From assembly GCA_963771175.1 (NCBI GenBank), contig CAVYSY010000056.1:32001-96000 (forward strand): DNA of 64,000 bases, read 5' to 3'. The stretch comes from an uncultured delta proteobacterium. GTDB taxonomy: Bacteria > Myxococcota > Myxococcia > Myxococcales > Myxococcaceae. The notes beneath the pieces were generated by a model, which ran no database searches, was not told where the DNA came from, and saw only the letters and a list, made by a program, of their open reading frames with translations. This document shows, piece after piece, positions 1 to 64,000 of the stretch. A program made the translations under genes and the position numbers. Every line of letters begins with the position of its first letter. Position 1 is the stretch's first letter.

Positions 1-59
1 AGGATACTCGCGTCCGTGCCTTGAGACCGAGTGGGCCCAGCGTTACGGTTCCGGGGCCC

Positions 60-1124
60 ATGAACATCCAGAACGACGTCATCGCGACCATCGGGAACAC
101 GCCGCTCATCAAGCTCCGGCGCGCGTCCGAGGAGACGGGCTGCACCATCCTCGGCAAGGCCGAGTTCCTCAACCCCGGACAGTCCGTGAAGGACCGGGCC
201 GCCCTCTTCATCATCCGTGACGCCGTCTCCCGCGGACTGCTCCGCCCCGGAGGCATCATCGTCGAGGGCACCGCGGGCAACACCGGCATCGGGCTCGCGC
301 TCGTGGGCAATGCCCTGGGCTACCGCACCGTCATCGTCATCCCGGAGACCCAGAGCCAGGAGAAGAAGGACATGCTCCGCCTCATGGGCGCCGAGCTCCT
401 CGAGGTCCCCGCCGTCCCCTACAAGGAGCCCAACAACTACGTGAAGGTGTCCGGCCGCCTCGCCGAGGCGCTCAACGCCCGCGAGCCGAACGGCGCCATC
501 TGGGCCAACCAGTTCGACAACGTCGCCAACCGTCAGGCCCACCTGGAGACGACCGGCCCCGAAATCTGGGCGCAGACCGAGGGCCGCGTGGATGGTTTCA
601 TCTGCGCGGTGGGCTCCGGCGGCACGCTGGCGGGCGTGGGCATGGCCCTCAAGGAGCGCAACCCGAACGTCGTCATCGGACTCGCGGACCCGATGGGTGC
701 CGCGCTCCACGGTTGGTACACGCACGGCGAGCTCAAGTCCGAGGGCTCCTCCATCACCGAGGGCATCGGCCAGGGCCGCATCACCGCCAACCTCATGGGT
801 GCCCCCGTCGACGCGTCCTTCCAGATTCCCGACGCCGAGGCGCTCCCCATCCTCTTCGACCTGCTCGAGCACGAGGGCCTCTGCCTCGGTGGCTCCAGCG
901 CCATCAACGTCGCCGGCGCCATCCGCCTCGCCCGGAAGCTGGGGCCGGGGCACACCCTCGTCACCGTGCTGTGCGACTCGGGCAACCGCTACGCGAGCAA
1001 GCTCTTCAACCCGACCTTCCTCCGCTCCAAGGGCCTGCCCGTGCCGCACTGGCTGGAGCGCGGCCCCGAGGCCTCCACGGCGAGCACGCTCCTGCGCGAG
1101 GTGCTCCTCCCCAAGGCGTCCTGA
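60..1124 (+). CDS. cysK: Cysteine synthase (O-acetylserine sulfhydrylase, PLP-dependent)
   Basis: IGNTPL, KAEFLNPGQSVKDR (PLP lysine), EGTAGNTGIGLA, GSGGT motifs; ATG at 60. Confidence 0.9.
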   Translation: MNIQNDVIATIGNTPLIKLRRASEETGCTILGKAEFLNPGQSVKDRAALFIIRDAVSRGLLRPGGIIVEGTAGNTGIGLALVGNALGYRTVIVIPETQSQEKKDMLRLMGAELLEVPAVPYKEPNNYVKVSGRLAEALNAREPNGAIWANQFDNVANRQAHLETTGPEIWAQTEGRVDGFICAVGSGGTLAGVGMALKERNPNVVIGLADPMGAALHGWYTHGELKSEGSSITEGIGQGRITANLMGAPVDASFQIPDAEALPILFDLLEHEGLCLGGSSAINVAGAIRLARKLGPGHTLVTVLCDSGNRYASKLFNPTFLRSKGLPVPHWLERGPEASTASTLLREVLLPKAS

Positions 1125-1151
1125 CCCGGAGGCCGCACCGGCCTCCCACCG

Positions 1152-4100
1152 TCACGCCGCCTCGCGCTCGGCCGGAGCGAGCGGCAGCCGCACCCGGAAG
1201 CACGCACCGCGCGCCACGGACTCGTCCAGCTCGAGCGTGCCTCCGTGGTTCTCCGTGATGATCTGCCGGCAGATGGCCAGCCCCAGCCCCGTCCCCTTCC
1301 CCACGTCCTTCGTGGTGAAGAAGGGCTCGAAGATGCGGGCCCGCAGCGCCGGAGGAATCCCCGGGCCGTCATCGGCCACCACGAGCTCGACCATGCCATC
1401 CCGCACGGCCGTGCTCACCCGCACCTCGCCCGCGCCCCCGAGCGCGTCGAGGGCGTTGCGCAGCAGGTTCAGCACCACCTGACCGAGCTGCCCCTTGTGG
1501 AAGGGGAGCCGGGGCACGTCCCCACACTGGACCTCCACCCGCGTGCCCGCGGGATGGGAGCGACGGACCAGCTCGACCGTCTCGAGGACCGTCTGGTTGA
1601 GGTCTCCGAGCTCCAGGCGCGGGCGCTCGCCGCGCAGGAAGGCGCGCAGGTCCGCTTGCGTGGAGCTGATGCGCTCCGCGGCCTGCCGCATCGCATCCAG
1701 CGCATCGGGCATGTCCTGCAGCGTGAAGTCGACGTCCAGCTCCCGCCACAGCCGCTCGAGCTCCCCGGCCTCCTCGGGGTGGGTCGCGAGCCGCTCGCGA
1801 CAATGCTTCAGCAGCTCGGCGAGCTGGTCGAAGTACTCGCGCACCGGAGGCAGGTTGTTGTGGATGGCGGTGAGCGGGTTGTTGATTTCGTGAGAGAGCC
1901 GCGCCATGAACTCCCCCATCGCGGAGAGCTTCTCCGCTTGAATCACCTTCTCGCGGGCCCGGGCGAGCTCGGTGGTGCGGGCCTCCACGAGGCGCTCCAG
2001 CTCGGCGTTCTTGCGCCGCAGGGCCAGGCCCCTCCAGCGCACCACGCCCGCCACGGAGGCCCCCAGGAGCAGCACGCCGAGGACTCGCGCCCACCAGGAG
2101 GTCCACCAGGGCGGATGCACCACCAGGGAGAGCCCGGCCACGGGTCCCCACGGCCCCTCGCCGTTTCGCGCGCGCAGCTCGAGCCGGTAGCGCCCCGGCG
2201 GAAGCGCGCTGTAGCGCACCGAGTGGCCATGGGCGGCGTGCCAGTCGTCCAGCCCCACGAGCCGTACCTCGTGCTCCATGCGGGTCTCGTCGATGAACCC
2301 CAGGTCGGCGAACTGGACCTCCAGCGTCGCTTCGTCGTGGGGGGTCTCGAGGCCCTCCATGGGAGGCCGGGCGGACGAGTGCGCCCCGAGGGTGGTGCTC
2401 AGCAGGGCCACGCGCGGCGGAGCGGCCCGGCCGGTGTAGCGCGCGCTCTCGAAGCGGCCGAGGCCTTCCGAGGTGCCCACCCACACGTCCCCATCGGCCT
2501 CCGCCAGGAAGGAGTTGCCGTTGCAGGAGTCACCCGGAGCCCCCGCGCTCGCGCCAAAGTGGTCGAGCACCCCATCGCCGACGAGGTCTATCCCAGCCCC
2601 CGTCCCCACCCAGAGCCGGCCCGCCGCATCCTCGCCAATCTGGAAGATGACACCGCTGTGGAGCCCCGTACTCAGCTCCAGGTGGACCAGGTCGGAGAGG
2701 TGCCCGTCCCGGTAGGAGAAGCAGCTCAGACCCAGGGGCTCCTTGTAGGACACGCACACGCGGCCATCGCGGCGGGACAGAAGGTAGCGCACACGGTCAT
2801 CCAGCAGGCCCTCGGCGACGCCCAGGCGCTGGAACACGCCCCCCTCCCGCACGTAGAGCCCGTCACCCGCGGCCCACAGCCGCCCGGCCCCGTCCCGGCA
2901 TCACGCTCATGAAGGCCATGCGCGAGCTGGGAGGCAGCACCGGCTCGAAGGTCCACTCAGCCCCCTTGCGGACGCCTCGCAGCAGGCCCGAGGAGCCCGC
3001 CGACCACAGGGTGCCATCGGGCTCCACGACCAGAGCGAAGGTGAAGTGCGCCGGGTAGCCCTCCGCCACGCCGAGCGTCCGCAGCCTGCCACTCCTGGGC
3101 TCGTAGTGGTGCAGCCCGATCGGGTTGCCCGAGGCCCACACGGAGCCCTCCCGGTCCACCACCACGGCCTTGAGTGAGTAACCCTCCAGCCCCGGAATGA
3201 CGACCCAGCCCCCGGGCGTGCCCCGCGCGAGCCCATTGTCGGTGCCCACCCACAGCGACCCATCGGGACCGCGGCTCAACCCCCAGATGACGCTCGAGGG
3301 GAGCCCGGTGGTGGAGTCATGGAGGGTCCAATGGCCGCGCCCCAGCGAGCGGTACACGCCCAGGCTGGCGACCCAGAGCGTCCCCTCCTCGTCCTCCAGC
3401 ACGTCCCCGGCATCCGTGACGCCGGCTCCGGGAGGCCCAGCCGCAGGAGGCCCGCGCGCTCCCCGTCCACCTCGATGAGGCCGCGGTAGGTCGGCACCAG
3501 GAGCTGACCCCTCCGCCCCACGCGCAGCCGGCGCCCCGCCGCCTGGAATCCCTCGACGAGCCGGGTTCTATCCTCGAACGGCGCGCCACTCCGGGGCTGC
3601 ACCACCAGCCAGCCCTCGCCGCTCAGCCACAGGCGACCGTGCCCGTCACGCACGAGGGAGGCGATGGGGTTGCGATACCCGTGCACCTCCAGGCTCCGCC
3701 AAGGCCCTTGTGGCTCCCGACTCAGCAGGCGCGACCCCGAGGCCACCTGGAGCTCGCCCGACACATCCACCCAGAGGGCCCTGGCCACTCCCCCCGGCCA
3801 CCCGGGCGCCAGGAGGAAGTGCCCCGGCTCCGACTCCATGAAGAGGCCCTGGGCGGTCCCCGCCAGCATCCGCTTCTCGGAGTCCAGGCGGAGACTCCAC
3901 ACCTCCGAGGGCACTCCGTTCATCGGCACGGGGACGAAGCGGCTCCCGTCCCAGCGCACCACGCCCGCCTGGGTCGCGAGGAGCAGCCGCCCCCACGCAT
4001 CGAGCGTGACATCGTTCACCACCACCGAGGGCAGGCCGGCCTCCTGCCCGAAGCGCTCGAAGCGCTTGCCGTCGAAGCGGTACACCGCATCGCTGGCGAG

Positions 4101-4280
4101 GGCCCAGACGAACCCCTCCCCGTCCTGCAGAATCCAGGACATGCCGGGGTTCTCGATGCCCGCCTCCGTGCTGTAGCGCCGGAACCCGATGCGCCCTGGA
4201 GGATCTCCACCTCTCGCCTCGCTTCCCACCAGGGCGACGAGGCCCACGGCCAGGAACGCGGCGATCCGATGCAACGACAT
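1152..4280 (-). CDS. Sensor histidine kinase with periplasmic beta-propeller (Reg_prop) and Y_Y_Y domains; split by two frameshifts (~3410, ~2890)
   Basis: Three consecutive ORFs: signal peptide + GLP..LWVGT propeller repeats, YSALPPGRY, TM PPWW, HEINNPL H-box, N-box, DDGPGI, FEPFFTTK, GTGLGL. Confidence 0.85.
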
Positions 4281-4414
4281 GACTCCCGAGGCCTCTCTTG
4301 GGAAGGGGGCAACGCAGTGCTCCCTGGGAGTCAGCCTATCACGGACGACAAAAGGGCCGGCCCCTCGACGAGGAGACCGGCCCCTGGTTCAGCACCCGGA
4401 GGTGCCGGGACGAA

Positions 4415-4792
4415 CTACTTGCAGACGTTGGCGCACACGGCCGGGGTCTTGGTCGGGTCGAGGTAGTCGGCGCAGGTGAGCTTCGCGCGCGCGTCCGAGC
4501 AGTCCGAGGCCGCGTCCAGGTTGAACGTCTTGCCCGCGTTCGTCCCGGTGCAGTTCTCGTTGTCCTCCTTGCGCTCCTCACACTTGGAGGCGGCGTACAG
4601 CTTGGTCTTGCACTCCTCCGCGCTGGTGCCGAAGGCGGTCTTGAAGAAGTCGGAGGCCTTGACGTCGGCGGACTGGCACTCGAACTGACGCTCACAGACC
4701 TGGTCCACGCCCGCCTTGCACACGGCCTCGGGGGTGGCGCAACCAACGGCGAACAGGGACAGGGCGGCGGCGCCAAACAGGAACTTGTTCAT
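4415..4792 (-). CDS. Cys-rich lipoprotein of unknown function
   Basis: MNKFLFGAAALSLFAVG-C lipobox, many Cys, GGAG RBS. Confidence 0.8.
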   Translation of the reverse strand: MNKFLFGAAALSLFAVGCATPEAVCKAGVDQVCERQFECQSADVKASDFFKTAFGTSAEECKTKLYAASKCEERKEDNENCTGTNAGKTFNLDAASDCSDARAKLTCADYLDPTKTPAVCANVCK

Positions 4793-4988
4793 CTGGACTT
4801 CTCCTTGATTGAGGTGACTTCGCTGGGACACCTCGCCGGGCCGACCGCACCCCCCCTCCCAAGGTGGGGACCGTCCGACCGGAGAGTGGCGCCTTATTAC
4901 CAGTCCGTTGCCCTTAAGGCCAACTTTTGCTTTTCAAAACCCTACCTTCCAAATCTGTATGGATTTCCGGGGGGTACGACGTGGTGAG

Positions 4989-6110
4989 TCAAACCCCGCC
5001 CGAGCTCGACGGCTCGGGCGAGAGCACGGGTGCTGGGGCCGGACGCGCGGGAGAGGACCCGGTGCGCCAGCGCCCGTACCGCTTCTTCGCCGGTACCGCG
5101 AGGGCCAGCGACACCGTCAGCACCGTCAGGGCCGCGGCGAGCGCCGGCAGCACGTCCAGCGAGTGCCCCCACCGGCTCGCCAGGCCCGGGAAGGTGGACC
5201 AGCCATACGCGATGGGCAGGTGCACGACGTAGACCCAGAGCGAGGCACGCCCCACCGGACCCAGCAACCCGTCCAGCCGCGAGGGCAGCAGCATCGCCAG
5301 CCCCGCCACCACGCCCAGCAGCCCCAGCCGCCACACCACCAGCGTCGGGTCGCTCACGCGGGGATCTCCCCCCCACAGCGCCATCAGCGACAGGAGCGCC
5401 GTGCCCGTGCCGATCATCACGAGCCACTGCGGCACCCGCTTCACCAGCCCCAGCCCGAGCCCGGTGAAGCCTCCCGCGAAGAAGTACGCCGACCAGGGGA
5501 AGAGCGGGAAGCTGGAGGTCTTCCCCGCGAGCGCCTGCTCCAGCGCCAGGGGCCAGCCGCCGCCCTCCACCGCCGCGCGCACCCACGGGCTCACCAGCGG
5601 AAAGAGGAGCGAGAGCGTCGCCAGCGCGCCCATCCTCGCCACCCGCCCGCGCAGCACCGCCAGCACGCTCGCGCCCAGCAGCAGCGCCCCGGCCACGCCG
5701 TGCAGCGCATCGAAGGCGAGGAAGTGCCGCCACACCACCGGGTCCCCGGCGAACAGCGCCGGCAGCCCCCAACCGGGCCAACGCAACAGGTAGCCCCAGC
5801 CCAACAACAACCCCGCTCGCGGCACGTACCGGCGCAGCACGCTCGCACCCCGGACACCGGTGCGCTGCACGGTGGTCGCGAAGGCCCAACCCGCCACGAA
5901 GAGGAACAGCGGCGCGGTCACGGCCCGCATGGACCAGTACGTCAGCATCCCCGCGCTGTTGCGGGCCACGTCCGACAGCACCGCGTCCAGCGTGTGGCCC
6001 ATCACCATGGCGATGACGGCCACGGCGCGTGCGCGGTCCAGGCCCATGTTGCGCGGGCTCGAGGCCGCCGGAGCGGCCACCGTGGCTCGGGAGGCGTCTG
6101 GGGCAGACAT
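4989..6110 (-). CDS. Integral membrane acyltransferase-like protein (DUF1624 / HGSNAT-like)
   Basis: GLDRARAVAVIAMVMGH, APLFLFVAG, FPLFPW, GRASLWVYVVH; multiple TM segments; directly downstream of dnaN. Confidence 0.75.
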   Translation of the reverse strand: MSAPDASRATVAAPAASSPRNMGLDRARAVAVIAMVMGHTLDAVLSDVARNSAGMLTYWSMRAVTAPLFLFVAGWAFATTVQRTGVRGASVLRRYVPRAGLLLGWGYLLRWPGWGLPALFAGDPVVWRHFLAFDALHGVAGALLLGASVLAVLRGRVARMGALATLSLLFPLVSPWVRAAVEGGGWPLALEQALAGKTSSFPLFPWSAYFFAGGFTGLGLGLVKRVPQWLVMIGTGTALLSLMALWGGDPRVSDPTLVVWRLGLLGVVAGLAMLLPSRLDGLLGPVGRASLWVYVVHLPIAYGWSTFPGLASRWGHSLDVLPALAAALTVLTVSLALAVPAKKRYGRWRTGSSPARPAPAPVLSPEPSSSGGV

Positions 6111-6135
6111 GGCGCCGCGGAGACGGCCGGAGGAC

Positions 6136-7244
6136 TCAGACGCGCATCGGCATGACCACGGCGGTGAAGCTGCGGTCGCCCGGGGCGTGCAGCACGCCGG
6201 GGCTGTGCTCGTCACCCAGCTCGAAGGCCACCTCGTCCGTGTCCGTCACGCCCAGCACGTCGATGCAGGTAGCGCGCGTTGAAGCCGATGGTGATGGCGG
6301 CGCCCCGGTACGCGATGTCCAGCGCGTCCTTCGCCTCGCCCAGGTCCGGGTTGTTGGCGGTGATGAGGAGCTGGTTCTCCGCCAGGCCGACGCGGACCGC
6401 GTAGCTCTTGTCCGCGCTCAGCAGCGCGATGCGCTTGAGACCCTCGAGCAGGCGCGTCTTGGGCACCAGCACCGCCTTCTCGCCTTCCTTGGGGATGACG
6501 CGCTGGTACTCGGGGAACTGCCCGTCGATGAGCCGCATCACCATCGTCAGGCCCGTCTTCTTGAAGAGCGCCGAGTTCTCCGCGAAGCCCAGGTGGCACT
6601 CCGCGTCCGGCGCCTCGTCCAGCAGGCGCTTGAGCTCCAGCAGGCCCTTGCGCGGGATGATGACGCCGCTCTTGAGCTTGAAGTCCCCGGGCAGCTCGCG
6701 CTCGATGAGCGACAGACGGTGACCGTCCGTGGCCACCATGCGCACCTTGCCCCCCTGCTGCGGCTCGAAGAAGACGCCGTTGAGGATGTAGCGCGTCTCG
6801 TCGGTGGAGATGGCGAACTGCGTCTTCTTGATCATCTCCAGCAGCGTGGCGCCGGTCGATCTGCACCAGCGGCGCGTTCTCCTCGCGCGGCAGCTTCGGG
6901 TACTCCTCGGGCGCGGTGCCGACGATCTTGAAGTGCGCCGAGCCGCTGGTGATCTCCACGTAGTTGTTCGCCAGCTTCTTGAGCGTGACGTGGGCGTCCG
7001 GGAGGTTCTGGACGATGTCGAAGACGTACTTGGCGCTGAGCGTCACCGCGCCGGGCTTGAGGACCTCGGCGGGGTGCTCGGAGACGATGCCGATCTCCAG
7101 GTCGAACGCCGTGACGGTCACCCCCGTCTTCGTGGCCGTGACGAGCACGTTGGCGAGGATGGGCATCGTCGTCTTGCGCTCCACGATGCCCTGGGCGCGG
7201 TAGAGGGCCTTCTTCAGCTCGTCGGCGGCGATGCGGAATTCCAT
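6136..7244 (-). CDS. dnaN: DNA polymerase III beta sliding clamp (two apparent +1 indels at ~6855 and ~6265)
   Basis: MEFRIAADELKKAL..TTMPILANVL, DETRYILNGV, VATDGHRL, RLIDGQFPEYQRVIP, IGFNARYL, C-terminal VVMPMRV; removing 2 bases gives a 368-aa ORF. Confidence 0.95.
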
Positions 7245-7284
7245 CTTCGGGGGTCCTTGAACTACCAGGGGTACGGGAAAGAAC

Positions 7285-7412
7285 GGCGGCCCCTCGGGCC
7301 ACCCTGGCCGGATGTAGCCCGGGGGCACCGGGTCGTCAATGAACGTGACGTCTGCGGTCATGCTGACTCGGCCAGCACTCGGGGAGACGGGCTCTGGACC
7401 TACTCCCCGGCT
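7285..7412 (-). promoter_or_regulatory. Structured 5' leader of dnaN (four consecutive hairpins)
   Basis: Inverted repeats at about 7380-7409, 7361-7377, 7328-7359 and 7290-7325. Confidence 0.35.
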
Positions 7413-7518
7413 CCGGGCATACAGGTAGCACATAAACCTACCGACCCAACGAGCGATCGCTGCTTCCGGCCCGCCCCGCACACATAACTAGGGAGGGTCG
7501 AGAGTGGAGGAGGACGCC

Positions 7519-7989
7519 ATGCACGACAGGGTCTACAAGACCGACGACGAGTGGCGACGAGAGCTCACCCCGGAGCAATACCGGGTCATGCGCCAGAAGG
7601 ACACCGAGCCCCCCTTCACCGGGGCCTTCTGGAACTACGACGGCAAGGGCGTCTACTGCTGCGCTGGCTGTGGCAACACGCTCTTCTCCTCGCGGGCGAA
7701 GTTCGACTCGGGCACCGGCTGGCCCAGCTTCCATACCCCCTTGGTGTCGAGCCACCTCCTCCAGCACGAGGACCGCTCGTCCTTCCTGACGGTCCGCACC
7801 GAGGTGGCATGCAGCCGTTGCGGCGCCCACCTCGGCCACGTCTTCGACGACGGCCCTCCCCCCACCGGGCTGCGCTTCCGCATCAACTCGGCGGCCCTGG
7901 CCTTCGAGCCCGAGGAGCAATTCCTGGAGGAGCAACTCCTGGAGCAGGGACTCGGTGGGGAGGGAGTCGGCACCCCCGCCCAGGAATGA
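7519..7989 (+). CDS. msrB: Peptide-methionine (R)-S-oxide reductase MsrB family; catalytic Cys replaced by Arg
   Basis: LTPEQYRV, TEPPFTG, CAGC and CSRC Zn motifs, GTGWPSF, HLGHVFDDGP, but GLRFRINS instead of GLRYCINS. Confidence 0.85.
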   Translation: MHDRVYKTDDEWRRELTPEQYRVMRQKDTEPPFTGAFWNYDGKGVYCCAGCGNTLFSSRAKFDSGTGWPSFHTPLVSSHLLQHEDRSSFLTVRTEVACSRCGAHLGHVFDDGPPPTGLRFRINSAALAFEPEEQFLEEQLLEQGLGGEGVGTPAQE

Positions 7990-8070
7990 AGGGAGGCCCG
8001 CCGCGTCGGGATGTAGCATCCCCCCCGGGAGGCGGCGAGACTGCCGCATCCCTTCCCGGAGCCCCGCCCC

Positions 8071-8556
8071 ATGACCCTGCGTCAGCCCCTCCTCACCGCC
8101 GCCCTGGCCTTCGCCCTGCTCGCCGGCTGCAGCCGCAACGCGACCCCCAACCCGACCGCCGAGTCCGGCGGCACGCCTCCCGCCCAGATGGACACTCCCG
8201 TCAACGCCCAACCCGCCGCTGAGACGCCCTCGGGCGGTACCGCCGCCGCCCCCGGCACGCCCACCGAGCGAGGGCCCGCCATCTTCTTCGTGAAGAACAG
8301 CGGCGTGCGCTGCATCACCACCCCCTGCCCCACCTTCTCCGCCACCCGGCCCGACCGGCCCGGCGACGAGCCGCTCCCGGTCCATGAGCTCGACCTCACC
8401 GCGCTCAAGGTCAGCGACGAGAAGCGCGCGGAGCTCGAGCAGGTCACCTTCCACGCCCCCGGCCTCAAGGTGCAGGCCACCGTGGACGTCGTGCCCAACG
8501 CGGGCCCCGCCGGCGCCGCCACCGTGCTGCGCGTCAGCCAGGTGGTCGAGAAGTAG
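8071..8556 (+). CDS. Lipoprotein (DUF6748-like, GVRCITTPCP motif)
   Basis: LLAG-C lipobox, Pro/Ala-rich linker, SGVRCITTPCP. Confidence 0.7.
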   Translation: MTLRQPLLTAALAFALLAGCSRNATPNPTAESGGTPPAQMDTPVNAQPAAETPSGGTAAAPGTPTERGPAIFFVKNSGVRCITTPCPTFSATRPDRPGDEPLPVHELDLTALKVSDEKRAELEQVTFHAPGLKVQATVDVVPNAGPAGAATVLRVSQVVEK

Positions 8557-8702
8557 AGCGCCCCCCTGGCCCCCCGCGGATTCTCGCGTGACAATGGCTG
8601 GCACGCGCAGCCAGAGGGGGTCCGTCTCACCCCCGGCACCTGAAGGGTTGTCAGACTCCCCTGTTACTCCGCGCGTCGCTCCACCCACCGCAGGAGTCCA
8701 GG

Positions 8703-9701
8703 ATGTCCGTCCGACGTACCGCCCTCCGCAGCCTCTCGGTCCTGGGAGTGCTGTGGGGAGGCATGGCCCTCGCCACGCCCCCCGCCCCCCTCACGCCCCG
8801 CACGCCCACCGGCTTCTCCACCGTGGAGCAGCGCCACGTCTACGCGCCTCCCGATGAGGGCAGCTTCGAGATTCCGATGGTCACCGGAGGCGCGGCCGCC
8901 ACCGAGGTCCTCCTAGAGGAGCCGGAGATGTGCCGGCCGGACGCGAAGGCCACCACGCGCATCACCTACTCCAAGAGCCGCAACGAGGTGGTGCTGGAGG
9001 CGGACTTCGACGGGCTGCCCTACCGCATGTCCTTCACGCGCCCGGTGGACGTCTCCACGCCGTACAACCAGTTCCCCGTCTCCGTCCAGGATGGCAAGTG
9101 GCAGTTCTGGTTCGTGGGGCGGATGCTGAACTTCGACACCACGTACTATTACGACGCCACCACGCTGCAGCTCATCGGCAGCGAGTACGAGCTCCCCGGC
9201 GGGCCGCCCCCCAACAGCATCCCGGTGCCCATCGCCACCATGCACATGACCAGCACGCCGCTCTTCGAGGGCACGCCGGATGGCAAGGGACATGCGCGCT
9301 TCGTGTTCCGCTACGACCAGATGCTCGATGAGCAGGGCAAGGGCGGCGTCTACTTCTCGTACCTGCCCTACAACCTGTGCAAGCCGGACGAGCTCGGGCT
9401 CTATTACACGGACGGCGGGCTGCCGGTGTCGCTGGCGATGAACTTCGACCAGGTGTTGCAGAGCATCTGGTCTGGCTACGGCATGGCGATCGCCACCAGC
9501 CTGGAGCCGGACCCCAAGCCCGCGTACCTGCTGAGCCGTGACAACACGATGATCGGCTGGAGCGGCACGTACCCGAACCTGCGACCGAAGGGCTACGAGA
9601 GCAATCCCTTCAACGGCACGCTGACGCTCAAGACGACGTGCGCCACGCGCATCCAGCCGGCCTACCCCCCGGCCTACTACAACCGCTGCGCCGCCCAGTG
9701 A
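8703..9701 (+). CDS. Secreted hypothetical protein, co-transcribed with a DHOR gene
   Basis: Signal peptide (..GGMALA), AGGAG RBS, strong GC3 bias. Confidence 0.75.
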   Translation: MSVRRTALRSLSVLGVLWGGMALATPPAPLTPRTPTGFSTVEQRHVYAPPDEGSFEIPMVTGGAAATEVLLEEPEMCRPDAKATTRITYSKSRNEVVLEADFDGLPYRMSFTRPVDVSTPYNQFPVSVQDGKWQFWFVGRMLNFDTTYYYDATTLQLIGSEYELPGGPPPNSIPVPIATMHMTSTPLFEGTPDGKGHARFVFRYDQMLDEQGKGGVYFSYLPYNLCKPDELGLYYTDGGLPVSLAMNFDQVLQSIWSGYGMAIATSLEPDPKPAYLLSRDNTMIGWSGTYPNLRPKGYESNPFNGTLTLKTTCATRIQPAYPPAYYNRCAAQ

Positions 9702-9715
9702 GCGAGGACGCCACC

Positions 9716-11056
9716 ATGAAGACCGCCATTGCCTCGCGTTCCTCGCCCCTGCGCACGCTGCTGTCCACCGCCCTGCTCGCCGCCACCCCGGCCCTCGCCC
9801 AGGAGCTCGCGCCCGAGGAGACCCTGCTCGCCACGGCCCGCGTCACCGCTCCCGCGGGCGCGCCCCTGCCGGGACTGAGCCCGGAGGAGCTGCGGAAGTT
9901 CCAGGAGGGCAAGGCCCTCTTCGAGCGCGACTTCACCGCGACCGAGGGCCTCGGGCCCCTCTTCAACGCGCAGTCCTGCGCGCTCTGCCACGCCACGCCG
10001 ACCACCGGTGGCAGCGACCCCACCACCGCCGAGAACGTCATCCACTACACCCTGCGCAATGGGGACATGTTCTTCCAGGCGTTCGAGCTCGGCGGCCCGG
10101 TGCAGCAGCGCAAGTCGCTGAAGCAGTTGCCGGGGGGCTCGGCGTGCCAGCTCGAGCCGGATGTGATTCCGCTGAGCAAGCCTGGAATTGGCACCAGCCC
10201 CCGACACACGCCGCCGGTGTTCGGCTTCGGGCTGCTGGACGCGGTGAGCGACGCGGACCTCCGTTCCTGGGAGGGGGCGCAACCGTGGAAGGCCCCGGGG
10301 GTGTACGGCGTGGCCAACTGGGGCGTGGAGATGGAGGGCCTCGGAAAGCTGCGGGCCTTCAGCCTGGATGGCGGGCGCTCGCAGCCCATCGGCGCGCCTC
10401 GGGTGGGCCGCTTCGGCTGGAAGTCGCAGACGCCGACGCTGTTCCAGTTCACCAACGAGCCCTTCAACATCGAGCTGGGGGTGACCACGCCCTTCTGGCC
10501 TCGGGAGAACACGCCGAATGGGGCGCAGCCTCCGCCCGAGTGCCGCATCCCCAACCAGCCCAACGACGTGAACAGCCAGCTGACGCTGCCGCTCTATTAC
10601 TTCCAGGCGTTCCTGGCGGCGCCGGAGCGCGGGCCCCTCTCCCATGACGCGGCGAAGGGCGAGGAGCTCTTCGAGCGGGCGGGCTGCGACGACTGCCACC
10701 GGAAGACGCTGCGGACGGTGAAGGACTACTACGCGCCGTGGCCGGACGGGACGGTGCACCGGGTGGCGGCGCTGAGCGGCAAGGTGCTGCGGCCGTACAG
10801 CGACCTGCTCATCCACGACATGGGCCCGGGGCTGGAGGACCCTCGGCCGATGGGACGGGCCTCGGGACGGATGTGGCGCACCACGCCGCTGTGGGGCCTG
10901 CGGTACAAGACGCGCTACCTGCACGACGGCTCGGCGGACACCGTGGAGGACTCCATCCTCATGCACGGCGGCGAGGGCCAGTGGTCGCGTGACGCGTACG
11001 TGGGGCTCTCGGCCACCGAGAAGCGCCGGCTCCAGGCGTTCCTCGACAGCCTGTGA
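9716..11056 (+). CDS. Di-heme oxidoreductase (DHOR / thiol oxidoreductase) family protein
   Basis: GLGPLFNAQSCALCH and GCDDCH heme motifs, GRFGWK, PYSDLLIHDMG, WRTTPLWGL, YLHDG, HGGE. Confidence 0.88.
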   Translation: MKTAIASRSSPLRTLLSTALLAATPALAQELAPEETLLATARVTAPAGAPLPGLSPEELRKFQEGKALFERDFTATEGLGPLFNAQSCALCHATPTTGGSDPTTAENVIHYTLRNGDMFFQAFELGGPVQQRKSLKQLPGGSACQLEPDVIPLSKPGIGTSPRHTPPVFGFGLLDAVSDADLRSWEGAQPWKAPGVYGVANWGVEMEGLGKLRAFSLDGGRSQPIGAPRVGRFGWKSQTPTLFQFTNEPFNIELGVTTPFWPRENTPNGAQPPPECRIPNQPNDVNSQLTLPLYYFQAFLAAPERGPLSHDAAKGEELFERAGCDDCHRKTLRTVKDYYAPWPDGTVHRVAALSGKVLRPYSDLLIHDMGPGLEDPRPMGRASGRMWRTTPLWGLRYKTRYLHDGSADTVEDSILMHGGEGQWSRDAYVGLSATEKRRLQAFLDSL

Positions 11057-11101
11057 GATGGGCCCGAGGGCTCACGGAACCCCCGTGGGCCCCGGGACTC
11101 C

Positions 11102-12190
11102 TCAGCGCGGCGCCTCGCACGCCCGCGCCTGCCCGAGGGCACAGGCCCGCTCCCGGAGGGCCCGTGCCTTCTCGGGAGCAACCCCGCCGGCCAGCGTGAG
11201 GCAGTCCACCCCACTGCCCGCGCGACAGCTCTCGTCGAGCAGTGCCTCCGCCTGGGACTCCAGCGTGGAGGACCGCGGCGCATCCGGACTCACCCCCTCG
11301 GCGCCCTCGCGCAGCCACCAGGCGGCACGCAGGCACGCGGCGGGCTCGCCCAGCGCACAGGCCTTCTCCTGGTACGCGAGCGCGCGCGCCGGCTCCTTCG
11401 GCACGCCCTGCCCCAGTTCGTGGGCCTGCCCGAGCTCGACACACGCCGAGGGCTCACCGGCCTCGCACGCGGTGCGGTAGTGCTCCCCCACCTGCTTGTA
11501 GAGAGCGAGCGCCCGGGCCCTGTCCGGGGCCACCCCGCGCCCCGTCAGGTACCGCAGCGCCAGCGCGGAGCAGCCCCCGGGCACTCCGGCCTCACAGGCT
11601 CGCTGCAGGTACACGAGCGCGCGCGAGTCATCCCGCACAGGGACGGGCCCCGCCTCGAACAGGGTGGCGGCCCGGACGCACGCGGCCCCCTCGCCCGACT
11701 GGCAGGCGGCGGTGAGCAACTCCAGGCCACGCCGGACCCGGGCCTCGCCCTCGGCGGCCTCCACTGGCCCGCCCCGTCCCTCCAGGCGCAGCAGGCCCCC
11801 GGAGACACAGGCCTCGGCATCATCGAGCGCACAGGCGACCTCGAGCAGCGGGCGCGCACGGCGAAAGGCGTCCTCGGAGGCGGGCCCCTGGGAGACCCAG
11901 CCCAGCCCGGCACAGCCGAGCCCGTCGTGGGCCTCGCAGGCCTGACGGTAGAGCCGCCCGGCGCGGGGCACGTCGCGCGCGGTGCCCGAGCCGTAGCGCA
12001 GGCGATCCGCGGCCAGGGTGCAGGCACGGGTGTCGCCGGAGGAGCACGCCGCGAGACACCCGCGCCCCGTCGAGCAGGGCGGCCGGGAGGCGTGGACGGG
12101 AGAGGGCGGCGGCGCCACGGGAGCGGTGGCACACGCCACGAGCAGCAGGGACGCGAGGGCGGAGAGCGACGAGGTTCTCGGGGAAGCCAT
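11102..12190 (-). CDS. Sel1-repeat (HcpA-like Cys-rich TPR) lipoprotein
   Basis: LLVA-C lipobox; repeated AC..G....C..LG...G.GV.kD..RA..Y..AC units. Confidence 0.8.
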   Translation of the reverse strand: MASPRTSSLSALASLLLVACATAPVAPPPSPVHASRPPCSTGRGCLAACSSGDTRACTLAADRLRYGSGTARDVPRAGRLYRQACEAHDGLGCAGLGWVSQGPASEDAFRRARPLLEVACALDDAEACVSGGLLRLEGRGGPVEAAEGEARVRRGLELLTAACQSGEGAACVRAATLFEAGPVPVRDDSRALVYLQRACEAGVPGGCSALALRYLTGRGVAPDRARALALYKQVGEHYRTACEAGEPSACVELGQAHELGQGVPKEPARALAYQEKACALGEPAACLRAAWWLREGAEGVSPDAPRSSTLESQAEALLDESCRAGSGVDCLTLAGGVAPEKARALRERACALGQARACEAPR

Positions 12191-12209
12191 GCGCCCGAAC
12201 CCTACGCGA

Positions 12210-12311
12210 CTACTCCCCGCGTTGTTGACGCTCGAGGAGCACCTCCGAGAAGGCGAGCCACCCGACGAGGAACAGGCCCCCCAGCAATCCGACCAGCGTG
12301 CAGATCTCCAT
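12210..12311 (-). CDS. Small single-pass membrane protein, 33 aa (not in ORF track)
   Basis: MEICTLVGLLGGLFLVGWLAFSEVLLERQQRGE*; GC3-rich codons; ends 19 nt before the Sel1 gene. Confidence 0.5.
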   Translation of the reverse strand: MEICTLVGLLGGLFLVGWLAFSEVLLERQQRGE

Positions 12312-12429
12312 GGCCCAGGGTTACCACCGCCCTCCAGGAGGCGTCACCTGCCCGACATTCCCCGCACGGCCCGGCTCCAGGTGAAGTCAGGCTCCAGCCA
12401 GGCGGCGCAAGCGTGCGAATGTTTCCGGC

Positions 12430-13440
12430 ATGAACGCGCCTCCCCCGTCCTCCCGCACCGCCGTCGTCCTGCTCCAGCAGGAAGAAGATGATGTCGGACA
12501 GCTCGGCCCCGCGTTGCGGCGCGCGGGCTTCACCCTGGACGTTCGCCTGCGAGCACCGGACTCCGAGGACGCGGAAGCGGACCTGGTCGTGGTGATGGGC
12601 AGGTCCTCGAGCAGCCAGGAGGCGGAGCGGACCGCTCTCCTGGAGGAGGAGCGGCGGTTGCTGGCACTCCGGTTGGAAGCAGGCCGGCCGAGCCTGGGAA
12701 TCGGAGTGGGTGCACGGTTGCTCGCCGCCGCCGCCGGGGCCCGCGTTCTCCCGGGCGAGAAGGGCCCGGTGCTAGGCGTGCAACCGGTGTCGCTGACGGC
12801 GGAAGGATTGTCGGACCCCCTGTTCGCCGGCTTCGAGGAGATCTTCGACGTGCTGCACTGGCACGACACGACCTTCGAGTCCGTGCCGGGCGCGCAAGTG
12901 CTCGCATCGTCCGCCCGCTACCCCCAGCAGGCCTTCCGCGTGGGCGGCTCCTACGGCGTGCAGTTCCACCCCGAGGTGGACGTGGTCCTGTTGGAGCGCT
13001 GGGTCCGCGCCGCACCGGAGGACGTGGGCCGCGTGAACCTCGGCGCCGAGGAGTTCCTGGTGCGGGAGCGCCCTCGGCTGGAGCGAGTGCAACAGCCGGC
13101 GATGCTGCTGCTGGAGCGGCTGTCCGCTTTCTTCGCGCGGCAGGTGGGAGCGGGAAAGGGCGGAGAGCGCTACCTCTTCACCGTGGAAGCCACCCACCGG
13201 CTGGCGGGCCGGGGCGTGCTGCTCTCCCCCGGCATCCCGCGGCGCTCGCCCATCGTGCGCGTGGGACAGGCCATCTCCCTCAAGTGTCCCGACGGCTCTC
13301 GCGTGGGGGCCACCGTGCGCGGCATGGCCAGCTTCGGGGAGACGGGGAAGGCCATCCCCCTGCTGGTCCAGCTCGACGCGCCGGACGTGGAGGTTCCTCC
13401 CGGCTCGGAGGCCCTCACCACCGAGCCGCTGACGGTCTAG
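12430..13440 (+). CDS. Class I glutamine amidotransferase-like protein (nucleophile Cys->Gly) fused to an EF-Tu domain II-like C-terminus
   Basis: DLVVVMG, LGIGVGARLL (vs LGICLGAQLL), HWHDTTF, QAFRVG, QFHPE; C-terminal FTVEATHRLAGRGVLL..VRVGQAI. Confidence 0.75.
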   Translation: MNAPPPSSRTAVVLLQQEEDDVGQLGPALRRAGFTLDVRLRAPDSEDAEADLVVVMGRSSSSQEAERTALLEEERRLLALRLEAGRPSLGIGVGARLLAAAAGARVLPGEKGPVLGVQPVSLTAEGLSDPLFAGFEEIFDVLHWHDTTFESVPGAQVLASSARYPQQAFRVGGSYGVQFHPEVDVVLLERWVRAAPEDVGRVNLGAEEFLVRERPRLERVQQPAMLLLERLSAFFARQVGAGKGGERYLFTVEATHRLAGRGVLLSPGIPRRSPIVRVGQAISLKCPDGSRVGATVRGMASFGETGKAIPLLVQLDAPDVEVPPGSEALTTEPLTV

Positions 13441-13514
13441 GCCCTCCGAAGCAAGTCGTTTCAAGGGTGACGAGCAGCACCAATGCTCCTGAGCCCCCGC
13501 CTCCCGGGCGCACA

Positions 13515-13553
13515 TTTCAGAAACCTGTCCGACTGTCGGACAGGTTTTTGAAA
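13515..13553. repeat. 39-bp near-perfect palindrome (REP-like element) between convergent genes
   Basis: tttcagaaacctgtccgac-t-gtcggacaggtttttgaaa; 19-bp arms, one mismatch. Confidence 0.8.
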
Positions 13554-13621
13554 ACCGCGCCCGGCGGCCCCCCTCCAGCACGGACTTTCTTTGGATGGAT
13601 TGGCGAGCCGCGCGGACACAC

Positions 13622-14557
13622 CTACGCGGCGATCGCCGGCCCTGCCTCATCCACCGGAGCTGGTGCCGCGGCCTGCGCCTCGGCCGCGGCCTTGCGCCGC
13701 AGGTCCTCGGTGGTCTCGCTGTTGCCATCCGGTCGCCAGCCCGGCGGAGCGACGAAGTAGCCCCACACCTCGCGAAGGCTGCGAGCGCTCTTCAGGTCGC
13801 GCAGGAACGGGCCGAACTGGTGGAAGACGATCTTGAACGGGTTGTTCGTCTCCAGCGGGTGCACCAGCCCGTACCGGCAGGGGAGGTCCTCACGCTCGGG
13901 GACATACGTGCCGAAGAGGCGATCGAAGAGGAGGATCACCCCGCCGTAGTTGGCGTCCAGGTAGTCGAGGTTGGCCGCGTGGTGGACGCGATGCGCCGAC
14001 GGCGTGTTGAGGATGCCCTCGAGCGGTCCCAGCTTCGGCACCCAGTCCGCGTGAATCCAGAACTGGTAGCTCAGATTCAGGGTGTACCCGAGGAAGATGG
14101 ACTCGGGGGTAAAGCCAAACAGGGCCAGCGGCGAGAAGATGACGTAGGCGCCCGTAATCTGTGACGTCCAGGCGAGTCGGCCCGAGGCGAGCAGGTTGAG
14201 CTGGTTCGGCGTGTGATGCACCGCGTGCGAGAGCCAGAACCACCGCATGCGGTGACCGGCCCGGTGATACCAGTAGTAGAAGAACTCGACGCCGAAGAAC
14301 AGGGCCACCCAGGACCAGACGCCATGGGACGAGGCCTCGAAGAGTCGGTGCTCGTAGAGCCAGTACGCGCCCGGGAGCGTGACCGCGAGCGGGAGGAGCC
14401 GGGTGAAGCTCCGGCCCACGCTCACTCCGAGGGAGGCCAGGGAAGAACGCCAGCCATACTCGCGCTTGAAGACGAACCTGTAGGCCAGCACCTCCAGAAG
14501 AACCGCCCCCAGGGTAATGACAATCAGGACGTTGTTCAGAGGGCCGAGGGTGTTCAT
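13622..14557 (-). CDS. Sterol desaturase / fatty acid hydroxylase family (alkylglycerol monooxygenase-like)
   Basis: His boxes YWYHRAGH, HAVHH, QFWIH, TPSAHRVHH, NYGG..FDRLFGT. Confidence 0.88.
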   Translation of the reverse strand: MNTLGPLNNVLIVITLGAVLLEVLAYRFVFKREYGWRSSLASLGVSVGRSFTRLLPLAVTLPGAYWLYEHRLFEASSHGVWSWVALFFGVEFFYYWYHRAGHRMRWFWLSHAVHHTPNQLNLLASGRLAWTSQITGAYVIFSPLALFGFTPESIFLGYTLNLSYQFWIHADWVPKLGPLEGILNTPSAHRVHHAANLDYLDANYGGVILLFDRLFGTYVPEREDLPCRYGLVHPLETNNPFKIVFHQFGPFLRDLKSARSLREVWGYFVAPPGWRPDGNSETTEDLRRKAAAEAQAAAPAPVDEAGPAIAA

Positions 14558-14648
14558 GGAGGAGCCTCGCGCGGCAGTGGAGGCGGTGTCATAGCACCGC
14601 GCCCCGGGGCCACAAGCGACCGCGCGTCGCGGTCGCCGTGACGACTCC

Positions 14649-15907
14649 TCAAATCCGCACGCCGAGCTGCAGGCCGGGCCAGTACTGCACCGTAGTGGTC
14701 TCGTCCAACTGCCGCTGCCGCACCGGCAGCGTGGAGAGGGTGCGCCGGTCCGCGTCGCTCCAGGCGAAGTAGGTGTTGTAGGTGAGCCCGCCGAAGACGG
14801 CGAGGCGCTCGAGGATGTCCACGCCGAGCATCAACCGGCCCTGCGCCAGCAGGTTGGCGTTGTACCCGAAGGGGTCCCTCACGGGGCGCACCGAGCTGCC
14901 CGCCACGTCCCCATCCAGCCAGAGGCGCTGACCCAGTGGCAGGTGCACGCCCAGCCCGAGCCCGAGGCTGAAGCGCTGGAGCCTGTCATCCGGCCCGATG
15001 CCCGCCAGCAGCGTCGTGTAGACGTACTTCCCGCCGAACTTCACCGCGAGATTGGTGAGCTGGATGTCGCTCGCCCAGGCCTCCACGTGGAACTGGCCCT
15101 TCTTCTCGGAGCTGGCCCGCAGGTCCGTCATCACCAGGTCCCCCGGGCCCGCCAGCTCGATGTCATAGGCGGGGTGCTGGGCGCCACCGCGCGCTTCTCG
15201 GTGCGGGCCAGCGTCTCGTGGAAGGCGAACTGGTAGGCCTCGTTGAGGGTGACGCGCCCGTCGTGGGTGGTGTCGGCCGCGCCGCGCAGGCCCGAGACGA
15301 GATGGTGCGTGAAGTACGAGCCGCCCAGCCTGTCGCTCTCCTGCGAGGTCTCGTCCTCGCTGGAGGAGGTGAGGATGGCGTGGCCCTTCACCGTGTTGCC
15401 CGAGTCCACCAGGAAGGCGGGGCGCCGGGCGCCGCCCTTGGCGCGCGCGAAGGCTCCCGAGGCGCAGCTATCCAGCACGGCGATGCGCACGTCCGCGGGC
15501 AGGGCCTCCAGGGCGCGGCGCAGCTCGCCGTAGTCCATCCGCTCGCCCTTGAGCAGCAGGCCCTCCTCGTCCGAGTGCCCCGAGTAGTAGACGAGCACCT
15601 CCACGCGCGAGGCCCCGGAGGCGCGGGCCGCCTGGGTGCGCGCGCGCAATTCCTCGAGCGCCTCCACCAGCCCCGCACGGCCCGTCTCCAGCAGCAGGCG
15701 CCGGTCCGCCGGGGAGACACCGCCCAGCTCCCCCAGCACCTTGTCGAAGGACCGCGCGTCCGAGACGGCGTAGCGCAGGCGCACGCGCTCGGCGCCGCCG
15801 TCATTGACGCCCACGAGCAGGGCCAGCCGGCGCACCGTGGCCGTCTCGGCGAGGGCGGGCGCGGCGACCAGGAGGGACAGCAGGACGAGGGCTCTCGAGG
15901 CGCTCAT
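14649..15907 (-). pseudogene. Secreted caspase-family (peptidase C14) protein with frameshift (~15195) and apparent internal deletion
   Basis: Signal peptide, RLALLVGVN, YYSGHS (His), LDSCASG (Cys), SQESDRLGGSYFTHHL; continues directly into a beta-barrel-like C-terminus ending GLQLGVRI. Confidence 0.7.
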
Positions 15908-16165
15908 GGTGAGGGCTTCTCCAGCAGGAACGAGGCCTGCGTGTACCGCGATGGCAGGGGCAGTGGGGAGGTGCTCGCATCGGAGCGCATGGCGAGCGGG
16001 CGGGCGGCGGCGGTGACGAGGAAGAAGCGCTCGAAGCCGGGCGCGTCGTCCTGGGCATAGGCGCCGGGAAGGACGTAGCTGGCGAACTCGCGACTGGGAA
16101 GCCACCCGACGGGCGACCTCGGCGGGGGGAAACCGCTCCAGCGTGGCGGCGGTCTCGGCCTCGCG
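15904..16165 (-). pseudogene. Remnant of an ActD-like anti-sigma/DUF4384 gene
   Basis: Fragments TAATLERFPPAEVARR and LPGAYAQDDAPGFERFFLVT..SFLLEKPSP in different frames; ATGA overlap with the caspase start. Confidence 0.55.
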
Positions 16166-16266
16166 CGTGGGACTGGTGAGAAAGCAGCCCACCCTCCACC
16201 ACCTCTCGGAGTCGTGGAGTTGTTGACTTCACATGAACCCGGACACCCTGGCCTTATCAAGAGTAG

Positions 16267-16482
16267 ATGCTCCCGGTTACCGTGACGACCGACACCCTCG
16301 AAGCGCTCCAGCAGGCCTATCCGCGTGCCCAGCTCGCCGGCAACCGCCAGCTGCTGGCCAAAGAGACGTCGACCCTCCTGGCCGGGCACACGCTGAGCCG
16401 GGAGGTCGCCATTACCCGCCTCCGGGACGCGCTGCACAAGACGGGCCTGGGCACCAACAAGGAGGAGGGCCGCCGTGGCTGA
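16267..16482 (+). pseudogene. Probable 3' remnant of a hybrid kinase/receiver gene
   Basis: Only the C-terminal ..TLSREVAITRLRDALHKTGLG looks conserved; overlaps the GTG start of the next gene. Confidence 0.35.
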
Positions 16483-17614
16483 CCTCACTGTTTCCGCGAC
16501 GATTCTCAACGTCAACGATGACGAGGCGACCCGCGACCTCTCCACGCGCACGCTGCGCATGGCGGGCTACCAGGTGCTGGAGGCGGCCACGGGCGAGGAG
16601 GCCCTGCGGCTGGCCGAGAGCGAGCGCCCGGACGTGGTGGTGCTGGACGTGAATCTGCCGGACATCAGCGGCTACGAGGTGTGCAAACACTTGCGCTCCC
16701 GCCCGGAGACGGCCTCCCTCGCGGTGATGCACACCTCGGCCACCTTCGTCACCCCGGACAAGAAGGTGCGAGGGCTGGAGGGCGGCGCGGACGCCTACCT
16801 CACCAAGCCCTTCGAGGGCGAGGAGCTCATCGCCACGGTGCGCTCGCTGTTGCGCATGCGGCGCGCGGAGCAGGAGCTGCGCCGGCGCGCCGAGTTCCTC
16901 CAGGAGGCGGATCGGCGCAAGGACCTCTTCCTGGCCATGCTGGCGCACGAGCTGCGCAATCCCCTGGCCGCCATCGCCATGGCGGCGGGCATCCTCGAGC
17001 GCCGGGGCTCGGCGGACCCCAAGGACGGGCGCATGGTCTCCATCATCCAGCGCCAGACAAACCACCTGGCGCGGCTGGTGGATGACCTGCTGGACGTGAG
17101 CCGGATTACGCGGGGCAAGGAGGAGCTGCGCCGCGTGCGGGTGGACCTGCGGGGAGTGCTGGAGCAGGTGCTGACGGTATTCCGCCCGCTGGCGGAGGGC
17201 CGCGAGCTGACGCTGGAGTCCTCCCTGCCGACGGTGCCGCTGTGGATGGAGGCGGACCCGACGCGGCTGGAGCAGATCTTCACCAACCTGCTGGACAACG
17301 CGACGAAGTACACGGACGCGGGCGGCGGCATCTCGGTGCGGGTGGAGCTGGAGCAGAGGGACGGGCTGCCGGGCGCGGGGGTGCGGGTGAAGTACACGGG
17401 CATCGGCATCCCCCCGGACGTGCTGCCCTTGGTGTTCGACCTGTTCTCGCGGGCGGACGAGTCCCTGGAGCGCATGCGCGGGGGCCTGGGCATCGGGCTG
17501 ACGCTGGCGCGCAACCTGGTGGCGATGCACGAGGGCCGGGTGGAGGCGCGCAGCGATGGCCCGGACCTGGGCAGCGAGTTCGTGGTGTGGCTGCCGGTGC
17601 TGCCGGAATCGTGA
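16475..17614 (+). CDS. Hybrid response regulator-histidine kinase (REC-HisKA-HATPase)
   Basis: ILNVNDD, LDVNLPD, GADAYLTKP, LAHELRNPL, NLLDNATKYT, GLGIGL; G1 box reads YTGIG. Confidence 0.88.
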   Translation: MADLTVSATILNVNDDEATRDLSTRTLRMAGYQVLEAATGEEALRLAESERPDVVVLDVNLPDISGYEVCKHLRSRPETASLAVMHTSATFVTPDKKVRGLEGGADAYLTKPFEGEELIATVRSLLRMRRAEQELRRRAEFLQEADRRKDLFLAMLAHELRNPLAAIAMAAGILERRGSADPKDGRMVSIIQRQTNHLARLVDDLLDVSRITRGKEELRRVRVDLRGVLEQVLTVFRPLAEGRELTLESSLPTVPLWMEADPTRLEQIFTNLLDNATKYTDAGGGISVRVELEQRDGLPGAGVRVKYTGIGIPPDVLPLVFDLFSRADESLERMRGGLGIGLTLARNLVAMHEGRVEARSDGPDLGSEFVVWLPVLPES

Positions 17615-17786
17615 ACCCGTCTCCGTGTAGCCCACGCACCCGCACCGCATCCACCCGGGGCACCGTCCGAGACCGCCATATGCCCCCACTGCCTTCGAGC
17701 GACGGAGGGGTTGCTCAGGCGCCCGCCGTACCCGTCCTACCCTTCCCGCGTGGCACGAGCCCGGGCGGGGCTACAATACGAGCGAC

Positions 17787-18986
17787 ATGACCACCACCGA
17801 GCACTCACGGCCGGGGCTGCGCCTCCTGGGCAAGGGAGACTACGCGGCAGCGCTCTCCACCTTCGAGACCATCCTCCAATCGCATCCCACGGACATCGCG
17901 AGCTGGTTCGGACTGGCACAGGCGCAGCTCGCGCTGGGCCAGGGCGAGGCCGCGAGGAAGTCCCTCGCGCGCACGTTGGAGCTCGCGCCCGACCACAGTC
18001 CCGCGCAGACGATGATCGCCGCGCTGGAAGATGACGGGAAGAACCCCGAGGTGCTGAAGCGTCTGGCCCGCCTGGCCAGTCCCCCGGGCGCTGGCTTCCT
18101 GGAGCACTACTCCTACGCACAGGCCCTGCTGCGCCGGGGCCAGGACTCCGAGGCGTCCAAGGAGCTGCGCGCGGCACTCGCCATCAACCCCGAGAGCCCG
18201 CAGGCCCTGGTGGACCTGGGGCAGCTCGCCATGCGCCAGGGCCGTGCGGATCGCGCCAGCGAGGCATTCCGTCTGGCGAGCGGACTGGCGCCCCGGGAGT
18301 GGAGGCCCCAGCTCCTGTACTCCCGTGCGCTCATGGCCCTGAACGAGTTCGACATGGCGATGAACGTGCTGACCAGCGCGGTGGCCGGTCACCCGCGCGA
18401 GGTTCCCCTGCTGCAGGCGCTCTACGACTGCGCCCTCATGCTGGGCCGGACCCAGAAGGCCATCGACGTGACGCACACGCTCGAGGAGCTCCAGCCCGGG
18501 GACGCCAACCCCGTGTACCAGCGGGGCGTGGCGCTCATCACCCTGGGCAAGCCGGACGAGGCCGCCGTGGCCCTCGAGGAAGCCATGAAGCGCGCCCCCG
18601 CCGCGCTCGAGCCCCGGTACGCGCTCGCGAAGGTTCGCACGCTGCAGGGCCGGGAGGCGGAAGCGCTCTCGATGCTGGAGGAGCTCCACCGCACCGCGCC
18701 GCGACTCCTGGACCCCGGCCTCGACCTGTCGCGCCTGTACCTGGCGGCGGATCGGTCCGCCGACGCGGAGCGCGTGCTGCGCATGCTGCTGGAGCAGAAC
18801 CCGGACGAGCCCCGGGTGAACCTCAACCTCGCGCTGGCCGCCTTCAAGCAGGGCCGTGGGGCGGAGGCCAGGGATGCGCTCGCGCGCGTCAATGCCCATG
18901 GCAACGCGGAGCTGCGGGAGCAGGCCCGGAAGCTGGAGGCGCGGATTTCGGGCGCCCCCATCCAGCCGCCCTCGGGCCGGGGCTGA
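17787..18986 (+). CDS. Tetratricopeptide repeat protein
   Basis: Repeated TPR consensus (LA..Q...G...A...L..AL...P). Confidence 0.8.
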   Translation: MTTTEHSRPGLRLLGKGDYAAALSTFETILQSHPTDIASWFGLAQAQLALGQGEAARKSLARTLELAPDHSPAQTMIAALEDDGKNPEVLKRLARLASPPGAGFLEHYSYAQALLRRGQDSEASKELRAALAINPESPQALVDLGQLAMRQGRADRASEAFRLASGLAPREWRPQLLYSRALMALNEFDMAMNVLTSAVAGHPREVPLLQALYDCALMLGRTQKAIDVTHTLEELQPGDANPVYQRGVALITLGKPDEAAVALEEAMKRAPAALEPRYALAKVRTLQGREAEALSMLEELHRTAPRLLDPGLDLSRLYLAADRSADAERVLRMLLEQNPDEPRVNLNLALAAFKQGRGAEARDALARVNAHGNAELREQARKLEARISGAPIQPPSGRG

Positions 18987-19013
18987 GTCACTCCAGGCCG
19001 TGGCGGGGAGTGT

Positions 19014-20537
19014 CTACCCCGCCGCGTTCCCGTGCTGGGCAGTGAGCGTGCGCCGGTCCACCTTGCCGGCGCTGGTGCGCACCAGGGCCTCCAGGAAGCG
19101 GACGGAGCGGGGCTGCTTGTAGCGGGCGAGTCGGCCCTGGCAGAACTCGAGCAGCCTCGCCTCGGTGAGGTCCGCCCCGGGCCGGGCCACCACGAGCGCG
19201 CGAGGCACCTCGCCCCACTTGGGGTCGGGCACGCCAATCACACACACCTCGGCGACCTCGGGGTGCGCGGCGAGCACGTTCTCCACCTCGGAGGGGTAGA
19301 TGTTCTCTCCACCGGAGATGATGAGGTCCTTGCTCCGGCCGACGATGGTGAAGCACCCGTCCGCGTCGCGCCGCGCGAGGTCCCCGGTGTGGAGCCACCC
19401 GCCCGCGAAGGTCTTCGCCGTCTCCTCGGGGCGTCGCCAGTAACCGGCGCACAGGTGCGGCCCGCGCAAGAGCAACTCCCCCTCCTCTCCATCCCCCTCG
19501 ATGCGCGCCTCGATGTGGAAGAGGGGCACGCCGACGGCGCCGGGCTTGCGGCGCGTGTCCTCGGGGGGCAGGCAGAAGTTGTTGGGCCCGGCCTCGGTGA
19601 GGCCATAGCCGGTCTTGAAGTCCACGCCCCGGGCGAAGAAGCGCTCGAAGACGGGGAGCGGGCACGGGGCGCCACCACTGATGACGAGCTTGAGCCGCGA
19701 GAAGTCCACCGAGTCGAAGCGCGGGTGGCGCTGCATCTCGATGAACATGGTGGGCACGCCGAAGAAGAGGTTGATGGCGCCGCGGTGGACGAGCTCGAAG
19801 ACCTGCTCCACGGAGAAGGAGCGGCAGACGATGGTGACACCTCCCACGTAGACGAGGGGCGTGGTGAAGACGTTGAGGCCGCCGGTGTGGAAGAGGGGCG
19901 CGTTGAGGAGCGTGGTGTCGTCGGCGGTGAGGCCCCAACTGATGACGGTGTTGGCGGCGTTCGCGGTGATGGAGCGGTGGGTGAGGATGGCCGCCTTGGG
20001 GGTGCCGGTGCTGCCGCCGGTGTAGCAGAGCACCCAGGGGTCCTCGGGCTCGATGTCCACGGAGGGCAGCGGCGCGTCCGAGAGGGAGTCGCGGCGGCTG
20101 AACGGAATGTCCTCGGAGCGGCGCGCGGGCGAGTCCTCCAGGGGAACGACGTGGCGCACGCTGGAGGCGAGCGAGCGGACGGAGTCGACCTGGGCCTGGA
20201 AGTCGGGGCCGTGGACGAGGACGACGGGCTCGGCGTCGGCGAGGAGGGCGGCGAGCTCGGAGGAGCTGAGGCGCCAGTTGAGGGGCTGGAGGATGGCGCC
20301 GAGCTTGCCGCAGGCGAAGAGGAGATCGAGGAACTCGGTGCAGTTCATCGCGAGCACGGCGACGCGATCGCCGCGCCGGACACCGAGGACGTCCTGGAGG
20401 AGCCGGGCGGTGCGGTTGGCGGAGGCATTCCACTCGCGCCAGGAGATGCGGCGGTCACCGCGGATGGCGTCGATGAGGGCGGTGCGCTCGGGGGCGAGCG
20501 AGGCCCGACGGGCGAGCCAGTCGTGGACGATGGGCAC
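19014..20537 (-). CDS. Acyl-CoA synthetase (AMP-binding, MenE/FadD-like)
   Basis: YTGGSTGTPK, PLFHTGG, GYGLTE, WLHTGD, GRSKDLIISGGENIYP, GKVDR. Confidence 0.92.
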   Translation of the reverse strand: MPIVHDWLARRASLAPERTALIDAIRGDRRISWREWNASANRTARLLQDVLGVRRGDRVAVLAMNCTEFLDLLFACGKLGAILQPLNWRLSSSELAALLADAEPVVLVHGPDFQAQVDSVRSLASSVRHVVPLEDSPARRSEDIPFSRRDSLSDAPLPSVDIEPEDPWVLCYTGGSTGTPKAAILTHRSITANAANTVISWGLTADDTTLLNAPLFHTGGLNVFTTPLVYVGGVTIVCRSFSVEQVFELVHRGAINLFFGVPTMFIEMQRHPRFDSVDFSRLKLVISGGAPCPLPVFERFFARGVDFKTGYGLTEAGPNNFCLPPEDTRRKPGAVGVPLFHIEARIEGDGEEGELLLRGPHLCAGYWRRPEETAKTFAGGWLHTGDLARRDADGCFTIVGRSKDLIISGGENIYPSEVENVLAAHPEVAEVCVIGVPDPKWGEVPRALVVARPGADLTEARLLEFCQGRLARYKQPRSVRFLEALVRTSAGKVDRRTLTAQHGNAAG

Positions 20538-20683
20538 GAGTCACTCCGGGATGAGGCGAAAGCGTTTGCGGGTTCGACGGTGAGGCTAGACCGGGACCTC
20601 CAGGGAGGGAACCTGGAAGCCCCCGCCCCACCTCACCGGAAGTCCCTGGCCGCGATGACGCTCCACGTCATACCGTCTCTTCG

Positions 20684-22039
20684 ATGCGAAGCCTCACGCT
20701 CAGCCTCGCCCTGCTGCTGACCACGGCCGCCACGGCCACGCCTCCCACTCGGACCGAGCACTCCCCTGCCCGCTCGAAAGCACTGGAGACGGAGCTGCTG
20801 CGAGCGGTGCGCGAGGTGGGCTTCGACCGGGTGCTGGACTGGAGACACAAGGGCAAGCGCATCGCGCACATGCCGAACGTGGACGTGGCGGTCATCGAAC
20901 TGGACGCGGAGGGGCGCCCGGTGGCGGCGGCGGACGTGCTGGTGTCGAGGGACTACCCGAAGGGCCGGGCGGTGCCCATCGACCCGGAGACGCTGGGGAC
21001 GCGGGCGGTGCGCTTCACGAAGTGGGACCTGGACCGCTGGGACGACAAGAAGGGGTGGGCGGACGCGCCTGCCGAGGACGACCTGGCGCCCGGACGCGCG
21101 AAGGCGCCACTGCGCTTCATGGCGCCCTACCCGGCCTCGCTGTTCAAGATTCTCATCGCCTACCGGGTGATGCGGCTGGTGGACCGGGGCGAGCTGACAC
21201 TGGACACGCCGTACCGCTTCCTCCGGGACACGGAGGACAAGGGCGAGCGCCCGCTGCGGGGCTGGCTGGAGCCGATGATCGTCGAGTCGAACAACACGGC
21301 GACGGAAGCGCTGGTGAAGCTGCTGCACGAGCGGGGGGCGATGGAGGGGCTGAACGCGGAGTTCGCGGCACTCGGACTGCGGACGCTGCAGGTGAACGGG
21401 ACCTCGCCGGTGACGGGGAGGAACTGGCAGCCGGGGAGCCTGCACATGACGGCGTTGGACACGGCGCGGCTGTTCCTGCTCATCGAGGGAGGACCGGGGG
21501 TGCTGTGGAGGACGCCGGAGGGGCGGACGGTGACGGCGGGCGAGCTGTCGGAGCCGGCGCGGCGCTTCCTGAAGAAGCTGCTGGCGGACCAGGGCTACGC
21601 GGAGGGGCTGAGCTCGACGCTGGTGTGCGGAGACCCGAACGCGCGGCCGGGGATACCCACGGCGGTGCCGACGAGGTGGCTGGCGGCGGACGGGACGGCG
21701 ACGGTGGGAGAGACGGCGTTCAAGCGGGACACGCGGCCATGCAACGCGGCGGCGGAGGTGGAGTTCCTGCACAAGACGGGGCAGACGGAGAACTACGGGA
21801 GCGACGCGGGCATCGTGCGAGCGCTGCCGGGCAAGGAGCCGAGGCACTACGTCATCGCGTTCCTGTCGAACCTGGGCTACCGCTACTACGACGAGGGAGT
21901 AGCGGGCACGGCGAACTTCTCGGACGAGGAGAACGGCTTCCCCGGGACGGTGACGGCGATCGGCTTCACGCAGAGCATCGCGGAGCTGGGCCGCCGGGTG
22001 GACGAGGCGATGAAGCAGCGGGGCATCGTGAGGCGGTAG
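20684..22039 (+). CDS. Secreted serine hydrolase, class A beta-lactamase-like fold
   Basis: Signal peptide; YPASLFK (SxxK), ESNN (SxN), HKTG motifs. Confidence 0.75.
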   Translation: MRSLTLSLALLLTTAATATPPTRTEHSPARSKALETELLRAVREVGFDRVLDWRHKGKRIAHMPNVDVAVIELDAEGRPVAAADVLVSRDYPKGRAVPIDPETLGTRAVRFTKWDLDRWDDKKGWADAPAEDDLAPGRAKAPLRFMAPYPASLFKILIAYRVMRLVDRGELTLDTPYRFLRDTEDKGERPLRGWLEPMIVESNNTATEALVKLLHERGAMEGLNAEFAALGLRTLQVNGTSPVTGRNWQPGSLHMTALDTARLFLLIEGGPGVLWRTPEGRTVTAGELSEPARRFLKKLLADQGYAEGLSSTLVCGDPNARPGIPTAVPTRWLAADGTATVGETAFKRDTRPCNAAAEVEFLHKTGQTENYGSDAGIVRALPGKEPRHYVIAFLSNLGYRYYDEGVAGTANFSDEENGFPGTVTAIGFTQSIAELGRRVDEAMKQRGIVRR

Positions 22040-22212
22040 CTCCGCCCAGAGAGACTCCCATCCACGGAGCGAGCCCCTCCTCGCCGGCCTCGCTCCTGCT
22101 GTCCTGCCTGGGCATCAAGGATGCAGGGGAGCGCGTGCCGGCCAGGAGCTGCCCACCGCCCAACGTAGACAGCCTCCCTCGCCGGAAGAGCACCGGCAGG
22201 TTCCAGCTCAAC

Positions 22213-22266
22213 ACATGACGTCATGTTGAAACTGGGAGAAAGAGGCTATATTGACGTGACATCAAT
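22213..22266 (+). promoter_or_regulatory. Probable TA promoter with two palindromic operators
   Basis: Perfect acatgacgtcatgt (22213-22226) and attgacgt-g-acatcaat (22250-22266), overlapping ttgaaa and tatatt boxes. Confidence 0.55.
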
Positions 22267-22555
22267 CCATGAGCCCACCAGGGCATTGGACGCCAACGCA
22301 GCACGCAAGCGCATTTCGGCCCTGCTGAAGGGCGGTCAGCTCCTCTACACCCACCATGCACGAGAGGAGATGGAGAAGGACGACCTCAGGGAGGTCGACG
22401 TGACGAACGTGCTGCGCGGCGGGCACATCACCGAGCCCGCGGAGAAGGAGAAGGGCACCTGGCGATACCGCGTGCATACCAACACCATCTGGGTGGTCGT
22501 GGCGTTTCGGAGCGAAACGGAGTTGGTCGTCGTGACGGTCTGGAGGAAGCGATGA
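22223..22555 (+). CDS. DUF4258 (RelE/BrnT-fold) toxin; true start probably downstream (GTG 22256 or TTG 22286)
   Basis: YTHHAREEMEKDDL..DVTNVLRGG..WRYRV..VVTVW; ATGA coupling to the antitoxin. Confidence 0.75.
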   Translation: MLKLGERGYIDVTSIHEPTRALDANAARKRISALLKGGQLLYTHHAREEMEKDDLREVDVTNVLRGGHITEPAEKEKGTWRYRVHTNTIWVVVAFRSETELVVVTVWRKR

Positions 22556-23043
22556 AGTGCTTGCAGTGCGGAGGGAAGATGACGATCCGTGAGGAAACGC
22601 GCCGCGCCTATTCGGGGCTGGAGGGCGTCATCATCGAGGGAGTCCAGATCCGCCACTGCCCAGACTGCGGCGAAGAGGAGGTGGGCTACTCGAACGTCGA
22701 GCAACTCCACGCGCAGCTCGCACTCCAGCTCGCGAGCAAGAAGGCGGCGCTTACACCGAGCGAGATCCGCTTCCTGCGCACCTGGCTGGGCCTTTCGAGT
22801 ACCGACCTCGCGAAACGAATGGGCGTGGCCAAGGAGACGGTGTCCCGCTGGGAGCGGGTCGCCAGGCCGCTCGCCATGGGAGCAACGGCGGAGAGACTGC
22901 TCCGGCTGATGGCGATGCATGAGCAGCCCGTGGAGGAGTACCCACTCGAGCGGCTCGAGCACGTCGCCACCTCGAAACCGACACCGCTCCGCGTGCGCCT
23001 CAAACCGCGCAAGCAGGGCTGGACGGCCGAGGTCACCGCGTAG
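22552..23043 (+). CDS. MqsA-family antitoxin (Zn ribbon + HTH)
   Basis: CLQC..CPDCGE, LTPSEIRFLR..LGLS..LAKRMGV..TVSRWE. Confidence 0.88.
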   Translation: MKCLQCGGKMTIREETRRAYSGLEGVIIEGVQIRHCPDCGEEEVGYSNVEQLHAQLALQLASKKAALTPSEIRFLRTWLGLSSTDLAKRMGVAKETVSRWERVARPLAMGATAERLLRLMAMHEQPVEEYPLERLEHVATSKPTPLRVRLKPRKQGWTAEVTA

Positions 23044-23076
23044 CCCAGCATCCGGCGCGAGGCACTCCCCCGCCCC

Positions 23077-24108
23077 TCACGGCACCAGCACGAGCTTGCC
23101 CACGGTGGAGCCGGACTCCAGCGCACGGTGCGCATCGGCGACGCGGTCGAGCGGGAAGCGCGTCACGGGCGGCGCGATGATGCGGCCCTCGTCCACCCAG
23201 GCGAGCAGCCGGCCCATGCTCTCGGTGAGCACCTCGCGCTGCTCGAAGAGGTAGGAGAGGTTGAAGGCCATGACGCTCGCGTTCTCGTTGGTGAGCGAGA
23301 GCGGGTCGAAGCGCGGGGTGCGCAGGAAGTCCGCGGCGAGCTTCACCCAGTTCGGTCTCCCTCCCTGGCGCGGCAGCATGGAGTGGAAGCCGTAGATGAC
23401 GAGCTTGCCGGGCCGGGCGAGGTGCCGGTAGCTCTCGCGCAGCGTGGACACTCCGTTGGCGTCGAGCACCACGTCATAGCCCCGAGGAGCGGCCTGCTCG
23501 GCGGCGCGCCAGAGGTCCTCGCGGCTCTTGTCGATGACGACCTCCGCACCGAGCGTGCGCGCGGTCTCCACCTTGTGGCTGGAACCCACGACGCCCACGG
23601 TGCGGCAGCCGGCGATGCGCCCCAGTTGCAGCAGCGCCCCGCCCACGCCGCCCGCCGCCGAGTGCACGAGCAACGTGTTCCCCGGGCGCGGGTGGGCCAA
23701 TTCGAAGAGGGCGTAGTACGCGGTGAGGAAGACGGTGGGAAAGCCAGCGCCCTGGGCCATGTCGAAGCGCGCGGGCAGGGGGAACACCTGATGGCGAGGC
23801 ACGGCCACATGGGTGGAGTAGCCCCCGAAGCGCGTGACGCCGAGCACCTTCGTGCCCGGAGCCATGTCCGTAACAGCCGAGCCCACCGAGGTGACGGTGC
23901 CGGCGAACTCGAAGCCGGGGGTGATGGGCCAGCCGACGTACTCCTTGGCCGAGGCATACAGCCCCATGCGGATGACACAGTCAGCGTAGTTGACGCCGAT
24001 GGCCTCCGTGGTGACGACCACCTCGTCGGGAGCGGGAGTGGGGTCGGGCTGGGTCTCGAGGGTGAGCCGGTCGTAACCGCCGGCACGGGGGATGACCACC
24101 TTGCGCAT
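23077..24108 (-). CDS. Medium-chain dehydrogenase/reductase (quinone oxidoreductase / VAT-1-like)
   Basis: GVNYAD, TPGFEFAG, HSAAGGVG, GKLVL. Confidence 0.88.
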   Translation of the reverse strand: MRKVVIPRAGGYDRLTLETQPDPTPAPDEVVVTTEAIGVNYADCVIRMGLYASAKEYVGWPITPGFEFAGTVTSVGSAVTDMAPGTKVLGVTRFGGYSTHVAVPRHQVFPLPARFDMAQGAGFPTVFLTAYYALFELAHPRPGNTLLVHSAAGGVGGALLQLGRIAGCRTVGVVGSSHKVETARTLGAEVVIDKSREDLWRAAEQAAPRGYDVVLDANGVSTLRESYRHLARPGKLVIYGFHSMLPRQGGRPNWVKLAADFLRTPRFDPLSLTNENASVMAFNLSYLFEQREVLTESMGRLLAWVDEGRIIAPPVTRFPLDRVADAHRALESGSTVGKLVLVP

Positions 24109-24237
24109 GCTCCCCACATACACCCCGGCGAGCCTCATGGCGCGCACCACCCCGAACGTCTATCCTCGGCCCGCCCCTGCGCCCCGGTTCTTCCGAAGTC
24201 GCGATCCCCTCCAGCGGGCCACATTGGGAGTGAATGG

Positions 24238-25521
24238 ATGAAGCTGAAGAGCAGCTACAAGCTCGGCCTGGCCCTGATCCTCTGCTACCTGGTCGCCTGG
24301 CTGGACCGGATGACCATCAGCATGACCCTGCCCTTCATGGCGAAGGACCTGGCGATTGAGCCCGGGCAGCAGGGGATGATCGGCAGCGCCTTCTTCCTGG
24401 GCTACGCGCTGTGCCAGATCCCCGGCGGCCTGCTGGCCGACCGCTTCGGCTCGCGCCGCGTCATCCTCGTGGCCCTGGCCTGGTGGTCGATCTTCACCGC
24501 GCTCACGGGCGCCGTGTCCGACCTCACCGGCATGCTGGTGGTGCGCTTCCTCTTCGGCATCGGCGAGGGCATCTTCCCCGCCGCGGTGTGGAAGGTCATC
24601 GGCCAGTGGTTCTCCAAGAAGAACCGTGCCACGGCCAACGCCCTCATCCTCTCCTCCATCGCGCTGGGGCCGGCCATCACTCCCCTCATCATGCGCCCGC
24701 TGCTGGAGAGCTTCGGCTGGCGCTACAGCTTCTTCGTTCTCGGCGGGGGTGGAGTGCTCTGCCTGGTGGCGGCCTTCCTCACCATCACCAACTCCATCCA
24801 CGAGAACCCGAACGTCTCCCGTGAGGAGCTCGAGGAGTTCGAGCGCGACACGAAGTCCCAGGCCGCCAACGCCGAGCGCTCCCTGGAGCCCGTCGGCTTC
24901 CTCGACCTGCTGCGCTCGCCCATCATCTGGGTGCTCTTCTTCATCGCCCTCGTCTACAACCTCACCATGTATGGCTGGCTGACGTGGCTGCCCACCTACC
25001 TGATGAAGGCGAAGGGGTTGGACCTGAAGAGCATGGCCTGGGCCGCCTCGCTGCCCTTCTGGTTCGGCACCCTGGGCGTCGTGCTGGGCGGGTACGTGTC
25101 GGACCGCTGGTTCCGCGGCCGGCGCAAGTTCCTGGTCTTCGGCTGCATGACGGTGGGAGGCATCTTCCTCTTCCTGTTCACCACCGTCTCCAGCCCCACG
25201 GCGTACACGCTCCTGCAGTGCGCGGCGGCGATCCTCCTCTACATGGCCTCGGGCGCCATCTGGGCCATGCCCATGATTCTCCTCCCGCCCAAGGTGATGG
25301 GCCCCGGCTCGGGCTTCATCAACTCCGGCGGGCAGATTGGCGGCGTGCTCACCAGCTCCCTCATCGGCTACGCCATCCAGCTGCGCGGCAACGACTACTC
25401 GGCCGTGTTCGACGTCATGCTGGGCGCGCTGGTGGTGGCGGCGCTGCTGGTGCTGGTGGGCATCCGCGAGCAGCCGCCCGCCGCGGCGCCCGCCCCGGTG
25501 GCCGCTGGGACGAACTCCTGA
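24238..25521 (+). CDS. MFS transporter (anion:cation symporter family)
   Basis: LDRMTIS, GYALCQIPGGLLADRFGSR, RFLFGIGEG, TWLPTYL, about 12 TM. Confidence 0.9.
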   Translation: MKLKSSYKLGLALILCYLVAWLDRMTISMTLPFMAKDLAIEPGQQGMIGSAFFLGYALCQIPGGLLADRFGSRRVILVALAWWSIFTALTGAVSDLTGMLVVRFLFGIGEGIFPAAVWKVIGQWFSKKNRATANALILSSIALGPAITPLIMRPLLESFGWRYSFFVLGGGGVLCLVAAFLTITNSIHENPNVSREELEEFERDTKSQAANAERSLEPVGFLDLLRSPIIWVLFFIALVYNLTMYGWLTWLPTYLMKAKGLDLKSMAWAASLPFWFGTLGVVLGGYVSDRWFRGRRKFLVFGCMTVGGIFLFLFTTVSSPTAYTLLQCAAAILLYMASGAIWAMPMILLPPKVMGPGSGFINSGGQIGGVLTSSLIGYAIQLRGNDYSAVFDVMLGALVVAALLVLVGIREQPPAAAPAPVAAGTNS

Positions 25522-25534
25522 GTTCGACTTCGAT

Positions 25535-26452
25535 TCACGGGCTGCTCAACGGATGCTGAGCACCTGCTGGCACGCCTGGGGCAACAGCCGTGAGGGCTTC
25601 CCCGCGACGCACGAGAATGACGGTCGGCATGCCGCGCACCACCGCACCCGCGAAGTACGCTTCCCTCCGTTCACTCGAGTCGAGCATGCGCAGGTACGCG
25701 CACTCCGTCCTGGCGCCGTCGATGGCGCAGGGAAGGCGCGACTCCATGTAGCTCGCCCGGGGGACGTCCTTGAACGTCAGCATTCCCTCCCGCACGGAGT
25801 CCCGCAGGCGGGAGGCGTCGGGGAGCCGGGTCCAGTCGAGCCGTGAGCCGTCGCTGCACTCAATCCGGCCGCGGCCATGCTCCGCCGTGAGGTTGCACCC
25901 GTCGGGCACGACGAGTTCCCGGCCCGCGAGCGCGGCATCCGATTGCGCCACGGCCACTCCCTCCTCGGGGAGGGCCCTCCACGGTTGAGCCGCGAGCTGC
26001 TCCAGCACCCGCCCACAGAGGGCCTGCAACTCCGGCGTGCCGCGGGCCTTGCAGAGGACCCGCCGCGCCCCCTTCCCTTTCACCGGCACGATGGCGAACA
26101 CCGACGCCTCCTGCGTCTCGGGCGCCTTCGCGCGCAGGTGCAGGAGGCGCACCTTGCGGCCCGCCAGCGTGGACTTCACCGCCTTGAACTTCACTCCCCC
26201 CGCGGCCTGTCTCTGGAAGGTGCGGAGGCTGCGCTGCCATAGCCTCTGGGCGGAGATGCCCGCGTGGTCCGAGCTGATGGCACTGTAGTCACCGCATGCG
26301 TAGCTCCACCCCTCAGCGCCGAACGGCTCCGCCGTACAGCCCGCCAGAAGAGACCGCGGGCCCGCGAGGGCGGACAGTGGGCACACCGCCACGCAGAGCA
26401 AAAGGGCCAGGGCCAGCAGGAGACGGAGCGAAGGGGCGCGAATCAAAGGCAC
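25535..26452 (-). CDS. Secreted hypothetical protein with paired Cys and two similar halves
   Basis: Signal peptide; long ORF; no family recognised. Confidence 0.6.
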   Translation of the reverse strand: MPLIRAPSLRLLLALALLLCVAVCPLSALAGPRSLLAGCTAEPFGAEGWSYACGDYSAISSDHAGISAQRLWQRSLRTFQRQAAGGVKFKAVKSTLAGRKVRLLHLRAKAPETQEASVFAIVPVKGKGARRVLCKARGTPELQALCGRVLEQLAAQPWRALPEEGVAVAQSDAALAGRELVVPDGCNLTAEHGRGRIECSDGSRLDWTRLPDASRLRDSVREGMLTFKDVPRASYMESRLPCAIDGARTECAYLRMLDSSERREAYFAGAVVRGMPTVILVRRGEALTAVAPGVPAGAQHPLSSP

Positions 26453-26567
26453 TCAGTCTATCAGGACATTGCCGCGAGAGAACGCCGGCCCAGCCCCAGG
26501 CTCGCGTCACCTGCATCACCGGCGCCCCTGACCGCCAGGGGAGGGAGTCGGCTCATGCGTCATCATG

Positions 26568-27878
26568 TCAGTACCCTTCCTCGCGTGCGGGCAGGTGCCG
26601 GTGGGGCCGCGGCATCTGCTCTCGCGGTGGACGCGACTCCTGGGCGGATGCCGGAGGGGACTCGCGGCGAGGGTCCGCCAGCAGTCGCTTCACCCCCAGG
26701 ATGAAGGCGCCCGTGAGGAACAGGTTGAGCGACAGGGACAGCAGGGCCACCGTCATCGCCGTGCCACTGATGCCGTACCCCAGGGACACGACGAGCACCC
26801 CGGCGCCGACCTCGCCTCGGGGAAAGAGACAGATGGAAAGGGCCAGCCGCTCGCGCAGGCTCGCCTTCCGGCGATAGCACAGCGCCGGGAACATCTTTCC
26901 CAGGTTGGACAGGAGGGTCACCGCCAGGACATGGAGGGCGATGAGGCCCCAGCCCGGGCTTCCCCCCGCGACGGCACTGGAGCTCGGCTCGGTCTGCGCC
27001 GCTGCCCCTCCCCCACCCAGGACGGGCATCGACAGACCCACGAGCACCATGAAGCAGCCGGCGACGAGGGTGGCGACGCGCTGCTCGATGGGCGCATCGA
27101 GCCCGGGCAACTCGCCCTCCCGCGCGTCGTCCTCGTGCAGGCCGTGCTCGGGATTGGCGATCATGCAGCCCAGGACGAAGGCGGGCAGGAGGACCTCGAA
27201 ATGGACCGCCGCACCGTGCTCCAGGTACCCCGTTCCCAGGTAGATGAGCTCGGAGACGAGCGTGAGCAGCACCGAATAGCCGAGCACCCAGGGCCAGGTA
27301 TACGGAATGTGCCACCGGTGCAGGTACTTCCACCCCGCCCAGAGGAGCAGGACGCTGAGGGCGATGACCCCCGCGAGCTGCCAGCGAAATCCGACGAGCA
27401 GGACCGTGAGCGGCACCATGAGGAGGATGGTGTCGAGGTCGTCGAAGATGGCGAGGATGCGGGCCTTGTGGAACACCCACGTCGCGCCCAGACCCGCCGC
27501 GGCCAGCATGGAGAAGAGCACCCCGGCACTCGTCGGCGCGGCGAACCGCCCCTGGAGCAGCGCCTCCTTCCACAGGGTGAACTGTCCCCAGAATTCGGGG
27601 GGCGCCAGGACGAAGACGAAGTAGAGCGTGACGAAGAGCCAGGGGAAGGTGGCCGCGGTGGCGGCCACCACGTAGTCCCAGCCGTACTGGCGCATGTTCG
27701 ACTTATCCAGGTCGAACTCCTGCCCGACGTGAATCATGATGAAGGCCAGCCCCACCATGGTGAGCAGCCGGATGACGTACGTCAGCGGCTCGTAGACATC
27801 TGGCCCGACCGCTGGAAGCGCCTGGGAAGCCACCAGTCCTCCCAAGAGGAGGACGGAATAGATGAGAACCTTGCGCAT
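26568..27878 (-). CDS. Cation:proton antiporter-like membrane protein
   Basis: About 12 TM, APTSAG, ILAIFDDLD, GKM, PRGEVG motifs of CPA-type exchangers. Confidence 0.8.
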   Translation of the reverse strand: MRKVLIYSVLLLGGLVASQALPAVGPDVYEPLTYVIRLLTMVGLAFIMIHVGQEFDLDKSNMRQYGWDYVVAATAATFPWLFVTLYFVFVLAPPEFWGQFTLWKEALLQGRFAAPTSAGVLFSMLAAAGLGATWVFHKARILAIFDDLDTILLMVPLTVLLVGFRWQLAGVIALSVLLLWAGWKYLHRWHIPYTWPWVLGYSVLLTLVSELIYLGTGYLEHGAAVHFEVLLPAFVLGCMIANPEHGLHEDDAREGELPGLDAPIEQRVATLVAGCFMVLVGLSMPVLGGGGAAAQTEPSSSAVAGGSPGWGLIALHVLAVTLLSNLGKMFPALCYRRKASLRERLALSICLFPRGEVGAGVLVVSLGYGISGTAMTVALLSLSLNLFLTGAFILGVKRLLADPRRESPPASAQESRPPREQMPRPHRHLPAREEGY

Positions 27879-27960
27879 TGCCGACCCCCTGTTGACCCCT
27901 CTTGAATGAAGGTAGGGGACAGGTCGGCCCGAATCAGTGCTGCTGCTCCATCCCTTGCCA
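27879..27960 (-). ncRNA. Candidate nhaA-I-like (Li+/Na+) riboswitch with RBS-sequestering hairpin
   Basis: Minus strand GGGAUG..GC-AGCA-GC..UGAUUCGGGCCGACC; GCCGACC pairs with GGUCGGC adjacent to the AUG. Confidence 0.4.
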
Positions 27961-27984
27961 GTCCGCGGGGCGGGGACCTTTTCA

Positions 27985-28016
27985 TCCCTGGGCTGGCCCC
28001 CTCCTCAGCCCAGGGA
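27985..28016 (-). terminator. Hairpin downstream of the outer membrane protein gene
   Basis: tccctgggctg / cagcccaggga 11-bp stem; no clear U tract. Confidence 0.45.
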
Positions 28017-28050
28017 GCGGGCAAGTGGGGAGCCCCCTGTCACGAGGGAG

Positions 28051-28692
28051 TCAGAACGACGTGCCGATCCGCAGCAGGTTGAGGTTGAGGTTGAGCACCG
28101 GCCTCGACCCGCGCTTGTCGGAATACTCCCGGGCCATGGGGGTGATGAGGGAGCTGACCCAATCTCCGCTGCAGTTGAGGCAGTAGCCCGCGCTCGCGCC
28201 AATCATCGGCGTGACGTACCAGCCCCCTCCGGAGAACTGCCACCCCAGGTCCAGTCCCACCCGCGCCTCGAAGCTCATGCCACCCTTGAGGCGAATCTCA
28301 TCGTCGGCATAGTCCGGGTCGTAGGCGAAGATCGTCACCAGCTTCGGCTCGATGAACGGACCCGACAACGGCCCGCTGCCGAACGAGAAGACGGGGCCCG
28401 CCGCGACGGACATCCGCCAGTGACGCGCGTCCTCGCGAGCCCAGCTCTTGTCGTAGGCCCACGTGCCCACCACCGGGGTGACCTCGATGGCGAGCGACGT
28501 TTTGTCCGACAGCGGCACATTGGCCCCGAGCGGAAGGTACAGCGCCTGCCCGTAGAGACCGAACAGGAGCGTGCCCACCGGCTGAACCCAGACAGAATAG
28601 CGAGGGTCCGGACTCGCCTCTGACGCGGGTGTCGTGGTGACGGGGACCTCCGGGGATGCGGCGAGAAGCAGGGCAGTGAGGAGTGCGTTCAT
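28051..28692 (-). CDS. Probable small outer membrane beta-barrel protein
   Basis: Signal peptide, amphipathic strands, C-terminal LRIGTSF. Confidence 0.65.
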   Translation of the reverse strand: MNALLTALLLAASPEVPVTTTPASEASPDPRYSVWVQPVGTLLFGLYGQALYLPLGANVPLSDKTSLAIEVTPVVGTWAYDKSWAREDARHWRMSVAAGPVFSFGSGPLSGPFIEPKLVTIFAYDPDYADDEIRLKGGMSFEARVGLDLGWQFSGGGWYVTPMIGASAGYCLNCSGDWVSSLITPMAREYSDKRGSRPVLNLNLNLLRIGTSF

Positions 28693-28749
28693 GCGCGCCG
28701 GTTTCAGCAACGGACGTGCCACGCGGGTCTTCACGCGCGCCAGGAGCCA

Positions 28750-29706
28750 CTAGGCGCTCGGGTCGCCATCCTCATCGAACGGGAGGCCCACGGGCCGCGC
28801 TTCCGGCTCGCTGGCGGCGACAGGAGACGGCTCGCCCTGGACCTGGGCAGGTGCCAGTTCCGCCACGGGAGCCGGAGCCCCCGGCTCGGCGGGAGCAGCG
28901 GTGTGGACCGGGGCGGCCTCGAACGAGTCCACCACCTCGGGAGCCGGAGCCGGCACCTCCTCCGAGACGACCACGGAAGGCTCGGCCGCGAGCTCGGGCA
29001 CGAGGAGGGCGATGTCATCGAGGCTCGCGACGAACGCGTTCGCCCCCGAGTCGTCGAAGTCCGCCCCACCCTCCTCCAGGTTCTCGATGTCCTCGAGGCT
29101 CGCGAAGAACGACTCCGCGCCAGGGTCGCTGTAGGCCTCCTCGGCCTCGTCGACCTCATCGAGCTCCGCCTGCAGCGCGGAGAGCTCCGCCTCCATCCAG
29201 TTCTCATCCACCCCGGGAGCCACCTCGGCCTCGCCCTGCATGGAGGCCGCTGCCTGCTCCACCGCTGCCTGCGCCACCGCGGCCTGCTCCGCGGCGACAC
29301 GCTCCGCCCTGGCGGCCGCCGCATACGCACTCGCCCGGAACAGGTGCGCGAGCGTGACGCCCGGCTTGTCCGCGCCCGCCTCGGCGCCAGCGACTCCCTC
29401 CTGCGCGGCCTCCGTGCCCCCCTTCAGGTCCACGAGCTCCCGCTGGGCGCGCTCGAAGCCATCCACGTTGAGCAGCCTGGCGCGCAGCTCCGCGGTCTCG
29501 CGCTCCTTCGCCGCGCGCTCCGCCTCGAGCTCCTCCAGCTCGGCCTGGTGCTGGGCATTGATGGCGTTGAGGATGTCCTCCTCGGACTTCAGCTCCGCGT
29601 CCTCGGCCCCGATGTGCTTCTCGACGGCCTCGACGCGCCGCTGCCCCTGGATGAGGCCAGGGGTCTGAACGAACGGGTTGAAGCCGCCAATCCTTCGGAT
29701 GCTCAT
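28750..29706 (-). CDS. Acidic, Ala/Glu/Pro-rich hypothetical protein with coiled coil
   Basis: GC3-biased ORF starting MSIRRIGG. Confidence 0.65.
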   Translation of the reverse strand: MSIRRIGGFNPFVQTPGLIQGQRRVEAVEKHIGAEDAELKSEEDILNAINAQHQAELEELEAERAAKERETAELRARLLNVDGFERAQRELVDLKGGTEAAQEGVAGAEAGADKPGVTLAHLFRASAYAAAARAERVAAEQAAVAQAAVEQAAASMQGEAEVAPGVDENWMEAELSALQAELDEVDEAEEAYSDPGAESFFASLEDIENLEEGGADFDDSGANAFVASLDDIALLVPELAAEPSVVVSEEVPAPAPEVVDSFEAAPVHTAAPAEPGAPAPVAELAPAQVQGEPSPVAASEPEARPVGLPFDEDGDPSA

Positions 29707-29864
29707 GGACGGGTCCTCGCTGTGCGGGCGCACGGGGGGTGCATCGTCCCATTATTGTCGCAGCGAAGCCCTCCGGGTTGCGAGCCCCCCGAAAAACGTG
29801 ACGGAAGGCGACCCACCCTCGGGGTAGCCTGAGACCCCAACCCACACTCCCCGTCGAGGCCGAC

Positions 29865-31693
29865 ATGTCCGCGTCCAGCCACTACAAGCCCAACCTGCGC
29901 GACCTGCTTTCAACCTCTTCGAGTTCCTGAACATCGGCCGCACCTCGCTGGGCAAGGCGCCCTTCGGGGACTTCGACGAGACGGCGGCGCGGCAGACGCT
30001 GGAGACGTTCGCCCAGGTGGCGACCGAGCAGCTGGCCGCCTCCTTCTCCGAGGCCGACCGCAACCCGCCGAAGTTCGATCCGGCGACGCACGAGGTGACG
30101 CTGCCCCCGGGCGCTCAAGCAGTCGCTCCACGGCCTACTACGAGGCGGGGATGAACCAGCTCGAGCTGCCGGTGCACCTGGGCGGCATGGCGGCGCCGCC
30201 CTCGCTGAACTGGGCCGCCTTCGAGCTGGTGGTGGGCGCCAACCCGCCGCTGTCCTTCTACACGCTGGCCACGCTGATGGCCCGGGTGCTGGACCAGCTG
30301 GGCACGGAGGAGCAGCGCAAGCGCTACCTGCCGCAGATGACCGAGCGCCACTGGGGCGCGACCATGGTCCTCACCGAGCCGGACGCGGGCAGCGACGTGG
30401 GCAACGCCCGGACGCGCGCCAAGCAGCAGTGGAGGGGGACGTCTGGGAGCTCGAGGGCGTGAAGCGCTTCATCACCAACGGGGAGTTCGACGGACCGGAG
30501 AACATCGTGCACCTGGTGCTCGCGCGTCCCGAGGGCGCCGGCCCGGGCACCAAGGGGCTCTCGCTCTTCATCGTCCCCAAGTTCTGGGTGAACGAGGACG
30601 GCAGCCTCGGTGAGCGCAACGGGGTCTACTGCACCAAGCTCGAGAAGAAGATGGGGCTCAAGGGCTCGACCACCGCCGAGCTGACCTTCGGCGACGGGAA
30701 GCCCGCGCGCGGCCTGCTGATGGGCAACGTGCACGACGGCATCCGCCAGATGTTCATGGTCATCGAGCAGGCGCGCATGGCGATCGGCATGAAGAGCATG
30801 TCCACGCTCTCCACCGCCTACCTGAACGCGCTGGAGTTCGCGAAGGAGCGCATCCAGGGCTCGGACCTGATGCAGGCGCGAGGACAAGGCCGCGCCCAAG
30901 GTGGCGATCATCCAGCACCCGGACGTGCGCCGGATGCTGATGCAGCTCAAGTCCCACGCCGAGGGCATGCGCGCGCTCTGCCTCTTCGCCGCGAGCATCC
31001 AGGACCAGGTCGCGCTGCCGCGGCGGACACCGGGCGGAGGAGGCCAAGGAGGTCGACGCGCTCAACGACCTGCTGCTGCCGCTGGTGAAGGGCTACAACT
31101 CGGAGAAGGCCTACGAGCTGCTCGCGGTGGCGCTGCAGGTCTTCGGCGGCAGCGGGTACCTGCAGGACTACCCGATGGAGCAGTACATCCGCGACCAGAA
31201 GATCGACTCGCTCTACGAGGGGACCACGCACATCCAGGCGCAGGACCTCCTGTTCCGCAAGATCGCGCGCGACGGCGGGGCCACGCTGCAGGGCCTGCTG
31301 GGCCGGATCCGCGAGACGGCGGAGGGCACCGAGGGCGGCGAGGCGCTGGCGGCCGAGCGCGCGGCGCTGGGCAAGGCGCTGGGCCAGGCGGAGGCGATGT
31401 TCGGCGCGCTGATGGGCAAGTTCGGCGAGTCGCTCTACCACGTGGGCCTGCAGGGCAACCGCGTGCTGATGGCCACCGCGGAGCTGGTCATCGGCTGGCT
31501 GCTGGTGCGCCACGCGGCGGTCGCGCTGGACCAGGTGAAGGTGAACCCCGGCGACAAGGACTTCTACGAGGGCAAGGTCGCCAGCGCGCGCTACTTCGTG
31601 AAGGAGGTCCTCCCGAACTGGCCCACGCCGCGCAGCAAGGTGGTGCAGGGCTCGGACCTGGCGCTCATGGAGCTGCCGGACGAGGTGTTCTGA
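29865..31693 (+). CDS. Acyl-CoA dehydrogenase (long family), at least six apparent indels
   Basis: [68 protein letters not shown] spread over several frames. Confidence 0.85.
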
Positions 31694-31823
31694 GTCTCGA
31701 ATTCCGAGAAATCAAAACAGGGCACCTGGGCTCCTGCCCGAATTTCAAGCAAGGGACCGTCTTGCTTCAGGACACCTCCGTCCCCTGGCTCAATCCCGCG
31801 TTCTTCCAGGGGAAACCCGTTGG

Positions 31824-31944
31824 GGTGTCAAGTTTATTGACACCTCCCGGCGGGAGCCTGGAGCCGCACCGCTCCAACGAGGCCCCACACGTTCGCGTAA
31901 CCTCCCGGAATCCCTCGGATGTCAGAGCTGGCACGTAGGCTGCT
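31824..31944 (+). promoter_or_regulatory. Sigma-54 promoter with upstream palindromic enhancer site
   Basis: TGGCACG-tagg-CTGCT at 31929-31944; ggtgtcaa-N5-ttgacacc at 31824-31844. Confidence 0.6.
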
Positions 31945-32018
31945 CTGAGCATGGGACGTAACGGACGGGGCGGTTCCCTTCCGCCGTCCGATGTGCCTCG
32001 TAGTCGAAAGGAATTCCG

Positions 32019-32828
32019 ATGCTCAAGTTTCGCTCTGTCGCCCTGCTGGCTGGTGTGACCCTCCTTGGCACCGCCTGCGGTGGCCCCGAGGCCGCCCAGG
32101 AGCAGAAGCCCCTGTCGTGGGAGGAGTTCCAGGCGAACGTCTATCAGGAGCCGGAGACTGGCGCGTTCATCTATGCCGGCGACCAGAAGGCCGACAGCGT
32201 GGAGGAGCTGCGCGAGGTCTACAACCAGTTCGCCAACGGTGACGTGGGCACGGTGGAGGGCGGGCTGGCCGTCTATTACTCCGGCGGCAAGGACATCAAG
32301 TGGACCGCCAGCCAGGCGCTGAACCTGACCTACTGCGTGAGCAGCAAGTTCGGCAGCAACTACAGCAAGGTGGTCAGCGCGATGAACACCGCGACCAGCG
32401 CCTGGGAGGGCGCGGGCAAGGTGAACTTCGTCCACGTGTCCGCGCAGGACAGCAACTGCACCAAGAGCAACGGCAACGTGGTGTTCGACGTGAACCCGGT
32501 GAACGCGGGTGGCCAGTACCTGGCGCGCGCCTTCTTCCCGAACTCCGCTCGCTCGGGCCGCAACGTGCTCATCGAGAACTCGGCCTTCTCGGCGGGCGCG
32601 CCGGGCCTGGACGGGATTCTCCGCCACGAGCTGGGCCACACCCTCGGCTTCCGCCACGAGCACACCCGCCCCGAGGCCGGTGTTTGCTACGAGGACAACG
32701 CCTGGCGCGCGCTGACGACGTACGACTCCAGCTCCGTGATGCACTACCCCCAGTGCAACGGCACCAACACCTGGAACCTGACGCTCACCACCAAGGACAA
32801 GACCGGCGCGGGCATCCTCTACCCGTAG
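32019..32828 (+). CDS. Zinc metalloprotease lipoprotein (M57/matrixin-like metzincin)
   Basis: LLGTA-C lipobox, ARAFFP, HELGHTLGFRHEH, YDSSSVMHY Met-turn. Confidence 0.9.
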   Translation: MLKFRSVALLAGVTLLGTACGGPEAAQEQKPLSWEEFQANVYQEPETGAFIYAGDQKADSVEELREVYNQFANGDVGTVEGGLAVYYSGGKDIKWTASQALNLTYCVSSKFGSNYSKVVSAMNTATSAWEGAGKVNFVHVSAQDSNCTKSNGNVVFDVNPVNAGGQYLARAFFPNSARSGRNVLIENSAFSAGAPGLDGILRHELGHTLGFRHEHTRPEAGVCYEDNAWRALTTYDSSSVMHYPQCNGTNTWNLTLTTKDKTGAGILYP

Positions 32829-32861
32829 TCAGGTCGCTCGGGACTCCGAGCTGAAGCACCC

Positions 32862-32898
32862 ACGGGCGGCTCCGAAGAGGGGCCGCCCGTCGTCTTTT
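32862..32898 (+). terminator. Rho-independent terminator
   Basis: acgggcggct..ggccgcccgt stem followed by cgtctttt. Confidence 0.7.
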
Positions 32899-33021
32899 CA
32901 TGCAGCACGGAGCGCCTGACGCCGCCGCCGAGGCCGGTTCCCGAAATAATGATTTCCAGGTTCGTCTCGTCTGTCTAGAATTCCAGGTGCTTTATCCGGA
33001 CCCTCTCCACGGAGCACCTCC

Positions 33022-33180
33022 ATGAAGCACATCCGCACCGTCCTCCTCGTCGCCGTCGCCGCCGTTGCCCTGAGTGTCGGCTTTGCCTCCTCCTCCGCGC
33101 AGGCCGCGGACACGTGCGCGCCGTACTGCTACAAGCACCCCATTACGGGTCAGCTCGTCTGCACGGTCCCCTGTCCGTGA
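33022..33180 (+). CDS. Small secreted 4-Cys peptide, 52 aa (not in ORF track)
   Basis: MKHIRTVLLVAVAAVALSVGFASSSAQA-ADTCAPYCYKHPITGQLVCTVPCP*; GGAG RBS; Sec signal with AQA cleavage site. Confidence 0.75.
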   Translation: MKHIRTVLLVAVAAVALSVGFASSSAQAADTCAPYCYKHPITGQLVCTVPCP

Positions 33181-33195
33181 TTCTGTCCTGACCAC

Positions 33196-33355
33196 GACGT
33201 CACCTGTCCGATGCGGTCCTCCCTGTGGAGCATGCGCGCGTTGACGCAGGTGGCGGACTGGAGGGCCCGCGGGGGCGTCATGCGGTAATCCACCATGAGT
33301 TCCAACTCGCGGGCGTTGTCCCCGTGGGTGACGACTCCCACGTCGCTGCCGAGGT
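33196..33355 (-). pseudogene. Fragment of an amidohydrolase (Xaa-Pro dipeptidase-like) C-terminus
   Basis: GSDVGVVTHGDNARELELMV..MTP..ALQSAT..NARML..DRIGQV with no N-terminal part. Confidence 0.6.
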
Positions 33356-33389
33356 AGGCGACTTATTATAGGTCCGCCTCCTCGCTCCC

Positions 33390-33581
33390 CTACTCGTCCT
33401 CCTCCACCGCCGAGGCATCCTTGCCGAAGGGCGGCGCGAACACGCCGGAGAGCTGCCGCTCCTTGAGTTCCTTGTCGCGCTCCAGGTCGGCGTAGGCCAT
33501 GCCCGGGGACTCGGCATCAGCGGAGCCCCTTGGCGCCTCCTGCTCCCGGAACCGCGAGGCGAGCTTCTTCCACAGGTTCAT
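33390..33581 (-). CDS. Small hypothetical protein, 63 aa
   Basis: GGAGG RBS, MNLWKKLASRFRE..; GC3-biased. Confidence 0.5.
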   Translation of the reverse strand: MNLWKKLASRFREQEAPRGSADAESPGMAYADLERDKELKERQLSGVFAPPFGKDASAVEEDE

Positions 33582-33870
33582 GGACTTCCTCCCAGGCGGC
33601 GCGGAGCCGCGTACCCGGTGAAGATGCGCACGCCCGGGAGGACGCAGGCCACGACCCCACGGAGCCGTTGCCCGCGGATGCCCTGGGTCCGAAGCGTGAG
33701 GAGGTGAACCGAGCGGGCCCCTTCCGCACGAAGCCTCGTGCGCTCCCATGCCCGCCCGCTCGCAAGGCGCGTGCAAAACGGCATGCTTTGGCGCAGAAGG
33801 CGAGTGAGGAAGGCCCGTGGCCCTCCTCATCACAGCGCGCCGGCAGGCGCGAAGGACGGGCAGGCGTCAG

Positions 33871-35076
33871 ATGGACGAGGTGACCGCGGGAGCATCCGGG
33901 AAGGTGGCGTCGAGGTTGGAGCTGTCGGCGGGGGCACTGGCCGCGAACGTGGCCACGTTCCGCGAGCTGTCCGCGGGAGTGGGCGGGCCGAAGGGGCTCG
34001 GCGCGGTGCTGAAGGGCAACGCGTACGGGCACGGGCTGGCGCAGATGCTGCCGCTGGTACACCCGCTGGTGGACGTCCTCTACTTCATCACGCCGGGGGA
34101 CGCGCTGGCGGCGCGGGCGCTCGAGGAGGCGCGAGGCCTGCCGCGCAAGCAGGTGCTGGTCCTGGGTGCCACGGACGCGGAGGAGGCGGTGGCGCTGGCG
34201 CGAGCGGGCGTGGAGGTGGTGGTGGGGGACGGCTCGTGGCGGGACACGGTGGCGGAGCTGCGCCGCGCGAAGCTGGAGCACCCGCTGCGGGTGCACGTGC
34301 ACGTGGACACGGGGCTGGGCCGCGAGGGCTTCACACCGGGACAGATCGCCGGCGGCGAGCTGGACTTCCTGCGCGAGTCGGCGGACGTGCTGCGGGTGGT
34401 GGGAGCGCTGAGTCACTTCGCCAACACCGAGGACGTGACGGAGCAGAACTACGCCGAGACGCAGGTCGACATCTTCGAGGGCGGGCTGATGGCGCTGCGC
34501 ACGAGCGTGCCGGTGCAGGAGCCCCTGCAGCGGCACATGGCGGCGAGCGCGGCGACGCTGGTGCTTCCGCGAGCGCGCTACGATGCGCAGCGCGTGGGCA
34601 TCTCGCTGTATGGCCTGTGGCCCTCGTCGGAGACGCGGCTGTCGGCGCGGCTGGTGCTCGGCCGGGTGCCGGAGCTGAGGCCGGTGCTCTCCTGGCGCTG
34701 CCCGAGCCAGGTGGTGAAGTGGCTGCCGGCGGGGAGCTACGTGGGCTACGGCTGCACGTACCGCTGCCCCGAGGCGACGCGGGTGGCCATCCTCCCGGTG
34801 GGCTACTTCGACGGCTATCCTCGACTGGTGTCGGGGAAGGGGCACGTGCTGGTGAACGGGCGGCGGTGCCCGGTGCTGGGGCGAGTGATGATGAACCACA
34901 CCATCGTGGACGTGACGCGGGCCACGCACGACGAGCGCCCGCTGACGGCGACGCTCATCGGCAGGGACGGCGACGAGCACCTGCACGTGGAGAGCGTGGC
35001 GGACTGGGCGCAGACGATTCATTACGAAATCACGACGAGGCTGGGAGCCCACCTGCGTCGTGTCGTGGTCCCCTGA
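33871..35076 (+). CDS. alr: Alanine racemase
   Basis: AVLKGNAYGHG, HVDTGLGREG, SHFA, VGYG, PVGYFDG, GRVMMN, TIHYEI. Confidence 0.92.
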   Translation: MDEVTAGASGKVASRLELSAGALAANVATFRELSAGVGGPKGLGAVLKGNAYGHGLAQMLPLVHPLVDVLYFITPGDALAARALEEARGLPRKQVLVLGATDAEEAVALARAGVEVVVGDGSWRDTVAELRRAKLEHPLRVHVHVDTGLGREGFTPGQIAGGELDFLRESADVLRVVGALSHFANTEDVTEQNYAETQVDIFEGGLMALRTSVPVQEPLQRHMAASAATLVLPRARYDAQRVGISLYGLWPSSETRLSARLVLGRVPELRPVLSWRCPSQVVKWLPAGSYVGYGCTYRCPEATRVAILPVGYFDGYPRLVSGKGHVLVNGRRCPVLGRVMMNHTIVDVTRATHDERPLTATLIGRDGDEHLHVESVADWAQTIHYEITTRLGAHLRRVVVP

Positions 35077-35083
35077 AGCCCGC

Positions 35084-36223
35084 CTAACGCCGCAGCTCGG
35101 GCGTGCACCCGAACACGGTCATGTCCTCGGACACAGTGGAGCACGTCCACCCGGGGCCGCAGGAGCGCAGCTCCATCGGGTCGCACTTGCGGAAGCAGGT
35201 GCTGACGATGGGGCTGCCCACTCCACAGACCTGGCCCTCGGGGCAACTCGCGGACACCAGCGGATTGCAGACGCGGGCGCACCAGGAGACGGCGTGGCCC
35301 CGGGACATGCGCAGGTTGCACCGCTCGCCTTCCGGGCAAGGGGTGTCACGACAGTCCCCCTGGGAGTCCACGAGACATTGATACTGCTCGTCCTGGACGC
35401 GTGAGCAGCGCTGTCCCTCGGGGCAGCCGAGCCGCTGGCAGTCGGGGAAACAACCCGGGCCATTGAGACTGTCGGTACAGAGGAAACCCGAGGAACAACC
35501 CGAGGGCTCACCGGGCACGCACGGCACGGAGCACACCTGGTTGACGCAGCGAAGGCCCTCGCGACAGGAGCCCGCGGGCGAGATGGGTACGGTGTCACAG
35601 GACTCGCCCTCGCGCCGCACGCCCTCGGGGACACAGCGACGGATGACGGTGTTGCCAGTGGCTCCGGTGGTGACGGGCCGACACACGGAGCCGGGAAAGC
35701 AGTGCACATCCTCTTCACACTCGGAGGCCTGACACTCGAAACGGCGCGTCTCGCGATTGGCCACGCAGCCCTGCCCGGGCTGACAGTCTCCATCGGTGCG
35801 ACAGCTTCCACAGTCGAGCCCGGTGGCCGTCCGGTTGCAGCGGATCGCCGAGACCGGGAGACCATCCGACGCGTGCTCCTCCGAGGATGAAGGCAGGACC
35901 GTTACCGGAGGTGGTGCGGGGGAGGAAGAGCGCTCCTCGGAGGCAGGAGCGGGCGCGCCAGGCAAGACGCGGAGCTGACTCCAGGACATGCCCCCCACCA
36001 GACGCGAGGAGGCGGAGACGCTGGCATCGAGCACGGGCGCTCCATGAAGAAGGGCACGGACTCGGGGCCGGGGAAGCTCTGGGAGTGCTTCCAGTCCGTC
36101 CCGTGGAGACTCTCGCGGGCCCGGAGCGAGTGCGGCGGTGGCGAGCTGCCAGAGGAACACGACCAGACCACCAAGGGCCGCGGTGAACGCGACCCGCTTC
36201 GGGCGTGTCCTCTCACGCCGCAT
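35084..36223 (-). CDS. Membrane-anchored or secreted Cys-rich repeat protein
   Basis: N-terminal hydrophobic segment, Pro/Ser linker, then a very Cys-dense domain (CRTDGDCQPGQGC, CPEGQRC, CPEGERC, CPEGQVC). Confidence 0.75.
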   Translation of the reverse strand: MRRERTRPKRVAFTAALGGLVVFLWQLATAALAPGPRESPRDGLEALPELPRPRVRALLHGAPVLDASVSASSRLVGGMSWSQLRVLPGAPAPASEERSSSPAPPPVTVLPSSSEEHASDGLPVSAIRCNRTATGLDCGSCRTDGDCQPGQGCVANRETRRFECQASECEEDVHCFPGSVCRPVTTGATGNTVIRRCVPEGVRREGESCDTVPISPAGSCREGLRCVNQVCSVPCVPGEPSGCSSGFLCTDSLNGPGCFPDCQRLGCPEGQRCSRVQDEQYQCLVDSQGDCRDTPCPEGERCNLRMSRGHAVSWCARVCNPLVSASCPEGQVCGVGSPIVSTCFRKCDPMELRSCGPGWTCSTVSEDMTVFGCTPELRR

Positions 36224-36300
36224 GTGCTGCGCCTCTCATGTGTCTTCCCCTCCGTGACGCTGGGCTTTACCGCTTCACGGTGCGCTGGTCCCTGGGGCCC

Positions 36301-36327
36301 GCCTCTCCCTGTGTCGGGGGAGGGGGC
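36301..36327 (-). terminator. Hairpin between the peptide gene and the Cys-rich gene
   Basis: gcctctccct-gtgtc-gggggagggggc imperfect inverted repeat. Confidence 0.4.
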
Positions 36328-36369
36328 GACGGGGTACCACATCCACTTCAGATCCAGCTCAAGTCACCG

Positions 36370-36540
36370 TCAGCAAGCGTAGACGTCACAACACATGAGG
36401 TAGCCCCCGTCCGAGCCACAACCACACGGTGCACAGTTCCAGCACTCCTTGTTCATTGCATACGCGGCCCCTCCACCGAGAGCGGCTGCGGTAGCGATGA
36501 TCAACATCCAACGGCGCCAGCGGGTCTTGTTCGTTTGCAT
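36370..36540 (-). CDS. Small secreted 7-Cys peptide, 56 aa
   Basis: GGAGG RBS; MQTNKTRWRRWMLIIATAAALGGGAAYA-MNKECWNCAPCGCGSDGGYLMCCDVYAC. Confidence 0.75.
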   Translation of the reverse strand: MQTNKTRWRRWMLIIATAAALGGGAAYAMNKECWNCAPCGCGSDGGYLMCCDVYAC

Positions 36541-36576
36541 GACGTCCTCCGGGTTCACAACGGGAAACCAGGCAGC

Positions 36577-37494
36577 TCACAACGCGACGCCCTCTGGCGG
36601 GGCCTGGCGGGCCCCACCCCTCCCCCGCATCTCCAACTCGAACCGGGCCCCCTCATCCCGAGGCAGCGCACCGGTGACGACGACGAGCCATCCCCACCCA
36701 CCGGGAGGGAGTGACTCGGGCTCCATGCGAAGGGCCCGCACCTCCACCTCGCCTCCTCCCCCCGCGTGATGCACCCGAACCGCGCCGGGCTCCCAGGGCC
36801 GCAGCGGATCGGGATTCCTCACCCTCACCACGAAGCCGGACAGTCCTCCCGCGTGGAACGGGCGCCGCTCCAGCTCGAGCCCCGCGCCCGGACGCCAGAG
36901 CGCCGACGTCACGTCCAAGGACATGCGCTCGGAGCGTCCGGCGAGTCCCAACATCACCTCCGCGAGCCGGCCGGCCCGCCCCTCGCCCCCACGGGCCCGC
37001 TGCCGCTCCGGCCACTCCGCGCGCCCCTCCCGCAGCCCACGCAGGTGCTCACGCCATGCCGTGGACACGAGTGCCAGGCGGCGCGGCTCGCTCCTCGCGA
37101 CGCGCACCTGCACGTCCACCTCGGTGGGGCTGGCGACGAGCACGAAGGGCAACCGCGTGCCCTCCGCGAGCACCACTTGGAGTGTCACCTGCTCGCCCGC
37201 TGGGAGTTCCTCGCGGGGCGTGACGACGAGGAAGTCATTGCCCAGCAGCAGGGGCTCGAAGCGCCCATGCGTGTCGTGCAGACGCGTGCGCACCGCGTCC
37301 AGGGCGGTGTCGAAACGGAGCCGCGTCGCCGTCCGGGCGGCCACACGCACCTCCTCGACCCGACCCGACCCCGTGACAGCACGCAGCCTCGGCTTTCGCC
37401 CCTCCGGCTGCGCCTCCACCCCCGACGCGGAGACACGCATGGCGACCAGGACCAGCATGACGCAAAAAGTCATCCCGGTGTGTCCTGACCTCAT
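36577..37494 (-). CDS. DUF2381 (TIGR02268-like) myxobacterial family protein
   Basis: EVRVAA..AT.LRFD..L, L.V.LAEGTRLPFVLV..EVDVQVRV, VRVRNPD..PW, LPPGG.G.LVV, F.LE..GGAR pattern. Confidence 0.75.
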   Translation of the reverse strand: MRSGHTGMTFCVMLVLVAMRVSASGVEAQPEGRKPRLRAVTGSGRVEEVRVAARTATRLRFDTALDAVRTRLHDTHGRFEPLLLGNDFLVVTPREELPAGEQVTLQVVLAEGTRLPFVLVASPTEVDVQVRVARSEPRRLALVSTAWREHLRGLREGRAEWPERQRARGGEGRAGRLAEVMLGLAGRSERMSLDVTSALWRPGAGLELERRPFHAGGLSGFVVRVRNPDPLRPWEPGAVRVHHAGGGGEVEVRALRMEPESLPPGGWGWLVVVTGALPRDEGARFELEMRGRGGARQAPPEGVAL

Positions 37495-37695
37495 GCATCA
37501 CATAACCTAACAAGCAAGGCGGAAGGTGGGGAGGGCTGAAGTTGGATTACGTGAACCCACCAACTCAGACCAGAGGGTGAGGCCCATGTAATTCATCATC
37601 CTCACGCATTGCGTCACAAACCCTCGAACAGGGCGGGAACGGCGAAACCCGCAAGGGATTGTTTGACCGGCGAGAAAGGGCTGGGCTATCAAATA

Positions 37696-37716
37696 TGAAA
37701 ATTGATTCAGTCGTCA
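37696..37716. promoter_or_regulatory. Putative TetR operator, copy 1
   Basis: TGAAAATTGATTCAGTCGTCA matches TGAA-N4-GAwTC-N4-kTCA, also present at 47698. Confidence 0.6.
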
Positions 37717-37847
37717 CTTTCAGCTTCGTCGGCATGCGGTGAGTGCACTGGGAGCAAGAGGCGGCTCTCGACGCACTGCGCGACGAAGATGATTTTCATC
37801 AAGCGGGGCCTGGCGCCTCGCGCAACAACCCCGAAGGAGCGGCGCAG

Positions 37848-38903
37848 ATGACCCAACCAGCCCGAGTCGTGGAGCAGCGCGACATCCAGACGAAGCGGCT
37901 CACCATGCACGTGCGCACCACTGGTGAGGACGGCTTTCCGGTGGTGTTCGTGCATGGCAACTGTTCCTCCTCCGCCTTCTTCGGAACCCTGATGGCGCGC
38001 CTGCCCAAGGGGCTGCGCGGCATCGCCCCGGACCTGCGCGGCTACGGCGACACCGAGCCCAAGCCCATCGACGCCACGCGCGGCATGCGCGACCACAGCG
38101 ACGACGTGGCCTCGCTGATGGAGGCGCTCTCCATTCCGCGTGCCCTCTTCGTGGCCCACTCGGCGGGCGCGGGCGCGGTGATGCAGCTCGCCATCGACCA
38201 CCCGGAGCGCGTGGTGGGCCTGGTGCTGGAGGCCCCCGTCTCCCCGTTTGGCTTCGGCGGCACGCGGGATGCGGACGGCACCCCCTGCTGGCCGGACTTC
38301 GCGGGCTCGGGTGGCGGCACCGCCAACCCCGACTTCGTGCAGCGCCTGGCGAAGAAGGACCGCTCGGCGGAGAGCCAGACGTCCCCGCGCAACGTGATGA
38401 ACGGCTGCTACGTGAAGCCGCCCTTCAAGGCGCCCAACGAGGAGGCGCTGCTGGACTCGGTGCTCTCCACCCGCGTGTCGGACGTGCACTACCCCGGCAC
38501 CTTCGAGCAGAGCCCCAACTGGCCGGGCGTCGCCCCGGGCACCACGGGGATGAACAACTCCTTCGCGCCCAAGTACTTCAACCTGAGCGCGTTCGCCTCG
38601 CTCGCCCAGAAGCCGGACGTGCTGTGGATTCGCGGCGCGGATGACGTCATCGTCTCCGACACCTCGCTCTTCGACTTCGGCTACCTCGGCAAGCTGGGCG
38701 CCATCCCCGGCTGGCCCGGCGAGGACAAGTACCCGCCGCAGCCGATGGTCAGCCAGACGCGCAAGCTCTTCGAGCGCTACGCGGCCAATGGTGGGCACTT
38801 CCGCGAGGAGGTGCTCGTGGACACCGGCCACAGCCCGCACGTGGAGAGGCCGCAGGAGTTCGAGCGGCTCGCCTTCCCGTTCCTCCAGGAGCACGCCCGC
38901 TGA
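37848..38903 (+). CDS. Alpha/beta hydrolase (cytoplasmic)
   Basis: VVFVHGN, APDLRGYG, AHSAG nucleophile elbow, GADD, GHSPHVE. Confidence 0.88.
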   Translation: MTQPARVVEQRDIQTKRLTMHVRTTGEDGFPVVFVHGNCSSSAFFGTLMARLPKGLRGIAPDLRGYGDTEPKPIDATRGMRDHSDDVASLMEALSIPRALFVAHSAGAGAVMQLAIDHPERVVGLVLEAPVSPFGFGGTRDADGTPCWPDFAGSGGGTANPDFVQRLAKKDRSAESQTSPRNVMNGCYVKPPFKAPNEEALLDSVLSTRVSDVHYPGTFEQSPNWPGVAPGTTGMNNSFAPKYFNLSAFASLAQKPDVLWIRGADDVIVSDTSLFDFGYLGKLGAIPGWPGEDKYPPQPMVSQTRKLFERYAANGGHFREEVLVDTGHSPHVERPQEFERLAFPFLQEHAR

Positions 38904-38991
38904 AGTCGCGCTCGGGCGCGCCGGCCCCGTGCTGGCGCGCCCTCCCTGTCTCTCCCCGTCGTCGGAATCCCCATGCAGTGATGGAGGTCAT

Positions 38992-40935
38992 ATGAAGACG
39001 TCATTGAAGCTGTCGCTCTCCGCGGCGGCGCTGCTGACCGCGCCCCTGGCCGGAGCCGCCCTACCCACGGACCTGGCCCCGTATTTCGATACCAACGCCG
39101 CACCGGCCAACACCTACCGGGTCGTCGGGACGTACACGCCCCCGAGCTGGTCCTGGGGTCAGATCGAGCTGCTCGAGGGCCAGCAGCTCTTCCGCACCGA
39201 GTACTACAACCGCCGCACGGAGAAGCTGCGCGACCAGGACACCTACCAGTCCTCCCAGTATGCGCTGCGCACGTATTTCGGCTCGCTCAACCAGCAGCTC
39301 GTGAACGGGTTCAACCTCTACTACAACAACACCTGTGCCACGACGGCGGGGAGCACCTGCCCGGTGCCGGGCCCCACCCGCCCCGAGGCGCGCTTCGTGC
39401 TGCTGCACAAGGGCCCGAAGACGGCGGCGCGCACCTGCAACGTGAACCTGACGCCCACGCTGCTGGTACACGGCGCCATGCAGGACGGCAACGTGTGGCT
39501 CTTCCCCAACGGCAACGACGGGACGGGCAGCGCGTACGGCGGCGCCTCGCAGGTGACGGGCTTCGTGCAGGACCTGGAGACGAAGGGCCGCTGCGTGTAC
39601 GCCGTCACCTTCGGCTCCTTCCACGGTGACAACTTCAGCCAGGCCACCAACGTGGCCAACGCGGTGAAGCGCATCAAGGCGCTGCACCCGGGTGTGGCGC
39701 GCGTGGACGTGGTGGGGTGGAGCAAGGGCGTGGTCTCGGTGGACGCGTGGCTCACCAACGCCCCCACCTGGACGGGCTTCAGCACCACGCGCTTCTTCGA
39801 GCGCATGGCGGCGGAGCAGGCCAAGGCGGTGCCGGCCTATGACGACTCGGTGCGCACCTACGTGGCGCTGAGCGGGCCGCACAAGGGCATCGACCTGAAC
39901 TTCCGCCACCCCATCCACACGCTCACCATCCCCAGCACCTCGAACAACGCGCCGGTGGGCCGCGGCCCCATGCCGTGGACGTACTTCTCCGCCTTCCAGT
40001 GCGTGAACTGGGGCCCGGACGTGCCCTGGTACAACAACCCCTACGCGGAGAGCGTGTGCGAGGGCTCCGGCGGCACCTGGCCGGACTACTTCCGCCGCAT
40101 CTACGTCTCCAACATCACCAGCCTGGACTCCACCGGCAAGCCCGTCACCGGCGGCACGCTGCAGACGCTGAACGTGAACCAGGGCGTGTCCTCGAGCTCG
40201 TTCAACTTCGACGAGTTCAACATGAGCCTCTTCGGCAGCGTGAACGACAGCGGCAAGTACGTGAACGCCTTCGTGGGCCAGCTCCAGGTGGCGGAGGATC
40301 TGCGGAGCCTCTACCCCATCCCGGACCGCAGCGCCTCCGCGTGGGATGACGTGGACCAGGACGAGGCGCGCTACTTCCCGTGGGTGGACCAGAAGCTCGT
40401 CTACAACCCGTACAACCCGTTCATCGCGGCGGGCTACCTGAACAACACCCACACCCAGTGCAAGTCGACGGCGTTCGATCCGGTGGGCAGCCCCTGCTAC
40501 GCCTACCACGCGTACAACACCAACCAGAACCGCGAGGGCTACGACTCGCTGGGCTATGCCAAGTACCGCATCATCCAGAGCCTCGGCATGGCGGCGGCCA
40601 AGGAGATGGGCGGCAAGTTCATGACCCGGCTGGCCGAGCGCGGCCTGGACTCGCGGCTGCCCTCGCTCTACGTCCTCTACGGCACCACGTACGGGGCGAC
40701 CACGGACACGCGCTTCGAGACGGACGGCATGACCTGCACCACCTGCTCGGTGAATGGTGACGGCGTGCTGTTCAACGCGAGCATCGCCGCGGTGAACCAG
40801 CTCACCCAGGGCTGGACGACCACCAAGAAGACCGCGGACTCCAAGCAGGAGGGCGTGCCCTACGGTCACCTCGAGGTGGGTGTCACCCCGGCCGTCTGGA
40901 GCAAGATCTCCACCCACTTCGCCTCGCGCGACTGA
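38992..40935 (+). CDS. Large secreted lipase/esterase-family alpha/beta hydrolase
   Basis: GGAGG RBS, signal peptide, LLVHGA, VDVVGWSKG (GxSxG), LSGPHKG, GDGV, GHLE. Confidence 0.8.
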   Translation: MKTSLKLSLSAAALLTAPLAGAALPTDLAPYFDTNAAPANTYRVVGTYTPPSWSWGQIELLEGQQLFRTEYYNRRTEKLRDQDTYQSSQYALRTYFGSLNQQLVNGFNLYYNNTCATTAGSTCPVPGPTRPEARFVLLHKGPKTAARTCNVNLTPTLLVHGAMQDGNVWLFPNGNDGTGSAYGGASQVTGFVQDLETKGRCVYAVTFGSFHGDNFSQATNVANAVKRIKALHPGVARVDVVGWSKGVVSVDAWLTNAPTWTGFSTTRFFERMAAEQAKAVPAYDDSVRTYVALSGPHKGIDLNFRHPIHTLTIPSTSNNAPVGRGPMPWTYFSAFQCVNWGPDVPWYNNPYAESVCEGSGGTWPDYFRRIYVSNITSLDSTGKPVTGGTLQTLNVNQGVSSSSFNFDEFNMSLFGSVNDSGKYVNAFVGQLQVAEDLRSLYPIPDRSASAWDDVDQDEARYFPWVDQKLVYNPYNPFIAAGYLNNTHTQCKSTAFDPVGSPCYAYHAYNTNQNREGYDSLGYAKYRIIQSLGMAAAKEMGGKFMTRLAERGLDSRLPSLYVLYGTTYGATTDTRFETDGMTCTTCSVNGDGVLFNASIAAVNQLTQGWTTTKKTADSKQEGVPYGHLEVGVTPAVWSKISTHFASRD

Positions 40936-40957
40936 CGCGAAGGCGGGGTGAAGTACG

Positions 40958-40989
40958 AGGCGGATGCCGGCACGCGCTGGCATCCGCCT
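40958..40989. terminator. Hairpin between convergent genes
   Basis: aggcggatgccggc-acgc-gctggcatccgcct 14-bp stem. Confidence 0.7.
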
Positions 40990-40992
40990 TCT

Positions 40993-42006
40993 TCATTCCA
41001 GGCCCTTCAGGAACGCGAGCACCCGCGGGTTGTAGTCCTGGGGGCAGTCCATCTGCACGGTGTGGCCGCACCGCTCCAGACCCACGAGCTTCGAGCCCCG
41101 GATATGCTCGTGCCCGTACGCCATGATGTCGCGCGCCTCGCCCCCGTGGAGGAAGGGATTGGGGATGAGGCGGTCATCCTCGCCATGGATGATGAGCGTG
41201 GGGACGGTGATGCGGCCGAGGCTGTCGCGCACGAAGTCGTTGTGGGCCAGGCCGTTCACCGTGCGCACGTTGGCGTAGGCATACGCGTCGAACTCGGGGC
41301 TCTTGGCGACGCGCACCCGCTCCTCGATGAGCCAGTTGAGCTCCGGCCGCCAGCGCTCGAAGTTGGACTGACGCACGCTGCCCCAGATGCCGTACTCGGA
41401 CGAGCCCTTGACGAGCGCGGTGCTGAAGGAGCGCTTGAACCAGGCCTTCTCCTTGGGGCTGAACTTCTCGAAGCCCGCGGGGGAAGTGAGCACGAGCGCC
41501 TTCACGTCCTCCGGATAGCGGAGGGCATACGAGAGCGACGTCTGCCCGCCCATGGAGTGCCCCACGAGGATGGGCTTGTCCGCGCCCACCTTCTGGGCGA
41601 GCTCGTGGACCGCATCCGCCATGGCCTCCATGGTGTAGGGGAAGGAGGCCGGCTTGTCGGACTTGCCGTAGCCGGGCAGGTCCACGGCGATGACGCGGTA
41701 GCCCTGCTCGGCGAAGGTGTCGAGCTGGTAGCGCCAGAACTTCAGGTACGAGCCCAACCCGTGGATGAAGAGAACGGTCTGCGTCCCCTCGGGATTGAGC
41801 TCGACGTAGGCGACCTCGGGCACGAGCGCCATGCCATGGGCGGCGGCCGTGTCGGGGAGGGCGAGCCGCTTCACGGGCCAGGGCTTGCCCTCGGGCGAGG
41901 AGTAGTCGAGGTCCTGGAAGGACAGCGGGGGGCGCGCGTTGTACGAGGTGACGCACCCGGTGGAGAGGCCCGCCAGCGCGAGCAGGCCCAGAGCACGAGT
42001 CTTCAT
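40993..42006 (-). CDS. Alpha/beta hydrolase lipoprotein
   Basis: LSTG-C lipobox, FIHGLG, DLPGYG, GHSMGG, HGEDD, CGH. Confidence 0.88.
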   Translation of the reverse strand: MKTRALGLLALAGLSTGCVTSYNARPPLSFQDLDYSSPEGKPWPVKRLALPDTAAAHGMALVPEVAYVELNPEGTQTVLFIHGLGSYLKFWRYQLDTFAEQGYRVIAVDLPGYGKSDKPASFPYTMEAMADAVHELAQKVGADKPILVGHSMGGQTSLSYALRYPEDVKALVLTSPAGFEKFSPKEKAWFKRSFSTALVKGSSEYGIWGSVRQSNFERWRPELNWLIEERVRVAKSPEFDAYAYANVRTVNGLAHNDFVRDSLGRITVPTLIIHGEDDRLIPNPFLHGGEARDIMAYGHEHIRGSKLVGLERCGHTVQMDCPQDYNPRVLAFLKGLE

Positions 42007-42008
42007 GG

Positions 42009-43673
42009 TCAGAACGCGTACCAGGTGAAGGTGGTGAAGGCGGCCCACGGGTTGGCCGTGACGCGCGGATTGCCGTCGTAGAAGTTGCCGCGAATCATGT
42101 AGCCGCCGTGCAGGCCCACGGTCATGAGGTAGCGGATGGTGTAGCGGAGCTCGGCGTTCACCTCGGTGCCAATCAGGCGGCCCCGAGCCACCCCCGGCGT
42201 CTCCTCGGGCGGGGTGACGCTGCTGGCAGCGACGGCCGCGCCCAGCTTGAGGTTGAGCTTGTTGGGGATGAGGTCATACGCGCCGGTGGCGATGACCGTC
42301 TGGAGACCGTAGCCCTGGTTGGAGATGTCCGTCACCGCGCCCGTGTAGTTGTTGACGGTGCTGGTGAAGGGGAACAGGACGAGCATCTTGTGGTTGAACC
42401 ACACCGCGCCCGGCAGGCCGTACTGGTTGAGGGTGAAGGCGCCGGTGTAGCGGCTGTCGGCCAGGTCCGAGTCGCCCGTGGAGAACATGCCCTCGAGCGT
42501 CACCAGGTCACTGCTGGTGCGCCCGAAGTTGTAGAGCAGCTCCAGGTTGGCGGAGAGGCCATCGACGTCCACCTCCTGGTTGAGGGTGGTGTCCGCCCGG
42601 TTGGAGACGAACTGGCCCCGGTTGTACATGAGGAAGCCGGAGGCGCCGAACCGGCCGGTGCGGAAGTCGATGTTGTGGTTGAAGTTGAGGCCCGCCCAGC
42701 CGACCCAGCCCGTGGGCCGGTCGATCGACAGCCGCGGCGCGCCGGTGAAGTTGCCCAGGCTGCTGGAGGACGGGCCGCTCTTCACCAGGCCCTCGAAGGC
42801 GTAGGCATCGCCCTTGGTGTTGTCGCGCAGGAACCACAGCGACGCGCCCACGTTCGTCCCGGGCGCCACCGGGTAGGTGTAGTCGGCCATGCCCAGCCAG
42901 ACGAACTTGAGCCGAGGGTCGTTGAACTCCGCCTTGTCCGCCTGCACGCTGCCCAGCGGCAGCAGGCTCAGGCGCGACTGGCCCTTGAGGTAGTTGCTGA
43001 AGACGGACAGGCCCGTGGCGTCACTGCCCAGGAAGGCCAGCTTGTAGCCGGTCCGGATGAGCTCGTTGAGCGGCGTGCGCGTCGGGTCGTAGACCGAGTC
43101 GTAGACGGGCTGAGTGCCAATCAGCAGGGTGAGCTGGCTGGGATTCTTCGTCGGGTAGAGGGCGACGTTGAGATTCTTCGTCTGGAGGTTGACCTGGTCG
43201 GCGTTGAAGCCGCCACCCTCGTTCTGCTGCACGGCATTGGCCGAGCGGCCCCAGAGGAAGTCCACCTCGAACTGGGCGCGGAAGCTGGCCAGCCCATCCA
43301 CGAAGAACGGGCTGTATTCGATGACCGGAATCCAGCGCTGCTCGACGTAGAAGGCCGGGGCGTTCTCCACGCGCACGGCGCTGCCGGCCACCTGGCCGAT
43401 GGGGCCCAGCGACACGCCCTTGAGGCCCGTTGGATCCCCGAGCTGGTTGGTGGCCGAGAGGCGGGTGAAGAAGTAGTTGATGAGGACGAACTCGCGAGGC
43501 TCCGCGTCCTGCTCGCGATTCTTGGCCTCGTACCAGTCGGCGTAGGCCCCGGGCAGCGGGGTGCTCTGTCCCCAGGCGGGGAAGGAGAGCCCGGCCGAGC
43601 CCAGGGCCAGCGCCAGCGCGCATCCGCGTACCACGGTCCCTCGTGTTGCGTCAGGAAGCCACCGCCACGACAT
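42009..43673 (-). CDS. Probable outer membrane porin-like beta-barrel
   Basis: Signal peptide, amphipathic strands, GTEVNAELRY, C-terminal FTWYAF. Confidence 0.7.
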   Translation of the reverse strand: MSWRWLPDATRGTVVRGCALALALGSAGLSFPAWGQSTPLPGAYADWYEAKNREQDAEPREFVLINYFFTRLSATNQLGDPTGLKGVSLGPIGQVAGSAVRVENAPAFYVEQRWIPVIEYSPFFVDGLASFRAQFEVDFLWGRSANAVQQNEGGGFNADQVNLQTKNLNVALYPTKNPSQLTLLIGTQPVYDSVYDPTRTPLNELIRTGYKLAFLGSDATGLSVFSNYLKGQSRLSLLPLGSVQADKAEFNDPRLKFVWLGMADYTYPVAPGTNVGASLWFLRDNTKGDAYAFEGLVKSGPSSSSLGNFTGAPRLSIDRPTGWVGWAGLNFNHNIDFRTGRFGASGFLMYNRGQFVSNRADTTLNQEVDVDGLSANLELLYNFGRTSSDLVTLEGMFSTGDSDLADSRYTGAFTLNQYGLPGAVWFNHKMLVLFPFTSTVNNYTGAVTDISNQGYGLQTVIATGAYDLIPNKLNLKLGAAVAASSVTPPEETPGVARGRLIGTEVNAELRYTIRYLMTVGLHGGYMIRGNFYDGNPRVTANPWAAFTTFTWYAF

Positions 43674-43723
43674 ACGTGTCTCGTCTCCAGAGGGGGTAGA
43701 GGATGCGCGCCGTATACGCCGTT

Positions 43724-44317
43724 TTACTGGGCGACGAACGTCTGCACGGCGTTACCGGTGAAGGCCGCGCCGTTGAGCGTCACCGTCGCCGCGCCCACCG
43801 CGCCGTCCGCGCAGCGGTGACCCTTGGCCTGGCCGGAGAAGAAGAGCTCCAGCTTGAGCGTCTTGCCATCCGCGCTGAGGCTGCCACGGCCCTCCTGGGC
43901 GAAGCCGTTGTAGGTGAACGTGGCGTCGAAGCAGCTCAGGTCCTCCTTGGCGTTCTCGATGAGCGCGACCGTGGAGGTGAACTGCGCCGTCGCACCCGCG
44001 GCGTCGTGGTCACAGATGCCCATGTTGAACTTCTGGGGCGCGTCGCGCAGGGTGCCCAGAACGCTGGTGACGGTATAGGTGCCGTTGCCCACCTGCATGG
44101 TGCTCTTGCTGTAGCACTGGGTGGCGCCCTCGAGGTTCATGTCCTCGTTGAAGCCATTGGGGTGGCTGGGGATGTTCGCCCCGTCCATCACCAGCGTCTT
44201 GCCCTCGAGCCTGGTGGCCACCTGCTTGTTGGGATCCACCGGCACCGGCTCCACCGGATCGCAGCCCACCAGCCCCATGGCACACAGCATCATCGCGGAC
44301 AGCAGTTGCTTCTTCAT
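43724..44317 (-). CDS. Lipoprotein of unknown function
   Basis: MKKQLLSAMMLCAMGLVG-C lipobox; AGGAG RBS. Confidence 0.8.
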   Translation of the reverse strand: MKKQLLSAMMLCAMGLVGCDPVEPVPVDPNKQVATRLEGKTLVMDGANIPSHPNGFNEDMNLEGATQCYSKSTMQVGNGTYTVTSVLGTLRDAPQKFNMGICDHDAAGATAQFTSTVALIENAKEDLSCFDATFTYNGFAQEGRGSLSADGKTLKLELFFSGQAKGHRCADGAVGAATVTLNGAAFTGNAVQTFVAQ

Positions 44318-44438
44318 GTGATGGCTCCTCTCCCCCGGCATGTGCCGGCTCGACAAACTCGTCCCGTGTCTGGTGGAAGTCCCCGCGTCCGCGCGAGGAC
44401 TCCCTCCAGTGTGGACCTTCACTCGATGTCGACGTGAC

Positions 44439-45993
44439 TCAGCGCGACGCGGCGTCGGCCGCGATGGCCTGCGCGCGCAACTCGCGCTTGAGAATCTTCC
44501 CCGCCGCGGACACAGGCAGGGACTGCACCAGGTCCACCCGCTTCGGCACCTTGAAGCGCGCCACCCGGCCGCGCAGGTGCTCCAGCAGCGCCTCGGACGT
44601 GGCCTGCGCACCGGGCTTCAGCACCACGAAGGCGCGCCCCACCTCGCCCCACTTCGCGTCGGGCACCCCCACCACCGCGCAGGACTGCACGGCGGGGTGC
44701 TCGTAGAGCGCCGTCTCCAGCTCCAGCGGGTACACGTTCTCTCCGCCGGAGATGTACATGTCCTTCTTGCGCCCGTTGATGAAGAAGAAGCCGTCCGCGT
44801 CCCGGTGCGCCAGGTCCCCCGTGTGGAACCAGCCATCCTTGTCGATGGCCTCGGCGGTGGCCTCGGCGTTCTCGAAGTACCCCGAGCCCATGGAGGGGCC
44901 CTTGAGGACGAGCTCGCCCGTGGCGCCCTCGGGCACGTCGCGGCCGTCGTCATCCACCAGCCGCGCGTCGATGAAGTAGTTGGGCCGGCCGATGGAGCCG
45001 GCCTTGGACACGGCGAACTCGGGGCCCATGCTGAAGATGCCGGGGCCGAACTCCGTCATGCCGAAGCCCTGCTTGAAGGGCACCGCGTGCACCGCCTGCC
45101 ACGCCTGCAGCAGCGGCACCGGCAGCGGCGCGCCACCGCTCGTCACGAAGCGCACGGTGGAGAGGTCCGCCGAGCGGAAGCGCGGCGAGTCATACATCTG
45201 CTGGTACTGCGTGGGCACCGCGAAGAAGAGCGTCACCTTCTCGCTGCTCCACCAGCCGCAGCATCTCGTCCGCGTCCCAGCGACGCATCAGCACCACCGT
45301 GCCGCCGCAGGTGAGCAGCGGCACCGTGTAGACGAGCAGCCCGCCCGTGTGGAACAGGGGCGTGTGCGTCACCGTGACGTCCCCGGGCCGCAGCTCGTGG
45401 ATGAGCGTGTTGAGCGTGTTCCACGCCACCATCCGGTAGCTGATGCGGGCGCCCTTCGACTTGCCCGTGGTGCCGCCGGTGAAGAGCAGGCAGATGATGT
45501 CCTCCTCGCTCACCTGCTCGTTCGTCACCTTCGTCGAGGACGTGTGCGCGAGCAGCTCGGCATAGGGGCGGCTCTCGGGCAGCCCCTGCCCCTCCAGGTG
45601 GACGAGCTTCAGCGACGCGCCCACCTGCTTGCCCACGGCCGCGACGCTCTCGCGGAAGTCATCGCTGAAGAGGAGCACGCGCGGGCCGGTGTCGCGCACC
45701 AGCTCCGCCAGCTCCTGCGCGTGCAGGCGCCAGTTGTAGGGGACGAGGGTGGCGCCCAGCTTGCCGCAGGCGAAGAAGACATCCAGGAACTCCACGCCGT
45801 TGTGGGCCACGAGGCCCACCCGGTCTCCCCGGGACACGCCGGCCACGTCGCGCAGCCAGCCCGCGAGCGCCTCGGCACGCGCGTTCATCGCGCGGTAGGT
45901 GAAGCGGCCGGCCGCTCCCTTGGCCACATCCACTACCGCGGTGTGCTCGGGCCAGTACATGGCCCCACGACCCATCCAGTCGCCGATGAACAT
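44439..45993 (-). CDS. Acyl-CoA synthetase (AMP-binding), one frameshift at ~45243
   Basis: FTGGTTGKSKG, PLFHTGG, QGFGMTE, WFHTGD, SGGENVYP, GKILK. Confidence 0.9.
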
Positions 45994-46036
45994 GTGTCGT
46001 CCCCTCCCCTTCAGTGCGTCAGTGTTCCAGACTCGC

Positions 46037-47032
46037 TCAGGCCGTCCAGCGGTAGAGCGCCGAGGCCATGGCCAGACCGCCGCCGCTGGCGCACAGGGCG
46101 ATCAGGTCGCCCTTCTTCACCTTGCCCTGCACCACCGCGTCATCCAGCGTCATCGGGATGCAGGCCGAGCCGGTGTAGCCCCACTTGTCCATGGTGTAGT
46201 GCGCCTTGGACATGGGCTGCTCCAGCACCTTCATCGTGGCCTCGATGGTGCGCAGGTTGAGCTGGGTGAAGACGAACTGACTCACGTCGTTCATCGACAG
46301 ATCGGCCCGCTCCAGGAGCTGCTTGAGCAGCATGGGCCAGCGCTCGGTGTTGAAGGTCGCGGGGAACTTGCGCACGAACTGCACCGCGGGCTTGCCGTTG
46401 GTGAGCGCCAGCGTCTCCGCCGTGGCCGGCCGGTAGGTGCCGCCCGTGTAGACGCCCAGCGCGTCGTGGTACTCGCCGGCCGCCAGCAGCTTCGCGCCCA
46501 TGAAGCCGGGCTTGTCACTGGCGCCCAGCACCACCGCGCCCGCGCCGTCCGCGAAGAGCGTGCAGGTCTTCTTGTCCTTCCAGTTGATGTACCGGGACAT
46601 CCCGTAGGCGCCCAGCACCAGCACGCGCTTGTAGCTGTCGTCCGCGGAGATGGTCTTGCTCGCCACGTCCAGCGCCGTCACCCAACCCGCGCACGCGGCG
46701 TTGATGTCGTACGTGCCCGCGTTGCTCGCACCCAGCTTCGCCTGCACCGCCGAGGACGTGCCCGGGCTCAGGTAGTCCGGCGTGTCCGTGGCCACGATGA
46801 CGAGGTCCAGCTCGCTCGGCTTCACGCCCGCGCGCTCCAGCGCCTGCTTCGCGGCCTCCACGCACAGGTCGCTCGTCACCTGGTTGTCCGCCATCAGGTG
46901 GCGCTGCTTGATGCCCACGTTCTGCTGAAGCCACTCGTCCACCGGCTCGCCGATGATGCGCTCCACGTCGGCGTTGGTGAGGACCTTCTCGGGGACGTAA
47001 CGGCCAGTGGCCAGGATGTTGGCGTACCTCAT
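46037..47032 (-). CDS. 3-oxoacyl-ACP synthase III-like protein, non-canonical active site
   Basis: TGRYVPEKVLTN, AACAG (Cys), LFADGAGA, GGG; FTQLN and GYTG replace HQAN and GNTS. Confidence 0.85.
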   Translation of the reverse strand: MRYANILATGRYVPEKVLTNADVERIIGEPVDEWLQQNVGIKQRHLMADNQVTSDLCVEAAKQALERAGVKPSELDLVIVATDTPDYLSPGTSSAVQAKLGASNAGTYDINAACAGWVTALDVASKTISADDSYKRVLVLGAYGMSRYINWKDKKTCTLFADGAGAVVLGASDKPGFMGAKLLAAGEYHDALGVYTGGTYRPATAETLALTNGKPAVQFVRKFPATFNTERWPMLLKQLLERADLSMNDVSQFVFTQLNLRTIEATMKVLEQPMSKAHYTMDKWGYTGSACIPMTLDDAVVQGKVKKGDLIALCASGGGLAMASALYRWTA

Positions 47033-47712
47033 CTGCTCCTGCTCCGCGGGACTCGGGGCTTGCGTGCCCCCTTCCCGCTCTCGGTGTCGGCCCCGGCCGG
47101 ACTCACGTCCAGGCCGTGGCGAATGAAATCCATCGCGGTGTCCAGCACGCGCTCCACGTCGCCCTCTCCCGCCCACAGCACCCAGCGCATGCCCAGGAAG
47201 TCGCTCAGGCCCATCAGGCAGTAGGCCAGCGCCTCCGGGTCCATGCGCCGCACCTCGCCCGCGGCCATGGCCTGCTCGAGGCCCGACACGTACCCATGGG
47301 CGAAGCGGTCGTAGTAGCGACGGAAGCACGCCTCGTCGACGAACTCGGCCTGGCGCACAATCCGGTACAGGCGGGGGTGGCGGCCCACGAACTCGAAGAA
47401 GGTGCGCAGTCCCGCGCGCTCCACTTCAATCCGGTTCTCGCACCCCACCACCGCCTCGGCGATGAGCCGGCGCAACCGCGCGCCCAGCTCGTCCACCACC
47501 TCGACGAAGAGGGACTGCTTGTCCGGGAAATAGACGTAGAAAGTTCCGAGCGCTACCTCCGCTTCGCGGGTAATGTCCGCGATGGAGGCGCGCTCGTACC
47601 CCTTCTCTCCGAATACGGTCTCCGCCGCCTGCAGGAGGCGCAGGCGCGTGCGCTGTCCCCTGGGGGTCGCGGGCACGAGGCGCTCGGCTGGCGGAGTTGA
47701 AGACCGATTCAT
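47029..47712 (-). CDS. TetR/AcrR family transcriptional regulator
   Basis: TRLRLLQAAETVFGEKGY..ASIADIT..GTFYVYFPDK HTH; ATGA coupling to the KAS III gene. Confidence 0.92.
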   Translation of the reverse strand: MNRSSTPPAERLVPATPRGQRTRLRLLQAAETVFGEKGYERASIADITREAEVALGTFYVYFPDKQSLFVEVVDELGARLRRLIAEAVVGCENRIEVERAGLRTFFEFVGRHPRLYRIVRQAEFVDEACFRRYYDRFAHGYVSGLEQAMAAGEVRRMDPEALAYCLMGLSDFLGMRWVLWAGEGDVERVLDTAMDFIRHGLDVSPAGADTESGKGARKPRVPRSRSR

Positions 47713-47718
47713 CTTTCA
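47698..47718. promoter_or_regulatory. Putative TetR operator, copy 2, overlapping the tetR start codon
   Basis: TGAAGACCGATTCATCTTTCA imperfect palindrome. Confidence 0.6.
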
Positions 47719-47816
47719 TATTGCGTAACACCCCCCTCGCGGTATTGTCAAAAACTGTCATTCATTCGCTGGCGCGCGGACATGCAACGCATTGCGTCAG
47801 CCGGGAGAGGGAACGC

Positions 47817-48563
47817 ATGCAGCTCAAGGACTTGAAGGTCATCGTCACGGGCGGAGCCCAGGGAATGGGCGCTCACTTCGCCACGCGCCTGCACGAGGCC
47901 GGCGCCCAGGTCGCCGTGGGAGACGTGAACGAGGAGCGGCTCGCCGAGCTGCCCGCGGGCATCCACCGCCGCCGCCTGGACGTGTCCAAGGAGGAGGAGG
48001 TCATCTCCTTCGTCCAGTGGGCCCACGAGTCCATGGGTGGCCTCAACGGCCTCATCAACAACGCGGGCATCCTCCGCGACTCGCTGCTGGTGAAGAAGGA
48101 CCGCACCACCGGTGAGGTGAAGAAGCTGTCCACCGCGGACTGGAACGCCGTCATCGGCGTCAACCTCACCGGCGCCACCTTCATGGTGCGCGAGGTGGTG
48201 GCGAAGATGGTGCAGACGGATCAGAAGCCCGGCGTCATCGTCAACATGAGCTCCATCGCCCGGCACGGAAACCGCGGGCAGAGCAACTACGTGTCCGCCA
48301 AGGCCGCGCTCGCCGCCAACACCTTCACCTGGGCGCGCGAGTTCGCCTCCTTCGGCATCCGCGTGGGCGCCGTCGCCCCGGGCATGGTGGAGACGCCGAT
48401 GACGCAGGGCATGAACCAGAAGGCCCGCGACGCGCTGGTGGCCAACATCCCCGTGGGCCGCATCGGCCTGCCCGAGGATCTGTGGCTGGCGGTGAAGTTC
48501 GTCCTCGAGTGCGACTACTTCAACGGCCGCACCATCGACGTGGACGGCGGCCTCACCATGTAG
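47817..48563 (+). CDS. SDR family oxidoreductase (FabG/PhaB-like)
   Basis: TGGAQGMG, NNAGILRD, NYVSAK (YxxxK), APG, VDGG. Confidence 0.9.
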   Translation: MQLKDLKVIVTGGAQGMGAHFATRLHEAGAQVAVGDVNEERLAELPAGIHRRRLDVSKEEEVISFVQWAHESMGGLNGLINNAGILRDSLLVKKDRTTGEVKKLSTADWNAVIGVNLTGATFMVREVVAKMVQTDQKPGVIVNMSSIARHGNRGQSNYVSAKAALAANTFTWAREFASFGIRVGAVAPGMVETPMTQGMNQKARDALVANIPVGRIGLPEDLWLAVKFVLECDYFNGRTIDVDGGLTM

Positions 48564-48935
48564 TCCCCGCGGACGTCGCCCACGCGACGTCTCGCACACT
48601 GGCGGACGGGCCGGCGGAAGGGGCAGTCAGACCCTTCTGGCCGGCTCGTGCGTTTCAGGGACATGAGGCCGTGCGCGACAGATGGAGCCGCTCCACCCAA
48701 CCGCAAGTACAACAAGCGTTCAGGGGGGTTGCCGCTCGCAAGTCAAGTGAGTAAATCATTTCCAGTAGGGAGTAGACGGGACGCTCGGCAGGTCGAGCAC
48801 GGCAGGCGAGGCGGCGCCCACCCAGGAGGCGCGACCCCGTAGGCCGAGGCAGCCGGGCGAACCACGGGAGTCAGGGACTCCCGACGACGAGGGGAACCTC
48901 GAGCCCCGCTCTGGTATCCAATCAGAGGGGCTGGC

Positions 48936-49334
48936 TCAGGTGTACATCTCGAGGCTCGCGGCGCGGCCGGCATCGAAGTGCGGCGAACGCTGGAGCTGCT
49001 CCAAGACCCGGGGCGTGCAGTAGAGCGTCACCAGGGGAGTGGAACCGGGCTCGCTCATGCCCTTCACCGCGCCCATCAGGTGGTGCGCCTGGAGGAAGTC
49101 GAGGAGCGAGTCACGAAACTGCCTGCTCTGCTCGCAGGCGTGCTTGTGGACGAGCGACCGGTCCCGCATCGGCGAGGGCTGCCAGGTCGCACCGGGTACC
49201 TCCCGGGGCATGACCATGACCTCGATCCACCCCGGCGAGCTCTCCACCCGAAGGCCCGGGAGGGGAGTGACGCCAGCGATCTTTGGAAAACGCCCGGATG
49301 CCCGGCGCTGCGAGGTGGCTGTCTTCCTGCTCAT
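48936..49334 (-). CDS. popD: PopD-like inhibitor of PopC
   Basis: Small gene directly downstream of popC; I9-inhibitor-like C-terminus (VTLYCTPRVLEQLQ); position matches M. xanthus popCD. Confidence 0.7.
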   Translation of the reverse strand: MSRKTATSQRRASGRFPKIAGVTPLPGLRVESSPGWIEVMVMPREVPGATWQPSPMRDRSLVHKHACEQSRQFRDSLLDFLQAHHLMGAVKGMSEPGSTPLVTLYCTPRVLEQLQRSPHFDAGRAASLEMYT

Positions 49335-49392
49335 CCCACTTCCTCCACCCAGGCCCGGCGCTCGCGATGGCGCCGGCCCTGGTAGCCGCCAT

Positions 49393-50797
49393 TCACTTGT
49401 AGACCGCAAGACCCCGTCCGCCACGATTGGCAGGCGTCTTGGGCAGCTTCAGCGCATTGTCCAGAATCAAATCCCTGACTTCGAGTAGCCGTCAAGTCCG
49501 GGGAACGGCAGCGATATAGCGCCGCGATTCCCGCGACGTAAGGGGCGGCCATGCTCGTTCCGCTCATTCGTTCATAGAACGCCTGGTTGTTACACCTTCG
49601 TTCTGTGCTCGAGTAGACGTTCACGCCGTAACCCATCAGGTCAGGAACAGATCGCTGATTCACCACGCCACTGGCGGAGAAATTGGCCACGCGACGCGCG
49701 AAGTCGACCGCCCCCACGGCCAGGGACTCAGGGAAGGCCGCTGGGTAGCCCGCCGTCCCGGCGCCCGCATTCCCGGCCGCCACCACCGGCAGCACGTTGG
49801 AGTCCACCAGCCGGCGCAGCAGCGTCTGCAGGGCCCGGATGTTCAGGCGGTACTCCATGTCGCTCACACCGGGAGGCGGCTGCACGGGGAACCCCAAGGA
49901 CATGTTCACCACCGCGGGGCGGGTGGCGTTCTCAGGACGTGAGAACTGGTGTAGCAGCCATTCCATACCGGCCGCCACTCGTCCCAGGCTGGTTCGTATG
50001 CTTTCGGACTCGATGACCGAGGCGACGTAGAGGTCCACCTCGGGAGCAACGCCGTGGTAGGTGCCGGCGGCGATGCCGGACACATGGGTGCCGTGCCCGT
50101 CCGGGTCGAAGCCGCGCACGTCTCGCGCCGGATTGTGCGGCGAGTTGGGGAAGAGCGAGACGTAGCGGAACTGGATGAGGCGGTTCTGGTGCTCGGGGTG
50201 GTCCGCGTCCACGCCGGTGTCGAGGATGCCGAGCATCACGCCGGCGCCGCGCACGCCCTGGGCATGGGCCGAGTGGACGCCGCACTCCTCGGGCCACTCG
50301 CGCCGCTGGAGCGAGGACAGGCCCTGGTTGCGCGGGCCGAGCTGCCCCGCGGACACCGGGCCCGGGAAGGTGAGCTGCACCACGTCCGGGATGAACTCGA
50401 AGTCGCGCCCGAGCTCCTCCTTGGCCACGCGCTCGGCTTCGTCCGAGGTGAAGTGGGCCATGGTGGCGCCGATGAGCGGCATGTGACGGTAGGTGCCCAC
50501 CTCCGAGGCGGTCGCCGGCTCCATCACCGGGCCCTCGGACGCGGCCACCTGGAGCTCGTTCTTGCGGCCCCGGCCCTTCTTCTTCTTCGCGGGCGAGGCG
50601 CTCACCTGGGGCAGACGCCCGGGCAGCGTGGCGGAGCGCATCCCGAGGCTCCGCAGCATGTCCGGGGCCCGTCCGCTGATCATGAACTGAAGGGCGGTGG
50701 TGCGCTGCAGCACGCGCTCTCCCTGCTCCGTGCCCCGCACGCCCGGATGAGCGTGGGTCTCGATCGACTCCTTCGGAACCAGGAGATAGGACTTCAT
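49393..50797 (-). CDS. popC: Subtilisin-like serine protease PopC; +1 indel near 49487 hides the true stop at 49393
   Basis: No signal peptide, N-terminal MKSYLLVPKESIET prosegment, ILDTGVD, HGTHVSG, AAGN, SGTSMAAP; corrected C-terminus ..GRGLAVYK*. Confidence 0.85.
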
Positions 50798-51286
50798 GGT
50801 GGGTTCGCTCCTTTACAGAATACTGCCTTCACTGACAGCGCGCGCAAATCCTCGGGTGGGCGCGGGTACGCCCAGGCGGAGCAGGGAGTGGGACACCGTC
50901 ATCCGTTCATCCCCCCGGCACACAGTGTGACTAGAGCGCGTCCCCCTGACACGGCCCCTCCCGTTTCTCCGCTCTGGACACCTCGAGCGCCCATGCAGGT
51001 TCCAGTGGTTGACTCTCTGAACGCACGAAACCTGAAAGCATTCATGGGTAGGGATCGTAGTACAAACCGTGACAGGTCACGAAATAGCGGGCCAGACGCG
51101 CTCGGGCCCGAGAAACCGGCCTCCGCACCGAGGCAGTGAGAAGCGTCGAGCCCCCGGGTGGGAGGCCAGCCCGCCCGCCCGCTCCCCTGTCGCCCCTGGG
51201 GAAGTCGCGCCCCGCCTCCGATTGTTCGCCCCGGTGGCGGCAGCGGCGGACTATGACAGCATGCCGTCCGCCCGCCGGAGAGACTC

Positions 51287-52093
51287 GTGATTCCCTACCT
51301 GCACGTCCCGTCCATCCATCTCGGCCCCCTCACCATCGAGCCCTTCGGCATCTTCGTGGCACTGGGCATCCTCTTCGCCGCCCGGCTCCTCACCCGGCAG
51401 GCCGAGCGCGAGGGGCTCGATGCGACCGCGCTCCAGGACTATGCCCCCTGGGGCGTCGGTGTGGGCGTCGTCGTCGGCCACCTCTTCCACCTCTTCGCCT
51501 ACCACCCCGAGGAGCTCTCCAAGAGCCCCTTCCAGATATTCAAGGTGTGGGACGGGCTCTCCTCCTTCGGCGGGCTCATTGGCGGCATCCTCGCCGCCGT
51601 CTTCTTCTTCCGGGCTCGCAAGCTGCGCTTCCGCGACTACGCCGACGCCTTCGCCCTCGCCGTGGCCCCCGGCTGGGCCGTCGCCCGACTCGGCTGCTTC
51701 GCCGTCCACGACCACCCCGGCCTGCACACCGACTTCTTCCTCGCCGTGAACTTCCCCGGCGGGCCCCGCCACGACCTCGGCATGTATGACGCCGCCTTCC
51801 TCTTCGCCGTCTCCGGCGTCCTCTGGGCCCTCAACCGCTCCGGCAAGCTGCGCGGCAAGCTGCTCCCGCTGCTCTCCCTCCTCTACGCCTTCGGCCGCTT
51901 CGGCTTCGACTTCCTGCGCGCCACCGACCTCTCCTATGTCGATGCGCGCTACTTCGGCCTGACGCCCGCTCAGTATGGGTGCTTCGGCCTCGTCGCCTTC
52001 GGCATCTACGGCCTGCTCAAGTGGCAGGCTCCCGCCCAGAAGGCCTCCCCCACCGTGGGCCCCGGTGGGTCCATGCAGGCACCCGCCCGCTAG
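51287..52093 (+). CDS. lgt: Prolipoprotein diacylglyceryl transferase family protein
   Basis: FGIFVALG, VWDGLSSFGG, ARLGC, RHDLGMY, RFGFDFLR. Confidence 0.8.
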   Translation: MIPYLHVPSIHLGPLTIEPFGIFVALGILFAARLLTRQAEREGLDATALQDYAPWGVGVGVVVGHLFHLFAYHPEELSKSPFQIFKVWDGLSSFGGLIGGILAAVFFFRARKLRFRDYADAFALAVAPGWAVARLGCFAVHDHPGLHTDFFLAVNFPGGPRHDLGMYDAAFLFAVSGVLWALNRSGKLRGKLLPLLSLLYAFGRFGFDFLRATDLSYVDARYFGLTPAQYGCFGLVAFGIYGLLKWQAPAQKASPTVGPGGSMQAPAR

Positions 52094-52108
52094 TCACGGG
52101 AGAGAGAC

Positions 52109-52693
52109 ATGCAGAGCGCCAAGGCAGTGCTCTACGACGCCTTCATGGCGCCCCTCGGGTGGCTCGGCCTCAACCGCGCCCGACGCCGGCTCGTCGAGGG
52201 GCTCTCCGGTCGCGTCCTCGAGGTGGGCACCGGCACCGGGCTGCTCCTCCCCGCCTACCCGCCCACCGTCTCCGAGGTCGTCGCCATCGACATCGACCCC
52301 GAGATGCTCGCCCGCGGCGCGAGCCGTGGCCGCCCTGGCGTCTCCCTGCAGCAGGCCGATGTCCAGCAGCTCCCCTTCCCCGACGCCTCCTTCGACGTCG
52401 TCGTCGCCTGTCTCGTGTTCTGCAGCGTCAAGGACCCCGTCCGGGGGCTCGCCGAGCTCCGCCGCGTCCTCCGCCCCGGCGGCCAGCTCCGCATGCTCGA
52501 GCACGTCCGCGCTCCGCACTCCGGCCTCGCCCACCTCCAGGACCGCCTCAACCCCGCCTGGAGCCGCCTCTCCGGTGGGTGTCAGCTCAATCGCGACACC
52601 GTCCCCCTCGTCGAGGCCGCGGGCTTCCGCCTCACCCAGCGCTCCCAGCTGCTGCGTGAGGTCGTCGAGGAGCTCGTCGCCGTTCCCGTGTGA
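52109..52693 (+). CDS. Class I SAM-dependent methyltransferase
   Basis: VLEVGTGTG, LPFPDASFD, RVLRPGG, GGCQLNRD. Confidence 0.88.
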   Translation: MQSAKAVLYDAFMAPLGWLGLNRARRRLVEGLSGRVLEVGTGTGLLLPAYPPTVSEVVAIDIDPEMLARGASRGRPGVSLQQADVQQLPFPDASFDVVVACLVFCSVKDPVRGLAELRRVLRPGGQLRMLEHVRAPHSGLAHLQDRLNPAWSRLSGGCQLNRDTVPLVEAAGFRLTQRSQLLREVVEELVAVPV

Positions 52694-52699
52694 GGCGTC

Positions 52700-53356
52700 T
52701 CAGAGGAGTCGCCTGCCGAGCAGGTCGAACGCCTCGATGGGGATGGCATGGACCGGGCTCCGCTCGTACTCGCTGGAGAGCAGGGTGAAGCAGAGGATGT
52801 CCCCGCGCGTGTGGTGCGGCGCCAATTGCCGGTCCCGCAGGCGTCCCTCCAGAGTGAAGCCCATCCGCCGCGCCACCGCCGCGCTCGCCGCGTTGTCGGG
52901 GTCGCACGTCAGGTCCACCCGCGTCACCTTGTCGAGCTCGAAGGCGGTCCGGATGACGGCCGACGCCATCTCCGTGGCCAATCCCTTTCCGACCGCATCG
53001 CGCCGCAGCCAGTAGCCCACCTCGCGAGCCCCGATGCCCGCACGGGTATACAGCCCCACCTCGCCCAGGAAGCGCCCGGTCTCGGGGTCCACCACCGCGT
53101 AGGTGCGGTCCTGGTCCAGGTCGAAGTTGCCCCGCATCTTGCGGAGCTGCGCCAGGTGGACCTCCAGCGGGGGCGGCCCGTCGGGCTGGAGTGGGAAGAA
53201 TTCGCGCAGATGCTCTCCGCTCGACTCCACCGCCTCCAGGCGGGGCCCGATGTCGGAGGGCTCATGGCCGCGCAGGAGCAGCCGCGGGGTGCGCACCCGG
53301 TAGGCGGGCCCGGAGGGCGCCCCCGGAGACGGAGGGACTGTAGGGGTGTCGCGCAT
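52700..53356 (-). CDS. GNAT N-acetyltransferase (RimJ/RimL family)
   Basis: TPRLLLR, EVGYWL..GKGLATE, NAASAAVARRMGF. Confidence 0.88.
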   Translation of the reverse strand: MRDTPTVPPSPGAPSGPAYRVRTPRLLLRGHEPSDIGPRLEAVESSGEHLREFFPLQPDGPPPLEVHLAQLRKMRGNFDLDQDRTYAVVDPETGRFLGEVGLYTRAGIGAREVGYWLRRDAVGKGLATEMASAVIRTAFELDKVTRVDLTCDPDNAASAAVARRMGFTLEGRLRDRQLAPHHTRGDILCFTLLSSEYERSPVHAIPIEAFDLLGRRLL

Positions 53357-53419
53357 GGTGGCGTTCTACCCCGGCCAGCCCCGCGGCGGGTGTCAGAGGG
53401 GTTTGCTAGGGGGATTCTC

Positions 53420-54340
53420 ATGAAAGCTCACCTCTACCTGTTGCTCGCCGCCACCGCGCTCGGCGCCCCTGACGCTCCCGCCGAGGCGCGCTCCGCATCC
53501 ATGGACACATCCAATTCCGAGGCCGGCTCCGCCGCCTTCCGCGAGGGCACCGTCCAGCTCCGCACCGGCGTCCAGCTCCACTACGTCGAGCAGGGCCGTC
53601 AGGACGGTCAGGTGCTCGTCCTCCTCCACGGCTACACCGACTCGTACCTCTCCTTCGACCGCGTCCTCCCCATCCTCCCCAGGAGCTTCCACGTCTACGC
53701 GCTCGACCAGCGTGGCCACGGGGATTCGTCCCGTCCCGAGTGCTGCTACTCGCAGTCCGACTTCGCCGCCGATGTCGTCGCCTTCCTCGATGCCCAGGGC
53801 CTCCAGCGCGCCGTCCTCGTCGGCCACTCCATGGGCAGCTTCATCGCCCAGCAGGTCGCCCTCGAGTACCCCGAGCGCGTCGAGGCCCTCGTCCTCATCG
53901 GTTCGGCCCCCACCGTCCACGGCAACCCCGTCGCCGCCGACCTGAAGTCCTACGTCGATACCCTCTCCGACCCCATCGACCCCGCCTTCGTCCGCGACTT
54001 CCAGGCCAGCACCTTCTACCGCCCCATTCCTCCCTCCTTCCTCGACACCGCCGTCTCCGAGTCCCTCAAGGTCCCCGCCCGCGTCTGGCAGGCCGCCCTC
54101 GATGGACTCATCGCCGAGGACCACGCCGCCCGTCTGGGGGAGATTTCCGCGCCCACGCTCGTCGTCGGCGGGGACCAGGATGGGTTCTTCCCCGTCGCCG
54201 ACCAGCAGGCGCTCGCCCAGGCCCTGCCCCGCGCGTCCTTCGCCCTCTACACGGACACCGGGCACGCCCCCCACGTCGAGCAGCCCCACCGCTTCGTCCA
54301 TGACGTGAAGACGTTCCTGCGGGCACTGCGCTCGGAGTGA
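53420..54340 (+). CDS. Secreted alpha/beta hydrolase
   Basis: Signal peptide, LLHGYTD, DQRGHG, GHSMG, GDQD, GHAPH. Confidence 0.88.
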   Translation: MKAHLYLLLAATALGAPDAPAEARSASMDTSNSEAGSAAFREGTVQLRTGVQLHYVEQGRQDGQVLVLLHGYTDSYLSFDRVLPILPRSFHVYALDQRGHGDSSRPECCYSQSDFAADVVAFLDAQGLQRAVLVGHSMGSFIAQQVALEYPERVEALVLIGSAPTVHGNPVAADLKSYVDTLSDPIDPAFVRDFQASTFYRPIPPSFLDTAVSESLKVPARVWQAALDGLIAEDHAARLGEISAPTLVVGGDQDGFFPVADQQALAQALPRASFALYTDTGHAPHVEQPHRFVHDVKTFLRALRSE

Positions 54341-54488
54341 GCCGTCCAGCGGACCCGCCTGCAACCTCCCAGGCAGGACGACGGGAAGGTCCATTGTCCG
54401 GACCCGGACGCTCGTACCCTTTCTCGGACCCATGGCCGACGTGGACTTCATGTCCACTCTCTCGCCCCAGGTTCGAGAAGGAGGAGGC

Positions 54489-57216
54489 ATGGAGCGAGCA
54501 ACACAATGCCGGCAGGTGGTCTGGGCGCTCTGTGCGTTGGTGCTCGGCCTGGGGGCGACGGCGCGAGCGCAATCCACGGAGCCCTCGGTGGTGGGCCGGT
54601 GGAGCCCACTGCAGAGCTGGCCGGTTCCGGCGGTGCATGCCCACCTGTTACCCACCGGGAAGGTGCTGTTCGCCTCGGAGTTCGAGCTGGGAGACGATGC
54701 CCCTCATCTCTGGGATCCCGTGGCGGACCAGCTCCAGCAACTCCCGCCCCCTGGCTACAACATCTTCTGCGGAGGCCACTCCTTCCTGGCCGATGGGCGA
54801 CTGCTGATCGCCGGAGGTCACCTCGACAACGATCGCGGCCTGCCGGACGCCATCATCTTCGATCCCTTCACCCAGCGATGGACGCGACTGCCCGATATGG
54901 CACGCGGCCGCTGGTATCCGACCAACACCACCCTGCCCAATGGGGAGGTGCTGGTCGTGGCTGGAGCCAACCAGGACCAGGTCATGAACCCCATCCCGGA
55001 GATCTGGTCCCCGGAGACAGGCTCCTGGCGCAGGCTCACGGGGGCCTCGCTCTCGCTGGACTACTACCCGTGGATGTTCGTCGTGCCGGATGGGCGGGTC
55101 TTCATGGCCGGCCCAGCAGCACAGACCCGCTGGTTGGACCCGAGCGGCTCCGGTGCCTGGACCACCGGTCCTCGGACCCGTCATGGGGGCAAGCGCAGTT
55201 ACGGCTCGGCGGTGCTGTACGACGTGGGGAAGATCTTCATCGTCGGCGGGAATGATCCCTCCACCAACAGCGCCGAGGTGATCGACCTCAATCAGCCTTC
55301 ACCCTCGTGGCGCATGGTCCCGCCCATGAGCTTCGTCCGCCGCCAACACAACGCCACCCTCCTGCCCGATGGGTCGGTGCTGGTGACGGGCGGGCACAGC
55401 GGCCAGGGGCTCGACGACTCCAGCCAGCCGCGACGGGAGACAGAGCTGTGGGACCCACGCACCGAGACCTGGACCCGGCTCGCGCCCATGAACGCGTATC
55501 GCGGATACCACAGCGTGGCGGTGCTGCTGCCGGATGGGCGGGTCCTCTCCGCGGGGGGACGGAGGGTGAACACGATGCAGGTCTTCTCTCCCCCCTACCT
55601 GTTCAAGGGCGAGCGCCCCGTCATCCTCAATACCCCGGACACCCTGAGCCATGGACAGGCCTTCACGGTCTTCACGCCCCAGGCGGCCTCCATCGCCCAG
55701 GTGACGTTGATCCGGCTCGCCTCGGTCACGCACGCCTTCGACGAGAACCAGCGCTTCCTCCGAATGGACTTCCGCGAGGAAGCCGGGAACCTCATCGTCA
55801 CCGCGCCCGCCAATTCCCGACCTGGCGCCCCCGGGCCACTACATGATGTTCCTCGTGGACGGCAGGGGCGTTCCTTCCGTCGCGAAGATCGTCCGGCTCG
55901 GAGGCTCCACCGCGCCTCCTCCCCCTCCGCCTCCGCCCGCCACCCAGGTGGCGATCGGCTTCGGCTCCACCTGGAAGTACGACGACCAGAACGTGGACCC
56001 CGGCACCGCCTGGACGTCGCCCGTCTTCGACGACTCGGGCTGGCCCAGCGGGGCCGCGCAGCTCGGGTACGGGGACCAGGACGAGCAGACGGTGCTGCGA
56101 AAGACCACTCCGGTCCAGCCCAGCGTCTACTTCCGCAAGAAGATCCGCGTGGACGGGACGGTGGAGGCCGCCAGCCTCAAGGTGCTCTTCGACGATGGCA
56201 TCGCGGTCTGGGTCAACGGCACCCTGGTGTTCTCGCGCAACATCACCAACACCGAGCACGCCGCCTTCGCCACCGGGGGCTCCGGCGACAACGGGCGGGC
56301 CGAGGCCAGCATCCCGCCCACCGCCTTCGTGCATGGCGACAACACGATCGCGGTGATGGTGAAGCAGAACAGCCCGACCTCGAGCGACCTGTCGTTCGAT
56401 CTCGAGCTGTCGCTGAGCGTCTCCGGCGACAGACCCCACCTCGCGTCGCTGATGCTGGAGCGGCCCAACGGTGGCGAGCGCTTCCACGTGGGAGCCACGG
56501 AGCCCATCCGATGGATCAACCACGGAGACACGCGCGGGACGATCGACCTGGATTACTCGACCGATGGAGGGAGCACCTGGAAGTCCATCGCCCGGGGCGT
56601 GGTCGATACCGGGAGCTTCGATTGGCTCGTTCCGGCCGAGAACACCGAGCGCGCGCTCGTGCGCATCTTCCCGTCGGGCATACCCGAGGCGGCCGATACG
56701 AGCGAGGCGCCGTTCTCCCTCTCCACCTCGGCCACCTTCGTCGCCATTCCCTTCGGGGAAGTCTGGCGCTTCAATGATCGCAACGTGGACCCGGGGCCTT
56801 CCTGGACGGGTGCGTCGTTCGACGACTCCTCCTGGCGCCACGGCGCGGGGCAGCTCGGCTACGGGGACTCGGACGAGAACACCGTGCTCACTCCCACCTC
56901 GCCCGTCCAGCCCAGCATCTACTTCCGCAAGAAGTTCTCCCTCCCCAACAAACCGTCCGCGGCCCGGATCAAGGTGCTCTTCGACGATGGCTTCGTGCTC
57001 TGGGTGAACGGGAAGCGTGTCGCCTCGCGCAACGTGGAGAACATCGCGCATACGGCCTTTGCCACGGGCAGCGCGGAGAACACGGTGGCCGAAGCGGACA
57101 TCGATGCCTCCGCGCTCATGGCCGGCGAGAACACCCTGGCGGTGATGGTCAAACAGCGAGGGCCCACGTCGAGTGACGTCTCCTTCGACCTCGAGCTGCG
57201 CGTCACCAGCCCCTAG
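54489..57216 (+). CDS. Copper radical oxidase (galactose oxidase/AA5-like: Kelch + DUF1929 + two jelly-roll sugar-binding-like domains), copy 1; frameshift ~55821
   Basis: IFCGGH, RWYPT, RGYHS, VTHAF, PGHYMMF; poly-Pro linker; two DDG..VWVNG domains. Confidence 0.88.
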
Positions 57217-57355
57217 CAAACGGCCAGAGGTGCGCTGACGCCCAGAGAGTGCGGCGCCTGTCCGGACCCGGACGCTCGTGCCCTTTCTCGGACCCATGGC
57301 CGGCGTGGACTTCATGTCCACCCTCTCGCCCCAGAGTCGAGAAGGAGGAGAAGGC

Positions 57356-60082
57356 ATGGGGCGAGCGACACGATGCAGGCAGGTGGCCTGGGCACTCTGT
57401 GCACTGGTGTTCGGCCTGGGGGCGATGGCGCGAGCGCAATCCACGGAGCCCTCGGTGGTGGGCCAGTGGAGCCCGCTGAAGACCTGGCCGGTTCCGGCGG
57501 TGCATGCCCACCTGTTGCCCACCGGGAAGGTGATGTTCTTCTCGGAGTTCGAGGCCGGAGACGATGGCCCCTACCTCTGGGAGCCTGGGGCGGACCAACT
57601 CCAGCAACTCTCGCCCCCTGGCTTCAACATCTTCTGCGGAGGCCACTCCTTCCTCGCCGATGGGCGACTGCTGATCGCCGGAGGTCACCTCGACGTCGAT
57701 CGCGGCCTGCCGGATGCCATCATCTTCGACCCCTTCTCCCAGCGATGGACGCGGCTGCCCGACATGGCACGCGGCCGCTGGTATCCCACCAACACCACCC
57801 TGCCCAATGGAGAGGTGCTGGTCGCCGCTGGCGCCACCGAGGACCAGGTCATGAACACCATCCCGGAGATCTGGTCACCGGAGAAGGGCTCCTGGCGCGC
57901 GCTCACCGGGGCCTCACGCTCGCTGCCCTACTACCCGTGGAACTTCGTCGCGCCGGACGGGCGGGTCTTCATGGCGGGCCCGGAAGCACCCACCCGCTGG
58001 TTGGACACGAGCGGCTCCGGGGCCTGGATTACCGGTCCTCGCACCCGCCATGGGGCCAAGCGCGGCTACGGCTCGGCCGTGATGTACGACGCGGGGAAGA
58101 TCTTCATCGTCGGCGGGAATGATCCCCCCACCAACAGCGCCGAGGTGATCGACCTCAATCAGTCTTCACCCACGTGGCGCATGGTCCCGCCCATGAGCTT
58201 CGGCCGCCGCCAGCACAACGCCACCCTCCTGCCCGACGGGTCCGTGCTGGTGACGGGCGGGCACAGCGGCCAGGGGTTGGACGACGCCAGCAAGCTGCGC
58301 AAGGAGGTGGAGCTGTGGAACCCACGCACCGAGGCCTGGACCCAGCTCGCGCCGATGAGCGCGTATCGCGGCTACCACAGCGTGGCGGTGCTGCTGCCGG
58401 ATGGGCGGGTCCTCTCCGCCGGCGGGCGCAGGGTGAACACGATGCAGGTCTTCTCTCCCCCCTACCTGTTCAAGGGCAACCGCCCGGTCATCCTCTCCAC
58501 CCCGGACCACCTGAGCCATGGGCAGACCTTCACCGTGTCCACCGCCCAGCCGGACACCATCGCCCAGGTGACGTTGATCCGGCTCGCCTCGGTCACGCAT
58601 GCCTTCGACGAGAACCAGCGCTTCCTCCGAATGGACTTCCGCGCGGGCCCCGGCAGCCTCACCGTCACCGCGCCCGCCAACACCCGCGTGGCCCCTCCGG
58701 GCCATTACATGATGTTCCTCGTGGACGGCAGAGGCGTGCCCTCCGTGGCGAGAATCGTCCAGCTCGGCGGGCCCAGCGCTCCCCCTCCCCCGCCGCCGCC
58801 TCCCACTGACGGGGTGAAGATCGGCTTCGGCTCCACCTGGAAGTACAATGATGGGAACGTGGACCCCGGCGCCGCCTGGACGTCGCCCGGCTACGACGAC
58901 TCGGGCTGGCCCAGCGGTGCCGCACAGCTCGGCTACGGCGACCAGGACGAGCGGACGGTGCTGCGGAAGACCACTCCGGTCCAACCCAGCGTCTACTTCC
59001 GCAAGAAGCTCCACGTGGACGGGACGGTGGAGGCCGCCACCCTCAAGGTGCTCTTCGACGATGGCATCGCGGTCTGGGTCAACGGCTCCCAGGTGTTCTC
59101 GCGCAACATCACCAGCACCGCGCATTCCGCCTACGCCAACAGGAACTCCGGCGACAACACGCGGGCCGAGGCCAGCCTCCCGCCCACCGCCTTCGTCAAC
59201 GGCGACAACACCCTCGCCGTGATGGTGAAGCAGGTGGACCCGACCTCGAGCGACCTGTCGTTCGACCTGGAGCTGGCGCTGAGTGTCTCTGGCGGCGAGG
59301 GCCACCCGGCGGCACTGATGCTGGAGCGGCCCAACGGAGGAGAGAGCTTCCACGCGGGAGCCACCGAGCGCATCCGCTGGCTCAGCCACGGAGCAACCAG
59401 CGGCAAGGTCGACCTGGAGTACTCGACCGATGGAGGGAGCACCTGGACGTCCATTGCCCGGGGCGTCGCGGATACCGGCGGCTACGACTGGCTCGTTCCG
59501 TCCGAGAGCTCCGCGCGCGCGCTCGTGCGCATCTCCGACCCGGCCATGCCCGAGGTGACCGACACGAGCGAGGCACCGTTCTCCCTCTCCACCTCGGCCA
59601 CCTACGTCGCGGTGGCCTTCCGGGAGGTCTGGCGCTTCGATGATCGCAACGTGGATCCGGGGCCCTCGTGGACGGGGGCTTCGTTCGACGACTCAGCCTG
59701 GCGCTACGGCGGAGGGCAGCTCGGCTACGGGGACTCGGACGAGACCACCGTGCTCAACGCCACCTCGCCCGCCCAGCCCAGCGTCTACTTCCGCAAGAAG
59801 GTGACCCTCCCCGGCGGGGCGTCCGCCGCCCGCCTCAAGGTGCTCTTCGACGACGGCTTCGTGCTGTGGGTGAACGGGAAACGCGTCGCCTCGCGCAACG
59901 TGGGGAGCATCGAGCATACGGCCTTTGCCACGGGCAGCGCGGAGAACACGGTGGCCGAAGCGGACATCGATGCCTCCGCGTTCGTGGCCGGCGAGAACAC
60001 CCTGGCGGTGATGGTCAAGCAGCGAGGGCCCACGTCGACTGACGTCTCCTTCGACCTCGAGCTGCGCATCACCAGCCCCTAG
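57356..60082 (+). CDS. Copper radical oxidase, copy 2 (intact)
   Basis: Same architecture and Cys/Tyr/Tyr-His/His residues; signal peptide ..ARA-Q. Confidence 0.9.
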   Translation: MGRATRCRQVAWALCALVFGLGAMARAQSTEPSVVGQWSPLKTWPVPAVHAHLLPTGKVMFFSEFEAGDDGPYLWEPGADQLQQLSPPGFNIFCGGHSFLADGRLLIAGGHLDVDRGLPDAIIFDPFSQRWTRLPDMARGRWYPTNTTLPNGEVLVAAGATEDQVMNTIPEIWSPEKGSWRALTGASRSLPYYPWNFVAPDGRVFMAGPEAPTRWLDTSGSGAWITGPRTRHGAKRGYGSAVMYDAGKIFIVGGNDPPTNSAEVIDLNQSSPTWRMVPPMSFGRRQHNATLLPDGSVLVTGGHSGQGLDDASKLRKEVELWNPRTEAWTQLAPMSAYRGYHSVAVLLPDGRVLSAGGRRVNTMQVFSPPYLFKGNRPVILSTPDHLSHGQTFTVSTAQPDTIAQVTLIRLASVTHAFDENQRFLRMDFRAGPGSLTVTAPANTRVAPPGHYMMFLVDGRGVPSVARIVQLGGPSAPPPPPPPPTDGVKIGFGSTWKYNDGNVDPGAAWTSPGYDDSGWPSGAAQLGYGDQDERTVLRKTTPVQPSVYFRKKLHVDGTVEAATLKVLFDDGIAVWVNGSQVFSRNITSTAHSAYANRNSGDNTRAEASLPPTAFVNGDNTLAVMVKQVDPTSSDLSFDLELALSVSGGEGHPAALMLERPNGGESFHAGATERIRWLSHGATSGKVDLEYSTDGGSTWTSIARGVADTGGYDWLVPSESSARALVRISDPAMPEVTDTSEAPFSLSTSATYVAVAFREVWRFDDRNVDPGPSWTGASFDDSAWRYGGGQLGYGDSDETTVLNATSPAQPSVYFRKKVTLPGGASAARLKVLFDDGFVLWVNGKRVASRNVGSIEHTAFATGSAENTVAEADIDASAFVAGENTLAVMVKQRGPTSTDVSFDLELRITSP

Positions 60083-60105
60083 CCAACGGCCAGAGGTCTA
60101 TCGGG

Positions 60106-60705
60106 TCACTTCCAGGTCAGGATGTACGTACAGCTATCGCCCCCCCGCTTGCGGCAGGGCCGGGTCTCGTCGTGCTCCAGGCGGATGGAGGGCTCGAACT
60201 TCTTGGCCATGGCGGTGAGGATGCCCAGGTCGAACGCGCACGGGTACGGGTTCTCGCAGACGGAGATGATCTTCTTCTGCCCCTCGAACCGCTCGTAGCC
60301 ATAATGGCCGATTCCCTCGGTCATGGCGCCAGTGGCCGGATTGAACATCGGCCGGCCCTTCTTCCGGTGGTTGAGGTGGTACGCGACATCGATGGACTGG
60401 ATGGCGGTGTAGATGTCCTTCACCCACGTCGGGAAGATGGCATTGCGCGGGATGGCCTTCCCGATCTCGAGCAACACCGAGTCCCCCATGTGCGCGCTGA
60501 TCTTCTCGAAGGCCTTCAACCACGCGCGCTGCGGGTACCACGCCTGGGGATCCACGACCACGACCCCATCCTTGTCCGGAGTGCCAATTCCCTCCTGCAA
60601 CAGGTAGGTGCTGGCCAACACCGCGAACGACTTGAAGCCCGCCACGATGGCCCACACCGTCTGGCCATTGACCTCGATGCCTTCCTCGAACGGCACGAAC
60701 TGCAT
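60106..60705 (-). CDS. V4R/HNOX-like small-ligand-binding hypothetical protein
   Basis: WYPQ, IDVAYHLNHR, IGHY, CENPYPC.FD.G, H...CRKRGGDSCTY; AGGAGG RBS. Confidence 0.65.
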   Translation of the reverse strand: MQFVPFEEGIEVNGQTVWAIVAGFKSFAVLASTYLLQEGIGTPDKDGVVVVDPQAWYPQRAWLKAFEKISAHMGDSVLLEIGKAIPRNAIFPTWVKDIYTAIQSIDVAYHLNHRKKGRPMFNPATGAMTEGIGHYGYERFEGQKKIISVCENPYPCAFDLGILTAMAKKFEPSIRLEHDETRPCRKRGGDSCTYILTWK

Positions 60706-60958
60706 GCTGCCTCCTACGAGACACGCCCCCGTGGCATGCGGCGTTCTGCTCGTTAAGCATCATAATCCGGAAGGCATCCGCCCCTCTATTTGGCGTCCCA
60801 ACCATCCGGGTCGCTCCGGAGAGACCCCATCGAGCGTGGGTGGGGAGAGGGGTGGGGATGGCTCGCCGTCATGGACACCTTCTTCTGAAGAGGCAGGAGT
60901 CCGGGGAGAGCGGGTCCGCGAGCAGGCCCCACAGGGGGACCAAAGAAGAGGTGAAGCG

Positions 60959-63316
60959 ATGGTCTACACGCACGGGGGTGAAGCAAGGCTCGCCGCGCCC
61001 AGCCTGTCAGGGGCCCTACCGCCTCTCTGGATTGGGGAAGGCCCTCCGGTCCAGTTCCTCTGGGTGAGCCCGACCCTCGAGGAATCCCTCGGCCACCCCG
61101 CCAGGGAATGGACGACGCCAGGCTTCATCCGCCGGCTCGTGTACCCGGAGGATCTCGACCCGCTGATGGAGGCCTGGCAGCGGGTGGCCAGGACCCGGCA
61201 ACCCCTCGCCATCCAGTTCCGGGCGGTGTCGGCGCAGGGACGCATCATCCCCCTGCACGTCGAGCTGAACGCGCTCGACACCCGGACGGGCGGCGGGGAG
61301 GGAGTCCTCGGCATCGTGCGCGAGCTTCCGTCCCGCCAACCCGTGGGCCCGGACCCGGGCATGCGCTGCGAAGAGGAGGTGGCGCAGGCGCTCTCCCGTG
61401 CCCAGCGGGAGCACAGGGAGTTCATCGACAACATCGATGGAATTGTCTGGGAGGCCACCGCGGAGTTCCACTTCACCTTCGTCAGCCAGCAGGCCGAGCG
61501 CCTGCTCGGATACCCGACCCGGTGCTGGTCGGAGGAGCCGGACTTCTGGGTCAACCACCTCCATCCCGACGACCGCGTGTGGGCCTCCTCCTTCTGCGTG
61601 AAGGCGACCGAGGAGTGCAGGCCGCACGAGCTCGAGTACCGGATGGTGGCCGCCGACGGTCGCACCGTCTGGCTGCGCGACATCGTCACGGTCATCGCCG
61701 AGGGACACCGGCCCACCAAGCTGCGCGGCATCATGGTCGATGTCACCGAGCAGCATTGGAACAGGGAACGCCTGCAGCACACGGTCTCGCTGCTCCGCGC
61801 CACGCTCGATTCGACGACGGATGGGCTGCTCGTGACGAACCTGAACGGGAGGATCACCGCCGCCAACCGGCGGTTCCAGGACCTCTGGCGGATTCCGGAC
61901 GAGCTGATGGACTCCCGGCGGTGCGAGCTGACGAGCGCTCACATCCTCGGCCAGCTCCAGCACCCGGAGCAGTACCTCGCGCAGGTCCGGGAGTTGGAGG
62001 CCAGGCCCGAGGCGGAGAGCTTCGATGACCTCGAGTTCCTCGACGGGCGCATCATCGAGCGCTCCTCGATGCCCCAGCGACAGGGGGAAGACATCATCGG
62101 CCGCGTCTGGAGCTTCCGGGACGTGACCCAGCGGGTCCGCACGGAGCAGGAGCGGGACCGGCTGCTGGTGGCCGAACAGGCCGCCCGCGTGACGGCGGAA
62201 GAGTCATTCGCCCTGCTCGATACCTTCCTCAACAACGCGCCGATCGGCCTGGGCTTCCTGGATCGCGACCTGCGCTACCTCCGGCTCAACGACTCCCTGG
62301 CCGCGCTCCACGGAAAACGCCGGGAGGACGAGGTGGGCCGGACGGTGCGCGAGGTGGTGCCCGAGATGGCCGCGATCATCGAATCCCAGATGCGCCAGGT
62401 CCTCGACACCGGTGAGCCCCGCATCGACATCGAGCTGCGGGGAGTGGTCCCGGTCAGCCCGGATGAGCAGCGCCACTGGCGTGTCAGCTACTACCCGGTG
62501 CGGACGCCGAGCGGCGGCATCGTCGGCGTCGGTGCCGTGGTGGTCGAGGTGACGGCGGAGCGCCGCGCACAAAAGGAACGGGAGCGGCTGCTGGCCGAAG
62601 CGCATGAGGCCATCCGCGTGCGGGATGACTTCCTCTCCATCGCATCGCATGAGCTGAAGACCCCGCTCACCCCCCTCACGCTCCACCTGGAGATGTTGAA
62701 GCACCGGGCGGCGGCCGGACAGCCCACTCCGCCCGCCGTCGTGGAGAAGGCGCTCGCGCAGGTCAAACAGCTGTCGGGGCTGATCAACGACCTGCTGGAC
62801 ACCTCGCGAATCGGAGCGGGGCGACTGAAGCTGGAGCCCAAGCCCCTGCGAATCCGGGAGCTCCTCCGCGAGGTCGTGGCGGACTTCCGCCAGAGCAGCG
62901 TCCGCCACGAGTTCGAGTGCGAGGGGCCCGAGGAGGACCTCGTCGTCCAGGGAGACCGGGACAGGCTCGCCCAGGTGCTGACGAACCTGCTGGAGAACGC
63001 CATCAAGTACAGCCCCACGGGGGGAACGGTGCGAGTCGCGTGCGCCAGGCGCGGAGCGGAGTTCCGCATCTCCGTCTCGGACGCCGGGATTGGAATCCCG
63101 GCGGACCAACAGGAGCACCTGTTCGAGCGCTTCTTCCGGGCACGCAATGCGCCCATCTCCGGCTTCGGAGGGCTCGGCCTCGGGCTCTACATCTGCCGGG
63201 ACATCGTCGAGAGCCACGGCGGCCGCATCTGGGTGGAGAGCGAGGCCGGGCAGGGCTCGACCTTCCACTTCACCCTCCCGCTGGTCTCGGCCACGGACCG
63301 CGCGCCGCCCACCTGA
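60959..63316 (+). CDS. Multi-PAS cytoplasmic sensor histidine kinase (start uncertain)
   Basis: Four PAS-like domains, ASHELKTPL, NLLENAIKYS, DAGIGI, GLGLGL. Confidence 0.88.
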   Translation: MVYTHGGEARLAAPSLSGALPPLWIGEGPPVQFLWVSPTLEESLGHPAREWTTPGFIRRLVYPEDLDPLMEAWQRVARTRQPLAIQFRAVSAQGRIIPLHVELNALDTRTGGGEGVLGIVRELPSRQPVGPDPGMRCEEEVAQALSRAQREHREFIDNIDGIVWEATAEFHFTFVSQQAERLLGYPTRCWSEEPDFWVNHLHPDDRVWASSFCVKATEECRPHELEYRMVAADGRTVWLRDIVTVIAEGHRPTKLRGIMVDVTEQHWNRERLQHTVSLLRATLDSTTDGLLVTNLNGRITAANRRFQDLWRIPDELMDSRRCELTSAHILGQLQHPEQYLAQVRELEARPEAESFDDLEFLDGRIIERSSMPQRQGEDIIGRVWSFRDVTQRVRTEQERDRLLVAEQAARVTAEESFALLDTFLNNAPIGLGFLDRDLRYLRLNDSLAALHGKRREDEVGRTVREVVPEMAAIIESQMRQVLDTGEPRIDIELRGVVPVSPDEQRHWRVSYYPVRTPSGGIVGVGAVVVEVTAERRAQKERERLLAEAHEAIRVRDDFLSIASHELKTPLTPLTLHLEMLKHRAAAGQPTPPAVVEKALAQVKQLSGLINDLLDTSRIGAGRLKLEPKPLRIRELLREVVADFRQSSVRHEFECEGPEEDLVVQGDRDRLAQVLTNLLENAIKYSPTGGTVRVACARRGAEFRISVSDAGIGIPADQQEHLFERFFRARNAPISGFGGLGLGLYICRDIVESHGGRIWVESEAGQGSTFHFTLPLVSATDRAPPT

Positions 63317-63380
63317 GGGCGCGGCAATGGAGTCGGAAACTGGAGTCCTCTCGTCACGGCGCTACAGTCCTGTCGCACGC

Positions 63381-63899
63381 ATGCCACCGTTGGACAAATC
63401 CGAGTTGCTGAGCCAACTCGCCGACCGTCTCCACCAGAGCGACCGGCTCGCCCACCGGGCCGAGGCCGAGGCCCGTGAGGCCGCTCGCACCCTCGCCACC
63501 GAGTCCGAGAAGAAGGAGGACGGTCGCGCCGTCATCGAGTACGGCAGCCTCGCCACCGGCCAGGCCCAGCGCGTCCGCCGCGTCCAGGAGGAGCTCAAGG
63601 CCCTCTCCGACTTCCAGGAGGCCGGCCTCCCCTCCTTCTCGCGCAAGGGCCCCGTCGCCCTCGGCGCCATCATCGACGTGTCCACCGAGGACGAGGAGGG
63701 CTTCGCCGAGCGCACCTTCTTCCTCCTCCCCGTAGGCGCCGGCACCGAGCTCACCGGCCCCGGCGGCGATGGTTTCCTCTCCGTCATCACCCCCGCCTCC
63801 CCCGTGGGCCGCGCCCTCATGGGACGTCGGGCGGGCGACACCATCGAGGTCACCCTCGCCGGCGAGGTACGCGAGTGGACGGTCCTCGAGATCGCCTGA
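63381..63899 (+). CDS. GreA/GreB family elongation factor-like protein
   Basis: N-terminal coiled coil, VALGAII, VITPASPVGRALMGRRAGD. Confidence 0.75.
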   Translation: MPPLDKSELLSQLADRLHQSDRLAHRAEAEAREAARTLATESEKKEDGRAVIEYGSLATGQAQRVRRVQEELKALSDFQEAGLPSFSRKGPVALGAIIDVSTEDEEGFAERTFFLLPVGAGTELTGPGGDGFLSVITPASPVGRALMGRRAGDTIEVTLAGEVREWTVLEIA

Positions 63900-64000
63900 C
63901 CCCGCTGGATTGCTAGCCGCGCCACTTCCTTCCAGGCTCTTCCCCGAAAGCAGGCGCCGGGGGCCCTGCGCAGGAGGAGATGGTGCGCCATGCCTACGCT

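Follow-up and report, generated by a model that had tools for sequence, protein, structure and literature searches.

Polymer-utilisation loci of the SusC/SusD type combine a surface binding lipoprotein with an outer-membrane channel. PhaZ7 is an extracellular enzyme that acts on native granules of poly-3-hydroxybutyrate (PHB), with specificity for the amorphous polymer, and the classical extracellular PHB depolymerases consist of a catalytic domain, a linker and a substrate-binding domain. The locus analyzed here comes from an Archangium-like myxobacterium, a predator living in soil, and is the counterpart of MXAN_0211 and MXAN_0214 to MXAN_0221 of Myxococcus xanthus DK1622, in which TetR, KAS III, ligase, lipoprotein, outer-membrane protein and lipoprotein hydrolase genes follow each other in the same order. 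Its proteins are 68-86% identical to those of M. xanthus-type loci, and no published function for the gene cluster was found in the literature.

Within the window, the whole 64-kb stretch of DNA that was analyzed, all ten genes of the original prediction were recovered in place and are real, as judged by GC3 values of 0.86-0.97 and family matches. The features are the following.

37603..37615, no strand: copy 1 of the operator-like palindrome, CACGCATTGCGTC, preceding gene A by about 230 nt
37848-38903, plus strand: A, alpha/beta hydrolase of the cytoplasm, signal peptide absent, nucleophile elbow AHSAG, 351 aa when counted from the second ATG
38992-40935, plus strand: B, secreted alpha/beta hydrolase, 647 aa, signal peptide, Ser244
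40993-42006, minus strand: C, lipoprotein alpha/beta hydrolase, lipobox LSTGC, GHSMG
42009-43673, minus strand: D, outer-membrane protein, 554 aa, C-terminus ...FTWYAF
43724-44317, minus strand: E, lipoprotein, 197 aa, four invariant Cys
44439-45993, minus strand: F, AMP-forming acyl-CoA ligase, split in the assembly by a 1-base insertion
46037-47032, minus strand: G, KAS III-like protein, 331 aa, Cys kept, Thr for His, Tyr for Asn
47029-47712, minus strand: TetR-family regulator, 227 aa
47786..47798, no strand: copy 2 of the operator-like palindrome, AACGCATTGCGTC, preceding the TetR ATG by 86 nt and the SDR ATG by about 20 nt
47817-48563, plus strand: SDR, short-chain dehydrogenase of the classical, FabG-like type, 248 aa, oriented divergently to TetR

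Gene C starts 2 nt past the stop of gene D, and the TetR stop overlaps the start of G. A surplus base at 45245/45246 splits the ligase into two ORFs (45190-45993 and 44439-45236); it is absent from 7/7 congeneric genomes and from the contigs of 4/4 related public runs, and the frameshift had been missed in the original prediction. M. xanthus differs from the window in carrying a 332-aa PhaZ7-like gene and a Zn-dehydrogenase in place of A and B, and two unrelated genes between SDR and TetR.

The proposal that both operon promoters share operator motifs was borne out by two exact copies, shuffle tests and recurrence in related loci. Exact matches to the 11-mer ACGCATTGCGT occur within the 64 kb at 37604 and 47787 only, and direct reading extends the identity of the two copies to the 13-mer ACGCATTGCGTCA. 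When a single mismatch was tolerated, five matches to the 11-mer were obtained against 0.77 expected, a number reached in 0/100 shuffles. The region around copy 1, upstream of A, is similar to the TetR promoter: alignment of the two upstream regions gave a score of 37, compared to shuffled sequences that averaged 17.4 and peaked at 32 (0/300 shuffles reached 37). The palindrome, GACGC-N3-GCGTC, lies ahead of the TetR operon and again ahead of the esterase operon. Among TetR-bearing loci, its position relative to the TetR ATG is -85 to -90 in 18/37 and -76 in one more; it is also present upstream of TetR in 3/3 Corallococcus-type loci. The esterase gene has a copy of its own in front of it in 12/13 Myxococcus/Pyxidicoccus loci, in locus L011 and in the present window.

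In M. xanthus co-cultured with the prey S. meliloti, all orthologues with retrieved RNA-seq counts were up, by log2 fold changes of 1.7-3.7 (PMC9548883, supplementary tables). The values at 2 h / 6 h were 2.3 / 2.0 for MXAN_0211, the SDR orthologue, 1.8 / 1.7 for MXAN_0214, 2.7 / 3.3 for MXAN_0215, 3.0 / 3.1 for MXAN_0216, 3.7 / 3.2 for both MXAN_0217 and MXAN_0219, 3.4 / 3.1 for MXAN_0220 and 3.2 / 2.0 for MXAN_0221. MXAN_0212 and MXAN_0213, between MXAN_0211 and MXAN_0214, were down with prey, and the flanking MXAN_0210 and MXAN_0224 stayed at FPKM 1-16 in all samples, with no consistent prey-linked rise (PMC9548883). This co-induction, the common palindrome and the gene order of the Corallococcus-type loci, in 3/3 of which TetR, KAS, ligase, A and B share a strand, support the original view of the two operons and the SDR as one functional unit.

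A survey of 76 related loci, 55 of them with full flanks, revealed an invariant core of lipoprotein E, outer-membrane protein D and lipoprotein hydrolase C, encoded on the same strand in 71 loci and cut by contig ends in the remaining five. TetR, KAS and ligase genes lie upstream of this core in 32 loci and are rearranged yet linked in six more, and about half of the loci hold E-D-C without KAS or ligase. A and B flank the core in just one of the 76 loci and in the present window and are accessory parts; A is always paired with B (L011 and 3/3 Corallococcus-type loci).

A secreted esterase was present within the available flanks of 57/76 loci (44/55 with full flanks) and was not found in 19, 11 of these with full flanks. 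It is PhaZ7-like in 32 loci, a type-1 PHB depolymerase (Esterase_PHB catalytic domain) in 24 and B-type in one, so that PHB-depolymerase-type esterases adjoin the core in 56/76. These families are rare, with two matches each to PF10503 and PF01674 in the 9.8-Mb genome of the window. For the convergent esterase of the Myxococcus and A. gephyra loci, the best solved relative is PhaZ7 of Paucimonas lemoignei (PDB 2vtv, 4brs; E 8e-20 for the M. xanthus type, AHSMG kept), and the match to Bacillus lipase A is far weaker (about 2e-3); such neighbours reach 102 bits on the PhaZ7 equivalog model, for which the cut-off is 450. All five Esterase_PHB neighbours tested reach 259-333 bits on NF050058, the model for extracellular type-1 scl-PHA depolymerases (cut-off 150). 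PhaR is encoded within 10 kb in five loci. At a second locus in the window's genome, a 966-aa type-1 depolymerase (339 bits) is paired with a 3-hydroxybutyrate dehydrogenase (TIGR01963, 344 bits, cut-off 307), and the orthologue of this depolymerase adjoins E-D-C in loci L017 and L027. The SDR of the present window was rejected as a 3-hydroxybutyrate dehydrogenase (100.8 bits against 307).

Channel D and the small lipoprotein E fit no described protein family. D has no Pfam family match and is single-copy in the genome; its orthologue MXAN_0219 was detected in the outer-membrane fraction (PMC3222651, Table 3). E is predicted to form a lipocalin-like small beta-barrel with four invariant Cys. 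In most lineages it is a separate lipoprotein encoded directly ahead of the outer-membrane protein gene, and in others PHB-depolymerase-family esterases carry it as their C-terminal domain: it ends esterase plus Big_7 proteins in seven loci, and 12 of the 14 longer database proteins that contain it (465-965 aa) carry PF10503. As in the classical depolymerases, a type-1 catalytic domain is followed by Ig-like linkers, and the E domain, about 165 aa, apparently lipocalin-like and of no described family, takes the C-terminal place of the substrate-binding domain. With a secreted depolymerase, a binding lipoprotein, a dedicated channel, a periplasmic trimming enzyme and a local regulator, the system would match the logic of SusC/SusD-type loci by analogy, although D is not a TonB-dependent transporter and E is not SusD-like.

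B is, on its sequence, a distant member of the class-2 lipase/PhaZ7 group. Twice as long as PhaZ7, it has Ser244 within the invariant motif W-S-x-G, in a GWSKG box rather than AHSMG. It scores 18.3 bits against the Pfam Lipase_2 threshold of 20.3 and stays below every curated threshold; the solved chains matched by its family profile are all class-2 lipases or PhaZ7 (2.7e-4 and 3.7e-4). The original prediction had proposed a structural comparison with PHA depolymerases such as PhaZ7 and with lipases; the structure search with the predicted model did not single out PhaZ7 (Z 16.4), since monoglyceride lipases matched at least equally (Z 18.9) and monoglyceride and gastric lipases were closest (Z 17-19). 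Source databases call B and its relatives 'triacylglycerol lipase' or 'esterase/lipase family protein'. A matches Pfam Abhydrolase_6/_1, and MXAN_0220, the orthologue of C, has been reported in outer-membrane vesicles (PMC9548883).

G aligns over its full length with solved FabH structures (40-odd percent similar, E 2e-60) and scores 267 on TIGR00747 (cut-off 292). The active-site Cys is common to both, and the His and Asn with which FabH decarboxylates malonyl-ACP are Thr and Tyr in G (HQAN to TQLN, GNTSAAS to GYTGSAC), in keeping with its earlier description as an atypical KAS III. The same replacements were found in all 39 orthologues, from which we conclude that G is neither a condensing enzyme nor a thiolase, and the thiolysis step proposed before is unlikely.

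On balance, the cluster is probably a regulon under TetR repression, inducible by prey, that serves to scavenge an ester polymer outside the cell, most likely PHB from lysed prey. The earlier suggestion of PHB thereby gains strong comparative support from the depolymerase-type esterases beside the core and the fusions of E to such enzymes. Gene content, conserved linkage, domain fusions, the palindrome, the replacement of His and Asn in G and the co-induction in M. xanthus were observed; all substrates and directions in the following mechanism are what we infer. The secreted esterase, here B and in relatives a PhaZ7-like or type-1 extracellular PHB depolymerase, would attack the polymer or granule, and E would bind polymer or oligomers at the outer membrane and pass them to barrel D. 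Oligomers may be trimmed by C at the outer membrane and by A in the cytoplasm, the acid converted by F to its CoA thioester and the 3-hydroxyacyl thioester oxidised by the SDR. G could serve as an acyl (thio)ester transferase. TetR would bind GACGC-N3-GCGTC ahead of its own operon and the esterase operon and be released by an acyl-CoA product. If so, the predator breaks down, imports and activates storage polyester or similar esters from its prey.

Counted against the PHB reading are the TetR, ligase, KAS and SDR families, which are equally typical of fatty-acid metabolism, the sub-threshold Lipase_2 score of B, the loci without esterase, the ligase frameshift in the assembly and the inner-membrane transporter, of which none was found among the cluster genes. 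The pathway had been called complete from outside to inside; the missing transporter does not bear this out.

Prey lipid is the main rival to PHB, and we consider it a possible if rather unlikely substrate. A secreted lipase and the lipoprotein esterase would free fatty acids from triacylglycerol, phospholipid or lipoprotein, E and D would import them in a FadL-like manner, the ligase would make acyl-CoA sensed by TetR, and the KAS-like transferase and SDR would route it into lipid metabolism. The lipase-type names and nearest structures of B, the lipid-binding kind of fold predicted for E and the best NCBIfam matches of TetR, which include FasR, FabR and FadR, are consistent with this. In the RNA-seq study itself, the induction is interpreted as consumption of prey lipid, with MXAN_0216 proposed to activate exogenous fatty acids while FadL genes go down; its authors discuss only MXAN_0215, MXAN_0216 and MXAN_0220, as lipid genes or outer-membrane-vesicle hydrolase, and 'PHB' and 'polyhydroxy' occur nowhere in the main text (PMC9548883). 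Their cross-reference table has no entry for the cluster genes with dead E. coli, a lipid-rich and PHB-free prey, which is a weak argument against lipid because experiment and thresholds differ (PMC9548883). Against lipid also speak the 24 loci with type-1 PHB-depolymerase rather than lipase catalytic domains, above the NCBI cut-off where scored, the restriction of E fusions to PHB-depolymerase-family esterases, the PhaR and BdhA links and the greater nearness of the PhaZ7-like gene to PhaZ7 than to Bacillus lipase A.

Biosynthesis and export appear improbable. Ligase, G and SDR would build an acylated lipid, ester or signal during predation that E, D and C export or process at the outer membrane. 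KAS III-like proteins that lack the decarboxylation residues typically act as acyltransferases in secondary metabolism, the Thr/Tyr variant is invariant among the orthologues of G, and the alginate-export porin family is carried by 17% of the members of a related protein cluster in an ESM Atlas search. The constant partners, however, belong to the hydrolases and secreted depolymerases, with no carrier proteins, methyltransferases or further tailoring enzymes among them, and E-D-C often stands without KAS or ligase. According to PMC9548883, which cites Curtis 2001 and Bode 2006a on this point, lipid composition does not change when MXAN_0215 is disrupted.

Slimmest of all is the chance that CE1-type feruloyl/acetyl esterases free hydroxycinnamates from plant esters or deacetylate oligosaccharides, with import and activation of the products by a feruloyl-CoA-synthetase-like ligase: one Esterase_PHB neighbour is nearest to a solved feruloyl esterase (1e-41) and acetylxylan esterase, and the ligase to 8weu/8wev (372 bits; deposited as feruloyl-CoA synthetase / fatty-acyl-CoA synthase), but no enoyl-CoA hydratase/aldolase or other aromatic-catabolism gene was seen at any locus examined, neither the PhaZ7-like esterases nor the PhaR/BdhA links agree with this reading, the depolymerase neighbours exceed the NCBI PHA-depolymerase cut-off, and induction took place in a bacterial co-culture without plant material (PMC9548883).

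Because the window has a G+C content of about 69%, open frames are abundant in it; the gene map comprises only frames with a third-position G+C of 0.86-0.97, combined with family matches. Both lines bear out the gene list and coordinates of the original prediction. The DUF2381/TIGR02268 paralogue and PopD assign the source organism to the Myxococcaceae.

Gene map of the cluster and its flanks (window coordinates, strand, product, basis of the call)
36577-37494, minus strand: DUF2381 paralogue (Myxococcus paralogous family; DUF2381/TIGR02268); frame and family match
37848-38903, plus strand: A, alpha/beta hydrolase without signal peptide; frame and family match
38992-40935, plus strand: B, 647 aa, signal peptide, Lipase_2 match just below threshold; frame and family match
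40993-42006, minus strand: C, lipoprotein alpha/beta hydrolase; frame and family match
42009-43673, minus strand: D, 554 aa, signal peptide, C-terminus ...FTWYAF, no family; third-position G+C
43724-44317, minus strand: E, lipoprotein, no family; third-position G+C
44439-45993, minus strand: F, AMP-forming ligase; frame and family match
46037-47032, minus strand: G, KAS III-like; frame and family match
47029-47712, minus strand: TetR, regulator; PF00440 match
47817-48563, plus strand: SDR, FabG-like dehydrogenase; frame and family match
48936-50797, minus strand: PopD/PopC-like flanking genes; family match

The core of the system is formed by E, D and C. Searching with a D profile gave 76 loci, with flanks of up to 10 kb, from records of Archangium, Myxococcus, Pyxidicoccus, Corallococcus, Hyalangium, Citreicoccus, Anaeromyxobacter, Polyangiaceae and Bradymonadia. 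The three genes lie on the same strand in 71 of these loci, and the remaining five are cut by contig ends. Of 301 genomes sampled from the phylum, 76 contain D (61/115 in the window's own family, 6/39 and 8/20 in two others). D is 90% identical to its closest named records, those of Archangium gephyra; D and E are each single-copy in the window's genome. A TetR-KAS-ligase module precedes the core in 32 loci, TetR-KAS without the ligase in four, and KAS-ligase follows C in two; within flanks of up to 10 kb, the Corallococcus loci and many MAGs showed no such module near the core. Only the window and one A. lansingense locus (L011) have A and B beside the core. No Pfam family matched D in 12 of 12 members, nor E or the 5' ORF of B, and the D profile matched no solved structure. 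The alginate-export porin family PF13372 was likewise absent from the D family (0/12 members at E <= 10); 17% of one D-related cluster in the ESM Atlas carry that family, which is a lead only. One locus of the same synteny, L054, comes from a record titled Comamonas sp. KCTC 72670; since it is of Myxococcus type and shares 91% identity with the M. xanthus type in its PhaZ7-like gene, the organism name looks wrong or the assembly contaminated.

A secreted esterase lies beside E-D-C in 57 of the 76 loci (44 of the 55 with full flanks), and its type varies: a Lipase_2 protein convergent to C in 32, an Esterase_PHB catalytic domain (at least 180 bits) in 24 and a B-type esterase in one, which leaves 19 loci with no esterase seen, eight of them short-flanked. 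These families are rare, with two matches each to Lipase_2 and Esterase_PHB in the window's 9.8-Mb genome. The best solved relative of the Lipase_2-type neighbour is PhaZ7, an extracellular depolymerase of native PHB granules (E 8e-20, AHSMG conserved), compared with about 2e-3 for Bacillus lipase A; on the PhaZ7 equivalog model NF050060 such genes score 102 bits against a cut-off of 450. All five Esterase_PHB neighbours tested exceed the cut-off of NF050058 (extracellular type-1 scl-PHA depolymerase, 150 bits), with about 259-333 bits (L019 317, L066 264, L040 260, L041 265 and L044 333). An Anaeromyxobacter MAG carries a prokaryotic diacylglycerol kinase after C in place of the esterase (L038:12823-13698, plus strand).

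Further links to PHB are found in the relatives and elsewhere in the genome. PhaR (PHB_acc_N) is encoded within 10 kb of the core in five loci. The window's genome has another PHB-type locus on contig 30, at about 213-221 kb (L085:5349-13585). It comprises genes for a 966-aa extracellular PHA depolymerase of type 1 that contains three Big_7 domains (339 bits on NF050058, cut-off 150), a true 3-hydroxybutyrate dehydrogenase (BdhA; 344 bits on TIGR01963, cut-off 307) and an MFS metabolite/H+ symporter, together with two unknown ORFs of 529 aa, the first of which matches Lipase_2 weakly. An orthologue of this depolymerase (72% and 67% identity) adjoins E-D-C in L017 and L027. Weak partial PhaC_N matches (30 bits) were seen at G000:C14:23585-27061 and G000:C26:288129-291608, each about 3 kb from an SDR with about 180 bits on the PHB_DH model, and may represent the predator's own PHA-synthase-like loci.

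E also occurs as the C-terminal domain of esterase plus Big_7 proteins of 859-975 aa in seven loci (L039, L041, L042, L043, L068, L070 and the truncated L079), two of which carry lipoprotein signals. An independent search of 5.8 billion proteins yielded 21 longer E-containing proteins. Fourteen have 465-965 aa, 12 of them with PF10503 and Ig-like domains and two with Ig-like domains only; the other seven have about 386 aa and no annotated domain. No other fusion partner appeared among the 21 proteins and the seven loci. Through these C-terminal fusions E occupies the place of the substrate-binding domain of classical PHB depolymerases. The AlphaFold model of E (pLDDT 91.6) shows a small beta-barrel, and the structures most similar to it are lipocalin-like proteins (Z 8.3 for Tp0751, 7.2 for RBP4 and 6.5 for Blc), values within the range of common arrangements; neighbours in the ESM Atlas are named lipocalin-like (0.90), with no Pfam match. 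The lipocalin-like fold is treated as a lead. The E-family proteins of about 386 aa (L016:3941-5206, P0241-P0247) reach about twice the single-domain bits and may be tandem double E proteins of Hyalangium-like genomes.

The B family comprises about 124 clusters, all from Myxococcota where a source is named. Of 201 sampled genomes, 17 carry a member, among them all 16 of one genus. In three of three loci from that genus (Corallococcus-type), TetR, KAS, ligase, A and B follow in order on one strand; a divergent SDR is close by, and E-D-C is encoded at another place in the genome. A and B are assigned on gene order to the system; taken with the core loci, this order means that the cytoplasmic module occurs with A-B, with E-D-C and the PhaZ7-like gene, or, as in the window, with both. 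B scores 18.3 bits on Lipase_2 (PF01674; E 0.0017), short of the gathering score of 20.3, and has no NCBIfam match at E <= 0.001, the PhaZ7 model NF050060 (cut-off 450) included. Its nucleophile region reads V-G-W-S-K-G (GWSKG), not AHSMG, with W243, S244 and G246 invariant in 25 family members. The usable model (pTM 0.84, pLDDT 75) is recognised by Foldseek and VIA-align as an alpha/beta hydrolase with large insertions. In this comparison, which the original prediction suggested, PhaZ7 is not singled out: Foldseek gives E ~1e-4 for many lipases, and VIA-align gives Z 18.9 for monoglyceride lipases, 17.8 for gastric lipase and 16.4 for PhaZ7 (250 residues aligned), all within 2.5 Z units, so that structure does not discriminate between them. 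The sequence of B alone matched no solved structure. The family profile A2 matched only class-2 lipases and PhaZ7 in the PDB (2.7e-4 and 3.7e-4), which identifies B by sequence as a distant, enlarged member of this group, a remote Lipase_2 relative. BLASTP detected no similarity between B and the two 529-aa ORFs of the contig-30 locus.

G aligns to solved FabH structures with E 2e-60. FabH and other KAS III condensing enzymes have a Cys-His-Asn triad, of which G retains only the nucleophilic Cys: HQAN is replaced by TQLN (His to Thr) and GNTSAAS by GYTGSAC (Asn to Tyr). The label of an atypical KAS III given to G is borne out. This Cys/Thr/Tyr pattern is invariant in 39 of 39 orthologues of 43-94% identity, relocated copies included; the KAS-like genes of L066 and L075 are a different paralogue (25-26% identity, opposite strand). 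G falls below the cut-off of TIGR00747 (267 bits, cut-off 292) and above that of the subfamily model NF006829 (294 bits, cut-off 249). By these motifs G is classed as a conserved, selected, non-condensing KAS III variant. A Claisen reaction, whether condensation or thiolysis, is unlikely for a protein with neither His nor Asn, and so is the thiolytic step once proposed; the economical reading is that G would act by acyl transfer via its Cys. Olefin/beta-lactone clusters of the OleABCD type combine a thiolase-like enzyme with a ligase, an SDR and an alpha/beta hydrolase. Such a cluster is rejected here, since G lacks His and Asn and since the hydrolases are lipoproteins or secreted and are partnered by an outer-membrane protein. 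OleD, moreover, is an extended SDR and the SDR of the cluster a classical FabG-like one, a difference that also counts against OleABCD.

The ligase F is split into two ORFs by one extra base at 45245/45246, as judged from alignment with relatives; AMP-binding and AMP-binding_C domains are both present, but on separate ORFs and not in one intact frame. The gene is a single open frame of 516-555 codons in 7/7 congeneric genomes, and the base is the only uncompensated indel within the cluster genes relative to three A. gephyra-like loci. It is absent from the contigs of four of four related public runs, which cannot decide on a sequencing error because they represent relatives at 95-99% identity and not the same strain. 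In an assembly 81.7% complete and in 58 contigs, a sequencing error or a strain-specific pseudogene is possible. A second split gene is the MFS symporter of contig 30 (L085:12305-13585, minus strand), whose two ORFs each cover one half, C- or N-terminal, of the same models.

Expression of the orthologous locus of M. xanthus DK1622, alone and with S. meliloti, was taken from PMC9548883.

Expression of the M. xanthus locus with S. meliloti (log2 fold change at 2 h and at 6 h; PMC9548883)
MXAN_0211 (SDR): 2.3 and 2.0
MXAN_0214 (TetR): 1.8 and 1.7
MXAN_0215 (KAS): 2.7 and 3.3
MXAN_0216 (ligase): 3.0 and 3.1
MXAN_0217 (E): 3.7 and 3.2
MXAN_0219 (D): 3.7 and 3.2
MXAN_0220 (C): 3.4 and 3.1
MXAN_0221 (PhaZ7-like): 3.2 and 2.0
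MXAN_0222: 0 and 1.7

The cluster genes are among the most strongly prey-induced, with MXAN_0219 in row 3 of the 2-h differential-expression table; MXAN_0212 and MXAN_0213, lying between MXAN_0211 and MXAN_0214, fall with prey, and the flanking MXAN_0210 and MXAN_0224 stay at FPKM 1 to 16 in all samples with no consistent prey rise (PMC9548883). In the cross-reference table of the same source, the cluster genes have no entry for dead E. coli prey and only MXAN_0217 has one for S. coelicolor; as the designs differ, this comparison carries little weight. The outer-membrane fraction contained MXAN_0219 (PMC3222651, Table 3). Work cited in PMC9548883 places MXAN_0220 in outer-membrane vesicles, and earlier work cited there reports that disruption of MXAN_0215 left lipid composition unchanged. 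S. meliloti has the phbABC genes for PHB synthesis (PMC10315480). The main text of PMC9548883 contains neither 'PHB' nor 'polyhydroxy', and the cluster gene identifiers are absent from the supplement of PMC10196010. Literature searches covering few subscription journals returned no assigned function under the MXAN identifiers, in agreement with the original prediction, and no link between myxobacteria and PHB degradation (PHB depolymerase with Myxococcus; polyhydroxybutyrate with predation).

That the cluster scavenges PHB or 3HB oligomers is the reading we lean towards, if only slightly. Against it, 11 full-flank loci show no esterase. The nearest solved proteins to the Esterase_PHB neighbours are feruloyl and acetylxylan esterases, of the same fold family, and that of the ligase was deposited as a feruloyl-CoA synthetase/fatty-acyl-CoA synthase (372 bits). 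The SDR reaches 100.8 bits on the 3-hydroxybutyrate dehydrogenase model TIGR01963, against a cut-off of 307 (G000:C56:79838-80428); it is FabG-like and not that dehydrogenase. The closest solved structures to C are generic hydrolases, and its 17 matching Pfam alpha/beta-hydrolase families do not include a 3HB-oligomer hydrolase family (3HBOH). These points keep our preference for PHB slight, with rivals beside it. Prey lipid, the other substrate named at the outset, is a less probable but serious candidate: the TetR, ligase, KAS and SDR families fit fatty-acid metabolism equally well, the diacylglycerol kinase after C in the Anaeromyxobacter MAG is a lipid-type neighbour, and MXAN_0215 and MXAN_0216 were read as lipid genes by the authors of PMC9548883. 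A biosynthesis or export system is very improbable, and so are plant esters as substrate, for all the feruloyl and acetylxylan relatives.

If PHB is the substrate, myxobacteria may carry a dedicated PHB utilisation locus, parts of which belong to no described family; as a joint claim that includes roles for E, D and G this is a tentative proposal. E would be a lipocalin-like binder of PHB or its oligomers, present either as a tail by which the depolymerase binds its substrate or as a lipoprotein at the cell surface that feeds a private outer-membrane channel, D. Together with the ligase, the Cys-only G would act on (R)-3-hydroxybutyryl (oligomer)-CoA: it would either thiolyse the oxo-ester bond, so that energy is saved, or hand (R)-3HB to ACP, where it could prime fatty-acid synthesis directly. 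The general logic of secreted depolymerase, binding lipoprotein, channel, trimming enzyme and local repressor is already known; the new parts are D, E, the Cys-only KAS III and a slot for interchangeable esterases. Prey PHA is used by Bdellovibrio. To our knowledge, neither the route of PHB breakdown products across the Gram-negative outer membrane nor the use of prey storage polymers by myxobacterial predators has been described. Were the proposal true, predators would feed directly on prey storage granules. The locus offers candidates for each step (channel, binding lipoprotein, trimming esterase, regulator with operator and non-condensing KAS III), and their orthologues in the genetically tractable M. 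xanthus make the question directly testable. Two uncharacterised families, D and E, gain a specific hypothesis, and the esterase types are new, with a possible use in bioplastic degradation.

The regulator carries a TetR_N helix-turn-helix (PF00440) in its N-terminus (53.9 bits, cut-off 24). The operator motif said to be shared by both operon promoters is real: the window holds exactly two exact copies of the 11-mer ACGCATTGCGT, one upstream of A (37604) and one in the TetR-SDR intergenic region (47787), and direct reading lengthens the exact identity to the 13-mer ACGCATTGCGTCA. Allowing one mismatch gave five matches against 0.77 expected, and none of 100 shuffles reached five. The motif core is the palindrome GACGC-N3-GCGTC, which TetR presumably binds. 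Of 37 loci with a TetR gene, 18 have the palindrome 85-90 nt before the TetR ATG and one further locus has it at -76 (Archangium, Myxococcus). It is also present in three of three Corallococcus-type loci, and a search by half-sites brings in loci of Pyxidicoccus and Citreicoccus. The spacers vary and the half-sites are constant. A second, intergenic copy, GTCGC-N3-GCGTC, stands before A in L011 and, in 12 of 13 Myxococcus/Pyxidicoccus loci, before the PhaZ7-like gene. Throughout its length, the upstream region of A is similar to that of TetR, with the palindrome followed by TTTGAC and then caa(a)tatgaaa (alignment score 37, shuffle maximum 32). Among 25 loci scanned, no palindrome was found at the TetR promoter in Hyalangium or Anaeromyxobacter. 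An additional operator before E was dropped, as matches with at most one mismatch occur there in 9 of 73 loci against about 5 expected, and the window has none. The 88-nt gap between A and B holds a G+C-rich inverted repeat with 12-nt arms and a 5-nt loop (38914-38942). Directly adjoining the SDR are a PopD-like ORF (NF048005, 160 bits, cut-off 200) and a PopC-like subtilase (48936-50797, minus strand), a neighbourhood that is kept in Archangium and Hyalangium loci.
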